Notes under the pieces: model-generated
The model's input: the letters and a program-made list of their open reading frames with translations, nothing else
What the model was told of the DNA's origin: nothing
Database searches by the model: none
From: Convolutriloba macropyga
Taxonomy: Eukaryota
Length of the DNA: 64,000 bases
Reading direction: 5' to 3'
Assembly: GCF_964194025.1 (NCBI RefSeq)
Contig: NC_134475.1
Coordinates: forward strand, 46,934,001-46,998,000
Program-made: the position numbers and the translations under genes
Part shown: in pieces, positions 1 through 64,000 of the stretch
Numbering within the stretch: the first letter of the stretch is position 1
Layout of the letters: each line of letters opens with the position of its first letter

Positions 1-440
1 CGTTTTTCCGTTTTACATGTCAAGATTTTCACGTTTGACTCGTGACTTACCCCACTCACTGTTTCAACTGAATGATTTTATTTCTTTCGCGCATTGAATT
101 ACGCAATGTAGTGAATATGGTTACTGTCAAAAGAGAAAAGTCAAAAGAAACGGGATAAACCGATAAAGACCTGGCATTAAGTCATTATGCATTAGGCTAT
201 CAACGTCCGTTGGAACGATTGATAACTGACATTAGTATTAAGCTTAATAGCTTTTAGTTAAAAGGCCGAATTAAGTATACTTTAAGAAAATAACTGAAAC
301 TGCACACCGAATTAGAACATTTTTTGAAACTTAGGAAAAAATTCTGTCATTTTCTCATTCTTCTTTTTTCTGTTTCCATACCGATGTGTGTCAAGCGCGT
401 CAACGGGGCTGTTTTCCGGCAATTTGCCGGCTATATTTCT
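1..440 (+). repeat. Dispersed repeat family C (3' part), ending in a GC-rich hairpin CCGGCAA-T-TTGCCGG
   Basis: Aligns by eye with 43255-43712 (+), 38945-39240 (-) and more weakly 39960-40240 (+). All copies end in ...ttccggcaatttgccggcta-like sequence. Confidence 0.8.
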
Positions 441-1372
441 TTCAATTTAATTCTTTAAACATATAGAAGTGCTTTAAAACATTTTGACTTCAAAATATTG
501 AAATCTTTTGGAAAAATTGTGTAACAGATTACAAATAGACGCTATTAGATGTCTCAAGTACTTACTGAACAAGAGGGTTTTTAATTCTTGTCAAGCGAAA
601 TGGCAACAATTATGTTCTCTTGGTTTACTAGACTCTGAGTAGCGGTTCACTGAAACTGTTTTGGAGACATCAATTCATGGTATGAAGGGCTGTTCTTAAT
701 CCTGACTGTTTCAACCCCCCTCAGTCACGCCCACCCCTCATCCACCCCACCCCCTAAGTCACTCCCTCCCATTCAACGTCCCTGAGTCCACCCTAATCCA
801 GCGGCCGATTTGGAGCACCCGCTCGTTCAGCCATCCCAACCCTACCGCCCCACACCCCTCGAAAATGGCGATTTGAACCCCATTTCGCCCAGCTCCCACA
901 ACCCTACCCTCCAATCGCTTTAACCTTCTCTCTATTCCTGTATCTCTATCTCTACTATCTCTAGGAGAACTATTTCTGCTGCCTCGGTGAGAATACCCGT
1001 TAGGTGATATGGATAGCCGCAAAATTATATATATGAAAATTGGCAACTGAAAAATAGGGGGAACTTGCATCTAACAAAAATGTATCCCTATTGAGTACCG
1101 CATCAAAAGTCTGTATCTTGTTCTGACCGCAGTTATTGGAAATTTTTGGTCACGTTTGTTTCCTTTCTTAAAGTTTGTTAGTTTTTTGTCCAGATGTTCT
1201 TAAATTGCTCGAAAACAAAGTTAGAGCAAAATAATTTTAACTTAATCTTTGTGTAATTTTTTGCTGGACTTTTCCATTGGCTTTGCGGCCTTGACTTCTT
1301 GCGGTTTAAAACTGTATCAGACTACAGTACAATCGAGGCCCTGCGAGTTGTTTGGGAGCAAGTTATGTTTTT

Positions 1373-3185
1373 AATTGCTCTTAAACGGAGTTTGTAGCAA
1401 TTATATTAGTCCTGTCGGTCTTTTTTTTTGCGATATTTCGCTTGACCGATTTTTCGTCTGACGCTTTTGACTTTTCGTCCTCAAATACGGGATAAACAGG
1501 TAGCGCCCAGCGGGCATTAAGTGCTCTTTGCGTCTTTCAGCTCTGTATCAGCTCAAACTGTTTTGGAGACGTATACTTATGGTGTGAAGGTCTTAGAAGT
1601 TGAAGACCCCTCCACTGTTGACCCCCACTATTACACCCATACCCCCCGCGCGCTGTTACCCCCTCCCCAACCCTGCTGTTTCCCCCCTTCAGCCCCCGGT
1701 GCACCCCTCTCCCCCCCCCCCCCCCCCCCGTTTCTACCTACTGACGAACAACCGCTTGTTAAAAACACGCAAATTTGTACTATTTTGCAATTTTTTCAAG
1801 CTTTTTGTAATTTTTTGACATTTTTTTGGTTTTTATTACTCCTAGGTGTCAAGGAACAAATAACCTCCTCTGGGTTTTAATAGTAGGTTACTGCAAAGTT
1901 TCTAGTGGTAATGGAATGGTCTCAACATTTTAACATCACGAATTTTAGCAGTTTTTTGACAAAACGTGCAAATTTTTTCAAATTATTTGGCATTTTTTTC
2001 CTTATTCAAGTCTTTCCAGAACTAGAGGTCAGAAAACATCCTAATGGTTTTGATAATAAGTTACTGACACATTTTTATTGGCCATGGAATAGTTTTTCAA
2101 CTTTTTAATGTCACAAATTTTAGCAATTTTTGATAAAACTTGCTTTCGGAGTTTTGTGATTTTTTCAGTCTCAAGAGCCATAGATCCTCCTCTAGGTTTT
2201 GAAACTTGCTTTCTGTTTAGTTTCTAGATTTAATGGAAAGTCTGGACAGATTTTAACATCACGAAGTTTAGCGTTTGACAATTCTTTCCATTTTCGATTT
2301 TTTTGACATGTATAGTCCTTGTTCAGGTTTTTAAGATTTAAGGGTTAGAAAAGCTCCGTAAGGGTTTTATAATAAATTATTGGAAAATTTTTGTGATCAT
2401 GGATTAACTTCCAATTTTTTAATATAACAAGCTTTAGCCGTTTCTTTTTATAGACCTTGCAAGTTTTTTGAAATTTGTCATTTTTAGGTTTCTCCAGTCA
2501 CGGAACTGCTTCTATGGTTTGATTATATGTTATTGCATAGTTTTTAGATGTAATGATTTTTTTCAAGATTTTATTATCGAATATATATAATTTAAGCATT
2601 TTTTAAATAAAGTTTGCAATTTTTTTGTTATTGAATTTTTTTTCGACACCAGGGGCCCTGGGACCCTGGTGATAATAAGCTGCTGTTTAGTTTCTATAGT
2701 TTTAAGGCTCCAGTTTTTGTAATTTTTGGATAAAATTTATAATTTTCAAATTTTTGGAAAAGTTTTATGTTGCAAGTATATTGATCTTTATGAGTCAGTG
2801 AAACTATTTCAGGCTTGAAACAGGGATACTGGATAGTCTCTTGAGACAATGAAATGTTTTGGAGACTTATACTTATGGTGTGAGGGGCGGTTCTTAGAAA
2901 TTGATCCCTTAGCTCCACCCCCGCTACCAACGTCAGTCCCCCCAACCCTGCACATCATTCAGGCCGTAAGGGCCTCGTGCAGCAAAGATCCCCCTCCCAC
3001 CGTTGCCCGCCCCCCACCCCCCCCCCCCCTCAATGTTGCACCATTCCCCCCTTCCCCCGCTGCGCTCACCTCACGCCCTTTAAATTGAGCTAATGCTAGC
3101 CTCACTAAACGGTGGCTAGCTACTGACGACGCCAACCGCTCGCCGGTCGTTTGAGAGCAATTTGCTCGACGTTAGTCGGTGTCGG
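1373..3185 (+). mobile_element. Non-autonomous Helentron/DINE-1-like element, family A
   Basis: T-run, then AATTGCTCTTAAACG (1373) with a partial inverted copy AGCAATT just downstream. Matching inverted CGTTTGAGAGCAATT at 3148-3162 is followed by the short hairpin CGAC-gtta-GTCG (3167-3178). Interior holds C-rich tracts and ~160-bp tandem repeats. Confidence 0.6.
1780..2820. repeat. Diverged ~150-175-bp tandem repeat inside the family A element
   Basis: A 'ggttttgataataagttactg...atggaa...ttttaacatcacgaa' type unit recurs near 1870, 2043, 2192, 2361, 2513 and 2668. Confidence 0.7.
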
Positions 3186-3540
3186 TTAGTTTCAATTCTT
3201 TTTTGCAATAACTTATCCGGAATAATTTGCAATCCATTTTTAATTTAGAGAAATCTCGTACTAAATTTTGCAACCTTCTGAACAATCATTTAGCTAATTT
3301 ATCAATTCAACATCTTTTTATACATAAAATGAACTCTAGTAGGAAGGACTTCTCAATTGGACTTCTGTTTTAGCTCCTCCAATGTAAAACTTTCTTTATG
3401 TAGACTTCGGACCCGACACTACATTTGTATACAAGCCAAGCCTGACTTGTTTGCAAATGTGGCTGAATGTATAACTACCTCAAAAAAACTACCGACCATG
3501 GCTCAATTTCAGTTTGATTACTGACGTTTCGTTTTCGTAC

Positions 3541-3567
3541 TCGCGCGAATAATGGTTATATAAAAAG
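3541..3567 (+). promoter_or_regulatory. Candidate HDAC8 core promoter (TCGCGCGA palindrome plus TATATAAAAAG)
   Basis: CpG-rich palindrome at 3541-3548 and TATA-like box at ~3557-3567, about 110 bp upstream of the ATG. Confidence 0.35.
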
Positions 3568-3674
3568 TTTTTGTTCCCTCATGCTATTGTTGGTTCCCCA
3601 AGCTAAAATGATATTTTACTGATACATTTTTGGTACATCATTTTAGTTAAATCGATGGTTAAAATGATATCGAA

Positions 3675-3981
3675 ATGAGTGTTGCTTACATTTATTCAAA
3701 ACGACTTGAACAGTTATCCGATGCTTTTACTAGATGTCACGGCAGAGCATCGCGTATCCATGAACTGATAACAGCTTATGGTCTACTGGATGCGACATCC
3801 ACAGATACACGAATAGTGTCTCCGAGAGCAGCACAACCTGAAGACTTAAAATATTTTCATGACAGTGATTTTGTTGACTTCCTCCTGAATTGCAATGAGA
3901 GATCGCGAGATGACGTGGAATTTGCGAAGGAATGCGAATTGTATGGATTGGAATTTGAATGCCCAGTCTTGGACGAGCTAG
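3675..3981 (+). CDS. HDAC8: HDAC8 coding exon 1
   Basis: MSVAYIYS...[13 protein letters not shown](G); donor G|GTCCGT at 3982, phase 1. Confidence 0.88.
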
Positions 3982-6900
3982 GTCCGTGAGACTAATTTGG
4001 TGTATCGTTGCTACACTTTGTTAGAAGCCAGGGATAATGAGTTAAAGGTGACATCAATTACCTTGAACTAGTATCGCTCAATGACGAATATTTGACCATG
4101 CGCTGATTTCTGTAAAGCCATCTAGAGACGTGTTATCTTGATAATTGTTTCTTTAATGAAACCATTGCATCGAGCTAATTTATTTCGGTGCGTCTAAGAA
4201 TTGAAGTAGTTTGGTTTAAATTTAGCTCCAGTAAGCCGTAAGGCTTTGAAGTTTGCTCCTGGTTACGAAAAGGATATTGAAGTTAATCATCTCAGGAGAT
4301 GCGAGGCTTTGAAGATTGAATTATGACAGCCGGTCATAAAGCCTTTGAAGGGGAACCATTAGCTAAATAATTGCGTTTGCGGTGTTTATAGGAGAGTATG
4401 TTCTGTTACTTGCTGGTGCAGCCCAAGATGCAGCTGAATGTCTCAAGTCAGGCATTGCCAAAATTGCAATCAATTGGTTCGGAGGGTGGCACCATTGTCG
4501 CAAGGACTACGCCGCAGGTAACGACCAAAATAACCACTGGTACTGTAAAGTCTTAAAATGTTTGGAGTTTGGTTTATTTGTGCGATTGGAAAATGGATAG
4601 TCTATGAGGATGAACTAGCGAACTAATATGAACCGTATGGAATGATTGCTCGCTCTTAGCAGTGCGTGATGATCAAGCTGATGGCATCTTTGTAGCAAAA
4701 TTCTTTATTTATTTCATGGTCTACGAACATTTTCTTGTTTTTGCAGGTTTCTGCTACATCAATGATTGCGTCCTGTCAATTCTACACCTCCTGAAGAAAT
4801 TTGAGAGAGTGTTGTACATTGATTTGGATGTACACCACGGAGACGGGGTGCAAGAGGCCTTCTATTGTACTAACAAAGTGTTCTCTCTTTCATTCCACAG
4901 ATACTCACCTGGACTGTTCTACCCCGGAACCGGTGATTTGAGGTGAGCAATGGCCAAGCTTTGCTAGAATTAGAGCCGGACGCGGTTCTTGACTACGAAA
5001 TAATTGAGTTAGCTACTGTTGCCGTCTTCTGTCGTTTTTTGCTGCTTTGAACGAGCAATATTTTTTTATCAGGTGCGAATTTTTCAAAGCGGTTTTTAGT
5101 TCAACTAAATTTTTCAGCCAAATTTGGTTTTGGCGATATTTTGAATTGATTGATTTTAATACTGAGGTATGTCTGTTAAAGAAAATCAATTAATTTTTTA
5201 TCAAATTTTGACTGTTTCCTTTTTATTGCCAATATCTTTCAGCTATTTGCAGTCTTATTTAGTATTTCATCTAGAGCTATTGGTTTGCTAATTCTACCAA
5301 GAAGTGACACTTCAAGTTTATACAGGGCCGCTTCCACTGAAATTGAATTTATACATTTGTAATTTTTGCACGGTTTTTGTTTGATTTTTAATTGTCCTTT
5401 AGTATGTCTCTGAAAGGAATTGGATGGGTCGCTGATCGGTCCTATGAATTTACAAAGGTTTTCTTAAGAACAATTGTTGTGGAAAAACCCTTGGCTTGTT
5501 GCGGGAATTTCTGCGATTTTTTATTTTAGTTTTTCCTTTTCCTCGGTTTTGTTGATACCGTTTCTCTTATTACGTTCTTTTGCCAACAGTTGAGTCGCAA
5601 CATGTTTTTAGTAAAATTTTTCATATAATTTTGTCGTCTGTTTTGATTATCAGATTTGTCTTTTCTTATGTTTGTATGTTAATGTTTCTGTTATTTATTT
5701 AAATTAATGTGTACTAAAGTAGGAAGTTCAGGAAATTAATTTCTCCTTTGAATCAGATCCGGAGTCTTCCGGCTGTTTTCTTTAGCTGAAGGTTTGTTGA
5801 TGGCTTGAACTTTTACTTCCTTGTAATAGAACATTGCCTGCCTACCCCCATTCATCCTAGTGGAACCCCCCTCCCAATGACCTACCCCCACCCCAAAACG
5901 AACTACCCCCCCCCCCCCACCTTACCTCCAAACTTACTTATCCCGCACCTACCCCCATCATCTTAGGACCACAGCCCCCATTAACTGCTCCCACACCCCT
6001 AAACTAAAAGCATTGTCTGCATTTTTTAAGTTCGCTTTTCGTTTGATTCGGCAGTTAATTTTTTTCGTCTCTTCTTTGATGCACCAGATTTGTTTTCGTT
6101 TGTGCCCCACACTTTAGTGGGTGCATATTGTTTGCACCCCCAGACGCACGTGCCATATTTTTAAATAATGTATTACTATGTAATGGCAGGTGTTGTGACT
6201 GGTGGAGGGCAGAAACGGAAAAAACATACAATGTTTGTGATATTGGTATTGTTAATTTAGAATTTGTTTTGTACACTCATTGACTCATTTTGCTTGACGG
6301 TTTCGTTTTGACTTTTCCTGTGACTTACGCCCTTTACTTTTTGCCTGATATAACTTTTTTCTCTCTTTAAGATTTTTTAGCAGCTGAAGTGGTGGCAGTT
6401 TAATACCAAAAGTAAATGAAAAAGGCACCAAAATTGTGTATGCAATTGGTATTCATCAGTATGCAATAAATTAAAAATCTAATGACGTCCTTTCAGTGAT
6501 TTTCTTAGTCTCCCAACCAACCAACCTAAAACGGGGTGAAAGTGCTATCCTTATCTGCCTAAAATGGGGAAACTATTAAAAAACAATTTTTCTTGATTAA
6601 ATTAAAATTGATTCGCTTATTCTAACCCTTGGGAATGCAGTTCTAGTATATTTTTTTCGGTTAATTTTGCATTTTAGGAAAAAATGTCAGGAAACACGAA
6701 TTTGTAGATTGATCTGAACTTTAATGTTCTCCAAGGCGTTGTTTGGGTTATAAAGCGGCTGTTAAAATTTTTGTTGAGAATATTTGTGAAATTTTACCTT
6801 TTCACATCTTTCTTTTTAATCCCTGCATCAGTCAGAGGCCAATCGCTTTAATTTTTTGAAAGTCTGCAAGCTGTGTGTTACACTTTTATTTTACACTACG

Positions 6901-9900
6901 ACAATTTGTCGAACGAAAATCAAAACCAGGAAGAATTTTATAGTGGTTTTCCATAACTTATTTTAAGAGAGCGAGAAAAGTAGGAGTGAATGCTATTTCC
7001 AGATGCTATTTTGTCATTTTGACAGTCTTCGAAAGTTTTTAAGCTCGTTTTTTGTTCCTCTCGACTTTACTTTTCAAGGGGATTTTTTAGATGCAACAGG
7101 CGCTTTTGGTGATTTTGTCGATGTTTTATTTTGATTGGTATCAATTTTCAATTGTTTGCATCATAAACCGAGAAGTGATCAACTACGGATACGTAACTCT
7201 ATATTAAGACATTAAGATTTTTTAAGCGAAGCTACTCTGACATCTCAGCTTTCTCTAAAAATTTTCCAAAAATCCTTGCCCAGTACATTAACTCTTAAGC
7301 TATTAACTAAAATAAAATTACATTAATGTTATTGGGCCTGAATGCCAATGGGATCTGTATTAATTTTGCTAATATGACACGACACCTAAAGTTATGCTCA
7401 ACTCTGGGCAAAAATTCTTGAATAACAAATTTTTATGGAAGCGCGTAGAATCAAAAACAGACAACCATTAAACAAAACCGCTACACGAAAATTTTAATAT
7501 TTCATTTCACTAAAAATGACGCAACCTGCAATTGTTGAATCTATGCTAAAGGTAACAGAAATAAAAAAACGATTAAGAAACCGGAAAAGATTTGAAACAA
7601 ACATATTCAAAGCCATGGCAACAATTAGCTATGGACTTAAACCTTTAAATAGCTTTATTTGTACCTCCAAAGCGAAAGGAAGTTGTGACCTGTCTTTATC
7701 CACAATATATCATAAGGCTACAAAAATGACGACAAATATAGACAAAAGTAAAAAAAAAATTCAATTAATTTGAAAACGGCATCGAAGCCGTTAAAACCAT
7801 TACCTAGTCATTACAAACCTTAAATATATTCAATTGCGATTTTTTTCAACGCCCTTGTTGTGATATGGGCTCTGTCATTAACGTAAAATTGCGAGAAGAC
7901 AAAGACAAATGTACAAAATAAAAAAATTACAAATGTACAAAATTAAAATTGCGAGAAGCGAGAAGACAAAGACAAATGTACAAAATTAAAAAAAAATGTA
8001 CAAAATGTACAAAATTCAAATTGTGAGAAGACAAAAACAAATGTACAAAAAAATGGAAAATTTACAAAAGAACTCAGTCTAAGCCAAAAAACCCTTTCTG
8101 AAAACGTACAACGAAGTGACCAGTTAACTTATGTTCACTAGAGATGCAACCTTGCTGCTGGTACTGAGCTTAAAGTTGACAGAAATAAGATAATAAAATT
8201 GGGAAAATCTCAAAAATTCATTTTTTGTTTTTGTGAACAAATACTTTTGGAAGTCATAAAAACTACGAGCTTTCAACTAAGAAAACTAAATAAATTGATC
8301 AAAAATTCGGAGAGTGTGAAACAAAACTTTAAGCTCGATAACTCCGTGGAAAAAACAAAATTCTTAAAAATCTTCATAATTCTATAGTCTACGGTGGATG
8401 TGATTTCTCATGATGCCACTCACGACTCTGTACGATGAATATATCGACCGGCCAAAATTGACTGAAAAAAAAACATTTGAGTATATAGTTCCTCCCCCAC
8501 CAAGGTGGGTTGGAACATTAAGTTTTTGATGCGAGGAATTAAGTTTTCCACAACTATTCCGTTTTAGCATGTGAATTGATCGCATTTGGTTTTGACTTTT
8601 ATTTGATTCCTATGATAAAATGTTAGTAAACATCACATGTCACTGAAAGTCATAGAAGTTGTAAATCAAAGATGGTTGTTTGAAATGTAAAAGGGCGGTA
8701 AGCACTAGGTATATAATTGGATCAAGATTTGTGCCTATTGCCACTGTTGTCACCCATCAAATCTGATTGAATTAGGTGATTAACAGATTTGTCTCTGCGT
8801 TCCGATTAACCGATAAAGCGCGCAAATGATTATTCCGTGCAAGATTTAGACGATTCATGTTTAGAGTGGCAGTTTTCGTTATTACTAGATTTCGCTTTCG
8901 TGTTCACATCGGCTCAAGTCTTTTGGATTGTTGCTGTCGCTGTCATATAAAGCATTCAATCTTTGACGGTTTCGGCAAAAATTACATTGTTAGTTGAACA
9001 CCGAAGATCAGAATTAGCCAGTTTATTGAATTTTCAGAAATAATGTGATACCGTTTGCAGATCGTAGCCGAGATCATTTTTACTTTTAAAGAGGCCGCTT
9101 GCTCTTTGAGCCCGTTTAATATATACCGTTCCGTCTCTGAGATGCAAAATTCTTTTTTCATCAAAATTCAAATCTTTACTGATATGTTCACAAATTTTGA
9201 CACCACGATAGTACTGTTTCCGTCAGATTTGCTCTGGGCAGTTCTTGGTTCTGCGAGTAAATCAGGCAATAACGGGTTGAGTTCAATAACGAGAGGGTAA
9301 CCTATGAGGCTATTGAAATGTGTACCTCCTCAACTTGAGCACCCATTGATTGTGTTACGGTAATTACTGTTGAAGTTTCCTGACAGGATTCTTCAGGGCT
9401 ATTGCTAGCTAGATGTTCCTATGATTTCACCATTTTTTTCTTCTATTATAAACTTCGTGAAGTTCTGTTTAGTATAGAGTTACAGATATAAATAGATTGC
9501 ATTTGGATCATTTCATTTTATTTCACAATTCCGCATGATCCTCCTGTTTTAGCGAGATTGGAAGCTACAAAGGTTTCAACTACTCTCTAAACGTTCCATT
9601 CCATGAAGGTCTCAAAAATGAACCATTTATGCGAGTGAGTTCTACAATTGTTGAGCAAGTGGTGGCGGCTTTTCAGCCGGACGCCATCGTATGTCAATGT
9701 GGTGCAGATTCCTTGGCTCATGATCCGGTCCAGGGTCTCAATCTGACTTCAATTGCTTACGTTGATGTAAGTCAGAGTTGTTTCGAAAAAGAATTTTATT
9801 GGAACAGTTAGCTGAAAATTTTACACTGTTGTCTTGCTACACCCGAACTTGCCAAATTATCTGATCTAGCGAGAAGTGCGAATATCGCAAATTTTACGGC

Positions 9901-10423
9901 CATCAATGTCTATTTTCAGGATGTGTTAAAAGGAGAGACGTATTCCGTGCAATTGAAATGATTATCTATTCGATTTCTAGATTGCTCAAAGGAGATTTAG
10001 ATGAGCGCCTTTCTGAATGTGAGTTTCATGAGATCTGCCCACAATTGAACAAATTTATTGGCCATAATAAGTTTGTTCGCGAAAAATTGTAATATGTACA
10101 TGGGTTTGGAAATAGTGGTTTTGACTTCTTAGGTAGTGAGAAAGATCCGGAAGTTGGATTTGCCATTACTAGTCCTAGGAGGCGGAGGATATCACAGAAG
10201 CAATACAGCAAGGTGCTGGTCATCTATTCAAGCGGAACTGGTCAATAAATGGCCTCTCGTTGAAGACATTCCGGAACACGAGTATCTTGACGAATATGGA
10301 CCGTGCTACAGTTTAGAGATCAAAGAATCAAAAATGAAAGATTTAAATTCTGAGCAGCATTTGAATGAAATTGTTGAGAAATGTGGAAAAATTTTAAGCA
10401 AAATAGCCAAACCCGGTTGCTAA
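3675..10423 (+). CDS. HDAC8: Histone deacetylase 8 (class I), join(3675..3981,4392..4517,4747..4942,9553..9766,10133..10423), 377 aa
   Basis: All four introns are GT-AG with compatible phases; total 1134 nt. Motifs RASxxHxLI, YGLxxx[10 protein letters not shown] (Trp typical of HDAC8), [28 protein letters not shown] and LGGGGY. Confidence 0.93.
4392..4517 (+). CDS. HDAC8: HDAC8 coding exon 2
   Basis: Acceptor tttatAG|; encodes EYVLLLAG...[15 protein letters not shown]; donor G|GTAAC. Confidence 0.9.
4747..4942 (+). CDS. HDAC8: HDAC8 coding exon 3
   Basis: Acceptor tttgcAG|; encodes GFCYIND...DLDVHHGDG...PGTGDL; donor AG|GTGAGC. Confidence 0.92.
7200..8517 (-). mobile_element. Family B non-autonomous element, reverse orientation, in HDAC8 intron 3 (left boundary approximate)
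   Basis: 8330-8516 is the reverse complement of the family B 5' end (gttcc-accc/ac..gtggggg-aggaactatatactcaaatg...tcagtcaattttggccg). The block is A-rich on +, against a T-rich background. Confidence 0.6.
7885..8070. repeat. Irregular short tandem/mosaic repeat (gcgagaagacaaagacaaatgtacaaaat)
   Basis: Three to four shuffled copies of gagaagacaaa and aaatgtacaaaa units. Confidence 0.75.
8543..8815 (+). mobile_element. 5'-truncated solo LTR of the copia family found at 58480-63732
   Basis: Shares actattccgtttt..catgtgaattgat, gtaaacatcacatgtca, gatcaagatttgtgcctattgccactg and gatttgtctctgcgtt. Ends ...ttaaccGATA at 8815 with no PBS after it. Confidence 0.85.
9553..9766 (+). CDS. HDAC8: HDAC8 coding exon 4
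   Basis: Acceptor gttttAG|; encodes [16 protein letters not shown]...[11 protein letters not shown]...AYVD; donor |GTAAGT. Confidence 0.9.
10133..10423 (+). CDS. HDAC8: HDAC8 coding exon 5
   Basis: Acceptor cttcttAG|; encodes [21 protein letters not shown]...[12 protein letters not shown]; TAA stop. Confidence 0.9.
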   Translation, partial: VVRKIRKLDLPLLVLGGGGYHRSNTARCWSSIQAELVNKWPLVEDIPEHEYLDEYGPCYSLEIKESKMKDLNSEQHLNEIVEKCGKILSKIAKPGC

Positions 10424-10699
10424 AAACTCTGCTTTAATTTGAGATTTCTCCTTTTTGATCTTATTTGTTTATTGAATGATAGTTTTTAGCTGAATTTTCA
10501 TAAGAACGGCGTGGAATTAAGATAAACATGTATAAGTAATATCGCCAACCACAAATTTAAGGTTATTGTATCAAACAGCGTGAACAATTTTTCTTGCGCG
10601 GAAAATACTTGATGTCTTTTCCCGGTAGGACTGTGGTCTATTTGAAGTAAAAAAATATTCTTAATTGTAGAAAAGATTTGTTGAATTTTCAGATTAGAA

Positions 10700-13600
10700 A
10701 TGCCATCTACAATAGACATAACAATCAAAACTCTCGACGGCAACTCGAGGAAGTTCGAGAACATCTCAAATGAAATTACAGTCAAGGAATTGAAAGAGAA
10801 AATTGCCAGTAGAGTCAACATTCCAGCAGACAAGCAGCGACTTATTTATGCTGGACGTGTTTTAAATGACAGCAATGTTTTGTCCTCGTATAACTTGGAT
10901 GGTCAAGCGATTCATTTAGTAGAAAGACAACCAGTTTCGAATCAACCAAATGCATCGTCATCGAGTGCGTCTGGTCCTAACGTGAATAATCCAAATGTGC
11001 GACCTCCATTGGGTAGGTCTGGAAGGCCAAATCCAAACATGCCCAGAACACAAATACGAATGGTGTTTGGAGGTAACCAGGCTCCTGGTTTTATACGACC
11101 AGGAGCTCCTGGAGTGCCTCCGTTTCCTCCGCCTAGAGGACCCCCCAGATTTATGCCACAGAATGGAGGAACTGTGCGATTCAGGGTCCCGAGACCACCG
11201 ATTGTGAGCAACGCTGGTCGTCCAGCAGCAACTCCAGTAGATGCAGGATCTAATCGCGTGGAACATTGTCGAAAGTATATTGCGAGTACGAAACACGTTT
11301 TGAGACATTTGAAGCGACTGAAAGATAGAATGAGTAATCTGGAAGAGTCAACCTCGGAATCCTCAACAACAACTCAGGAAGATTTGGAGATACCAGCTGA
11401 ACCAGAAGTTGCTACTGCTCAAACAAACGAACAGTTAGATGACGGAACTGCCTCAAGTGGTGCTCCTTCAAATCAAACTGAGGAAACAAATTCACAAGCT
11501 GAAGGAACGGAAAATGCTCAGCAACAGTCGCCAAATGGTGCCAACGGTGAAACTGGCAACGGACGAAGAAATCGAAGATTGCCTAGAGCCTATCCAGCGG
11601 CAGAGATAATTTCTTTGCATCGAAATGTGAATGACTGCGAACGTGAGTTGCAGGAATACGTCGATTTATGTGAAAACATTTTTTCGTCATCTGACGTCGA
11701 GCAGGCCCAGAATGTGCAACATATGCACAATGTATTAATACATGGAATTGGGGAAGCAACTCATTTTTTGGCACATGCTCAACATTCCTTGTCTGATTTG
11801 TACACAAACTTATCACATCGTCCGCCTGTTGCGTTGGCTCATCCAGTGCCAGTAAACGCAGTTGCAGCTACTGCTATCGAGATTGCTCCCGTACTAGTAA
11901 ATGCCAATGGTGCTGCAATCCCTATTCCACCTATGAACATGGGTGCTCCTCCAGGGCCACCCCCAGCTGGTGGTCCCGGGAATGCTGACCAACAAGCAGC
12001 CAATATGGCCCCGAACTCGAACAACTCAGGTTCCAATCAAAACTCGACATCAACTCCGAACAACACCCCGAACCCCAATCAAGCAAATTTCAATCCTCGA
12101 ATGCCGCAGATGCCGCCGTTCATTCCTACTTTTGCTGCTCCTATTTTCAACATGCCGCCGGGAGCGATTCCTACTGTAATACCTGGACCGTTTCCCAACA
12201 TGGTTCCAGGCGCTTTTCCAAATTTGGCTCCAGGTGCTTTTCCGAATATGGGCCCTGGTCAGATTCCAGTTAATGTTCAGAGGTTCACTGTTCCTGGAAG
12301 CAACGATACAATTTTCAGAGCTGCATTTCGAGCTGGTGTGCCTCGTGGAAACCCCGCGGCTTCACAGCCAACAAATGGAAATCAGAGTACTACGACTGCA
12401 CAAAGGGGAACTCCAAATGTTGTTCCCAATCCGACAGAACAGACCGATGCTTCGAGTTCTACAGATGCGCGCCCCGAAGCGGCTCAAAATAACCAATCTG
12501 ATGCTTCACAACAAGCAGCAATGCCTGGCCAACCAAGATTTCCAATTCGTCCTGAAGTTTTTGGACCCCGAGATCCTTTTGTGCCTTGCAACTCAAGATT
12601 TTTCCAGCCGCGGCCTCCTAGAGGTGCTACAGGTGGAGCAAATGCGAGTGCTGCTTCGCAGCAGCCAAATGGCAGCAACAATACAACAAGTGCTGGTGCG
12701 TCCCAGAATGCGAATGAAAACGTGACAGCTGAACAGCAAACGACTGATCAAAACGCGAGTGTGGGAAATCAAGTCAACATGGGTGGGTTGGGGCTTGACC
12801 TGCAGAATATTCTGCAAAGCATGGCTGCAGCTAACCCAGGAATCAACTTAGAAATGAACGAAGACACAGTTGCTGTTGATCCTAACCGACCCATCGGAGA
12901 GCAAATTCAGGATATCATCAACAGTGTCATGTCTGCAACTGCGCCTGGGGGAACTGGGTTTGGTGGCAACTCGGAGGAGAATTTTGGCGATGTGCAAACT
13001 GATGTCCAAGTCAATCTGGAAGCCCAATTTGGTGATCCGATGGAGGATGGGTCCTATTCAGATGAGCATGACTTTTATGGTTCTGGAGATATTCCAGACC
13101 AACAGCCAGTTCCTCCAAACCCACTTCATTCAATGATGGCTGGCTTTCTTCAATCGGGAATGGGTAATCCCCAAACTAACTTGTTTGATCTGCTCCAAAT
13201 GGGCCAGGAACAGGCTAGTGGTATACTGAATGACATTGCTGTCGTATTTGCGAGATCAATTTCAGTACCTGAACTTTTTGCAATTTTGTCCGGCCAAACT
13301 CCAGCTTTGGCACAGGTACGAACGCCTTTGCGAGAGTTTGTGCAGCAAAGTGTTCTAAGAGGGGAAGGTTACTCGGAAGATTTGTTGCAACGTCGAATAA
13401 GTGAGTCAATTCGAGGAGATCATAGTTTTGAACTTCTAAATGTTCAATTCAACGAAACTGTCAACGGACAGGAATCGCTGTTTAGATTCTTGGAACAACG
13501 TGTTTTTGAGCTTCTCCAGCTGACAATGAACGATGAAGTTGGTGATAACGAGTTCGCACAAAATGTAACTACATTTTTTAGCAATTTCATGTTCGAGATG

Positions 13601-14530
13601 ATTGTCCTATACACGAACATTCTGCATTCATCTCAAAGAGTGGAATCGGTGCTCGCAAACACCTTAATGAGTGACTTCTTACGAACTCAGAGTCGAAGTG
13701 CTGATAACGAGTCTTCAGATAACCGACAGCCACCAACTTTTATGGGCATGAACATATCTGGCATGGAGCCTATGATCACAATGTTAGTGTCTCAACAATT
13801 GAGTAATCTTGCTTCAATGGCTTCAAGTCGAGTTCCTCTCTCGCAAGTTGAACAGTTTATAGTGAGACGAGACCAGCCGATGACTCAACAGCCGAACTCA
13901 GCGAGTCAAAATGTGGAACCGAAATCAGAGCCTATGGATTGTTCGGAGGGAAGCTCTATCGGAGTTGCTAACTCTGGGACGAATCAATCTACTAATTTAA
14001 GTGATGGTGCTTCGCAAAGTAAACAACAACAACCTGTTAGACCTAAAGTTAAACAACCCTTGAGGGCTCAAAATAGCCACGCTAGGCTTAGTTTCAATGT
14101 TTTGTTGCCAGACGAGCCAGAATCAATGAACAGTATTTTCGACACAAATACAGTAAATGAGGCGACAGAAAATTGGCTGGAAGTTTTGAAAAATGATGAG
14201 CAGAAACAAAATGAAGAGAGTTTCCCTGATTATTTCAGCGACGCTTATTTATTTGGCATGCCGCCAAGACAGAGAGCTATGGCGACATCAACCAATGCGT
14301 TGGGGTATGAGGGATCAATGCGAGGAATTCTGGAAGGAACGCTGCAACGTATGAGTTCTGGAAGCAGTGTGAACGAGGCAACTAGGGTAGCGTTACGAGA
14401 CAGTATTGAAGATGATGAAAATTTACAAGAGCTTTTTGCCAATGTCGTCAGACAAGATATTGCGAGAAGATATGATAATGATCCCGATATGCAGAATAGA
14501 CCATCAACCAAAAAGTATTTGGGCAAATAA
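10700..14530 (+). CDS. BAG6: Large proline-rich protein BAG6 (BAT3/Scythe), single coding exon, 1276 aa
   Basis: N-terminal ubiquitin-like domain (ITIKTLD...QRLIYAGRVLND...IHLVER). BAG6 motif GEATHFLAHAQHSLSDL, long P/Q/N-rich region and DPFVPCNS. C-terminal SDAYLFGMP and DIARRYDNDPD (BAG-similar tail). Confidence 0.9.
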   Translation: MPSTIDITIKTLDGNSRKFENISNEITVKELKEKIASRVNIPADKQRLIYAGRVLNDSNVLSSYNLDGQAIHLVERQPVSNQPNASSSSASGPNVNNPNVRPPLGRSGRPNPNMPRTQIRMVFGGNQAPGFIRPGAPGVPPFPPPRGPPRFMPQNGGTVRFRVPRPPIVSNAGRPAATPVDAGSNRVEHCRKYIASTKHVLRHLKRLKDRMSNLEESTSESSTTTQEDLEIPAEPEVATAQTNEQLDDGTASSGAPSNQTEETNSQAEGTENAQQQSPNGANGETGNGRRNRRLPRAYPAAEIISLHRNVNDCERELQEYVDLCENIFSSSDVEQAQNVQHMHNVLIHGIGEATHFLAHAQHSLSDLYTNLSHRPPVALAHPVPVNAVAATAIEIAPVLVNANGAAIPIPPMNMGAPPGPPPAGGPGNADQQAANMAPNSNNSGSNQNSTSTPNNTPNPNQANFNPRMPQMPPFIPTFAAPIFNMPPGAIPTVIPGPFPNMVPGAFPNLAPGAFPNMGPGQIPVNVQRFTVPGSNDTIFRAAFRAGVPRGNPAASQPTNGNQSTTTAQRGTPNVVPNPTEQTDASSSTDARPEAAQNNQSDASQQAAMPGQPRFPIRPEVFGPRDPFVPCNSRFFQPRPPRGATGGANASAASQQPNGSNNTTSAGASQNANENVTAEQQTTDQNASVGNQVNMGGLGLDLQNILQSMAAANPGINLEMNEDTVAVDPNRPIGEQIQDIINSVMSATAPGGTGFGGNSEENFGDVQTDVQVNLEAQFGDPMEDGSYSDEHDFYGSGDIPDQQPVPPNPLHSMMAGFLQSGMGNPQTNLFDLLQMGQEQASGILNDIAVVFARSISVPELFAILSGQTPALAQVRTPLREFVQQSVLRGEGYSEDLLQRRISESIRGDHSFELLNVQFNETVNGQESLFRFLEQRVFELLQLTMNDEVGDNEFAQNVTTFFSNFMFEMIVLYTNILHSSQRVESVLANTLMSDFLRTQSRSADNESSDNRQPPTFMGMNISGMEPMITMLVSQQLSNLASMASSRVPLSQVEQFIVRRDQPMTQQPNSASQNVEPKSEPMDCSEGSSIGVANSGTNQSTNLSDGASQSKQQQPVRPKVKQPLRAQNSHARLSFNVLLPDEPESMNSIFDTNTVNEATENWLEVLKNDEQKQNEESFPDYFSDAYLFGMPPRQRAMATSTNALGYEGSMRGILEGTLQRMSSGSSVNEATRVALRDSIEDDENLQELFANVVRQDIARRYDNDPDMQNRPSTKKYLGK

Positions 14531-14548
14531 TGGTTGATCAATGTGCTA

Positions 14549-14554
14549 AATAAA
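14549..14554 (+). promoter_or_regulatory. Candidate BAG6 polyadenylation signal AATAAA
   Basis: AATAAA 18 nt after the stop, followed by T/GT-rich sequence. Confidence 0.5.
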
Positions 14555-14719
14555 TTACTGCTGAAAACTATTATCTTTAAATTGATTTATCTGATTGCTG
14601 TTTTTTTTGGATGCAGGGATATAAAAATTCATTTATGTTGTTGGAGACCTTCATTGAATTGAATTGATATTTATCTTTTCTTGATAACTGTTTTCAAAAG
14701 TTTACAACCTCTTTTTCTT

Positions 14720-14960
14720 TGGGGGGGGGGGGGATTGGAACTACGTGCTCAACTACGGGATTGGAACTATGAACAGGGTTTTTGTTCATTCATTTTTGGC
14801 CAATCGATTTATATGACGTAGAAAGAAATGAGGGGTATCATGAAAGCCCTGAATTTCGTCTTTTTCCAAGAGTTATCCAGGTTTAAACTTCACCAACATT
14901 TGGCATTTTACCGTTATTTTGTTCACTTTATGCGTTATTCTCGACCAATTTTTAATAATT
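14720..14960 (+). repeat. Diverged family B 5' end
   Basis: gggg..ggaactat..ttttgttcattcatttttggccaatcgat..gtagaaagaaatgaggggtatcatgaaagc matches 18722-18960. Confidence 0.6.
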
Positions 14961-16879
14961 TTGCCCAATTATATTAAAATAAGCCACGATTTCGTGTTTT
15001 TAATAACAGAGTAACAAGGCTGTTATTTGGCTCAATGTGGCTCTCATATTGGTGAGCAATCTTTTCAGATTTTACAATTTAACTGTTTGAAGTCAATGAG
15101 AAGTTGAGGCAGTGACTTAGCAGCGCTAGAATAGCACGCGGCGGAGAAGAATGAGTAGTTTGAGATCGTAAAATTCTACCAAACTGCTTTTTAAGTGAAG
15201 CGAGATTTCTGTTTGAACTGATTTAGAGATTTATTGAGGCATTTTTTATTTTTTGCATGCTGCAATTGTAGCCAAATGCGGCTCTTAAAGGTAATAAGTT
15301 TGTTCTTATAATCCTTAATTCTATTTTTTTGGATCGCTCAGTGGACAGCGATTGATTTCTATGGCTTTGGCTTAATTTTTTATGAATTAATTGTAACCTT
15401 TTGATTGGTTTCTTTCGTGCGTGTTGTAATTTTTGTCGTCTTACCGCTTTGTTTTTTTTTAAGAAAAGAACCAGTGACATTTAAAGCGTCATGAGTTATC
15501 CCTTTATAATGCTTTTTCTCGTTAGCTCATCTGTTTTCTTTTCTTGTGATATCAGGGTCTTGTTAAAATGTCGGAAATTTTAGGCCTGCATTGTTTTGAT
15601 TTTGTGTTCTGATCGCTAAGGTTGATTAGTGACAGTTGAGCTCTCCAAGCATACATAATTGAGTTTCCTAGCCTTTTTGTTCATTAGCTGGTTTATGGCT
15701 TTTACTCTGTATTTTCTATTTGTTCTTAATGCAGCTTTCAGTCAGTAGTTTACTGTTTTTATATCTTTGTCACAGTGTTGTCGTGAACTTAAAGTGAATT
15801 TTTGGTTTTTTGTTTGTTGTTCTTTTGGTTATTTTAATTAAATTTCATTGGAGACATGCAGCATTGTGTGTTTCCTATTGAAACATAAATGAAGTTAAGT
15901 TTAGGCATTGACTTAGCACCGCTAGAATAGTACACTGCCGAGAAGATTGAGTAGTTTCAAATCGTAGATTTCTTCCAAACTTTACGAGACGCGAAATTTT
16001 TTCGATCTGATTTAGATGTCCATCGAGGCCTTCTTCGCGTGCGGCAATTGAAGCCAATTGTGGATTTTGTAAGTTTGTTCCAATAATGCTTAATTCTTAT
16101 AGTTTAGATCGACCAGTGGCCAGCAAATAATTTTTATGGATTCGACTTCAATTTTTTAATGAGATTTTTGCAACCTTTTGATTGGTTCCTTTCGTTCTTG
16201 TAATTTTTTGTTCTCTTATCACTCAGTTTTCTCTATGTTTTCATAATGGAGCTTTAAACGTTTTTTTTATTTATCGCCGTATTGTCGTGAAATTAAAGTG
16301 AATTTTCGGGGTTTTTATGTTTGTTGTTCGTTTTGTTGTTTTTGTGCTTCCTAATGAAACATAAATGAATTCATAGAACGCTTTCATCCAGTACGTTATG
16401 CTTTTTGTGTTGGCTGTCGCTGACGCCATCAAGAAAATTTTATTGTTTGACATTGAAAATTTTTTCTTTAAATTACGAAACGTTTGTCCTTGAAAAATAC
16501 CTATTTTTGATTTTTGCTTCTTTTTATTATTTTCTTTCTCGCTTATATATAACTCTCATTAATGATAGCTCTCTTTTTTTATCGTTTGACTCTTTTTTGT
16601 GGTTTTTAGTTTTCGTCTGTTGATTTGGACTTCGTTAACGCTTTGTTTTTTAAAAGAATTGTTTTGAATTTTTGGTTTTTGTTGTCGCGCCTCTTATTGT
16701 CGATAATAAAAAAAATTCTCATCTGTCATCTGGTTCAGTGTTAGGGGTTACGGAAATTACTGAGTAAGACACCGTTTACTTTGGAAATTTTTCAGTGATT
16801 CTTTGAATCTTCCTTCATAAATCTCGCTGGATGCTGTGAAGAAACAAAGTTCTGAGTTTCTCAATACTATGAGGTGTTT

Positions 16880-17305
16880 AATTGCTCTTGAACGAAGTTC
16901 ATATCAATTATTCTAAACGTGTGTCTCTTTTTTATGCAAAATTTTTGCTTGACAATTTTGACTTTTCGAGTGACTTTTGTCCCTCGACTTTTTGCGTTTC
17001 GCGTGATCTAAAACTCTTTCTCAATCAAATTTCAAGCAGCTGAACTCAGTTGACGGCAATTTAAAACTAAAACTCAAATGAAAAATTCGCCGAAACTGGT
17101 GTCATTTTTATTTCAAATCTTAATAGTGGTATATGTTAACGTCTAATATGGTTGTTTGGAGCCCACTATTGAACGTCTTAGTCCCATTTAGGTTCCCCCT
17201 CCCTCCCTCCTCCTCCCCCCCCGACTGAAACAGACTGCAATTGATTAGAGCTCCCACTAGTCGTTCGAGAGCAATTCATCCGAAATTTAGTCGGTTATGT
17301 TTTTT
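16880..17305 (+). mobile_element. Short family A Helentron/DINE-1-like element
   Basis: AATTGCTCTTGAACG ... CGTTCGAGAGCAATT (17262-17276), then hairpin CCGA-aatttag-TCGG and a T-run; internal C-rich tract. Confidence 0.65.
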
Positions 17306-18721
17306 ATTGGATACTGCGGTTAAGCGTTTTAATATCTTGGTACTTTTTCAAACTGTGAAGTTCTTATTTTTTTGAAATATAAGGTTCGCTAGATGTCCGT
17401 TTTTGTCCCTTTCGTTTGTTCCAGATTGTTTTTAACTTTTTTTGTTATATATGTCTCTCCTAATCTCAGAGTGCATGAAGTTCTCTTAATTTTTGAACTT
17501 AAGCGAATTTTTCGTCATTTTCAATTTTTCCCTCTTTCCCATTAAATTTTTTTTTACTGAGCTGAAGTTGCTATAGAGGTGAAGGCTTACCTGGTAACTT
17601 TCATTGAGCGAGTAAAATTTTTTGATCACGTGCGGCAAAGCAGTTATATAGTTTTACTTTTTCTGTCAAATTTTTTTGTCTCAATTATATGTACTGGTTA
17701 TAGTGCGGTTGGAAGTCTATGACAATTATTACACTTTTAAATTCAATTTTGAGCTAAATTTGCCATTTTGCCATGTCGGACGCTTTTGAAGCAGTTTTTG
17801 CATGGTTCAGTTGTTTATAGCCTTTGGTGAGTTTTTTGTTGGTTGAATATATTTTTTCCTGTGACTCAGTGACCAATCAATGTGATTGATACCAATTTTG
17901 AGTCGATTTTGTTCAAGAAAAGTTAGAAGTTTCAAGTAGATTTCGGTTCGGTCGGTTTTTTTTTCAATTTTGGCTATTTCTGATTTTGTGGTTCTGGGTC
18001 CCATTTTTTTTCAGTCCCTAATTTAGAACTATTCGATAGGTGTTGCTACTGCGCGGTGACAATTGAAGGCTAGACATGGTACTTTGTACTGAAATAAATT
18101 ATGAAAATTTCTAATTTTGATTCTCATTTTTTCTGCTCTTATAAATTGTTGTTCTTTGGCTCCGCCAGGTAATGGGTTTGTGGCTGATCGAGCAGATGAT
18201 GTAATAAAGGTCTGTCTCGGAATAGTTGGCGAGTAGTCTTTTGAATATTGTGGAGAATTCTGGAAACGAAAATATTGTTTTCTTCCGTTCCTCGATTTTT
18301 GTATGACCCCTTATTGTATTTTGAGATTCGTGGATTGATTGAAAACTATCTGTATTACAAGCACATTTGTCAATGTTCGTGATGTTTTAATTTGTGAAGA
18401 ATCGTCATCAGATGCTTTTCCCAGATGCTTTTCTTTTTCTCTCGTCACCAGATGCTTACCCTCTGTTATTGTCATTGTTTGATTGATTACTATAATTACG
18501 TTATTGAGGGCTCTCAGTTCGCACTTTTTTGACTTCAATGATAGGTCAAATTTTAGTGATGATTTTAATCACTCAGGAGTAGTAAAGAGAACGGAGAATT
18601 GGGAAGGTTTAATTTTTTATGTTACAGATAAACTGAAGTGAGAAATTCGTGTATGAACAAATTTTTGGTTTTTGATTGCAATTTTTTCACGAGAGGCCTT
18701 TCACTACTATTTTGACCAGTT

Positions 18722-19009
18722 TTTGTTCCGACCACATATGTGGGGGGAGGAACTATATACTCAAATGGTATTTTTGTTCAGTCAATTTTGGCCGATCGAT
18801 ATATTCATCGTAGAGAAATGTGAGTGGTATCATTGAAAAGCTCGTCCAGCGTAGAATTCAAAGTTAAAAATATTTTTTTGAATTTCATGTTTTTTGAAGA
18901 GTTATCTAGGTTTAAAATTTTGCGTGAAAACGCGTTATTTGCATGATTTTGTTCACTTTTTGCGAATTTTTTTGTTCAAACTAAGGCCTTTCTAAAGAAA
19001 AATTATTTG
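18722..19009 (+). mobile_element. Family B element 5' end (truncated at the duplication junction)
   Basis: tttGTTCCgaccac..gtggggggaGGAACtatatactcaaatgg...tcagtcaattttggccgatcgatatatt. Confidence 0.6.
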
Positions 19010-20520
19010 TGATTAGTGACAGTTGAGCTCTCCAAGTATACATAATTGAGTTTCCTAGCCTTTTTGTTCATTAGCTGGTTTATGGCTTTTACTCTGTATT
19101 TTCTATTTGTTCTTAATGCAGCTTTCAGTCAGTAGTTTACTGTTTTTATATCTTTGTCACAGTGTTGTCGTGAACTTAAAGTGAATTTTTGGTTTTTTGT
19201 TTGTTGTTCTTTTGGTTATTTTAATTAAATTTCATTGGAGACATGCAGCATTGTGTGTTTCCTATTGAAACATAAATGAAGTTAAGTTTAGGCATTGACT
19301 TAGCACCGCTAGAATAGTACACTGCCGAGAAGATTGAGTAGTTTCAAATCGTAGATTTCTTCCAAACTTTACGAGACGCGAAATTTTTTCGATCTGATTT
19401 AGATGTCCATCGAGGCCTTCTTCGCGTGCGGCAATTGAAGCCAATTGTGGATTTTGTAAGTTTGTTCCAATAATGCTTAATTCTTATAGTTTAGATCGAC
19501 CAGTGGCCAGCAAATAATTTTTATGGATTCGACTTCAATTTTTTAATGAGATTTTTGCAACCTTTTGATTGGTTCCTTTCGTTCGTGTAATTTTTTGTTC
19601 TCTTATCACTCAGTTTTCTCTAAAACAGAACCCGGTGATGTTTCAAGCGTCATAAATTATAATTCTATTATGCTTCTTGTGACATCAAGGTCTCGTTATT
19701 TGAAATTTTAGGCCTACATTTTGATTTTGTGTTCAGATCTCTAAGGTTGATTAACGACAATCGAGCTCTCCAAGGATACATAATTGAGTTTCTCTAGCCT
19801 TTTTTTCATTAGCTGTCATTTTGCTTTGACTCTCCGTATTCTCTATGTTTTCATAATGGAGCTTTAAACGTTTTTTTGTCTTTATCGCCGTATTGTCGTG
19901 AAATTAAAGTGAATTTTCGGGGTTTTTATGTTTGTTGTTCGTTTTGTTGTTTTAAATAAATCTCTTTGACGACATGTAGCAATGTGCTTCCTAATGAAAC
20001 ATAAATGAATTCATAGAACGCTTTCATCCGGTACGTTTTGCTTTTTGTGTTGGCTGTCGCTGACGCCATCAAGGAAATTTTATTGTTTGACATTGAAAAT
20101 TTTTTCTTTAAATTAAGAACCGTTTGTCCTTGAAAAATACCTATTTTTGATTTTTGCTTCTTTTTATTATTTTTTTCTTTATCGCTTATATATAACTCTC
20201 ATTAATGATAGCTCTCTTTCTTTATCGTTTGACTCTTTTTTGTGGTTTTTAGTTTTCGTCTGTTGATTTGGACTTCGTTAACGCTTTGTTTTTTAAAAGA
20301 ATAGTTTTGAATTTTTGGTTTTTGTTGTCGCGCCTCTTATTGTCGATAATAAAAATTCTTATCTGTCATCTGGTTCAGTGTTAGGGGTTACGGAAATTAC
20401 TGAGCAAGACACCGTTTACTTTGGAAAATTTTCAGTGATTCTTTGAATCTTTCCTTCATAAATCTCGCTGGATGCTGTGAAGAAACAAAGTTCTGAGTTT
20501 CTCAATACTATGAGGTGTTT

Positions 20521-20958
20521 AATTGCTCTTGAACGAAGTTCATATCAATTATTCTAAACGTGTGTGTCTTTTTTTGCAAAATTTTTGCTTGACAATTTTG
20601 ACTTTTCGAGTGACTTTTGGCCCTCGACTTTTTGCGTTTCGCGTGATCTAAAACTCTTTCTCAATCAAATTTCAAGCAGCTGAACTCAGTTGACGGCAAT
20701 TTAAAACTAAAACTCAAATGAAAAATTCGCCGAAACTGGTGTCATTTTTATTTCAAATCTTAATAGTGGTATATGTTAACCTCTAATATGGTTGTTTGGA
20801 GCCCACTATTGAACGTCTTATTCCCATTTAGGTTCCCCCTCCCTCCCTCCTCCCCCTCCCCCCTCCCCCCCCCCCGACTGAAACAGGCTGCAATTGATTA
20901 GAGCTCCCACTAGTCGTTCGAGAGCAATTCATCCGAAATTTAGTCGGTTATGTTTTTT
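20521..20958 (+). mobile_element. Short family A element (duplicate copy)
   Basis: Same structure as 16880-17305, carried in copy 2 of the duplication. Confidence 0.65.
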
Positions 20959-22339
20959 ATTGGATACTGCGGTTAAGCGTTTTAATATCTTGGTACTTTT
21001 TCAAACTGTGAAGTTCTTATTTTTTTGAAATATAAGGTTCGCTAGATGTCCGTTTTTGTCCCTTTCGTTTGTTCCAGATTGTTTTTAACTTTTTTTGTTA
21101 TATATGTCTCTCCTAATCTCAGAGTGCATGAAGTTCTCTTAATTTTTGAACTTTAGCGAATTTTTCGTCATTTTCAATTTTTAATTTTTCCCTCTTTCCC
21201 ATTAAATTTTTTTTACTGAGCTGAAGTTGCTATAGAGGTGAAGGCTTACCTGGTAACTTTCATTGAGCGAGTAAAATTTTTTGATCACGTGCGGCAAAGC
21301 AGTTATATAGTTTTACTTTTTCTGTCAAATTTTTTTGTCTCAATTATATGTACTGGTTATAGTGCGGTTGGAAGTCTATGACAATTATTACACTTTTAAA
21401 TTCAATTTTGAGCTAAATTTGCCATTTTGCCATGTCGGACGCTTTTGAAGCAGTTTTTGCATGGTTCAGTTGTTTATAGCCTTTGGTGAGTTTTTTGTTG
21501 GTTGAATATATTTTTTCCTGTGACTCAGTGACCAGTCAATGTGATTGATACCAATTTTGAGTCGATTTTGTTCAAGAAAAGTTAGAAGTTTCAAGTAGAT
21601 TTTGGTTTGGTCGTTTTTTTTCATTTTTGGCTATTTCTTCTGATTTTGTGGTTCTGGGTCCCATTCTTTTTCAGTCCCTAATTTAGAACTATTCGATAGG
21701 TGTTGCTACTGCGCGGTGACAATTGAAGGCTAGACATGGTACTTTGTACTGAAATAAATTATGAAAATTTCTAATTTTGATTCTCATTTTTTCTGCTCTT
21801 ATAAATTGTTGTTCTTTGGCTCCGCCAGGTAATGGGTTGGTGACTGATCGAGCAGATGATGTAATAAAGGTCTGTCTCGGAATAGTTGGCGAGTAGTCTT
21901 TTGAATATTGTATTGAATATGACCCCTTATTGTATTTTGGGATTCGTGGATTGATTGAAAACTATCTGTATTACAAGCACATTTGTCAATATTCGTGATA
22001 TTTTAATTTGTAAAGAATCGTCATCAGATGCTTTTCCCAGATGCTTTTCTCTTTCTCTCGTCATCAGATGCTTACCCTCTGTTATTGTCATTGTTTGATT
22101 GATTACTATAATTACGTTATTGAGGGCTCTCAGTTTGCACTTTTTTGACTTTAATGATAGGTCAAATTTTAGTGATGATTTTAATCACTCAGGAGTAGTA
22201 AAGAGATCGGAGAATTGGGAAGGTTTGATTTTTTTATGTTACACATAAACTGAAGTGAGAAATTCGTGTATGAACAAATTTTTGGTTTTTGATTGCAATT
22301 TTTTCACGAGAGGCCTTTCACTACTATTTTGACCAGTTT

Positions 22340-22620
22340 TTGTTCCGACCCCACTTGTGGGGGGAGGAACTATATACTCAAATGGTTTTTTCAGTCAATT
22401 TTGGCCGATCGATATATTTATCGTAGAGAAATGTGAGTGGTATCATTGAAAAGCTCGTCCAGCGTAGAATTCAAAGTTAAAAATATGTTTTTGAATTTCA
22501 TGTTTTTCGAAGAGTTATCTAGGTTTAAAGTTTTGCGTGAAAACGCGATATTTGCATGATTTTGTTCACTTTTTGCGAATTTTTTGTTCAAATTAAGGCC
22601 TTTCTAAAAAAATTTATTTC
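22340..22620 (+). mobile_element. Family B element 5' end preceding the satellite array
   Basis: GTTCCgaCCCCACttGTGGGGggaGGAAC terminal hairpin followed by the conserved family B core. Confidence 0.6.
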
Positions 22621-22949
22621 AAAATTACATTTCACTCAACAAATTGAGGCAATTTTCTATTACCAATAGACCGATAAAAAAGGCTTGTTCTGTTCTCTTG
22701 AGGAAGTTTACTATCAAAAAATATCGAATTCAATTTGAGAGCTGTTTTTTTAGAAAAATTTCCTATTTATTATTGTTTTTGTAATCACTTAGAGACTAGT
22801 CACTTTTCATATCGAGGTTCTGTAAAATTTGAACCTAATTTATAGTCAACTAATACCCAATAAACAAAATATTCGTTTTCAAGGAATTACTCATGTTTCT
22901 TTTGTCTTCGAATCTGTGTTTTCGAAATTTTTAACAAAATTTTGATTTT

Positions 22950-25900
22950 TTTTTAAGATTTCACTAATTTTTGGGAGTCCTATGGCAGACTTGCTAACTA
23001 AAAGTGCAATCGACTTCCTACTGTGCATTACATAAATCTCTATAGTGCTTTGAGTGGACAGCTAATGGCTGCTAAGACTTTAAAAATCAATTTTTCGAAT
23101 TTTTTTGAACTTTTTATCGAGATTAAATTTATTTTCATGAACAGTAATTCAGTATCAGCAATGACAGGACCAACTTCCTTTTTAATGCAACCGAAATTAA
23201 TCGTTAAGGTTTTTTTATCTGATAACTATTAGTTTTAGGACTTCAATAACACGAGTTTTCATAATTTCAAAAAAAATTCGGATTTTTTTTGTACTTTTGA
23301 TTCCTTCGAAATATTTTCCCTTTATTCTATAATTGATAGTTCCTATTTGCTTAGAAAAGACGGCCAATGGATCAGAGATAAGGTTTTCAGAGCAAAGATT
23401 ATGGTTTAATTGGCTTCGACACTTTCTTCTGAAAAATTTGGCTGAATTTTTGTTGGTTTTTGCTTGTATTTGTCGTTGTCTTCATAATCATATGACTTGC
23501 TATGATGTCTTATTGATAATATATTGATGACAAACATCCCACTTTTCCCCTCGAGGCATATGGTAGCGTAATTTTTGGATTTCCTTGAAAGCTCTTGAGT
23601 TATGTGGCTGTTAAGGCTTCAAAAACAAATGTTTATTATTTTTTTGGACATAAACCAAACAAACTTATTTTCGTGAACTGTAAGTCAATATCAGTAATAA
23701 AAGGACCTCTTTCATTGCTACGAATATGGTTAGCGGTTTTATCTTCTAACTATTGGTTATATGACTTCGATGCCACGAGTTTTCATAAATTTTTTAAAAA
23801 ATTTTGGATATATATTTTTTTAATTTTGATTACCTTTCATTTTTATCACTGTATTCTTTATTGATAATTCCCAGTGGCGTAGAGAATACTTTCAACTGAT
23901 CATTGATAAAGTTCGCCGAGAAAAGTTTATGATTCAAATGGTTCTGACACTTTCTTACACTTTTCTACTGAATTTTTTGGGTTTGGCTGCTTTCTTTTTT
24001 TTTGTTGTTTTCATAATAAAAAAGACTTACTATGATGTCTTTTTGATAATATATTGATGACAAACATCCTTCTCTTCCCATCGAGGAATAAGGTAGCGTA
24101 TTTATTGGATTTCCTTTAAAGCTCTTGAATTTAGTGGCTGTTAAGACTTCAAAATAAATTTTTATAATTTTTTTGGACATTAACCAAACTTAAACTTATT
24201 TTCGTGAACTTTAAGTCAATCTCAGTAATAAAATGACATATTTCATTGCTACTGTATGTAAATTGAATTTTTTGAGCGGTTTCTTCTTTTAAATATTGGT
24301 TTTACGACTTCGATGCCACGACTTTTTTCATAAATTTTTTAAAAAAATTTTGTTATATTTTGCAATTTTGATTACCTTTCATTTTTTATCACAGTATTCT
24401 AATACTGATAATTCCCAGTGGCGTAGAAAAAATTTTCAATTGATCATTGATAAAGTTCGCTGTTAAAAGTTTTTGATTCAAACGGCTCTGACACTTTCTT
24501 ACACTTTACTTAATTTTTTTGGGTTGACTGTTTTTTGTTGTTTTCATAATCAAAAGACTTATTATGATGTCTTTTTGATAATTTATTGACGATAAACATC
24601 CTTCTCTTCCCATCGAGGCATAAGGTAGCGTGTTTTTTGGATTTCCCTGAAAGCTCTTGAATCTAGTGTAGTGGCTGTTAAGACTTCAAAATAAAATTTT
24701 TTAAAATTTTTTTTGGACATAACCAAGCTTCAACTTAATTTCGTGAACTGTAAGTCAACCTCAGTAATAAGAGGACATCTTTCATTGCTACTGCATCTAA
24801 AACGAATATGGTTAGCGGTTTTATCTTCGAACTGTTGGTTAAATGACTTCGATGCCACGAGTTTTAATATATTTTTTAAAAAAATTTTTGGATATATTTT
24901 TGTATTTTTGGCTACTTTTCAACTTTTATCAGAGTATTCTAATATTGGTAATTCCCAGTGGCTTGGCTTAGAGGAGATTTTCAATTTATCTTAGATAAAG
25001 TTCGCAGAGAAAAGTTTATGATTCAAATGGCTTTGACACTTTTTGCACTTTTCTACTGAATTTTTTGGGTTTTGCCTCCTTTTTTTGTTGTTCTCAAAAT
25101 CATAAGACTTATTGTGATGTTTTTTGATAATTTATTGACGACAAACATCCTTCTCCTGGCATCGAGGCTTAAGGTAGCGTTTTTATTGGATTTCCTTGAA
25201 AGCTCTTGAATTTAGTGGCTGTTAAGACTTCAAAAACAAATGTTTATTATTTTTTTGGACATTAACCAAACTTAAACTTATTTTCGTGAACTGTAAGTCA
25301 ATATCAGTAATAAAAGGACCTCTTTCATTGCTACGAATATGTTTGGCGGTTTTATCTTCTAACTATTGGTTATATGACTTCGATGCCACGAGTTTTCAAA
25401 AAATTTTTTTAAAAATTTTGGATATATTTTTTTAATTTTGATTACCTTTCATTTTTATCACTGTATTCTCATATTGATAATTCCCAGTGGCGTAGAGAAT
25501 ACTTTCAACTGATCATTGATGAAGTTCGCCGAGAAAAGTTTATGATTCAAATGTTTCTGACACTTTCTTACACTTTTCTACTGATTATTTTGGTTTTGGC
25601 TGCTTTCTTTTTTTGTTGTTTTCATAATAAAAAAACTTACTATGATATCTTTTTGATAATATATTGATGACAAACATCCTTCTCTTCCCATCGAGGCATA
25701 AGGTAGCGTATTTATTGGATTTCCTTGAAAGGTCTTGAATTTAGTGGCTGTTAAGACTTCAAAAATATATTTTTGTAATTTTTTTGGACATTAACCAAAC
25801 TTAATCCTATATTCGTGAACTGTAAGTCAATCTCAGTAATAACATGACATATTTCATTGCTACTTTTTTAAAACGACTTTTCTTAGCGGTTTCATCTTCT

Positions 25901-28900
25901 AACAATTGGTTTTACGACTTCGATGCCACGAGTTTTCATAAATTTTTTAAAAATTTTTGATATATTTTGTAATTTTGATTACCTTTCATTACAGTATTCT
26001 AATACTGATAATTCCCAGTGGCGTAGAAAAAATTTGCAATTGATCATTGATAAAGTTCGCTGTTAAAAGTTTTAGATTCAAATGGCTCTGACACTTTCTT
26101 ACACTTTTCTACTTAATTTTTTGGGTTTGCCTGCTTTTTTTTTGTTGTTTTCATAATCAAAAGACTTATTATGATGTCTTTTTGATAATTTTTTGTCGAC
26201 AAACATCCTTCTCTTCCCATCGAGGCATGAGGTAGCGTGTTTTTTGGATTTTCTTGAAAGCTCTTGAATCTAGTGTAGTGGCTGTTAAGACTTCAAAATA
26301 AAATTTTTAAAAATTTTTTTTGGACATAACCAAGCTTCAACTTAATTTCGTTAACTGTCAGTCAACCTCAGTAATAAGAGGACATCTTTCATTGCTACTG
26401 CATCTAAAACGAATATGGTTAGCGGTTTTATCTTCGAACTGTTGGTTAAATGACTTCGATGCCACGAGTTTTAATATATTTTTTAAAAAAATTTTTGGAT
26501 ATATTTTTGTATTTTTGGCTACTTTTCAACTTTTATCAGAGTATTCTAATATTGGTAATTCCCAGTGGCTTGGCTTAGAGGAGATTTTCAATTTATCTTA
26601 GATAAAGTTCGCAGAGGAAAGTTTATGATTCAAATGGCTTTGACACTTTTTGCACTTTTCTACTGAATTTTTTGGGTTTTGCCTCCTTTTTTTGTTGTTC
26701 TCAAAATCATAAGACTTATTGTGATGTTTTTTGATAATTTATTGACGACAAACATCCTTCTCCTGCCATCGAGGCTTAAGGTAGCGTTTTTATTGGATTT
26801 CCTTGAAAGCTCTTGAATTTAGTGGCTGTTAAGACTTCAAAAACAAATGTTTATTATTTTTTTGGAGATTAACCAAACTTAAACTTATTTTCGTGAACTG
26901 TAAGTCAATATCAGTAATAAAAGGACCTCTTTCATTGCTACGAATATGTTTGGCGGTTTTATCTTCTAACTATTGGTTATATGACTTCGATGCCACGAGT
27001 TTTCAAAAATTTTTTTAAAAATTTTGGATATATTTTTTTAATTTTGATTACCTTTCATTTTTATCACTGTATTCTCATATTGATAATTCCCAGTGGCGTA
27101 GAGAATACTTTCAACTGATCATTGATGAAGTTCGCCGAGAAAAGTTTATGATTCAAATGTTTCTGACACTTTCTTACACTTTTCTACTGATTATTTTGGT
27201 TTTGGCTGCTTTCTTTTTTTGTTGTTTTCATAATAAAAAAAACTTACTATGATATCTTTTTGATAATATATTGATGACAAACATCCTTCTCTTCCCATCG
27301 AGGCATAAGGTAGCGTATTTATTGGATTTCCTTGAAAGGTCTTGAATTTAGTGGCTGTTAAGACTTCAAAAATATATTTTTGTAATTTTTTTGGACATTA
27401 ACCAAACTTAATCCTATATTCGTGAACTGTAAGTCAATCTCAGTAATAACATGACATATTTCATTGCTACTTTTTTAAAACGACTTTTCTTAGCGGTTTC
27501 ATCTTCTAACAATTGGTTTTACGACTTCGATGCCACGAGTTTTCATAAATTTTTTAAAAATTTTTGATATATTTTGTAATTTTGATTACCTTTCATTACA
27601 GTATTCTAATACTGATAATTCCCAGTGGCGTAGAAAAAATTTGCAATTGATCATTGATAAAGTTCGCTGTTAAAAGTTTTAGATTCAAATGGCTCTGACA
27701 CTTTCTTACACTTTTCTACTTAATTTTTTGGGTTTGCCTGCTTTTTTTTTGTTGTTTTCATAATCAAAAGACTTATTATGATGTCTTTTTGATAATTTTT
27801 TGTCGACAAACATCCTTCTCTTCCCATCGAGGCATGAGGTAGCGTGTTTTTGGATTTTCTTGAAAGCTCTTGAATCTAGTGTAGTGGCTGTTAAGACTTC
27901 AAAATAAAATTTTTTAAAATTTTTTTTGGACATAACCAAGCTTCAACTTAATTTCGTGAACTGTAAGTCAACCTCAGTAATAAGAGGACATCTTTCATTG
28001 CTACTGCATCTAAAACGAATATGGTTAGCGGTTTTATCTTCGAACTGTTGGTTAAATGACTTCGATGCCACGAGTTTTAATATATTTTTTTTAAAAATTT
28101 TTGGATATTTTTTTTTGTATTTTTGGTTACTTTTCAACTTTTATCAGAGTATTTTGATATTGCTAATTCCCAGTGGCTTAGAGGAAATTTTCAATTGATC
28201 TTAGATAAAGTTCGCAGAGAAAAGTTTATGATTCAAATGGCTTTGACACTTTCTTACACTTTTCTACTGAATTTTTTGGGTTTTGCCTGCTTTTTTTTGT
28301 TGTTTTCAAAATCATAAGACTTATTGTGATGTTTTTTGATGACTTAAGAATGACAAACATCTTTATGTTCCTATCGGGGAATAACTTTGCGTTTTCATTG
28401 ACTTCCGCTGAGAGCTATTGAATTGAGTGGCTGTTAACACTTTTTTAAAAACTATTAAAAACTAACTTCTATTAAACCTGCTTCCGTGTTATGTAAGTAA
28501 ATCTCAGTAATGACATGACACCTTTGTTTTATATTGCATACAAAATTTAATATGGTAAGCGGTTTTAACTACTAGCTATTGGTTTTATGACTTCGATGCC
28601 ACGAGTTTTCGTAATTTAGAAAAAGTTCGGATTTTTACTTTTGGTTCCTTTTGACATCTTATCTCATTATCCCATCATTAATAGTTCCCATTGGCTTAAA
28701 GAAGACGGGCTATGGATCATAGATAAGATTTTCAGAGAAACAATTATGGTTTTAATGGCTTCGAAACTTTCTTCTTTTAATTCTCTAATGAATTTCTTGT
28801 TTTTGCATGTTTGTGTTTTCATAATCATAAGACTTATTGTGATGTTTTTTGATGACTTAAGAATGACAAACATCTTTATGTTCCTATCGGGGAATAACTT

Positions 28901-29480
28901 TGCGTTTTCATTGACTTCCGCTGAGAGCTATTGAATTGAGTGGCTGTTAACACTTTTTTAAAAACTATTAAAAACTAACTTCTATTAAACCTGCTTCCGT
29001 GTTATGTAAGTAAATCTCAGTAATGACATGACACCTTTGTTTTATATTGCATACAAAATTTAATATGGTAAGCGGTTTTAACTACTAGCTATTGGTTTTA
29101 TGACTTCGATGCCACGAGTTTTCGTAATTTAGAAAAAGTTCGGATTTTTACTTTTGGTTCCTTTTGACATCTTATCTCATTATCCCATCATTAATAGTTC
29201 CCATTGGCTTAAAGAAGACGGGCTATGGATCATAGATAAGATTTTCAGAGAAACAATTATGGTTTTAATGGCTTCGAAACTTTCTTCTTTTAATTCTCTA
29301 ATGAATTTCTTGTTTTTGCATGTTTGTGTTTTCATAATCATAAGACTTATTGTGATATCCCGTTTTTTACTTTTGATTAACAAACGTCATTTATTTCTCA
29401 TTGAGGTATAATTTAGCTTATTTTTTGGCTTCCGTTGACAGCCATTGATATTAATGGCGTTGATATAACTGGTTTTCTCA
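22950..29480. repeat. Satellite array: ~12 monomers of ~535 bp, a 3-monomer higher-order repeat of ~1607 bp, and a terminal 513-bp exact duplicate
   Basis: GACTTCGATGCCACGA recurs 11 times at ~513-543-bp spacing (23763-29117). Near-identical ORFs start at 24713, 26320 and 27926 (period 1606-1607), and at 28641 and 29154 (period 513). Confidence 0.95.
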
Positions 29481-30927
29481 AAAATTTCGTGGTTGTATTA
29501 TATTTCTTTATACTTTTTAAGTCATGTTGTTAAGTAAAGAACAACGCCTTTGCTATTAAAAAGTATATGAAAAAAGAAATTTTTTTTTACTAAAAACTTC
29601 TCTTTTATTGGGTTTGACACTTTTCTCGCTCATTTTCTGAAATTTTCCGAAACTCTTCATGTAGTCTTGTTCTCCTTTTATTCTTAACTATTGTTTTCAA
29701 AATGTCATTTATGTGCTCTAATAATGAAGATTTCAGTTTTTTCCGTCAGAGTAGTTAATGGTTAAAAATTTTTATGACTCCTTTGTAATAACACTTTGTA
29801 TATGACACTTCGTAATAAAATGCATGTTCACGTTTTTTTTGTCCTGGCTTCTGGACTAATTAATGGATGGTCTCATTGGATCTGCAAAAAGTCGTAAAAT
29901 TAATAAAGTATGTAATAGTTTTAATTGATATCCAACGTTTTCAGTACAACTTAAGACGGTCTTATAAGGTGTGTTTTTTCATCTTAGTCCCCTTTGTCCC
30001 TCTTAGTCGCATTAATGACAGTTATTATTGTTCGCTTATGAAGCTCTTATGTTTTGTATTTCATGACTTTGATACATAACTAGGTCTTATCGGTTGCTAC
30101 TGAGGCTTCGCTTAATCTAATGAGTTCATAAATTGGTATTGAAAAATTTTATAAATCATTTAATTGTCTAATAGCATAGTAAATAATAGCGTAGTAATCT
30201 CATTAATAACAAGTGTCATTTGTTTCTAATAAGTTATATATTAACCAAATTAGTGACCTGCGCATAAACTATATGTTTCCAAAAGTTGCCCATGTCTTGC
30301 CCTTTGTAGCATTTGGCCTAATGCGGCCTAATTGTTGTCAGTTTATCGGCTTCAGTTTCTAGCTATATCTTTCGTTGACTTAGAGCTTAGAGACCATTTG
30401 TTCTGAGAATTTTTTGGATTAGCTTTTGAATCTTGCTCTCCTTGTTGTTCTTTTGTCCTTTTCACCTAATGGAATTGCTTCTGTTTTACAACTTCAAAAT
30501 TTGTTTTTTTTTTTGCTTTTATTAATGTTTTTACTATTAAGTTTTGTGTTGTTTCCTACTTTGAAGGCACTTTTTCGAAGAGAGATGGATTTTTGCCAAA
30601 GTTTTCACTTTGTGCACTTTTTGTTGTATAATGTGCTCTAGATTTTGATTTCAAGTTGAGTTGCTTTTATCTCCATGAAAATTGTAACAACTTTTCAAGG
30701 AGTAAAAGAGCAAAGCAGTTAGCCATTTTTTTCTGTGTAAAATGAGGAAACACAAGAAAAAAACCTCCTTTAAGTCTTCAAAATTTGACTGCTTTTGTCA
30801 CGCTTTAGCGCAAATCAAACCTGCGGAGCAAAACCACAATTAAAGAGCCGAAATCCTGCTGTACGTAGCTTTTTGGGACTGTAGTGTATGTTCGTGTTTT
30901 CAGGTCTTCTTGCTTCCCATAAAAAGA

Positions 30928-31158
30928 ATGCCAGTTGTATCCAACATGGAAGAATTTATGGAGGCAGTGGAGGATTTCTTCTCAGAGAATCCAGAGAGAA
31001 CTAGAGTGACTATGAAGTACAGACACTGTGACGCAAAACTAACTCTCAAGGTCACTGACGATTATAAAGTAGCCCAATATAAAACGGGAAATCTGATGGA
31101 TGTGAAAAAGGTGGAGAAGATGGCAAGTCAAACTATTCGAGCAATGGCTACAAAGTGA
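30928..31158 (+). CDS. SRP9: Signal recognition particle 9 kDa protein, single coding exon, 76 aa
   Basis: MPVVSNMEEFMEAVEDFFSENPERTRVTMKYRHCDAKLTLKVTDD..AQYKT....DVKKVEK matches the SRP9 pattern. The ATG is at 30928; the ORF track starts at an upstream TTG. Confidence 0.93.
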   Translation: MPVVSNMEEFMEAVEDFFSENPERTRVTMKYRHCDAKLTLKVTDDYKVAQYKTGNLMDVKKVEKMASQTIRAMATK

Positions 31159-33899
31159 ACATTTTGACGCAGTTTATCGCGCTTGAACTGAATTTTTAAA
31201 TTTATCTCAAAATTTTTATTTAGTTGTTTAAAGGTGATTTTGTTCGTTGTTACTGTAATCCATTTAAATTTAAGTTCAATTCTACTGCTTTTTCAAGAAT
31301 TTTTTTGTTTTGTCGGTATTACTAATGGGAAGTTTATTTGCTTTTAGTTGATCAAATGCATGCCCTTTGATGCCTCCTGTGTATTTCTCGCTGCTGTTGC
31401 TACAAACAACAAGCGCGGCAGACTTTTTTCTCGAGTTTTTTTCTACCGTGTTCAAATATCGTAACTCTGACCAGTAACTTGCAATTTAAATTAGCGGTAA
31501 TTAGAACGTGTTGCCTCGAACTTTGCACTTGGAAAAAAACTTTTAGAAAAATTTTGAATCAAAATTGAAACGAATCCGCTATTAGCCTGCGTACATTAAC
31601 ATAAAGAAACCCTGCAGCAGCACTCTAGCATATAGATGGCACGGTGCCAAAAAGTACATTCAACAGTTTTTTTGATTAGATAAGAAATGACAGAATACAT
31701 AAAATTTCGAGTTCAAATCACATCTCTTGTAACGCGTCATTGCGCGTTAGTTTTTAAAGTGTAGTAGACGGTTTATATACTTTTCATGCAAGTTTTTTGT
31801 GGCATCTTCATTGATTTTGTCCCGAATTTCCAGTACTTGTTCTGTTTCCAAAAAAAATTTGTAATCGTTGCCTCAAAATCGCCCATAAAATTTCACTTGG
31901 ATTCAGATCCGGACTACATGCTGGCCGCTCCAGTATCTCCCACTCCTTTTCTTGGAAGAAATTTCTGGAACATAAGCTTTTAATAATAAGGTCTTGAAAA
32001 TGCTCAAATCACTTCGTAATTTCTAAGAATTTCAAATAGCCTTCATTGTTTCGCGTGTTCAGATGTCTAAGAAGAATATTTCGTCCATCTGATCATATTG
32101 CACCCCAAAAAACATTTGTGATTGCCTGTCTGAAAATTTTTGTGTTGACACTTTGTGCTTTCTTATCCTTATCTCGCGTTGTTTTTTTATTCTTCATATT
32201 TTTCGCGAATTTGTATCATTTTTCGTTAAATTTAGCTCCAATGCGTCAGCATTTGTTGAGATTTTGTCCTTTTATATGCCATCAAATTTTAATTATTAAC
32301 ATGTAACTCAGACGGATTGGATCATTTTTTAGGTACGTGGATATTGGACTTGAGATGTAGATTAATCACTGAGAACTAGAAACCTTCACGAGAAGCTTCC
32401 ATCTTTAAAATATAATATTTTTTCAGAAATTAGGATGTATTCTTCTCTTAATTTTTCGGTCTTTTTTGTTTAAATAAATGAAATAATTTTTTGCATCAAT
32501 TGGCGATCCAGAATCTCGTCGGGTATAAAATCTCCAAGCCAGTCATTATAATCTCGCTTGTTTCTATAAGTCCCGGCCTCCAATCTCACCTAGGGTAATT
32601 TAGAGCTGTCTATTTTTTTCGATATTGCCTCACAAGTACCTTTTGAGCCGTTCTGCTAACTCCGACCGCTTGCTAAAATCCGCAACACATAAATAAAATA
32701 TCATGCATACAAACTCGCTTGATCGCACACACGCTTGCATACACACAGTCTCACACTTGAATGAACTATAACAAAGCGCCAGCAACCCACATTTCCCAAG
32801 AGTTGCAAACTTTATTTAAATCAAATCACTTCAAATTTCCTAGAAATAAGTCAGGAGGGAATTAAGACGGTAAGACTAAGAAAGAACTTAATAGAGAATT
32901 TTACTGATTTGAAAAATCTTAGGTTTTTTCTTCAATCAACTTACCGTAATCTTTTTCCAAGATGATGACTAGTGTGTATAACGATATAAACTCTAAACTG
33001 AAGGATGGCTTCGAAAAATGACAACTGGACTTGACAACGGTAAATCATAGAAAGCTCAATTAAATATGTTGTCAAATGAGATTGAAGCAGAGCCGTGCAG
33101 TGAAAATTATAATTATCATTTACGAGTTAAACTGTGGTTCCAGAAAGCTACGTACATCATGATTTCGAATCAAAGGCGTGAAATTTTAAAAGTTTTAAGA
33201 GAAATTGAATGATCGGTTCCTACACCTAAAAAGAAAGATGTTTTAACCGGTTTGTTATTTCACTGTTTGCCCCATTTTTACTTTACGAAATGTCAGATTT
33301 TTATGGACAAAAAACAAGTCAACTTGAAATCAAGATCCTGTGAACAGTATACATGCAAATGAGACCTAAAATGGAAGCTGGAGGCCAAAAAATTGAGCGG
33401 TAGATCAATTTTTTACAAAAGCTTGCAAAAAGTCCAAAAAGGCGAGGAAATCATGTTTTAAGAAAGCACTTAAAGCTTACTGAAAGCACCTGTGGTGCAT
33501 ACACTTGCCAGAAATACAATAATACATTCTCAAAAATATTTTTTTTTGAGAAAAGCTGCACAAAAGATCATTTTGAAGACAAAAAGCAGGTCGTTTGGCA
33601 CAATCGAAGTGGTGTATCAATGTGCTCAAGAAGACTTTCTTTTGTTGGGGAAAATGTTTTATAAGATAACAGATTGTGAAGCACCACTGACCAATTTGCT
33701 CTAGTTTTTGTACGGAAAAATGACCGAGAAAACCATGAATTTTTTGAAGGATAATTAAATTAATTTTATAAGTCTGACATATGTCAATGGATTCTGAGTT
33801 AATCGCGAAATTCTCGTCAAAAGCTGATCAAGTTTTCATTTGTACTCATCTTGGAATTGTTGGCTATAGCAATTATCATGAATGCAGTTCCTCGGAGAT

Positions 33900-36350
33900 A
33901 GATTACGGAAATTGATCGGGCTAATTAGTTATCGGCCAATTGTTGGGCCTTGAAGTCAAACTTCTATTTTCAGCGCTAGCAGCCATTCTCTTCAGTGTCT
34001 TCTCGAATGTCTGTGAGAAAACCCCGAACACTTCAAAAGCTAGCTGAAATGCCCCTTTCAGAAGATGTGCTTTCATGTATTCTATACTTGCGCTCTTTTG
34101 CTGCTTCAAGGGCATTACCAGCTTTCAAAGCCGCAATGGCATTTGAGGTTGCTTACAAAGAAGAAACCATAGTCACGTCGAATGCAGCTGGCTTACCTGC
34201 TTGCCAAGATGGAACATAGATATCGCCCGGCGGTGAGTTGTTGTTTGGTATAAGGTTTTCTCTTCTACGTGAGCCCAATTTGCTAAGGAAGCTGATACAA
34301 CTCGAATTTATTGTGCCTGGTTATTGCATCACGACGCCCGTGACATGAAACGGCGTGGTCGCCATGTATATCCAGAATCCTGGTTTTGCAATCAGGGGAT
34401 TTCTTCTTTGCTCTATAGACAGGTACATCTAATCTGTACGTTGCACTGACCCGTAATTCTTGTGTAGTCAAATGAAGACCGAGAGCGGGTTTTTGTGGTG
34501 CCGATTACCAAGCTCCCAAAGACCACAGGGAAAGAGATTGAAATCTCGTTTTTCTTCGCTGAAGTCTGCTTTTCGATTAATACCTTAAAGTTCTTATAGT
34601 CAAGAACCTCTTTTGTTTTCAGAGAGAAATTTTTTCATCGACGCTCTTCAGCTCTAACTTTGACCAGAGTTGGCATTTGTCAGATCGGAGAAAGGGCCCA
34701 CGTTCTGGTGCGTAATCGCGTAATATTTCACAATTTTAATAAATTGTTCTTCAGAAACTGCAATGTGCCTATCGTCAAGATTCCATGTATGCGGATATAG
34801 ATGGAGCACCGACTCATGAATCTTTTTATTACCACTGGCCAGAGGGTGAGTGCAAAATGGAGAGGACCTGCTGGATGGCCCTGTTGGACACCTTGTTCGC
34901 TAGACATCGTAAGTTAGTTTTCATACTATAGTGGACGGTGATTTTAGTAAAAGACTGGTAAAAGCGGCTCTACCTGGTGAATTTCCAATCACCGCTTTCA
35001 GAAGTTGACTCCATTTTCCAGAGTTGAACATCAACCTGTAGAATGCCTGAAATCTTTACTGGGTGAATCATTGCTTTTGCGCCACACCGAATGCCGATAC
35101 CGAGTTGTAGATTTCCGAAGAGATCTACTGCTTTACTGCTGGCTTCCATGATCAAACTTTTTGTTGTAAGACTCCTTTAAGTTTTCCCCGCTGCAATGAG
35201 ATGGATACCTCCTTTTTCCGCAAAGCTGTTAATGAAGTACTGCAGAGCGCATGAGAAATAAACTCAAGTAATCCTCCTCTGCAACTTGTATTCACCATCT
35301 TAGTCGTAGCCTCCGATTGATCGGTTGCAGTGCATTATACTGCCTGCAATAAATGCTTTGGGAACATTTATGAGGGGCGGGCTACTGTATATTGGGAATA
35401 GATTTTAACTGTTCAAAAACTACCACAGAAAACTAATATGCCTCCAAAGATGTAATGATTTGCACTTCGTGCTTGTTTTGTTCTAGATGCAACTATTTCA
35501 ACGCTTCAATTGTTGCTTTGCCAACTGGTGCTATGCCCTCGGATGCCATAACTTTTGCTTCGCGGCCAATTTGACCATTTAGTTATAAGGCGTTGGCCAT
35601 CTAAATGAGACGGATATCTCCTTTCAGCGGGTTTCCCGCTAAAATGAGACGGATACCTCTTTTCAGCAAAATTGTTAGTGAAGCACAGCGCATGAGAAAT
35701 AAACTCAAGCAATCCTCCTCTGCAACTTGTTATCACCAACTTAGTGTTTTCATCGTAGCCTCCGGATAATGGATTGCAGTTCACTATACTGCCTGCAATA
35801 AATGCTTGGGGAACATTTATGAGGGGCGGGTTACTGTATATTTGGGAATAGATTTTAACTGTTCAAAAACTACCCCAGAAAACTAATATGCCTCCGAAGA
35901 TGTATCGATTTGCACTCCGTGCTTGTTTTGTTCTAGATGCAACTGTTTCAACGCTTCTATTGTTGCTTTGCACACTGGTGATATGCCCTCGGATGCTAAA
36001 AATTTTGCTTTGCGGCCTTTTTGTCCATTTAATTATATGGCGTTGACCAGTGAAATAATAGTTTCTATATCGGCATTAATTGTTCTTTATGACTGTTTCA
36101 GTGACGCAGCTTGTTTTCAAAGTCCCCCAAAGTCTGCGTTGGTCCAACGCTTTATCTATAATTTTCTGGCCATATGGCCTCTGTGGTTCTTTCCACTTCT
36201 GTTATTTATTCTCAGAATACATTTTTGTGTTGTTCACTGCCATGAGATGAACGAAAATGGTTGTTACGTTTCGAAACCCGGTTGTTTAAAAATTCCGAAT
36301 AATTACGTAGGTAAATGCTTTTTCGGTGTGTGTTTAACAAGATGATGCTC
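33900..36350 (-). mobile_element. Decayed non-LTR retrotransposon with restriction-like endonuclease (CRE-like/early-branching clade)
   Basis: Minus-strand RT motifs KGGIHLIAAGKT*RSL, QLGIGIRCGAKAMIH, GVQQGHPAGPLHF and WNLDD. Then GAW*SAP..LGLHL, Zn knuckle DCK..LDIHGDHAVSCH..RHN, and RLE PGDIYVPSWQAGKPAAFDVT...KERKY. Many stops and frameshifts. Confidence 0.82.
35195..36050. repeat. ~450-bp tandem duplication inside the non-LTR relic (35195-35600 / 35643-36050)
   Basis: gcgcatgagaaataaactcaag...gcctgcaataaatgctt...ttctagatgcaact is present twice. Confidence 0.9.
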
Positions 36351-38113
36351 CCGTGCAGAGATCAAATTTTTCGGTTTTTTTTACTTGTGCTTGATTAGTA
36401 CTTGTATTAGTACTTGAATGGCTAATAATCTATATCGAATTGAATCGGTGATTTTGAAGCAGAGAATACGAAAACAGGCAATTGTTGTTACAAGTTTTTG
36501 TGAAAACTGTGAAAAGCGTCTTGTAGACGTTACGAAAAGCTAAAGGCGTTATAAGAGAACAGATTTGATTTCGAAGTGTCGTTTTATTTGATATTTATAA
36601 TGCTTTGAAGAAATCATCAGATGTACTTAGTTTTTTGATATCTCATAGCATATCTCAAGGCAAATGGTACCATATTGTATCTCGACGCATAGCGAAACAG
36701 TCCTTTTCTCCCCAAGGACGTGAACCTCCTGTCGGCAAACAAAGTTTCTCTAACATGCTTGTAGTGATTATCTTTTATATTTCCTGAAGGCAAGAATGAA
36801 TCTCTAAAGCTGCAATAATTTTCAAAATTTGATCGTTTTGTTACCTTTTATTTCTCTACAATACAAAGCCCACTATTGAAAAAAATTGCGAAAGGAAAAG
36901 TTTTGTAAAATTGAAGTTCGGGAAATGTCCTCAAAAATGTTTGCTCCTGGTGGCGAGAAACTGTTCATTGAATCTAGTTTCTAAGTTGAGATATGAAGCA
37001 CAAACTGAAATCATGTAATTGAAGAACTTAAAATAGGGAAAAAAATGTGTCTTCGTTAGTATGATGAATTACGAAATAAAAGCTAGACAACAGTTGCATA
37101 ACTTACTTCACCCACTGCAATTAATTGGATTTTTCAGTCCTTCTTTTCTCGCCACGTTCTTTGACTATTTTTGTCATCTATTTTTCCAGTTAATGTTTAT
37201 CGAAGGCTGTGGAGAAAGCCAGGAAAAAATGGGCGGTTAGGAAACCCCAAATTGTCAGCTGTTCGCATCACTCATTTCTTCGCACTGGTCAGGTTGTGCT
37301 TATAAGTAATGGTATCACACCTCTTTATGATTATGCCATTAAACGTGATTTGAAATTGAGAAACAAATTTTGTATGACACGTTAAATTTTCAATATTTAG
37401 GGAACAAAAATTTTCTAACCTGTTTTTTTCCTGAAAAAGATGGTCTGTTGAATTGCTCGTTACAACTATCAAAAGGTTAAAATATTTTTGCTTGGACAGT
37501 GTTTTTTACCTTTATTGTATGCCTATTATTACTACATATAATTTTAACACAAAATTGCAGCCAATTATTTAGTGATGACCATTCAAAAACTATATTTTCT
37601 GTTAATTGTATTCTGCTGTACTGCAATTTGCCCTTTTCGCATCTGTTATAAATTTTGGGAAAAAAGCTGAGCAAGTTTATTAATGAAGTTATTTTTATTG
37701 GAAGTCCTAAATGTCATCTTGGCTAAAATCTTTCACAAATAAATAGCGCAGAACAAATTCGAACATCGCGTCTTAGGGTGTTTTTCTGATTTATTCCAAG
37801 AGAGAGTATATGTACTGCAGATTGTGTGAATCGGATATTCATATAATTATTAATAATAAGGACTAGCTAGAAAGCTTGTCTACGGATAAGTCTGAGTGCT
37901 CTCAAGATCATTAGGCTTGTTCGAAATGCTCAAGCACGCATCGGTTTTGCCAATCGAGTACGTATCGCAAATTTGCTCGTTATGTTGCTGTATATCAAGT
38001 TGAAGGTCTGTAAAATTGACTACAACCGTTTTCAGATTATCACTGTATAAATGAATGGACTGGATTTAAATGGCAACGTTTAAAACTGACAAGCAGTTAA
38101 GAGTATACTTACC

Positions 38114-38219
38114 ATGATACGGTGCAGTCGATTAAGAAATAAAATTGTGAAAAGCGCTGCCGTTTGTCGCAGTGGTTGTTTTCACAGTGAGCGGAGTTCC
38201 AGCTTCTTGAGCTTTAACG
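38114..38219 (+). CDS. VWA8: VWA8 coding exon 1 (mitochondrial presequence-like)
   Basis: accATG context; MIRCSRLRNKIVKSAAVCRSGCFHSERSSSFLSFN is R/S-rich with few acidic residues; strong donor G|GTAAGT in the phase required by exon 2. Confidence 0.7.
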
Positions 38220-41200
38220 GTAAGTACTTTTGATGGCTACAAAGGTAAAGGTTAATTAATTATGCCAGGTAAGATAGGAAGATTCGTTAAATCAAGTCGA
38301 GTTGTGTAGTTTTGGATGGAACAAGAGTGGAAGATTTGGAATAAACAAAATATCAATCAGATAGTGTTGAGATATGAACAGTTTTGCAACGATTATTCCA
38401 TCCAGGCAAAAAAAAGCATTTCTGGAACTCAAAAATCAGGATTGTGAGTTTAGAATAAAAATGGAAAATCTGTGAGTTTAGAATAAATATAGAAAACATG
38501 GAAACATTTTGACCCTGAGCACATTTTTTTTGGAGGAGGAATCCAATGACCCAAAAGAATATTTAGTGTATGACGACATGCGAATTCCGGCAACATTTTA
38601 GGGGAGGACTTTAAATTGTTGTTCGGCAGTGTAGCTTGTTACTCAATAATAAGTCGCCTTGGTGTACAAATTAAGTAACAATTATTTATTAGTCATCTTT
38701 TTAGCGAAAAATTGCAGAAAAAAATATTGTGAATATTGGAACACGTCTTTCTTCGCTCTCACTACATGTAACGATTATTATTTTCTGATTATGAAAAAGA
38801 AGGATTTTTGTAGTACTTATCAAAAATTGCAAAAATGGACGAACAAAAATGATGGAGATAAGAATTACAATATTCACAGTTTTTAGGCGGAATCTGAAAA
38901 ACACGCTCTGAGTCAAGAAAACAACAGTAAAATTAGAAACATAACCTAGCCAGCAATCTGCCCGAAAATAACCGCTGTTGACGCACTTGACGCACGTCGG
39001 GATTGAAACAGAAAAAGAAGAGTTAGAAATTGAGACATTTTTTTCCCTAGGTTTCAAAAGTTGTTCTAATTCGGTGTGCTGTTTCAGTTATATTCCAACG
39101 CTATACCTAATTTAGCTTTTAAACCAAAATCTATTAGGTTGAACACTAATGTCAGCTAGCAATCGCTCGAATGAATATTGATAACCTATAACACAATAAA
39201 TTAGTAACCGGGTTTTATCGGTTTATCCCGTTTCTTTTTACAATTCAAATAATTTGAATTGTATTGGGGCGCTGTCTTTTTTTTAAGATCTGTTCACAAA
39301 TTTTCATGATTTTTGAAGTCAAATTGGAGTAGTGATTTTGGTCACGCCGAAACAGGAATTGGAGCAAAAAGCGAGTGGTTTTTGCGGCGTGAAATTTTTT
39401 CGCTCTTATTTTAAAGTAGAGTGAGAAAATGGTGTTTGGACAAAAATTCGCTTTCTCGCTAGTGGTTTTTTGTTCACATGCAGCAATTTCACTTTGGTTT
39501 TTACTGTTTTTTCGATTTTTTTGGATCGGGTTTTTCCTAAATGGTTTTCCCAATCCATTAATAGCTCATTTTAGGCCTAGTTTTTGTGTGAACCAAATTT
39601 TCATTTCTCGCTAGTGGTGTTTTGTTCACATGCGGCATTTGACACCGATTTTTTGTTTTTTTTTTAAAAAAATTTTTTATCTGATTTGTTTTTAGAAATG
39701 GTTTTCCCAATTCACTCATAGTCCGTTATAAGTCGTTTATTGTTTAGTCAATGAAAATTCTTTGAATTGTACGTCAGGACTTGTCCTGCTATGTTTTTTT
39801 TTTATTTCGTCCATGATAATTTTGTTACGACCATATGCCGTCACACCCACTTTTTGATCATTCGTTCATGCAATTTCAACTGAATTGAATGTATGACGTC
39901 ATTTTTCGCTCTTAGTGGAGCGAGTTTTTTTGTTCATGCGCGTGATTAAATTTTTGGTCAAACTTGACTTACCTCACTCAAAAATGACTTCTCAATTTGA
40001 AATTGACTTTTATTCACTTTAATTCAAAGAGATAAGGTCAAATGGGTGTGTGTCACTCTAAATGAAGGTTATTCGAGATCAGCTAATAGAGGCAGCAATA
40101 ACTTATACAGATTTTTAATCAAAATATAACAGATCAGCCTTCAATGAAAAAACGAATTTTTTTGGTCTGTCTTTTTACTGTTTTTTTAGACTGCCGATCT
40201 ACGAATCAATTGCGGCTATTTTCTGGCAATCTGCCAGCTATGTTAACAATTATTGCAGTTGTCTTTTTGCGCAAATTTTTTGCTGGAGTTTGACTTTAAC
40301 GTCCTTGACTTTGAGTTCTGCTTTATATTATTCGCTTTCTCGTTCATATTTTTAAGGTCTTTTCATTGGTTGCAGTTTGCCACTGAAAGTCAAATGCCAA
40401 GTCCGCAGAAAAATTGTTCTCATTCTTTTTTATTTCAAATAACTTTTGTCTACAGTAAGCTTTTGTAAAACATTATTTGGGATTTTCTCCGTAATTTTGT
40501 TGCCCCCTCGTGGCTAACGCAAGCTACAAAAACGCTTACCTCGGCTGAAACCGTTTACTAGCGGCGGTCAGCCTCTCAACGGCTATTATTTAGTCGCTCT
40601 TCTTTTCATAATCCAAATTATTTGAATTGAATTGGTGTGCTTTGGAACGACTTGGAGAGGAGAGTTGGTGGAGCATTTGTTCTGTGATCGGTAAGTTTGT
40701 TAGAATTAACTTTCTCTTGAAAGTTTCCTGTTGTTTTTTCAAAATTTTTAAGCATAATCTAGTAGAAATTCAATCAGTTCAGTGAGTTTGGCCAGTAATC
40801 TACTTCAAATCGTTTCTGGAAGTCGTCTGGCTCTGGTATTTTGAGCACAGTTCGCACTTTTTTCGGCCTTTTCATGTCAGTGAGAAGTCAAATTGAGAGT
40901 TATTTTAGTCATGCTAAACTGGTAAAGAGATCGCGAAAATCCAGTAGGCTTGAGGAGTGATTTTTCTGCAAACTTTTTTTTATAAATGGAGTGCATATCT
41001 GTTCAATTATTCATAGTTTTGAGCAATACTATAGTTGTTGTTACTAGGAAGTGACACTTGAAAGGTTTTGTTTTCAGGTTTTGTTTTCTTATCTGCTTTT
41101 TAGATTGTTGTTCCATTTTCTCTGCGTATTTTTGTTTGAGAGACTGATAGAGCAGAAGATATAATTAAATATTGGCCGGGAAGCTGCTTTTTATTGTTTT

Positions 41201-44200
41201 GTAGAGAATTTTATTTGAATTTTTGAAGGAAATATTTTTGTGAACTTTTTGTTTTCAATTTTCCGTTTTTTCGACTTGTTTTCTATCAACCGCGGTTCCA
41301 TTGTTTTCCAATTGATATTTTTTTTATTGTGAACTAGCTTTGTTCCTGTATTACAAGGTCTCTATCCGACAGTTCCTTTGATGCCGCAACCTAGAGTAAA
41401 TTTCATCAGATGCTTTGTCAGTTTTTGTCAGTTAACTTTCGCCTTTAATTTTCCTGTTATTGTTTGAAAATCGATAGCACAATCTAATGGGAAATAAATC
41501 AGGTCACTGCTGGCCAGTTATCTACTTCGAATTGTTTCCGGAATTCTTTTGGCTCTGGTTTTTTAATCATGGCCTTAAAAAGGTTCACATTTTTTTCGTC
41601 AGTGAGAAGTCAGATTAAAGTTGTGGTTTTAGTCAAGCTGAATTGATAAAGGGAGTACGGAAGTCCACTAGGTTTGAGAAGTGGTTTTTGCGCAAACTGC
41701 TTTTAAAGTGGAGTGAAAAATTGATGTTTGAACAGGTGTTCGATTTTTGAGAAATTAGAGATTTTTTTCTTTTGCGTCATTTTTTTTACTCCCTTTTCAG
41801 AGTTTCTTATCTTGAGTACTTTGAATATGACGAATATGTGTTCTTATTGCGCCAATTTGCAATTGTTCGGGTCCATCGAAGCTCAGCTATTTTTTGTCAC
41901 TTTGACACTGTTTGTGATCATAAAATTTTGTGATTACTTGATTTTAGACCCCTCTTTGTTATTTCTGTTGGCTCTTTACTTAGTATACTTGATGACAGTG
42001 TTGATTGGTTGCTATGAAGCTTAGAACAATGTAATGGATGAATAGCGTTAACAGCTAGTGTTTTTCTTGACTATGGCTCTACTTTGTTGCAACAGTTATT
42101 TGTGAATTTTCAGTTTTTTCGTCTATTTCTTTTGATTTCTCTTGTCCTATCGTTTATTCCTTTTAGGGACAGGTCTGATGGGTTGCTAATGGTGTGTATC
42201 TTAATCGCAATAGTGATTTTTAGGACTTTGCTGTTAATTGATTTCTATAAATTTTATAGAATTTTTGTGTTTATTGTTGTGCACTTTGTTGACCTTTCTC
42301 TTAGTCTCATTTACGACAGCAGGTCTTTTCGGTTGCTTATTAGGTTATAAACAATCGGTAAAATTATTTCAAACCGTAGTTAATGGCGTCTGCGCATTTT
42401 TAACCTTTCTTGTTTTCTAAAGTAATGGCGTTTTTTTAGTTTTGGTACAATTTGCTTTTTTTTGTATTCTTGTATCATTTAATCTCATCATTGACAGACG
42501 TCTTCGGTTGCTAATGAGCAAGAACTAAATATTTTTTGTTTGAATGAGTCCATGGAAGTCTCATTTTGAAACTTTTTCAAAAAAAATTTTTTTTTAGCCT
42601 TGCATGTTTTCGTTGTTTTTCTTATCGCTAAGTTTCAGAAGTAATAGTTCTTATTGGCCTTCTATAGCGGCGTAATTTTGGTCAGTTTATTAGTTCATTT
42701 TCATAGTTAATGTTTTTATTGCCGTTTGCTGTCGCATAGATGCCGTTGGTTTTCATAATGATCGGGTGAATATATGAATATTGCCTTCATATGTAGTTCC
42801 ATTGAAACCACTAAAATTTGCTTTGTGCAAGGGCTTTGACACCGTATTTATGTAGTTTTGTTAATTTGAGGTCACTGTCTTTCAAAATAGTGTTTCCTGC
42901 CAAATTGATTTTTGCTTTTTTTTAAAGTTTTTGCCTATTTTTGCTATTGTCATTCCCACTAGGTTCTGGGTTTTGTATTCATCCTAAGCATGCCTACAGC
43001 CAATATTTTTATCAAGTGCTGACATTGTCAGTAATTCTTAATGAAAGTAGACCTTGGAAAGAGAAATTTTCAAACTTGTTGTTTAGATTTTTGTGCGTTT
43101 TTGCGCATAAAAAGTCATGGGCTTTGTTGACTGTTTTAATTTGATGTTGCTGTAAATATGGTAATTGTAAGGTCATAAGTGAATTAAAGACTTTGTCTTT
43201 CAATTCCGAACTTATCTTGTAATGTTTTTATATTTGTTTTGTTTATGTCTTTCGAATACCTTTTTCGTTTTACATATGCCACGACTTCAACGTTTGACTC
43301 CTGATGTATCTCATTCACTGTTTCAATTGAATGGATTTCAACTTCTTTCACTCATTGAATTACGCAATGTTTTGAATCCGGTCAAGGTCAAAAGCAAAAA
43401 TTCAAATGGAACGGTGTATACTGATAACACCCCGTCAATAACTAATGGTGCATTAAATTATCCAAGTTCATTGAAGCCATTGCTAGCTGGCATCAGTATT
43501 AATTTTTAATAGCCTTCAATTTATAACCTAAGTATAATTTACTTCACAAAAACTGCACATTAACTGTTTAGAATTCAACTAAAACTGCATACCAATATGA
43601 AACGCAGTTAGAAACAAATTCTGTCAAATTTTCTTATTTTTTGTTTTAATTTTTCTCGTTTTAATCCTGATGTGCGTCAACGGCTGTATTTCCCGGTAAT
43701 TTGCCGGCTATGGTTAATTGTTTACATTTTGAAATAGGCAGAAAAATCAAAACGGATTATTTATTTTTGTTTCATGTTAGCCGTTTCAATATGCATTGAA
43801 GCACTGTCTCATTACAATTATAGAGTTCAGTATTGAATCATGCGTTCATATTTTATTTGCTTTTGTTTGCTTTAATTTTCCCATTATTCCTCATGGTATT
43901 ATCTTTTTTCCAAAGTGAAATGTTGTACATGATTTTGGTGAGATTTTTGCCTTTGGACGCGGTAAAAAAATATGATAGAAGTTGCTCCAAAGTTTAAGTT
44001 ATTTGAAAATACCACCACAAGCTGTAAAATTACTTTCTTCGGTGTGAGTAATTTTTGTGCCGACAGAAGCTATCAGATTTTTTTGTTAAAAAATTATAAT
44101 GAAATTTTTCTCAAAGAAAGGTTGCCGAAGAAAGGTAAAACAAAAGCGTTGCCAAAACTCATGCATATTAAGTCAAAAATGATATTATTCAACTGAGGCG

Positions 44201-47200
44201 CCTTCATAAGATCTTGAAGTTAATTTTGTTTCCACCAAAATGAAATGATTATTCAAAATTGTTTTGAGTTAGAGAATGATATTTGCGACAACAAATCACC
44301 AGTAGTTGGAGCAGGACCAGGTACAGTCAGCTGGAGGAAAAATTTTGCAGGCAATTGGCCCTATTTTTCCTTCTGAAATTCTCATCGATATTTCAAGGCC
44401 ATTGATATGTTGGAATGCTTTTTTGAAATTTTTGTAATTTGAATTTTTTTTGAGCAAGTCATAATTCAAAATGAAGAACCAAATTTGTACAGACGAATAT
44501 CATTTGTATGTCGCTTACATTTAGGAACTCATCTACATTTGAAACATAGAGGTTGCGAAAAGGTGTCATTGACATTCGTCTTTCAAAAGGTGTCATTAAA
44601 CAATTGCACAGTAAAGTGAATTGAGAAAAATTATTTTTCTGTTGCCCATTTTGAATTTCAGTTTAGTTTAGGATCATTCGCCAGATACTCAATTTGCGGA
44701 CGGTTAAATGCAAAGCAATTAAGCAGAAAAGGTTTACCTTAGTTTGTGGCGGACTATATTTTACATCTCACAAAAATCCAAAAGCTAGCAATTTTAGAGC
44801 TGTAAAATATAGTCCGCCACAAATTAAGGTATGCCTTTCCTGCTTGATTCATTCGCATTTAAACGTCCGCAAGTATCTGGCAAATCATCCCGAACTAAGC
44901 TGAAGTTCCAATTGCACTCGAAAAATAATTTTTCTCAATTCACTTTACTATTAAATTCTTTACTCAGTGACAGATATTTGCAATCACTTTGTTGTAACCT
45001 AAAACTGTTAATGCATTGTTCGTTTACCACGTTTCGTTTATTTGGGCGGTATTATATTTCCTTCTTCGTCCATTTTAGATTTCAGTGATTTCGCTCCAAA
45101 AATATCTCAATAGTTTAATCAGAAATTGTAACAGCCGTAACAGAAATCGAACTTCTCGATAAGAATCACTTTGCGAATTCCTAAATGACAACAACCATAA
45201 GTTCAAAACACTTTTGGACAGACAGCACCACTACACTTGGATGGATCCAATCCAAGCAGAGACAGAAGATGTATATTGCCAACAGATTGACCAAAATTCA
45301 CGAGAATTCCAACCCGGACAATTGGAGACACATCCCTAGAAAGATGAATCCCGCTGACCACGGCACACGAGGCCTCAACCCATCAGACATACCAAAGCTG
45401 TGGCTTCAACCACCGGACTTTCTGAGCACACCTCAAGACTCCTGGATTTTTGCCGAAGACAGTGATCCCCACATATGCGCTACACAAGCGACACAACTTC
45501 CGACGCCAGTCGTTGAGGTTGAAAAATTTTTAACATGGAGTCGACTACTCAGCTCTACTAGAATGGTGTTCCAGGCAATAAGACGCTTCAAGGCAAAAGT
45601 CCGAAATAGAAGACAAAACGAATCACCTGAGACCTCCAACGCTGACATTTTTGCATCAGATGAGAAAAGGGAAAGGAACTACCTCATCAAAATGTCCCAA
45701 AACGAGTTGTTCTCAGGAACAATTTCTGCACATTGAAGGGAGACAATCTTGAGAAAGGAGACAAGCTGATGCCCTTCCCACCTTTTCTAGATGACGACGG
45801 ACTCTTGAGGGTAGGAGGAAGACTGAACAAGGCGCCTCTAACATACAGTGCGAAACATCCTCTTGTTCTCCATAGCAGGAACAAAATTGCAAGACTGTTG
45901 ATTGAAAAGGCGCACCATGACTGTGGCTATCAGGGCGTGGAACATGTGAAGGCTCACCTGCAACAGACTTTCCTGATGATTGGATTGAGAAAAGTGCTGC
46001 GATGTCTGGGGAAATACTGTTTCATTTGCAGACGATGAAGGGCAGACAATGTGAGACCGAAGATGGCCGATCTTCCTGAATTCAGATTTCCAGATGTAAA
46101 CACGCAGTACCCCTTCGTCAACACAGGAATGGACATGTTTGGACCTTTCTTGACATGACTTTTTTCTAGTACAGTTATGACTCTTCTTTGCTGTTGTCGC
46201 AAATGTTTGCAATATTTTGTGTCCTAATATACTCCTTCGGAATCTCTGTCATTCTATACGCTAAATCTCCCGCTATATACAGTAATTTTCGAGTAAAAAA
46301 TGAAAATCAAATCGGGCATTTTAAAAAGTTTAATAAATGTAGCGCGTGAATTTTTTATTCCTTGCAGGACTGAACTAACTCCACTTTCTATCACCAGTGT
46401 AATCAAACTGCTTTTTTTATATAATGGTGCTCGAAATGAGATCAGAAGTATGCTCTGTTGTAACCAGGAAAGAAGTTGTAGTGGGAACGATAGGATTATC
46501 AACATAATGGTAAAACTATCGGCTCCAGTGACTGTCTTCTTCATAGCGTTTTTAATCAGCTGATCCTTTGCTCATGGTCTTTTCTAGGATTCACTCGATA
46601 AGCGAAAATAGTGCCCCTAAATAAAGAAGATTTGAACTTAGATGAATTAGACGAACCTTAACAACGAGTTTTTATTGTTTTTATGAGTTTCATAATATAT
46701 TTTTTTGTCAATTTCTTTTACTCTGGGGCAGGGTTTGTGGGTATCAGTTCTCCGCTTTAATTGCTTCCTAGATATTGTCATCGTATTTTTGTTTTTAAAC
46801 CAATTATATCTGAAGTTTTTAACTCCTGTTTCAATGTTTCAAGGAAAGACAAGACTAGTCATATGTTTAGTAAGAAGTTTTTAGGTACTCGTGCCCGTTA
46901 CTAATTGATTGGATTTTTTCTTTTAATTTTTGTAAAAACGGGCTACAGATTGTCTTTATACTGGTTCAATTATTGTTTTGGGATCCTGTTTTTTCTAGAT
47001 TAATTTAAGCTATCAGAAACTTTTTTGATGCTGGTTCCGAGCTTTTTCGAATCCATTAAACATTTTGATAGTTTGTTAACCATCTAAAAGTTTCTGAAAA
47101 TGAAAAATATAAAATCTTGACGTCATATTTGTCGGAAGCAGATTATCTAAACAATGTGGTATCTTGTTGATATTGGGAAATTTTTTGCACCTATGCCAAC

Positions 47201-50200
47201 TGGTTAATTATTATTATAATACTGATGTTTGTCCTATCACCCAACATGGTGCTTCAGTTTACTGTTCTTGCAGCTACTCTTCTCCGATACTACTATGCTG
47301 TTTGCAGTAAAATATTTTGAAAATCGTTTACTTTGGAAGAAAGACATTATTGCCAGGACATCTTTTTGCATGGGTTTACAAAATACATGTATGTGAACTG
47401 CTTAAATTTGATTTGAAGGCAATCAATAAACAGCATATACAATCGTTTTGAATTGATCTCTTTGAACTGAAAAATTGTGAACAGAATATGAGAAGATCTA
47501 ATCTGCAATTGCTTTATGCGCCCATTCTCAAAACGCAAATAGAAATGCTCAGACTGCGGGGAGCTAAAATAATAAACTGAAGATAATTGGAATTATTGAT
47601 TCAGCGCGTTACAAGGCTTCGAGAAATGAAATAAAAGCGTTATGTCATGAAATCAATTCTTATTTGCTTGTATTGTTTTAATAATACAGCTAAAATAACC
47701 TTTATAGATAAGAAGGCTAGTTTTTAATATTTTAAAGAATATTTTTGCTGTGAGATAAAAAGTTAAATGAAAAAAGTTTTTTTTAATTTTTCGGAAGAGT
47801 ACATTGTAAATGTCCCCCACGCCATAACTTTGCATCAAAATGGACTTCAATTGTCACAGAGTATAGGTTTCATTAGATTAGTAACCAATGGGATGTTGAT
47901 ATTTCAAACACCTTCATTTGAAATTCTGAAGTTTAATTATCTACTATTCTACTATGCAATATCTTTTCGCAAAAACTGGTTAGTAGGAAGTGTCTCTCTG
48001 GCTTAGACGCACTTCGTTCCTGGAATAATTGAGCATGGAAGCTGGCTTCATTCTAATTTTAGAGGCAGCCGACTCACATTCAATTCAGCTTAGTGGGGGT
48101 CGAACGTATTGGCCCCATTAACTTTAAATTGTTTAGACGTACACATTGCAGTGAAGGCAGCGGCTTCCCCGGAGAAGGTTCCCATTGGATATCAGTTGCC
48201 AATCAACAGTCAAACAGTGAATAGACACCTCAGGTACGAACAAAGTTTTATTGTTCGCACCCCATTTAGGGGGAGGGGAATATAGACTTAACTCGTTTTT
48301 TGGTCAATGTCGGCCGTTCGATATATTTGACGTGAAAAAACATCTGCGTTATCATCAGAAATCATGTCAAGACTAGATTATTTTAGCTTGAGTATTTTCT
48401 TTGAATTTCGGTTTTTTTTCGAGGAGGCCATTGTATAGTTGCACTCTTCACACCTATTCTGTTCACTTTTTGGGTTATTTTTCACTATATATTTTTTCGT
48501 TTTTCCCAAATTTTTTTGTTTACCAAAACAGATTATTTTTTTGTTGTATTTTTGTGGCCCTGCAATTGCTGTTTCAGTTATTGAAGATTAAATTTAAGTT
48601 CGACAAACACTATGTTTGTTCACTTTTTCAGCTCTTTTCGCTCAAATTTTACAGGAATGAAGTTCGAAAGATCGAAAATATTATTGCCACAATTTGACAT
48701 TAAATTTTCATTCCAAGTTAGCATTAGGTTTCTTCCAAAATAAAACAAAATCCAGAAGTTTTGGCCAGACAATTTTTTGTAGTTGTTCTCAACTAGAAAC
48801 TTATTCATCAAAAGTTAAAGATTGCCGGAAACATTTTTGCTGAATAATTATTTTGAACATTGGTACCATCAGTAAGCAAGGGAATAAATACTTTGATGAC
48901 TTTAGATCTTTTCCTCTCATTTAACAATTTGACCTTTAGATGACTTTATATATCTTCTAATTATGTCTTTTCTATACGTCGTTTTCATAATCATTATTTG
49001 ATTTTTTTGGTCCGAATTTTTTTTAATATGAAAAACCATTCAACGGTACGCTATTTAACGGATATTTTGCTAGCTTATTGAAATTACTGATTTTGAAGTC
49101 ATTTAGTCATTTTTTCTATGATGCTAGTTTTTCTTCACTGTACAGTTGTTCCTCCGCCCAAATCTAGAGGAAATAGTGTGCACTCTTTTTTGTTATGGGT
49201 CTTATTTTCATTCATAATTAGCATTAGGATTCTCCCAAAACGAAACGAAATCCAGAAATTTTGGCCAGACGACTTTTTTTGTAGTTATTCTCTACTAGAC
49301 ATTTATTCAGCAGATCACCAAATACATTTTGTTGACTAATTATTTTGTACATTGGAACTGCCAGCAATTAGTTATTAAGCATAGAAAACAGAAATAACCA
49401 GGAGATGTAGCATCTTTTCTGATAAACTACAGAGTCCGTCCCATTTGTGAAAAATCTCATTGGTTTTGAAAGAATCAAAATTGACTCTTTTTTTTGAAAC
49501 ATGTAAATTACTCACACTATAATCCTAAGGTTAGATATCTACATGCTCTAAATTGGTAAATAAATTAATCAGCATTGTTATTAATATAATAATCTTCAAA
49601 TTGTGGCTGTTCGTTTTCATAGGTAAAAATAGGATTTGAAGGCTCCCATTTGTCTATTAACGGGTACTTTCTTGTGTTGATCGAGCAAAAACTCGGTTAA
49701 AACATTTTTAAAGCAGGTTTTACTGTTAAAAGTTCTTATTGAAGAGGGCAATTTGTTCCATTTTTGAACGCTTTTAAAGATTAAGGATTTTTAATAGTTT
49801 TAGATTGTAGTTAAGAGTATTACTGACTTCGACACTACTGGTCTACGGAAAATTCTTACGTCAATTTTGTAATCGTGCCTGCTTTTATTGATTTTTTTCA
49901 ATTATCCGTTAATACTGACAATTATAACCATTCAATTAACTTTGATTGTCATAGGGACAAAATAGAAGATCCGTTAAACTGGTTGAAGATTGGTTTTTAG
50001 AATGACAATTTTAGATAATTGACGTTTTTGAGTTTTGCTTGTTCATGTAGTTCATTTTGTCAATGAGGAATAAACATGTCAACTTTTGGTTTCATGTCAT
50101 TTCTATGGTTATTAACGAGATTGACAACTCTTGTATTCATAAAATCTTAGTGACGTTTTTTGTGTTATGCCTACTTCTGTATTTTTTTTTACTTCTGACA

Positions 50201-53200
50201 CCTTAATCGATGAATGAATTGGCCCCCCTAAATAGTCACAAATGAATCGTCACAAATGAGTCACAAATCATCATCAGTGTATATCTTTTTTAAACGACTT
50301 TCACCTTCTTAGCTTTTCAAAAAATCTATTTTTTCTTGAGTTTTGTCGCTTTTTTAGTTCTTTTTTTTGCGCTGTCTCATAGTCTCTCTAATGACTGGTC
50401 TCATTGGTTCTATTTGATCTTTCCTTTTTTGAGTTCTGGTTTTATCTGCTGACGCTACTTGTTTTTAAAAATAACTGTGTGATTTGAGTGCCTGTATTGC
50501 TTGTTGTTGTTGTTGTGTTGGTTTTTAGTCTCAGTGATGATAGGTTTCATAGACTTTGAGGTTAGCCAATATTATAGATGTTATTTTTTAAGGTTTGTAG
50601 CTAGTGGTTTTTTCTTCAAAAGCGTTTTTTGAAAAAAAATAGTTTTTATATTTGTGCGCGCTGTTTGATCTATTTGTTTCTAGTCTCTTGATCTCTTTTC
50701 TCTAGCCAATCGTTTTCAGCAAAATTTAAGCGGTCTGCCGTCATCAGATTTTGCTACTTTCGTTGCGTGGTCTCTTGGTTGTGCTTTTAAAACTTGTGAT
50801 TCACTTTCTGTTGTTTGATAAATTTATATTCTAAGGAATTCATGTTTTGATAACTTTAACTCCATTTATTGTCTAGGACAACTGTGAAATTTTATTTTCG
50901 CCAATTTTGTATGTTGTCATTTATTGTGTGTCTCTTTTTATCTTAGCAAAGATGGTGTTTGCTGATTTAGGTCCATTAAAGTGAACGTCTGATTCAAATC
51001 TTGTTTTTTTTAAAAAAAGAAATTACTTTGACATCACTAATTTTTGTTAAATATGGAAAAAAAGTGGTTTTAATAAGATTTTTCTCTATTTTGTTTGTTT
51101 CTATTGTATATGCTCTGTTGACTATCAATGGCTGTTGTTCTAACAAGGGCTATAGTTTGGTCATAGGTCTCCTGTATTCTTTGAATTGTAGTTCTGGACT
51201 TCTCCTGTAATGTTTCATTTTTGTTCAGCAGATTTTACCTCATTTTTTTACGCGCAGAAATTCCTGTAACACCTGTGACACCCGCCTGGAAAAACGAAAC
51301 ATAACTCCTTCTCATGCCGTAAATAAACCATGATGAGATCAATAATAGCATCAGCTATGGTTTTGCGGCTTAAACAAATTCAATTAATTCGGTTGCTAGT
51401 CAGGTGACGTTTTTCAGGAAACAAACAGTAAACTATGTAATAAACTGTGTTTTGCTTCAAAGACTGCGCTGTTCAGTGATAAAAATTTTGATGATGAGAT
51501 AGGGTTGGAACATTATGTGTTTAGGCACATTACCAAGACTCCTTGTTTGGTTAATGCGTAAATGAAGTCACTCTGTGCCTTCCGTTTTAAAGGGGTGCTG
51601 GCAGTCGAGGGTGGTTTATTTGAGTTTTTCTGATTAATGACTAATGATCATGCACTCGATTGTATCAAGATAGCACAATGGGTTATTAGTTATGCAAATA
51701 ATGTCGAATTGAAAATCACAACTGCCAAAGATTGCTTCCCTAATGCTTACTAATGTTTCGAAATCTAAGTTTTTGCCAAAGAAATATCATCAAAAAAAGT
51801 AATTTTTTAAAATGAAAATTGGAAAAAATGCCACAACGTGTTATAAATGTTTTCTTCAATACAAAAGTTCTTTTGTAGAAAAGAAAATTGTCTGTGTTCA
51901 GAACCACGGTTTGAAATTTTTGCTGCATAAAAAAAGTTTTTTTAAAAATTTTCAGATGGCTAGCTCAGAAAGACTCTATGGGCCAAGATGTGTTCCTAAT
52001 TGGCTACCCTGGACCTCTAAGACGACGCATTGCCATGCAGTACGCCGAATTGACGAATCGGGAAGTTGAATATCTTGTCATCACACGCGACACAACCGAA
52101 AGTGACATCAAACAGCGACGAGAGATCCAAAATGGCCGAACAAGTAATTAATTATACTTTAAGTAATAGTTAGAGAACTAATTTTGTATGTACTAGTGAA
52201 ATATTGTACAAAGCAGAGTTGAAAAGGAGCTCATATGATTTCAATCGAAGTCTGACACCACTCCATGAGAAATCAAATGTAGTTGTCTCCTTTTTGCAGG
52301 GACTTATCGGATTTAGCAGGCGGAGTGGCACCTCGAAGAATGAATTTTTCAAATATAAATCGAATTCTGCTCCAGGAGTGATTTTTTCTGTTAATTTTCT
52401 CTAGGTTTGAATTTTAAAGTTTCATTTGACCATCTATGGGTAAGTAATATTGATGAGCTAGGGGTTGGAAGAATTGCGCTGGTTTTGGAGACAGTAACAC
52501 CTCAAACGTTCAAAAATGAAATTTATCTTTTGCGGTCATATATCTTCTTGAATTTTAAAGAACCTTTTTAAAGAAGGTTTCTATTTTCAAACTCATTATC
52601 TTCTGTTGTGCGTTTGTTTGCCGTTGCAGGTTTCTTTTCAGATTCTTTGGTCATTTTACGAAAATTCTTATATAATACATTTAATCAGTCATACAAAAGT
52701 TTCTTATGGCTTTTAATTGCGATTTTAATTGCTCCCAAACAAAGTTTATAGCGATTATTTGATTCGTGACTTGTGATAAGGCCCTAGGGTGTTAAGTTCC
52801 AATTCACAGGAACTGCTGGGGAGACCTAATTTCATGAGTTTCGTAATTTTTTCAGAAATGACTTTTATTCGCTATAATTGAGCACGTAATTTTGGGAGAT
52901 GTCTTATGATCTTTCTGGGGGTTTACAAAGCGCAAATTACATCGCTAAATATTTTTCCTGGAAACTTCAATTAATTGCAGCGTGATACAACAAAATAATT
53001 AGGTATACGTTCATTGTTTTATTTTTCATCACATTCTGTTTCTCTTAAACTCGTTATAATTTGGCTGTTCGGAGATGTTATTGACGAGTTTTTTTCCAAC
53101 AATGGAGTTGTTACTCATATTTAAAACTTTTTGTGAAAACTTTAAAACAGCTCAATAAATCCAGAGCCGGCCGCTGAAAATGTTAGTATTGGAATCATGG

Positions 53201-56200
53201 GTTATCATAGCTTCGACTCAAAAAATTTATATAGACCGTGTGGTAAAATGATACACGTGATGTTATTTCTGGAACAAGAGAAAATGATGTAAGTTATTTG
53301 AAATTTGTGTTTGTCACTGTGCTGAACCTGGAAACAAATGATTAATTGCTTTCGAAGTATTAGTATGTAGCAATTATTGTGAACATGGTGTCTTTTTATG
53401 CAAAATTTTTACCTGAGCGTTTTGTTTTATAACATTGTTTTGATTTCACTTCTCGTGACTTTCTCAAGCTTGACTTGTTGATTTTTGCGTGACCTAAACT
53501 GCTCTTATTCAGAAATTTAATGCAACCAATTTTAACAACGTTAGTCGGTTTACATTTCAATAATTGCCAAGCTACAGGCATTTCTGGAACTCTTTTAGAG
53601 TGAATAGAGAAATTCTATTCAGATATTTATCAAACGTTTGAAATTTAAAAATTAAAGTTTTCAACTTGAGGAGTGGTGATTACCAATTGTTTAATTGAGC
53701 ATAAATTTTCAATTTCTTTTTGACAGGATAACAAGTAAGCTCAATTATTTGTTTTGAGAAAACAAAAAACAAATTTTGAAAACTCAAGAAGCAAAAATTG
53801 GAAGAAAAAATTTTTTTTTTTGTATTTTCACTCTGGGAATCGCCGTGTATCAACTTCTGAACAATGAACATATCAAATTCTATGTTTAGGCAAACATTTT
53901 AGGAAAAGTGCTCATTTTTAATTACTATCTGTGATATTATTTGCTTTTCATAACGAAACAAATTTTTTAACGGGTCAAAGTTTTCTAAAGGGCAAAAAGT
54001 TTTATGTGTTTGGGCAATCTATAATGGCCTTCTCTAATCAGCTTGCTCTCCTCTTGAAAACCTTAAATCTTCCACGGGCTAATTTTGCAAAAAATGAGTA
54101 GTTGTATGTGTTTTTTGGCGAGTACGGTGAAGGTGAAATCCATTTTGTTGCTCCAAAAAAGTGCTTTCAAAATGTCTTTTGTTGGGGGACCTTCACCGTT
54201 GTTATTGTTCTGACCATGGGGGAGCAACTATATACTCAAATGGGTTTTTTTTGTTCAGACAATTTTGGCCGACCGATAATCATCGTAGAGAGTTGTGAGT
54301 GGTATCATTAAAAAGCCCGTCCAGCGTAGAATATGGAATTGAAAAGATTTTTTGAATTTTCAATTTTTATAGGGAGTTATCGAGGTCTAAAGTTTTGGTG
54401 AATATTTGACGTAATTCATTTGTTTTTATTCACATTTTCGGTATTTTTGACCTAATTTTCGTCAATTTTACTAAAATTTATTCAAATTTTTTGCTGTAGT
54501 GTTATTGATTTTATCTCTAAAGATAGAGGAGGGTTGCTAAATTCTTCAATCTGAGTTTTTGGGATTGACTTTTCGCTAAAATTTCAAAATTCGATTTTTT
54601 CGGGACCAAATTTGCTTTTTTAGCCCCTCAGTTTTAAATTTGCTTGAAGTAGATACCTTAAAACTGCGACCATATTCTTTTTAAGCTGACAAACGGGCTA
54701 GTTATACACCCACTGGCTTTGAGAGTTTTCTGGAGTTAATATTTCGCCAGTTTTTTGCAAATTAAAACTCGATAACTATACAAGATGCATTTTTGTTTTT
54801 GACAAATTGAAAAATTTTGTTGAAAAATTGATCTATTTCGCTACCAATTTAAAAAATGATTATTTTGTTAGACGCGCAGTAACATCTGGGCTGATCTTGA
54901 TCTCGGCATGGATGCTCACGAGAAAAAAAATGCTCAGATTTTAATGGGGCGCGACTTTTTTTTTCAAAATATTTTCGCCATGTAAAAGTTTTTTATGTAA
55001 ACTTCTTTTTAGTTACAAGGAATTCAGTGAAATTCTTTTTAATAACAAATCAGGGCTCAATGAATGACAGATACTATTCACGAAAAACGAGGCCCAATGA
55101 GATTATAATACGGTTTCAGAATAAGCTCATGTTTTTTGTTGCTCTGACCAATTTTTTTTGTAAAAATTTTTTTATGTAATTCTTGAATTTTGCTTTCTTT
55201 TGTTATCTTTTTTGCAGTTAATTGACTTATTGTCCCCAACAGGTGGTCCAATTTTTTCTGAGGTGGAGACAATTCTTTCAATTGTCATCTAATGTCTGTT
55301 TTGAATATAATTGCTTTAAGAATATATCGTTCAATTTTTGAACTTCGTCACTATTTTGATCTTCTCTTAACTTCGGGCGCAGTCTCAGTAAAAACAAGCA
55401 GAAACCGATTTCCTTTGGTTTATAAATTAATATTTTTAGTGGTTCTATGTTCAACTAATGGTCTCTTTCTTTTTACACTACGCGTTTTCTTTATTTTTTT
55501 TTCAGCATAATTGCATATTTTATTAGTTCAATTTGTTTCCTTGTCAACTTTTTATATTATTGAAAAGTCCAATTGAAGGAAGGTATAGTTGGGAAGATGA
55601 AGAGCTTTGAAAAAAGCGTATCTGGATATGTTAATTGTTTTATTTATATAGTTCATGCTTAACTCGCAAAATATAAATATGTTTTTTTTTTGTTTTTGCC
55701 TATGTTTGTCATTTTTTGTTGTTGTACGCCATATACCTGATAACAATAGGTCTCAATTGCTCCCCATGGACGTATAACTCAACCTTCTTAAAGATTTCAG
55801 TTTATAGGTGTTTGTTTTAATGACTTTAAAATTGAAATAAGATTTTTTAAAATGTATTAATTTTGCTTTCATTTACGTAACCATGTAATTCGATCTCACT
55901 AATTAGAAGTCTCAATTACTTTTGTTGATTCATACATTTTTTGCGCTTGGTTTTACGTTGTGATCTATTGCTTGGACCATTAATTTCACAAAAATGTTTC
56001 GAGATTTCTATATTGTTAAATTTTTTGGGTTTCTTTTTGTTGTCATGTCCTCGTAGTCCTTTTATCAGTAAGGCTTTCTGATGTTAAAATGAAGAAAAAG
56101 TTCAATTTACAGTTCTTGCATGTTGTACGCCATATACCTGATAACAATAGGTTAAGAAAAGTTCTTGCAGTTGTTAAGAACTGTACAGTTGTTAAGAACT

Positions 56201-59200
56201 GTAAGTGCAATTTACAGTTCTTGCATAATTTTTTTGCCTTGAATATTATGATTTCCTAAAATTGTTTGAAGTTTTGTCTTCTTTATTTGTTTTTTGTGGG
56301 GTGGTGACTTAGTCTCAATATTAACAGGCCCAATTGGTTTCTTGGGGTATTGCAACTGATTCGATTGCTGTATGATGAAATTTTAAGTCTGTTCCGACGT
56401 TTGAAGTCATTTGTTTTCAAAAACATATTTCGGTTTTTGAGCTTCGTCATTTTTTTAAATAGCTTTTCGGTCAATTTGTAGCTCAGTCTCTGTAAACATA
56501 GGTCTCAACCCGTTTCCAGTGAACTACAATTTGATTTCTATAGCGGTTTTAGCTTCAAACATTTGTTTCTTGGCTTTGTTACGACTGTTACTACGAGATT
56601 TCATAAAGTATTTGAGATTTTTTTTATTTGTACCTTATATATGATTTTTGTTTTCTTTTTAATTTATATGAATGATCGCAGGTTCCATTGGCTTTGAAAT
56701 TTTGAGCAGTTGAACTTTTTAAATGACATGTCTCAGTTGCTTCCTCTGGAGATATAAATGAAAGGGATTTCAGTTGATATCTAATTACATTAATAAAGGT
56801 AAAACTAATTGTTTCCAAAAATGGAAACGTATGATTGAATTTCGCACCTCTTTGCTCCTTTTTGTCGACCTGTTAACCAGTCGCATTGAGGACAGGTCTC
56901 ATATCTTTTCTAATGAATCATAGTTTGAATTGTTTCGTTTAGGTTTAATCTGATGCGAGCTTGATTTTGTTTTGATTGTATTTATTATAGCCATCGTGTT
57001 TTGGTCGTAAATAGTGTCTGTTGTTTCATATTTCTTATTGTCCTAGTATTCCTATTGTCAACAACGTTCATCGACCTTCTAGGGTGGCCTTATTGTATTC
57101 GGTTCTACTTTTTCACCCCTGTTCATTTAAATCTGGGTGAATAAATCGGGGATAAATGATAGGGGGTTAAATGAACAGGGGTGAAAAAGTGGGACACCAT
57201 TGTATTCCATTGGTTGCTTATTGAACGATATGTATGTTGTTGAATGTTTTCGAACTTTTCATCATTTGGTAGTCAATTAACTCAGAAATGTGGATGAGCG
57301 GGGTCGGAACCGTATTGCGTGCCCACATTACCGAGCCTCCTTTTTGTGTTTAGTATCTTCTACTCTATGCCTTGACCATTGAAAAATTGTACTCCTAGCT
57401 TCGGAAGTGAACAAAATCCTTTTTAAAAAATGATGGAAAACGCCATCATGTCGCAAATACGGGCTCCACATCACTTCGTTTTGTAGCCCCTGAAACTTTT
57501 GATGGTAGTCTGATGACATTGCTTTAGTTTACGTGGACCAATCAGCTGTCAAGGCCGCTGTCAATGGTAGCATTCTGCTGATAGATGGAGTGGAGAAAGC
57601 AGAGCGAAACATTCTGCCCATCTTGAACAATTTATTGGAGAACAGAGAAATGCAGTTAGACGATGGCCGCTTCCTTGTTTCTCCAGAGCGCTTCGATCAG
57701 TTACTGCAGAAATTCTCAATGGTGAGTGTGAAATGAATTAATTACATTATTCGAGTAATTTTTGCGGCCATTGGCTTTTATAGGTCCGCATACTATAGCT
57801 CTCCAACTTCTAATTGTTTTCGAGCCTTTCGAATTCTTCGAGCGTTATACGTTCGAATTTATTGTAATGTTAAGGAATAACTGGTGTGAGCCGGAAAATT
57901 TAAGGGAACTGCACTAATGTGTTTTGTTCTTCTGAATTATTTTAGGATTTGTTCATTGAGCTTTACCAAATGACTTTTAAACAGAGCGTTTGTTGTCCGT
58001 TTCATTTCTGACGGAAATATTCAGTGATGACAATGCAAGCCACGCTTTAATTGCTCTTAAGAGATGTTAGTACCTTTTAATGTCTTTTTTGCTTTCTTTT
58101 TATTATCAAGTTTCAACATCTAATAGGGTGGTTCAGTCATAAAAGGCTGTCAGAACTGTTTAATACAATCAGTAGGCGTTTATAATTGAGCTCATTCAAG
58201 CGTCTGGGCTTTCGAACGTCGAGTACAACAAACTTATATCTTATAAATATTAAATGTATAATATTAATTGTTTGAATATGAAAAAGTATACTCACTTGCT
58301 GATTTACATCTTTGTGGTCGATAAAACCATGCTAATTTCACGTGCCGTTTATACTGATGTTTTCCAGAACTATTCCGTTTTTACATGTGAATTGATAACA
58401 CATGTTGACGTTTGATTGATACATAAGCTGTCACTTACTCACTTCGAACGTCGAGTACAACAAACTTATATCTTATAAATATTAAATGTATAATATTAAT
58501 CGTTCGAATATGAAAAAGTATACTCACTTGCTGATTTACATCATTGTTGTCGATAAAACCATGCTAATTTCACGTGCCGTTTATACTGATGTTTTCCAGA
58601 ACTATTCCGTTTTTACATGTGAATTGATAACACATGTTGACGTTTGGTTGATACTTATAATAAAATGCTAGTAAACATCACATGTCACCGAAAGTCATTT
58701 GTATGTAATGTAAAAAGGCAGTATTAACTGGGTATCTAATTCGATCAAGATTTGTGCCTATTGCAACTGTTGTTACACATCAATTCTAATTGAATTATTT
58801 GACTACACGATTTGTCTCTGCGTTCCTATTAACCGATGGGTTATGGGCCCAGAGCTTTTATGAGATAAGTAATCAGCCCACCCTAAAAATGACACTATGC
58901 TGCTTTGTCTCTCCGCTGCGTTAGAGGATTGCTGAGGTCAATTGGAAAATGAACGAGAGGACAAGGAGAGACAAGACTTGTAGTCAAGCAGTGGTAAAGA
59001 GTCAGAAGGAAAGCAAGTACTGAAGCCCCAGTGTGCTCTAATTACTTTGGAGAACGAGTTTGTGTAGCTGATTGGAGGACTCCTGTTGGTGGAGATAGAG
59101 CTTGTGTATCTGTGGAGACTCTGTTTGTGTGGAGGAGGTTGTGTAGCCGATTAGAGGACTCTGTTTGTGGAGAGGGAGCATCTGTAGCTGATTGTGGACT

Positions 59201-62200
59201 CTGTTTGTGTTGAGGAGATTGTGTATTTCATTAGAGGACTCTGTTTGTGGAGAGGGAGCATCTGTAGCTGATTATAGACTCTTTTGTGTGGAGGAGATTG
59301 TTAAACTGATTAGAGGGCTCTGATTGTAGAGAGGGAGCTTCTGTTGCCGATTGGTGGATTCTGTTTGTGTGGCGAAGGTTGTTTAGCTGACTGGTTGACT
59401 GTGTTTGTGGACACGGAGGTTGTGTAGCTGTGTGTGTGGCTTTCTTCGTGGAAGCTTGTGGGGGTGTTTTGTGTTGGAGTAGATGTTTGTGTGGCAGAAA
59501 TTTCTAGGAGGACTTCTCCATCTTTCTTAATATTGCTGAGAACAGCTCAGTTTAAACAACTAAATAAAAGGGAGAAACAATAAAAAGAATTTAAAAAACA
59601 GACAGGTAAAAATTGAGTTCAGGGATGAGTTCAAAGTCAGAAAGAATGATTTTTTTTGGGCGTAAGGATGATTTCGTATATTTTGCGGAACAGTTTGAAG
59701 TTTGTATGCACTCGTTGAAATTAGGAAAAGTCTTAACTGGTGATGTCACCAATGAAGATTATATACCTACTGTTAGGAATGACGCATCAGAGCAACAAAG
59801 AGCACAAGCGGTAAATAAAGGACGGGAAGAACTAGAAAAGAAAAAGGACCTCATGGTACGAGCTTGTTCAAGCGTTAGATAAAAAGTCAGTTCTGTTTCT
59901 GAGACCACATAAAGGTGCTTAAGCTTGCGATACACTTTGCAAAAGGTTTAGGAGTTTCGAGAGACCGCAATTACATAAACCAATATCAGAATTAACTAGC
60001 CTTAAGAAGAATGCGAATGAAAGCATAGTAGACGACTTAACAAGAGCAGACATGAATTACAATTTGACACTGGTGAACGAAGTCGTGAGCGAGAAATGTT
60101 TATTTCAATATTTATGGAGGGACTACCTAGAGAGTACGAGAGCTTCACCACACTCGTAAAATTTAGTACAGAAGAGAAAGATTTAGAGGAAATTGAGTGG
60201 GACTTTATCAATTTTGATAACGAGAATGTTCAAAAGGAAAGTGAGAGTATATTCTACATTAAAGAACGAAAATGCTTCAATTGTCAAAAGGTCGGACACA
60301 TAGCTAAGGATTGTTGACTTAAGAAGGCAAATTTAGAGCAAACAAGGGGGCAACCAATAAAGTGCTTTAAATGTAGTGAGAAGGGTTACATCTCCAAGTT
60401 TTGTAAGAAGCAGAAACCAGAGAAAAAGTTTGTCAGCCAGAGTAGAAACTCATTCAAATCAATCAATCGGGGTCTCAGAGTTTAGTCGGAGAACTAAAAA
60501 AACTGAGTACGTAGAGGACTTCTCATTCTTTCAAACCACAAGTAAAAACCCTTCCTGTGCACTAGTATTAGATTCCTGAGTAACAAGAGATATGATTAAG
60601 GATGAAAGCTTATTTATTGATTTTGACAAAGAATATACAGGGACAATAACTAACGCAAATAGTAGCAAATGTTCAATTGAACGACGGGGGACAATTGAGA
60701 TAAGAACAGAGGACTCAAAAGTGTGTGAGCAGAAAATAAGATTGTCAAATGCATTGCTTGTAGCTGATAACTCGAAAAATTTGGTCTCAGTGTTGAAAAT
60801 TAGAGCGGCTGTGATAACGAGGTTTTGTTCGGTAGGGACTTCAAGATAAGAACTAAAAATGGAACACTTTTTACGTTTGATCAACATGACAATCTTTTCT
60901 TTGGAAAACAGTGAATTCAACAGGTTCAGAAAACTGTTACTTAGCCAGTGGAGACCAGCTAAGTTTATGGCACAAACGTCTAGGACATAAAAATCTTAAA
61001 GATCTTCTGAAATTAAAGAATCATGCCATAGGACTTAGAATAAGTGATTAAGACGTAGGGAATTGTGAAACATGTCAACTGATTTAGTCAAAGAAGCCTC
61101 CCGTTCCGAAAGATTCCGGGACAAGAGCCAGGGATGTCTTAGAAATAGTTCATACTTATATATTAGGGCCAATTATTCCAGAAGCTGTAGATAGCCACCG
61201 ATTTGCAGTCGGCTTCGTAGACAGCCTTAGTAGACAGCAACTGGTATCAGAAATTGTACTTCTTAAAGACAAAGGATGATTCAATAGAAAAAGTCCGGCA
61301 ATTCTTTGCATATATAGGAAAACCATGAAGGTTGGTGTGCGATGGTGCGGCGAATTCATTTCGAACGAGATTGAGCGATTATGTATAAAGCAAGGCGTAA
61401 GGCTAAAGCTTTAAGCACCTTATACACCTGAAGAAAATGGTAAAGTTCAAAGTAATTGGGGAACAATAACGCCAATGGCGAGATGCCTAAGTGAGCAATC
61501 AGGACTTGATAAGACATACTGGCCTTATGCAATAAACATGTCAAGTGAAATTAAAAAGTTTTGTTACCATTCGGGGTTCAAAAGATCACCATTCGAAGCA
61601 ATGTATGGACAAAAGACAAAATTAGAATCTTTAAAAAATTTTGATTGTACTGCTTACGTTCATATTGATAAATCATTCCGAGGGGAAAAGATAGGACTTC
61701 ACAAAAAGGTATATTCTTGGGGTCATCAGATAACAGCAAAACATATCTTATAGGAGTAAAGGATGAAAAAGGCACAGTTAGAAAGTCTAGAAACGTAACT
61801 TTGGCGAACGGAAATTGTTCAATAATAACTCGTTGAGTGCAGGGCAAACACGGTTAGAACAGGAAGCAGATCTGAATCCAGTAGCATTCTTAAATGGGTT
61901 GATAAATGAGAATGTGATACATAAATCAACAGAAGACGCAATAAAAGTCAAAAATTGGTACGAAGCAATGAAAACAGAGTATAATTCTTTAATTGAAAAC
62001 AGCGTCTGGGAACTTTTAGATAATCAGGAAATCAAACCTATTGTTACTAGACAGAGACTACAACGAGGCCTATTCATCGACAACGCGCCTCTCAACTATC
62101 AGGATATTTTTAAGCTATGCACTCCGTAACAGTTTTGAGCTCAAACGAATGGACATTAAAACCATACTTAAATGCTGACTTGATGAAAAGATTTTTATAC

Positions 62201-64000
62201 AGCAACCTGAGGGTTTTGAAAAATACAATGAACAAGGAAATCCATTAGTCTGCAAGCTTAATAAATGTTTATACGGAGTAAAACAATGTGGTAGTAATTG
62301 GTACCTATCAATAAAAAGTTTTCTTGGTGTTTGGGTTTTGTTCCATCTATTCAAGATGAGTGCCTCTTTATAAAAAAGGACAGAGGAGATATAGAGGGAA
62401 TGATCTGCCCTTGGGTAGATGATATGGTTTTATTAGGAACGCGACAAAACTTTTGCAAAAACTTCAAAAACAATGTTAGTTAGAAGTTCGAACTAAGTAG
62501 GTATGGTGACCTGAGTTGGTTCTTAAATATTAAAATAGAAAGAACAGAAAACAAAATAATGCTAAGCCAAGAAGTTTATATAGAAAAACTAATATAGAAA
62601 TATAAAATGAGTGACTCTATGACTCTGGAAACACCTCTGGATGTTAGTTCAAGACTTTCAAAACTTGATTCACCAAAAATAGGAAGCAAAGAATATCAAG
62701 ATATGCAGTGTTGTCATTATAGGGGAATAGGATGCTTAAATTATTTAGCGTTGACTACCAGACCAGTTATTGCACATACAGCTATTATTTTGATTTTGTT
62801 TGTAGAAAATCCGGTGAACAAGCATTGCAACGCCGCAAAAGCATGCCTACGCTACTTGAAGGGTGGAAAGTCGGAAAAACTTTTTTATAGGAAGTGTGAT
62901 AAATTAGATCTAAAAGGTTTTTTGGATTCTGACTGGGCTGGTGACTTAGATAGCAGAAAAAGTGGTTATTGTTTCAAGCTTGACAATAGTTCAGGAGCAA
63001 TCAGCTGTAGTGTTAAGTTACAAAAGTACGTATCAACATCCACAGCTGAACTGAATGCAGTAGTAGAAGCAAGCAAAGAGGTGGTACAGTTAGCAAACCT
63101 TTCGAAGGAAATGAACATAGATTTTGAACAACCTTTACTAATGTTTAGATAATCAAGCGTGTATTGCTCTTAGTAAGAATTCCATGAACCATGGCAAGAC
63201 TAAGCACTTTGCGTTGAAAGTGCACTTCATTCGGAACTTAGTCGAGAACAGAATATTAGAGCTGAACTACTTGCCTACCGATCGCATGCCGGCAGATACC
63301 ATAACAAAAAATTTCACTTTTACCTGATGTTCTCCTGGGTTCGAACACTTAATATGATAGGAGGGCTATTAAATGTATAATATTAATTGTTTGAATATGA
63401 AAAAGTATACTCGCTTGCTGATTTACATCTCTGATGTCGATAAAACCATGCTAATTTCACGTGCAGTTTATTATGATGTTTTCCAGAACTATTCCGTTTT
63501 TACATGTGAATTGATAATACATGTTGACGTTTGATTGATACCTATGATAAATTGCTAGTATACATCGCATGTCACCGAAAGTCATTTTTATGTAATGTAA
63601 AAGGGCGGTAATAACTGGGTACATAATTCGATCAAGATTTGTGCCTATTGCCACTGCTGTCACACATCATTTCTTAACATTAATTGAATTATTTGACTAC
63701 ACGATTTGTCTCTGCGTTTGCATTAACTGATAATAAAATTATCGACTCATCCTTGGTGTCTAACGGCGTTTCTCCGAAAATTGACGGCTTTGTTATCGTG
63801 GTTTATCACCGTGTAAGGATCTTCGGAAACAAAAAAGTTAACTTACCAGTGATTTGGTATTTTAATCGCTTCGACCATTTTTTAGTGTATTAATCACACG
63901 CTTGTTTTTATTTAGGAGGAATTAAAATCGAAGAAGCTGGAGCGTGTAAGTGAACACTTTCGAGTTATCGCTTTGGGGTTGCCGGTACCCAAGTTTCGTG
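38114..64000 (+). CDS. VWA8: von Willebrand factor A domain-containing protein 8 (mitochondrial AAA+ ATPase), 5' part: join(38114..38219,48137..48233,51956..52143,57528..57721,63916..>64000)
   Basis: Phase-compatible GT-AG joins give MIRCSRLR...FNDVHIAVK..PEKVPIGY..HLRWLAQKDSMGQDVFLIGYPGPLRRRIAMQYAELTNREVEY..RDTTESDIKQRREI..YVDQSAVKAA..DGVEKAERNILPILNNLLENREMQLDDGRFL..RVSEHFRVIALGLPVP, collinear with VWA8. Confidence 0.92.
38945..39240 (-). repeat. Family C repeat, reverse copy in VWA8 intron 1
   Basis: Reverse complement of ~140-435 (e.g. ttatcggtttatcccgtttctttt and ttctaattcggtgtgc). Confidence 0.8.
43255..43712 (+). repeat. Family C repeat, forward copy in VWA8 intron 1
   Basis: Collinear with 1-435; ends tcccggtaatttgccggcta. 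Confidence 0.8.
44609..44950. mobile_element. Palindromic MITE with ~155-bp inverted arms (possibly Tc1/mariner-derived)
   Basis: cagtaaagtgaattgagaaaaattattttt...tttgtggcggactatattttaca mirrors tgtaaaatatagtccgccacaaa...aaaaataatttttctcaattcactttact. The CAGT start is Tc1-like; a TA TSD is not intact. Confidence 0.8.
45120..46155 (+). mobile_element. BEL/Pao LTR retrotransposon pol fragment (RNase H end to integrase start)
   Basis: FWTDSTTTLGWI, ANRL..I, WRHIP..MNPAD..TRG, PFLDDDGLLRVGGRL..APL.Y..KHP, C..CRR and MADLP..R..PF..TGMDMFGPF. Has a frameshift and stops; no LTRs seen. Confidence 0.9.
48137..48233 (+). CDS. VWA8: VWA8 coding exon 2
   Basis: Acceptor gtttAG|; encodes DVHIAVKAAASPEKVPIGYQLPINSQTVNRHL(R); donor AG|GTACGA. 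Confidence 0.8.
48250..48500 (+). repeat. Diverged family B 5' end at the start of VWA8 intron 2
   Basis: ttgttcgcacccc..gggggaggggaatata..ggtcaatgtcggccgttcgatatattt. Confidence 0.55.
51956..52143 (+). CDS. VWA8: VWA8 coding exon 3
   Basis: Acceptor ttttcAG|; encodes WLAQKDSMGQDVFLIGYPGPLRR...RDTTESDIKQRREIQNGRT; donor A|GTAATT. Confidence 0.92.
54205..57345 (+). mobile_element. Apparently complete family B Helentron/DINE-1-like element in VWA8 intron 3
   Basis: 5' end ttgttctgacc..gggggagcaactatatactcaaatgg. 3' GGGGTCGGAAC (57300-57310) is the reverse complement of the family 5' GTTCCGACCCC, followed by a degenerate hairpin and T-run. Interior has diverged tandem units. Confidence 0.55.
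57101..57198. mobile_element. 98-bp MITE with GG...CC ends and a perfect 9-bp TSD
   Basis: Inverted arms actttttcacccctgttcatttaa / ttaaatgaacaggggtgaaaaagt; flanked by ATTGTATTC at 57092-57100 and 57199-57207. Confidence 0.85.
57528..57721 (+). CDS. VWA8: VWA8 coding exon 4
   Basis: Acceptor gctttAG|; encodes YVDQSAVKAA...EKAERNILPILNNLLENREMQLDDGRFL; donor G|GTGAGT. Confidence 0.93.
58211..58654. repeat. 232-bp-period tandem duplication spanning the copia 5' insertion junction
   Basis: ttcgaacgtcgagtacaacaaacttatatcttATAAA plus the first ~175 bp of the LTR occurs at 58211 and 58443. Confidence 0.9.
58480..58838 (+). repeat. Copia 5' LTR
   Basis: Starts TATTAAATG right after ATAAA (58475-58479); ends ..ttaaccgatg right before the PBS. 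Confidence 0.9.
58839..58852 (+). promoter_or_regulatory. Primer-binding site GGTTATGGGCCCAG (internal/half tRNA-iMet type)
   Basis: Immediately 3' of the 5' LTR; same sequence type as the Drosophila copia PBS. Confidence 0.85.
59050..59500. repeat. GT-rich minisatellite (~40-bp units, ~80-bp dimer) in the copia 5' leader
   Basis: gtagctgatt..ggactctgtttgtgtggagg..gattgt / ..tagaggactctgtttgtggagagggagcatct repeated about 10 times. Confidence 0.85.
63357..63366 (+). promoter_or_regulatory. Polypurine tract of the copia element
   Basis: atagGAGGGc directly before the 3' LTR. Confidence 0.7.
63367..63732 (+). repeat. Copia 3' LTR
   Basis: TATTAAATG...ttaactGATA followed by the TSD ATAAA (63733-63737). 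Confidence 0.9.
63916..64000 (+). CDS. VWA8: VWA8 coding exon 5 (runs off the window)
   Basis: Acceptor tatttAG|; encodes EELKSKKLERVSEHFRVIALGLPVPKFR. Confidence 0.9.

What the first reader, a model, noticed from the sequence alone, without database searches (positions are those of the whole stretch)
10424..10699. HDAC8-BAG6 look like an operon-style (dicistronic / SL trans-spliced) pair
Seen: genes in this window are otherwise 7-16 kb apart and introns reach 10 kb, yet BAG6 starts 276 bp after the HDAC8 stop on the same strand. The gap is free of the repeat families seen elsewhere and has no AATAAA/ATTAAA. A strong TTTTCAG acceptor (10686-10692) sits 7 nt before the BAG6 ATG. Known: short intercistronic gaps ending in an unpaired acceptor define SL-resolved operons in nematodes, tunicates and flatworms. 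Inference: a polycistronic pre-mRNA resolved by trans-splicing. Alternative: a tiny own promoter (GCGCGGAAAA at ~10596) plus a 68-nt 5'UTR intron from the GT at 10625.
Basis: partly seen in the sequence, partly recalled or inferred. Interest (0 to 1): 0.7.

Follow-up and report, generated by a model that had tools for sequence, protein, structure and literature searches.

The report
Candidate HDAC8-BAG6 operon in an acoel
In the acoel worm Convolutriloba macropyga the BAG6 gene starts only 276 bases after the HDAC8 gene, with a conserved splice-acceptor site 7 bases before its start codon; this is the layout of a two-gene operon resolved by spliced-leader trans-splicing, but no RNA data could be reached to prove it.

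Summary
HDAC8 stops at 10421-10423 and an intronless BAG6 ORF starts at 10700. The 276-nt gap is unique in the genome, has no AATAAA/ATTAAA on the + strand, and carries TTTTCAG at 10686-10692.

The genome is Convolutriloba macropyga (acoel). It holds more than 1,200 copies of the published acoel spliced leader followed by GT. Where I looked, these lie in 1,261-nt repeats shared with 5S rRNA genes.

Two other acoel-like assemblies keep HDAC8 > BAG6 > SRP9 on one strand. Their HDAC8-BAG6 gaps are 146 and 166 nt, and a pyrimidine tract plus YAG ends exactly 7 nt before the ATG in all three species.

No RNA evidence was reachable. The runs found behave as DNA, and no acoel transcript contig was found. 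Leader addition at 10693 (my estimate about 0.8) and co-transcription with HDAC8 (about 0.5) are therefore inferred, not shown.

The scan has already noted at least eight similar operon candidates elsewhere in this genome. This is another member of a known kind, in a phylum where I found no published operon.

The parts
3675..10423 (+). HDAC8-like class I histone deacetylase gene, five coding exons (approximately 3675-3981, 4392-4518, 4747-4943, 9553-9766, 10133-10423)
   Evidence: Pfam Hist_deacetyl hits exon by exon. PDB hits to HDAC8. Splice sites read from the sequence and reading frames. The same exons occur in the same order in L014 and L024. The spliced protein was not joined or searched as one piece.
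10133..10423 (+). Last HDAC8 exon, ending with stop codon TAA at 10421-10423
   Evidence: It is 52-59% identical to the ORFs directly upstream of BAG6 in L014 and L015.
10424..10699 (+). Intergenic (candidate intercistronic) gap: 276 nt, 30% GC, unique in the genome
   Evidence: No Rfam match and no fold signal, z = 0.14. The second haplotype has 275 nt.
10646..10651 (+). AGTAAA, a variant poly(A)-signal candidate for HDAC8, 41 nt before the acceptor AG. Present in both haplotypes. Its function is inferred only.
   Evidence: It aligns with TGAAATA blocks in the two other species, but that alignment is weak.
10676..10692 (+). T-rich tract and 3' splice site TTTTCAG (AG at 10691-10692): the candidate spliced-leader acceptor
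   Evidence: YAG sits at the same offset (-9 to -8 from the ATG) in L014, L023, L015 and L024, each preceded by a pyrimidine tract. The two haplotypes of species B differ TAG/CAG, both valid acceptors.
10693..10699 (+). ATTAGAA, the 7-nt genomic 5'UTR stub that would follow the leader (predicted 5'UTR = 31-nt leader + 7 nt)
   Evidence: ATTAGAA, ATTCGAA and ATTGAAA in the three species. There is an in-frame TGA 18 nt upstream of the ATG.
10700..14530 (+). BAG6 homologue: intronless, 1,276 aa, N-terminal ubiquitin-like domain plus BAG6 domain
   Evidence: Best named hits are animal BAG6 proteins. It is also intronless in L014 and L015.
14549..14554 (+). Canonical AATAAA, 19 nt after the BAG6 stop codon
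   Evidence: The BAG6 genes of the two other species also have AATAAA downstream (about 220 nt after the stop).
10625..10630 (+).
   Evidence: Present in both haplotypes but not conserved in species B or C. It is weaker than the confirmed HDAC8 donors GTAACG, GTGAGC and GTAAGT.

Best explanation
HDAC8 and BAG6 form a two-gene unit of the spliced-leader (SL) operon type.

Proposed mechanism:
1. Transcription starts upstream of HDAC8. A TATA-like box lies at 3557-3564.
2. Transcription runs through the 276-nt gap into BAG6.
3. The HDAC8 mRNA is cleaved and polyadenylated inside the gap, possibly directed by AGTAAA at 10646.
4. The 31-nt acoel spliced leader is trans-spliced onto the acceptor AG at 10691-10692.
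5. This gives a capped BAG6 mRNA whose 5'UTR is the leader plus ATTAGAA.

Shown here:
- The gene layout.
- The SL RNA genes of this genome.
- Conservation of the acceptor and of the short gap in three species.

Inferred, with my estimates:
- Leader addition at 10693: about 0.8.
- Co-transcription from the HDAC8 promoter: about 0.5.
- The position of the HDAC8 3' end: no estimate.
For: 1. The organism trans-splices. The window lies in the C. macropyga assembly: 1,175,981,408 bases and 4,694 scaffolds, matching PMC13650328.
   - The leader published for the acoel S. roscoffensis (PMC9911081) occurs 2,612 times with 3 or fewer mismatches, against 0 for the control pattern.
   - In 12 sampled copies it is fused to many different downstream sequences, with ATGs often only a few bases after it.
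   - Leader + GT occurs 1,274 times. In the 4-kb stretch I fetched, it lies in 1,261-nt repeats with a GTAAGT/GTAATT donor, downstream stem-loops and a 5S rRNA gene.
2. The acceptor is conserved. A pyrimidine tract plus YAG ends exactly 7 nt before the BAG6 ATG in C. macropyga and in two other acoel-like assemblies. Their BAG6 is only 33-34% identical to this one and 71% identical to each other. The rest of the gap does not align better than shuffled sequence.
3. The gap stays short: 276/275, 146/145 and 166/166 nt. By contrast:
   - The BAG6-SRP9 spacer is 16.4, 9.5 and 3.3 kb in the three species.
   - That spacer appears to be about 10 kb shorter in the second C. macropyga haplotype (estimated from blastn blocks).
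   - 146 nt leaves little room for a 3'UTR, a poly(A) site, a separate promoter and an outron.
4. Species C has no GT[AG] anywhere in its gap, so its acceptor has no conventional partner donor there.
5. Species C has ATTAAA 64 nt before the acceptor AG, a typical operon spacing.
Against: - No RNA evidence at all. The four runs that hold the stretch cover intron, gap and intergenic DNA alike and show no spliced joint, so they behave as DNA.
- Three protein word searches found no acoel transcript contig.
- There is no leader-headed retrocopy of BAG6 in the genome.
- A conserved acceptor just upstream of the ATG is also seen for SRP9, 3-16 kb away from BAG6. The acceptor says 'trans-spliced', not 'operon'.
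- Microsynteny is conserved beyond the tight pair, so adjacency alone is not special.
- The gap is a small target, so freedom from transposons is expected by chance.
- No canonical poly(A) hexamer for HDAC8 in C. macropyga or species B.
- TATA-like TATAAG at 10532-10537 and several GT[AG] sites exist in the C. macropyga gap, so an internal promoter cannot be excluded.
- Non-conservation of the gap is uninformative about promoters, because the control region upstream of SRP9 is equally unalignable.
Confidence: 0.5

Rival explanations
1. BAG6 is SL trans-spliced at 10693 but has its own promoter, in the gap or inside the 3' part of HDAC8 (last intron or exon). The two genes are then close neighbours, or a 'hybrid' arrangement, and not a true operon.
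For: - In the related S. roscoffensis about 30% of genes are trans-spliced, and that paper reports no operons.
- SRP9 has the same kind of acceptor while lying kilobases from its upstream neighbour.
- TATAAG at 10532-10537 and a GC-rich GCGCGGAAAA at 10596-10605 could be promoter pieces.
Against: - Neither motif is conserved in species B or C.
- Gaps of 146 and 166 nt must also hold the HDAC8 3'UTR and poly(A) site.
- The genome is not compact: 1.18 Gb, with neighbouring spacers of 3-16 kb.
Confidence: 0.3
2. One reading: a tiny promoter in the gap, a short non-coding first exon, and a 68-nt cis-spliced 5'UTR intron from GT 10625 to AG 10692, with no trans-splicing.
For: GTAGGA at 10625 is present in both haplotypes, with GCGCGGAAAA about 25 nt upstream.
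Against: - The donor is not conserved.
- Species C has no GT[AG] in its gap, yet keeps the acceptor.
- 68 nt is far shorter than the four HDAC8 introns seen here (228 nt to 4.6 kb).
- The donor is weaker than the confirmed ones.
Confidence: 0.07
3. The conserved CAGATT just before the ATG is an initiator-like transcription start, not a splice site. BAG6 mRNA would then begin about 9 nt before the ATG.
For: TCAGAT resembles an initiator core (TCAGTY; from general knowledge, not tested here). The block is conserved in three species.
Against: - A 9-nt 5'UTR is very short for scanning initiation.
- The motif is preceded in all three species by a pyrimidine tract, as at 3' splice sites.
- The TAG/CAG polymorphism in species B keeps the YAG rule.
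- No conserved TATA-like element lies about 30 nt upstream.
Confidence: 0.05

Closest known systems
SL-resolved operons of nematodes (C. elegans type)
   Same: Same-strand genes a few hundred bases or less apart. A 3' splice site without a local donor lies just upstream of the downstream ATG. A leader is donated by tandem SL RNA genes linked to 5S rRNA genes.
   Different: No operon-specific second leader (SL2) is known or was seen here. The upstream gene lacks a canonical AAUAAA in two of three species. Co-transcription is not shown.
Operons of chaetognaths, tunicates and flatworms (for example Paraspadella gotoi, PMC12460157; Ciona; Schistosoma)
   Same: A single leader class serves both operon and non-operon genes. 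Operons are defined operationally by short spacing (less than 250 bp in PMC12460157) plus leader reads. The gaps in species B and C (146 and 166 nt) meet that distance rule.
   Different: The C. macropyga gap (276 nt) is just over that threshold, and leader reads are missing here. This is a different phylum (Xenacoelomorpha), for which I found no published operon.
SL trans-splicing in the acoel Symsagittifera roscoffensis (PMC9911081)
   Same: The leader sequence is identical. About 30% of genes are trans-spliced there, so a leader on BAG6 would be ordinary.
   Different: That paper does not describe operons: the word does not occur in it.

Membership tests
SL-resolved metazoan operon | The organism has SL RNA genes and performs SL trans-splicing | tested here: met
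   - 1,274 copies of leader + GT.
- 1,261-nt repeats with a GTAAGT donor, stem-loops and 5S rRNA in a 4-kb sample.
- Leader fused to diverse sequences at dispersed sites.
- The leader is identical to the published S. roscoffensis leader.
SL-resolved metazoan operon | Two or more same-strand genes separated by a short intercistronic region (roughly 0-400 nt) | tested here: met
   The gap is 276 nt here, 275 nt in the second haplotype, and 146/145 and 166/166 nt in two other species.
SL-resolved metazoan operon | The downstream gene has a 3' splice site upstream of its ATG with no partner donor (an outron-type acceptor) | tested here: inconclusive
   The acceptor motif is conserved at -9 to -8 from the ATG in three species. 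Species C has no GT[AG] in its gap, but the C. macropyga gap has nine GT[AG] sites, including GTAGGA at 10625. Whether any of them is used needs RNA data.
SL-resolved metazoan operon | The mature downstream mRNA carries the leader at that acceptor | not testable with these tools
   The runs found behave as DNA. No acoel transcript contigs were found. There is no leader-BAG6 retrocopy.
SL-resolved metazoan operon | A single promoter and a polycistronic precursor covering both genes | not testable with these tools
   No RNA, TSS or chromatin data were reachable. A TATA-like box lies upstream of HDAC8 at 3557-3564 and no conserved promoter motif is seen in the gap, but the conservation control is uninformative.
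SL-resolved metazoan operon | The 3' end of the upstream gene is formed inside the intercistronic region | tested here: inconclusive
   There is no A[AT]TAAA in the C. macropyga or species B gap. AGTAAA is at 10646. Species C has ATTAAA 64 nt before the acceptor AG.
BAG6 (large proline-rich protein BAG6/BAT3/Scythe) | N-terminal ubiquitin-like domain plus BAG6 domain in a protein of about 1,100-1,300 aa, rich in proline and low-complexity sequence | tested here: met
   Pfam PF00240 (1.5e-17) and PF12057 (3.4e-10). Best named hits are animal BAG6 proteins.
HDAC8 (class I histone deacetylase 8) | Class I deacetylase domain that ends shortly after the catalytic core, without the long C-terminal tail of HDAC1/2/3 | tested here: inconclusive
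   - The Hist_deacetyl domain is found on four exons.
- The last exon scores best on HDAC8 chains (55 bits, against 52 for Rpd3 and 48 for HDAC1) and aligns up to chain residue 366-367 of the 377-residue HDAC8 chain.
- The catalytic exon does not discriminate between the classes.
- No tree was built.

The most novel reading that the evidence does not exclude
HDAC8-BAG6 is a true operon conserved across at least three acoel species. That would make it, with the other candidates noted in this genome, the first operon evidence for Xenacoelomorpha. A bolder variant: HDAC8 lacks a canonical poly(A) hexamer in two of three species, so its 3' end might be set by coupling to downstream trans-splicing at the pyrimidine tract, as in trypanosomes, and not by a hexamer.
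Probability: 0.45. Interest if true: 0.6.

Novelty: new member of a known kind. Interest (0 to 1): 0.4.

Why it matters
SL-resolved operons are known from nematodes, tunicates, flatworms, chaetognaths and rotifers, and are thought to have arisen several times. Acoels belong to Xenacoelomorpha, a lineage placed near the base of Bilateria. Trans-splicing is published for one acoel, but I found no published operon.

A pair that stays 146-276 nt apart in three acoel species, in genomes otherwise swollen by transposons, is a concrete and cheaply testable case. The genome project's own directional poly(A) RNA-seq would settle leader addition. Long reads would settle co-transcription.

If this and the other candidates in the genome hold, operons would be an additional feature of acoel genome organisation, and annotation pipelines would have to take them into account.

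Tried and rejected
1. RNA evidence from public runs. Four runs from one study hold the stretch. Their contigs cover the HDAC8 intron, the gap and intergenic DNA at even depth and show no spliced joint, so I treat them as DNA. The 22-nt 'joints' 10394>14712 and 14090>14712 are too short-sided to mean anything.
2. Transcript contigs through the protein collection. Queries with BAG6 residues 1-300, the full length and residues 1-100 found only genomic ENA contigs of three species and no acoel RNA contig. L016, a Logan RNA contig, is a distant BAG6 with a 265-nt leaderless 5'UTR and is not informative.
3. A leader-headed retrocopy of BAG6 that would have recorded the junction. None exists; the gap and the 5' part of BAG6 are single-copy.
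4. The published 32-nt leader + GT gave no hit. The leader exon is 31 nt and ends ...AAATAG, followed by GT. Dispersed leader + GT copies are retrocopies, not genes.
5. 'No conserved promoter in the gap'. Species B and C gaps do not align better than shuffles, but the control upstream of SRP9 does not either. I dropped this argument.
6. A non-coding RNA or a structured element in the gap. No Rfam hit and fold z = 0.14.
Exons were searched one by one.
8. The large representative protein search was not used.

Full report
**What is there**

- A class I histone deacetylase gene with five coding exons (about 3675-10423) ends with TAA at 10421-10423.
- Its last exon is 10133-10423. This rests, and on exon-by-exon Pfam hits.
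- That exon scores best on HDAC8 chains and ends where HDAC8 ends, although the margin over Rpd3/HDAC1 is small.
- 276 nt downstream on the same strand, a single 1,276-aa ORF (10700-14530) encodes a ubiquitin-like domain plus a BAG6 domain. Its best named relatives are animal BAG6 proteins.
- TTTTCAG lies at 10686-10692, 7 nt before the ATG.
- The + strand has no A[AT]TAAA between 10244 and 14549.
- The gap is single-copy in the genome. It has no Rfam match and no unusual folding (z = 0.14).

- Absence of the hexamer from 276 nt has a chance of about 0.5 at this window's density, and the variant AGTAAA sits at 10646-10651.
- An acceptor-like Y4NYAG ends within 30 nt upstream of 6.4% of all ATGs in the window.

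**Which organism, and does it trans-splice**

The genome has 1,175,981,408 bases in 4,694 scaffolds, and the chromosome carrying the window is 68.6 Mb. These figures match the Convolutriloba macropyga genome note: span 1,175.98 Mb, 4,694 scaffolds, N50 68.62 Mb (PMC13650328). Earlier notes of this scan had named the species, and this confirms it independently.

The spliced leader published for the acoel Symsagittifera roscoffensis (PMC9911081) occurs 2,612 times here with 3 or fewer mismatches, against 0 for the control pattern.
- In 12 dispersed copies I sampled, it is fused to many different downstream sequences, often with an ATG only a few bases after it.
- Leader + GT occurs 1,274 times, many of them in clusters on scaffold 9.
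- A 4-kb sample of that cluster shows a 1,261-nt repeat. Each unit has the 31-nt leader exon, a GTAAGT/GTAATT donor, downstream stem-loops, and a 5S rRNA gene on the other strand.

This is the classical SL RNA / 5S arrangement. The machinery for SL trans-splicing is therefore present.

**Comparative evidence**

The protein word search found BAG6 genes in two other ENA assemblies.
- Species B is ERZ25074608, loci L014 and L023.
- Species C is ERZ26859043, loci L015 and L024.
- Both are intronless as here, 33-34% identical to the C. macropyga protein and 71% identical to each other.

In both species the ORF directly upstream of BAG6 is the last HDAC8 exon (52-59% identity). The other HDAC8 exons lie further upstream, and a single-exon SRP9 gene lies downstream on the same strand.

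| Spacing | C. macropyga | Species B | Species C |
|---|---|---|---|
| HDAC8-BAG6 gap, two haplotypes | 276 / 275 nt | 146 / 145 nt | 166 / 166 nt |
| BAG6-SRP9 spacer | 16.4 kb | 9.5 kb | 3.3 kb |

The BAG6-SRP9 spacer also appears to be about 10 kb shorter in the second C. macropyga haplotype. That figure is estimated from blastn blocks.

The gap sequences do not align better than shuffled sequence. Even so, all three species end the gap the same way, with a pyrimidine tract, YAG, seven bases and then the ATG:
- C. macropyga: ttttcag|attagaaATG
- Species B: cttgtag|attcgaaATG, or cttgcag|attcgaaATG in its other haplotype
- Species C: gttacag|attgaaaATG

. The TAG/CAG polymorphism in species B keeps the YAG rule. 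This is good evidence for a functional 3' splice site at 10692.

**Cis or trans**

A 68-nt intron would also be much shorter than the four HDAC8 introns (228 nt to 4.6 kb), and its donor is weaker than three of the four HDAC8 donors (GTAACG, GTGAGC, GTAAGT).

In a species that trans-splices, with leader junctions typically a few bases before the ATG, the simplest reading is that the leader is added at 10693. I put that at about 0.8.

**Operon, or just a close neighbour**

Here the evidence is indirect.

*For an operon:*
- 146-166 nt must hold the HDAC8 3'UTR, its poly(A) site and cleavage site. That leaves almost no room for a separate promoter and outron, in genomes that are otherwise far from compact.
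- Species C has ATTAAA 64 nt before the acceptor AG, and C. macropyga has AGTAAA 41 nt before it.
- HDAC8 has a TATA-like box at 3557-3564 upstream of its start, while no conserved promoter motif is seen in the gap.

*Against, or neutral:*
- SRP9 also carries a conserved acceptor 16-25 nt before its ATG, although it lies kilobases from BAG6. The acceptor therefore marks trans-splicing, not an operon.
- Gene order is conserved beyond the tight pair.
- A 150-280-nt gap is a small target for insertions anyway.
- The lack of sequence conservation in the gap says nothing about promoters, because the region upstream of SRP9 is just as unalignable between B and C. By contrast, the BAG6 3'UTR is 83% identical between them.
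- The C. macropyga gap has a TATA-like TATAAG at 10532-10537.

I put co-transcription at about 0.5. An own promoter with trans-splicing comes to about 0.3, the cis-intron model to about 0.07, and an initiator-type start at the conserved CAGATT to about 0.05.

**What could not be done**

- The run search returned four runs from one study. Their contigs cover intron, gap and intergenic DNA evenly and contain no spliced joint, so they are DNA.
- The genome note says a directional poly(A) RNA-seq library exists, but it was not among the runs served.
- Three protein word searches found no acoel transcript contig.
- The genome has no leader-headed BAG6 retrocopy.
- The spliced HDAC8 protein was not joined. 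Exons were searched singly.

**Comparison with what is known, and novelty**

The layout is that of SL-resolved operons of nematodes, tunicates, flatworms and chaetognaths. Species B and C meet the less-than-250-bp operational criterion used for chaetognaths (PMC12460157); C. macropyga is just over it. SL trans-splicing in acoels is published (PMC9911081), but that paper does not mention operons. My literature searches found no operon report for Xenacoelomorpha.

Earlier notes of this scan list at least eight similar candidates elsewhere in this genome. I did not check those. This pair is therefore one more candidate member of a known kind, in a new phylum. It is well supported by comparative anatomy but unproven at the RNA level.

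**Scores:** interest 0.4; novelty: new member of a known kind.

Noticed in passing
window 30928-31158 (+); L024 16840-17073; L014 22990-23223: A single-exon SRP9 gene lies downstream of BAG6 on the same strand in all three species. A conserved acceptor (TTTCAG) sits 16-25 nt before its ATG. The spacing to BAG6 is 16.4, 3.3 and 9.5 kb. BAG6 and SRP9 both act in protein targeting to the ER membrane. Whether SRP9 belongs to the same transcription unit is unknown.
   Followed up: partly
L026 = G000:C9:23192600-23196600, within clusters at about 23.1-23.7 Mb: The true SL RNA genes lie in a 1,261-nt repeat. Each unit pairs the 31-nt leader exon (donor GTAAGT/GTAATT, downstream stem-loops) with a 5S rRNA gene on the opposite strand. 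Leader + GT occurs 1,274 times genome-wide.
   Followed up: partly
window 3557-3567 and 3640-3646: A TATA-like box (TATATAAAAAG) lies about 110 nt upstream of the HDAC8 ATG. A TTTTAG acceptor lies 28 nt upstream of it, so HDAC8 itself may receive the leader. Two out-of-frame upstream ATGs (3655, 3664) lie between that acceptor and the start codon.
   Followed up: no
window 14719-14915: A short stretch about 190 nt after the BAG6 stop has a summed contig depth of 230-6,000 in the four runs, against about 4-60 around it. Many loose ends occur at 14779 and 14812. This is a high-copy repeat that begins with a G run. The second haplotype has a shorter version.
   Followed up: no
window 7317; 16.2-22.3 kb; about 22.3-29.7 kb (compared with L025): The second C. 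macropyga haplotype has a 2.65-kb insertion in HDAC8 intron 3 at 7317. It appears to lack much of the repeated DNA between BAG6 and SRP9, including one of two 1.9-2.3-kb duplicate blocks. Contigs of runs X1, X2 and X4 also depart from the window upstream of 9408.
   Followed up: partly
L014 9991 versus L023 (same site): The two haplotypes of species B differ at position -3 of the BAG6 acceptor (TAG versus CAG). Both are valid 3' splice sites.
   Followed up: yes
L014 13508-13767 versus L015 13502-13761: The BAG6 3'UTR is 83% identical between species B and C (z = 19), although the gap upstream of BAG6 cannot be aligned. This suggests a constrained 3'UTR element.
   Followed up: no
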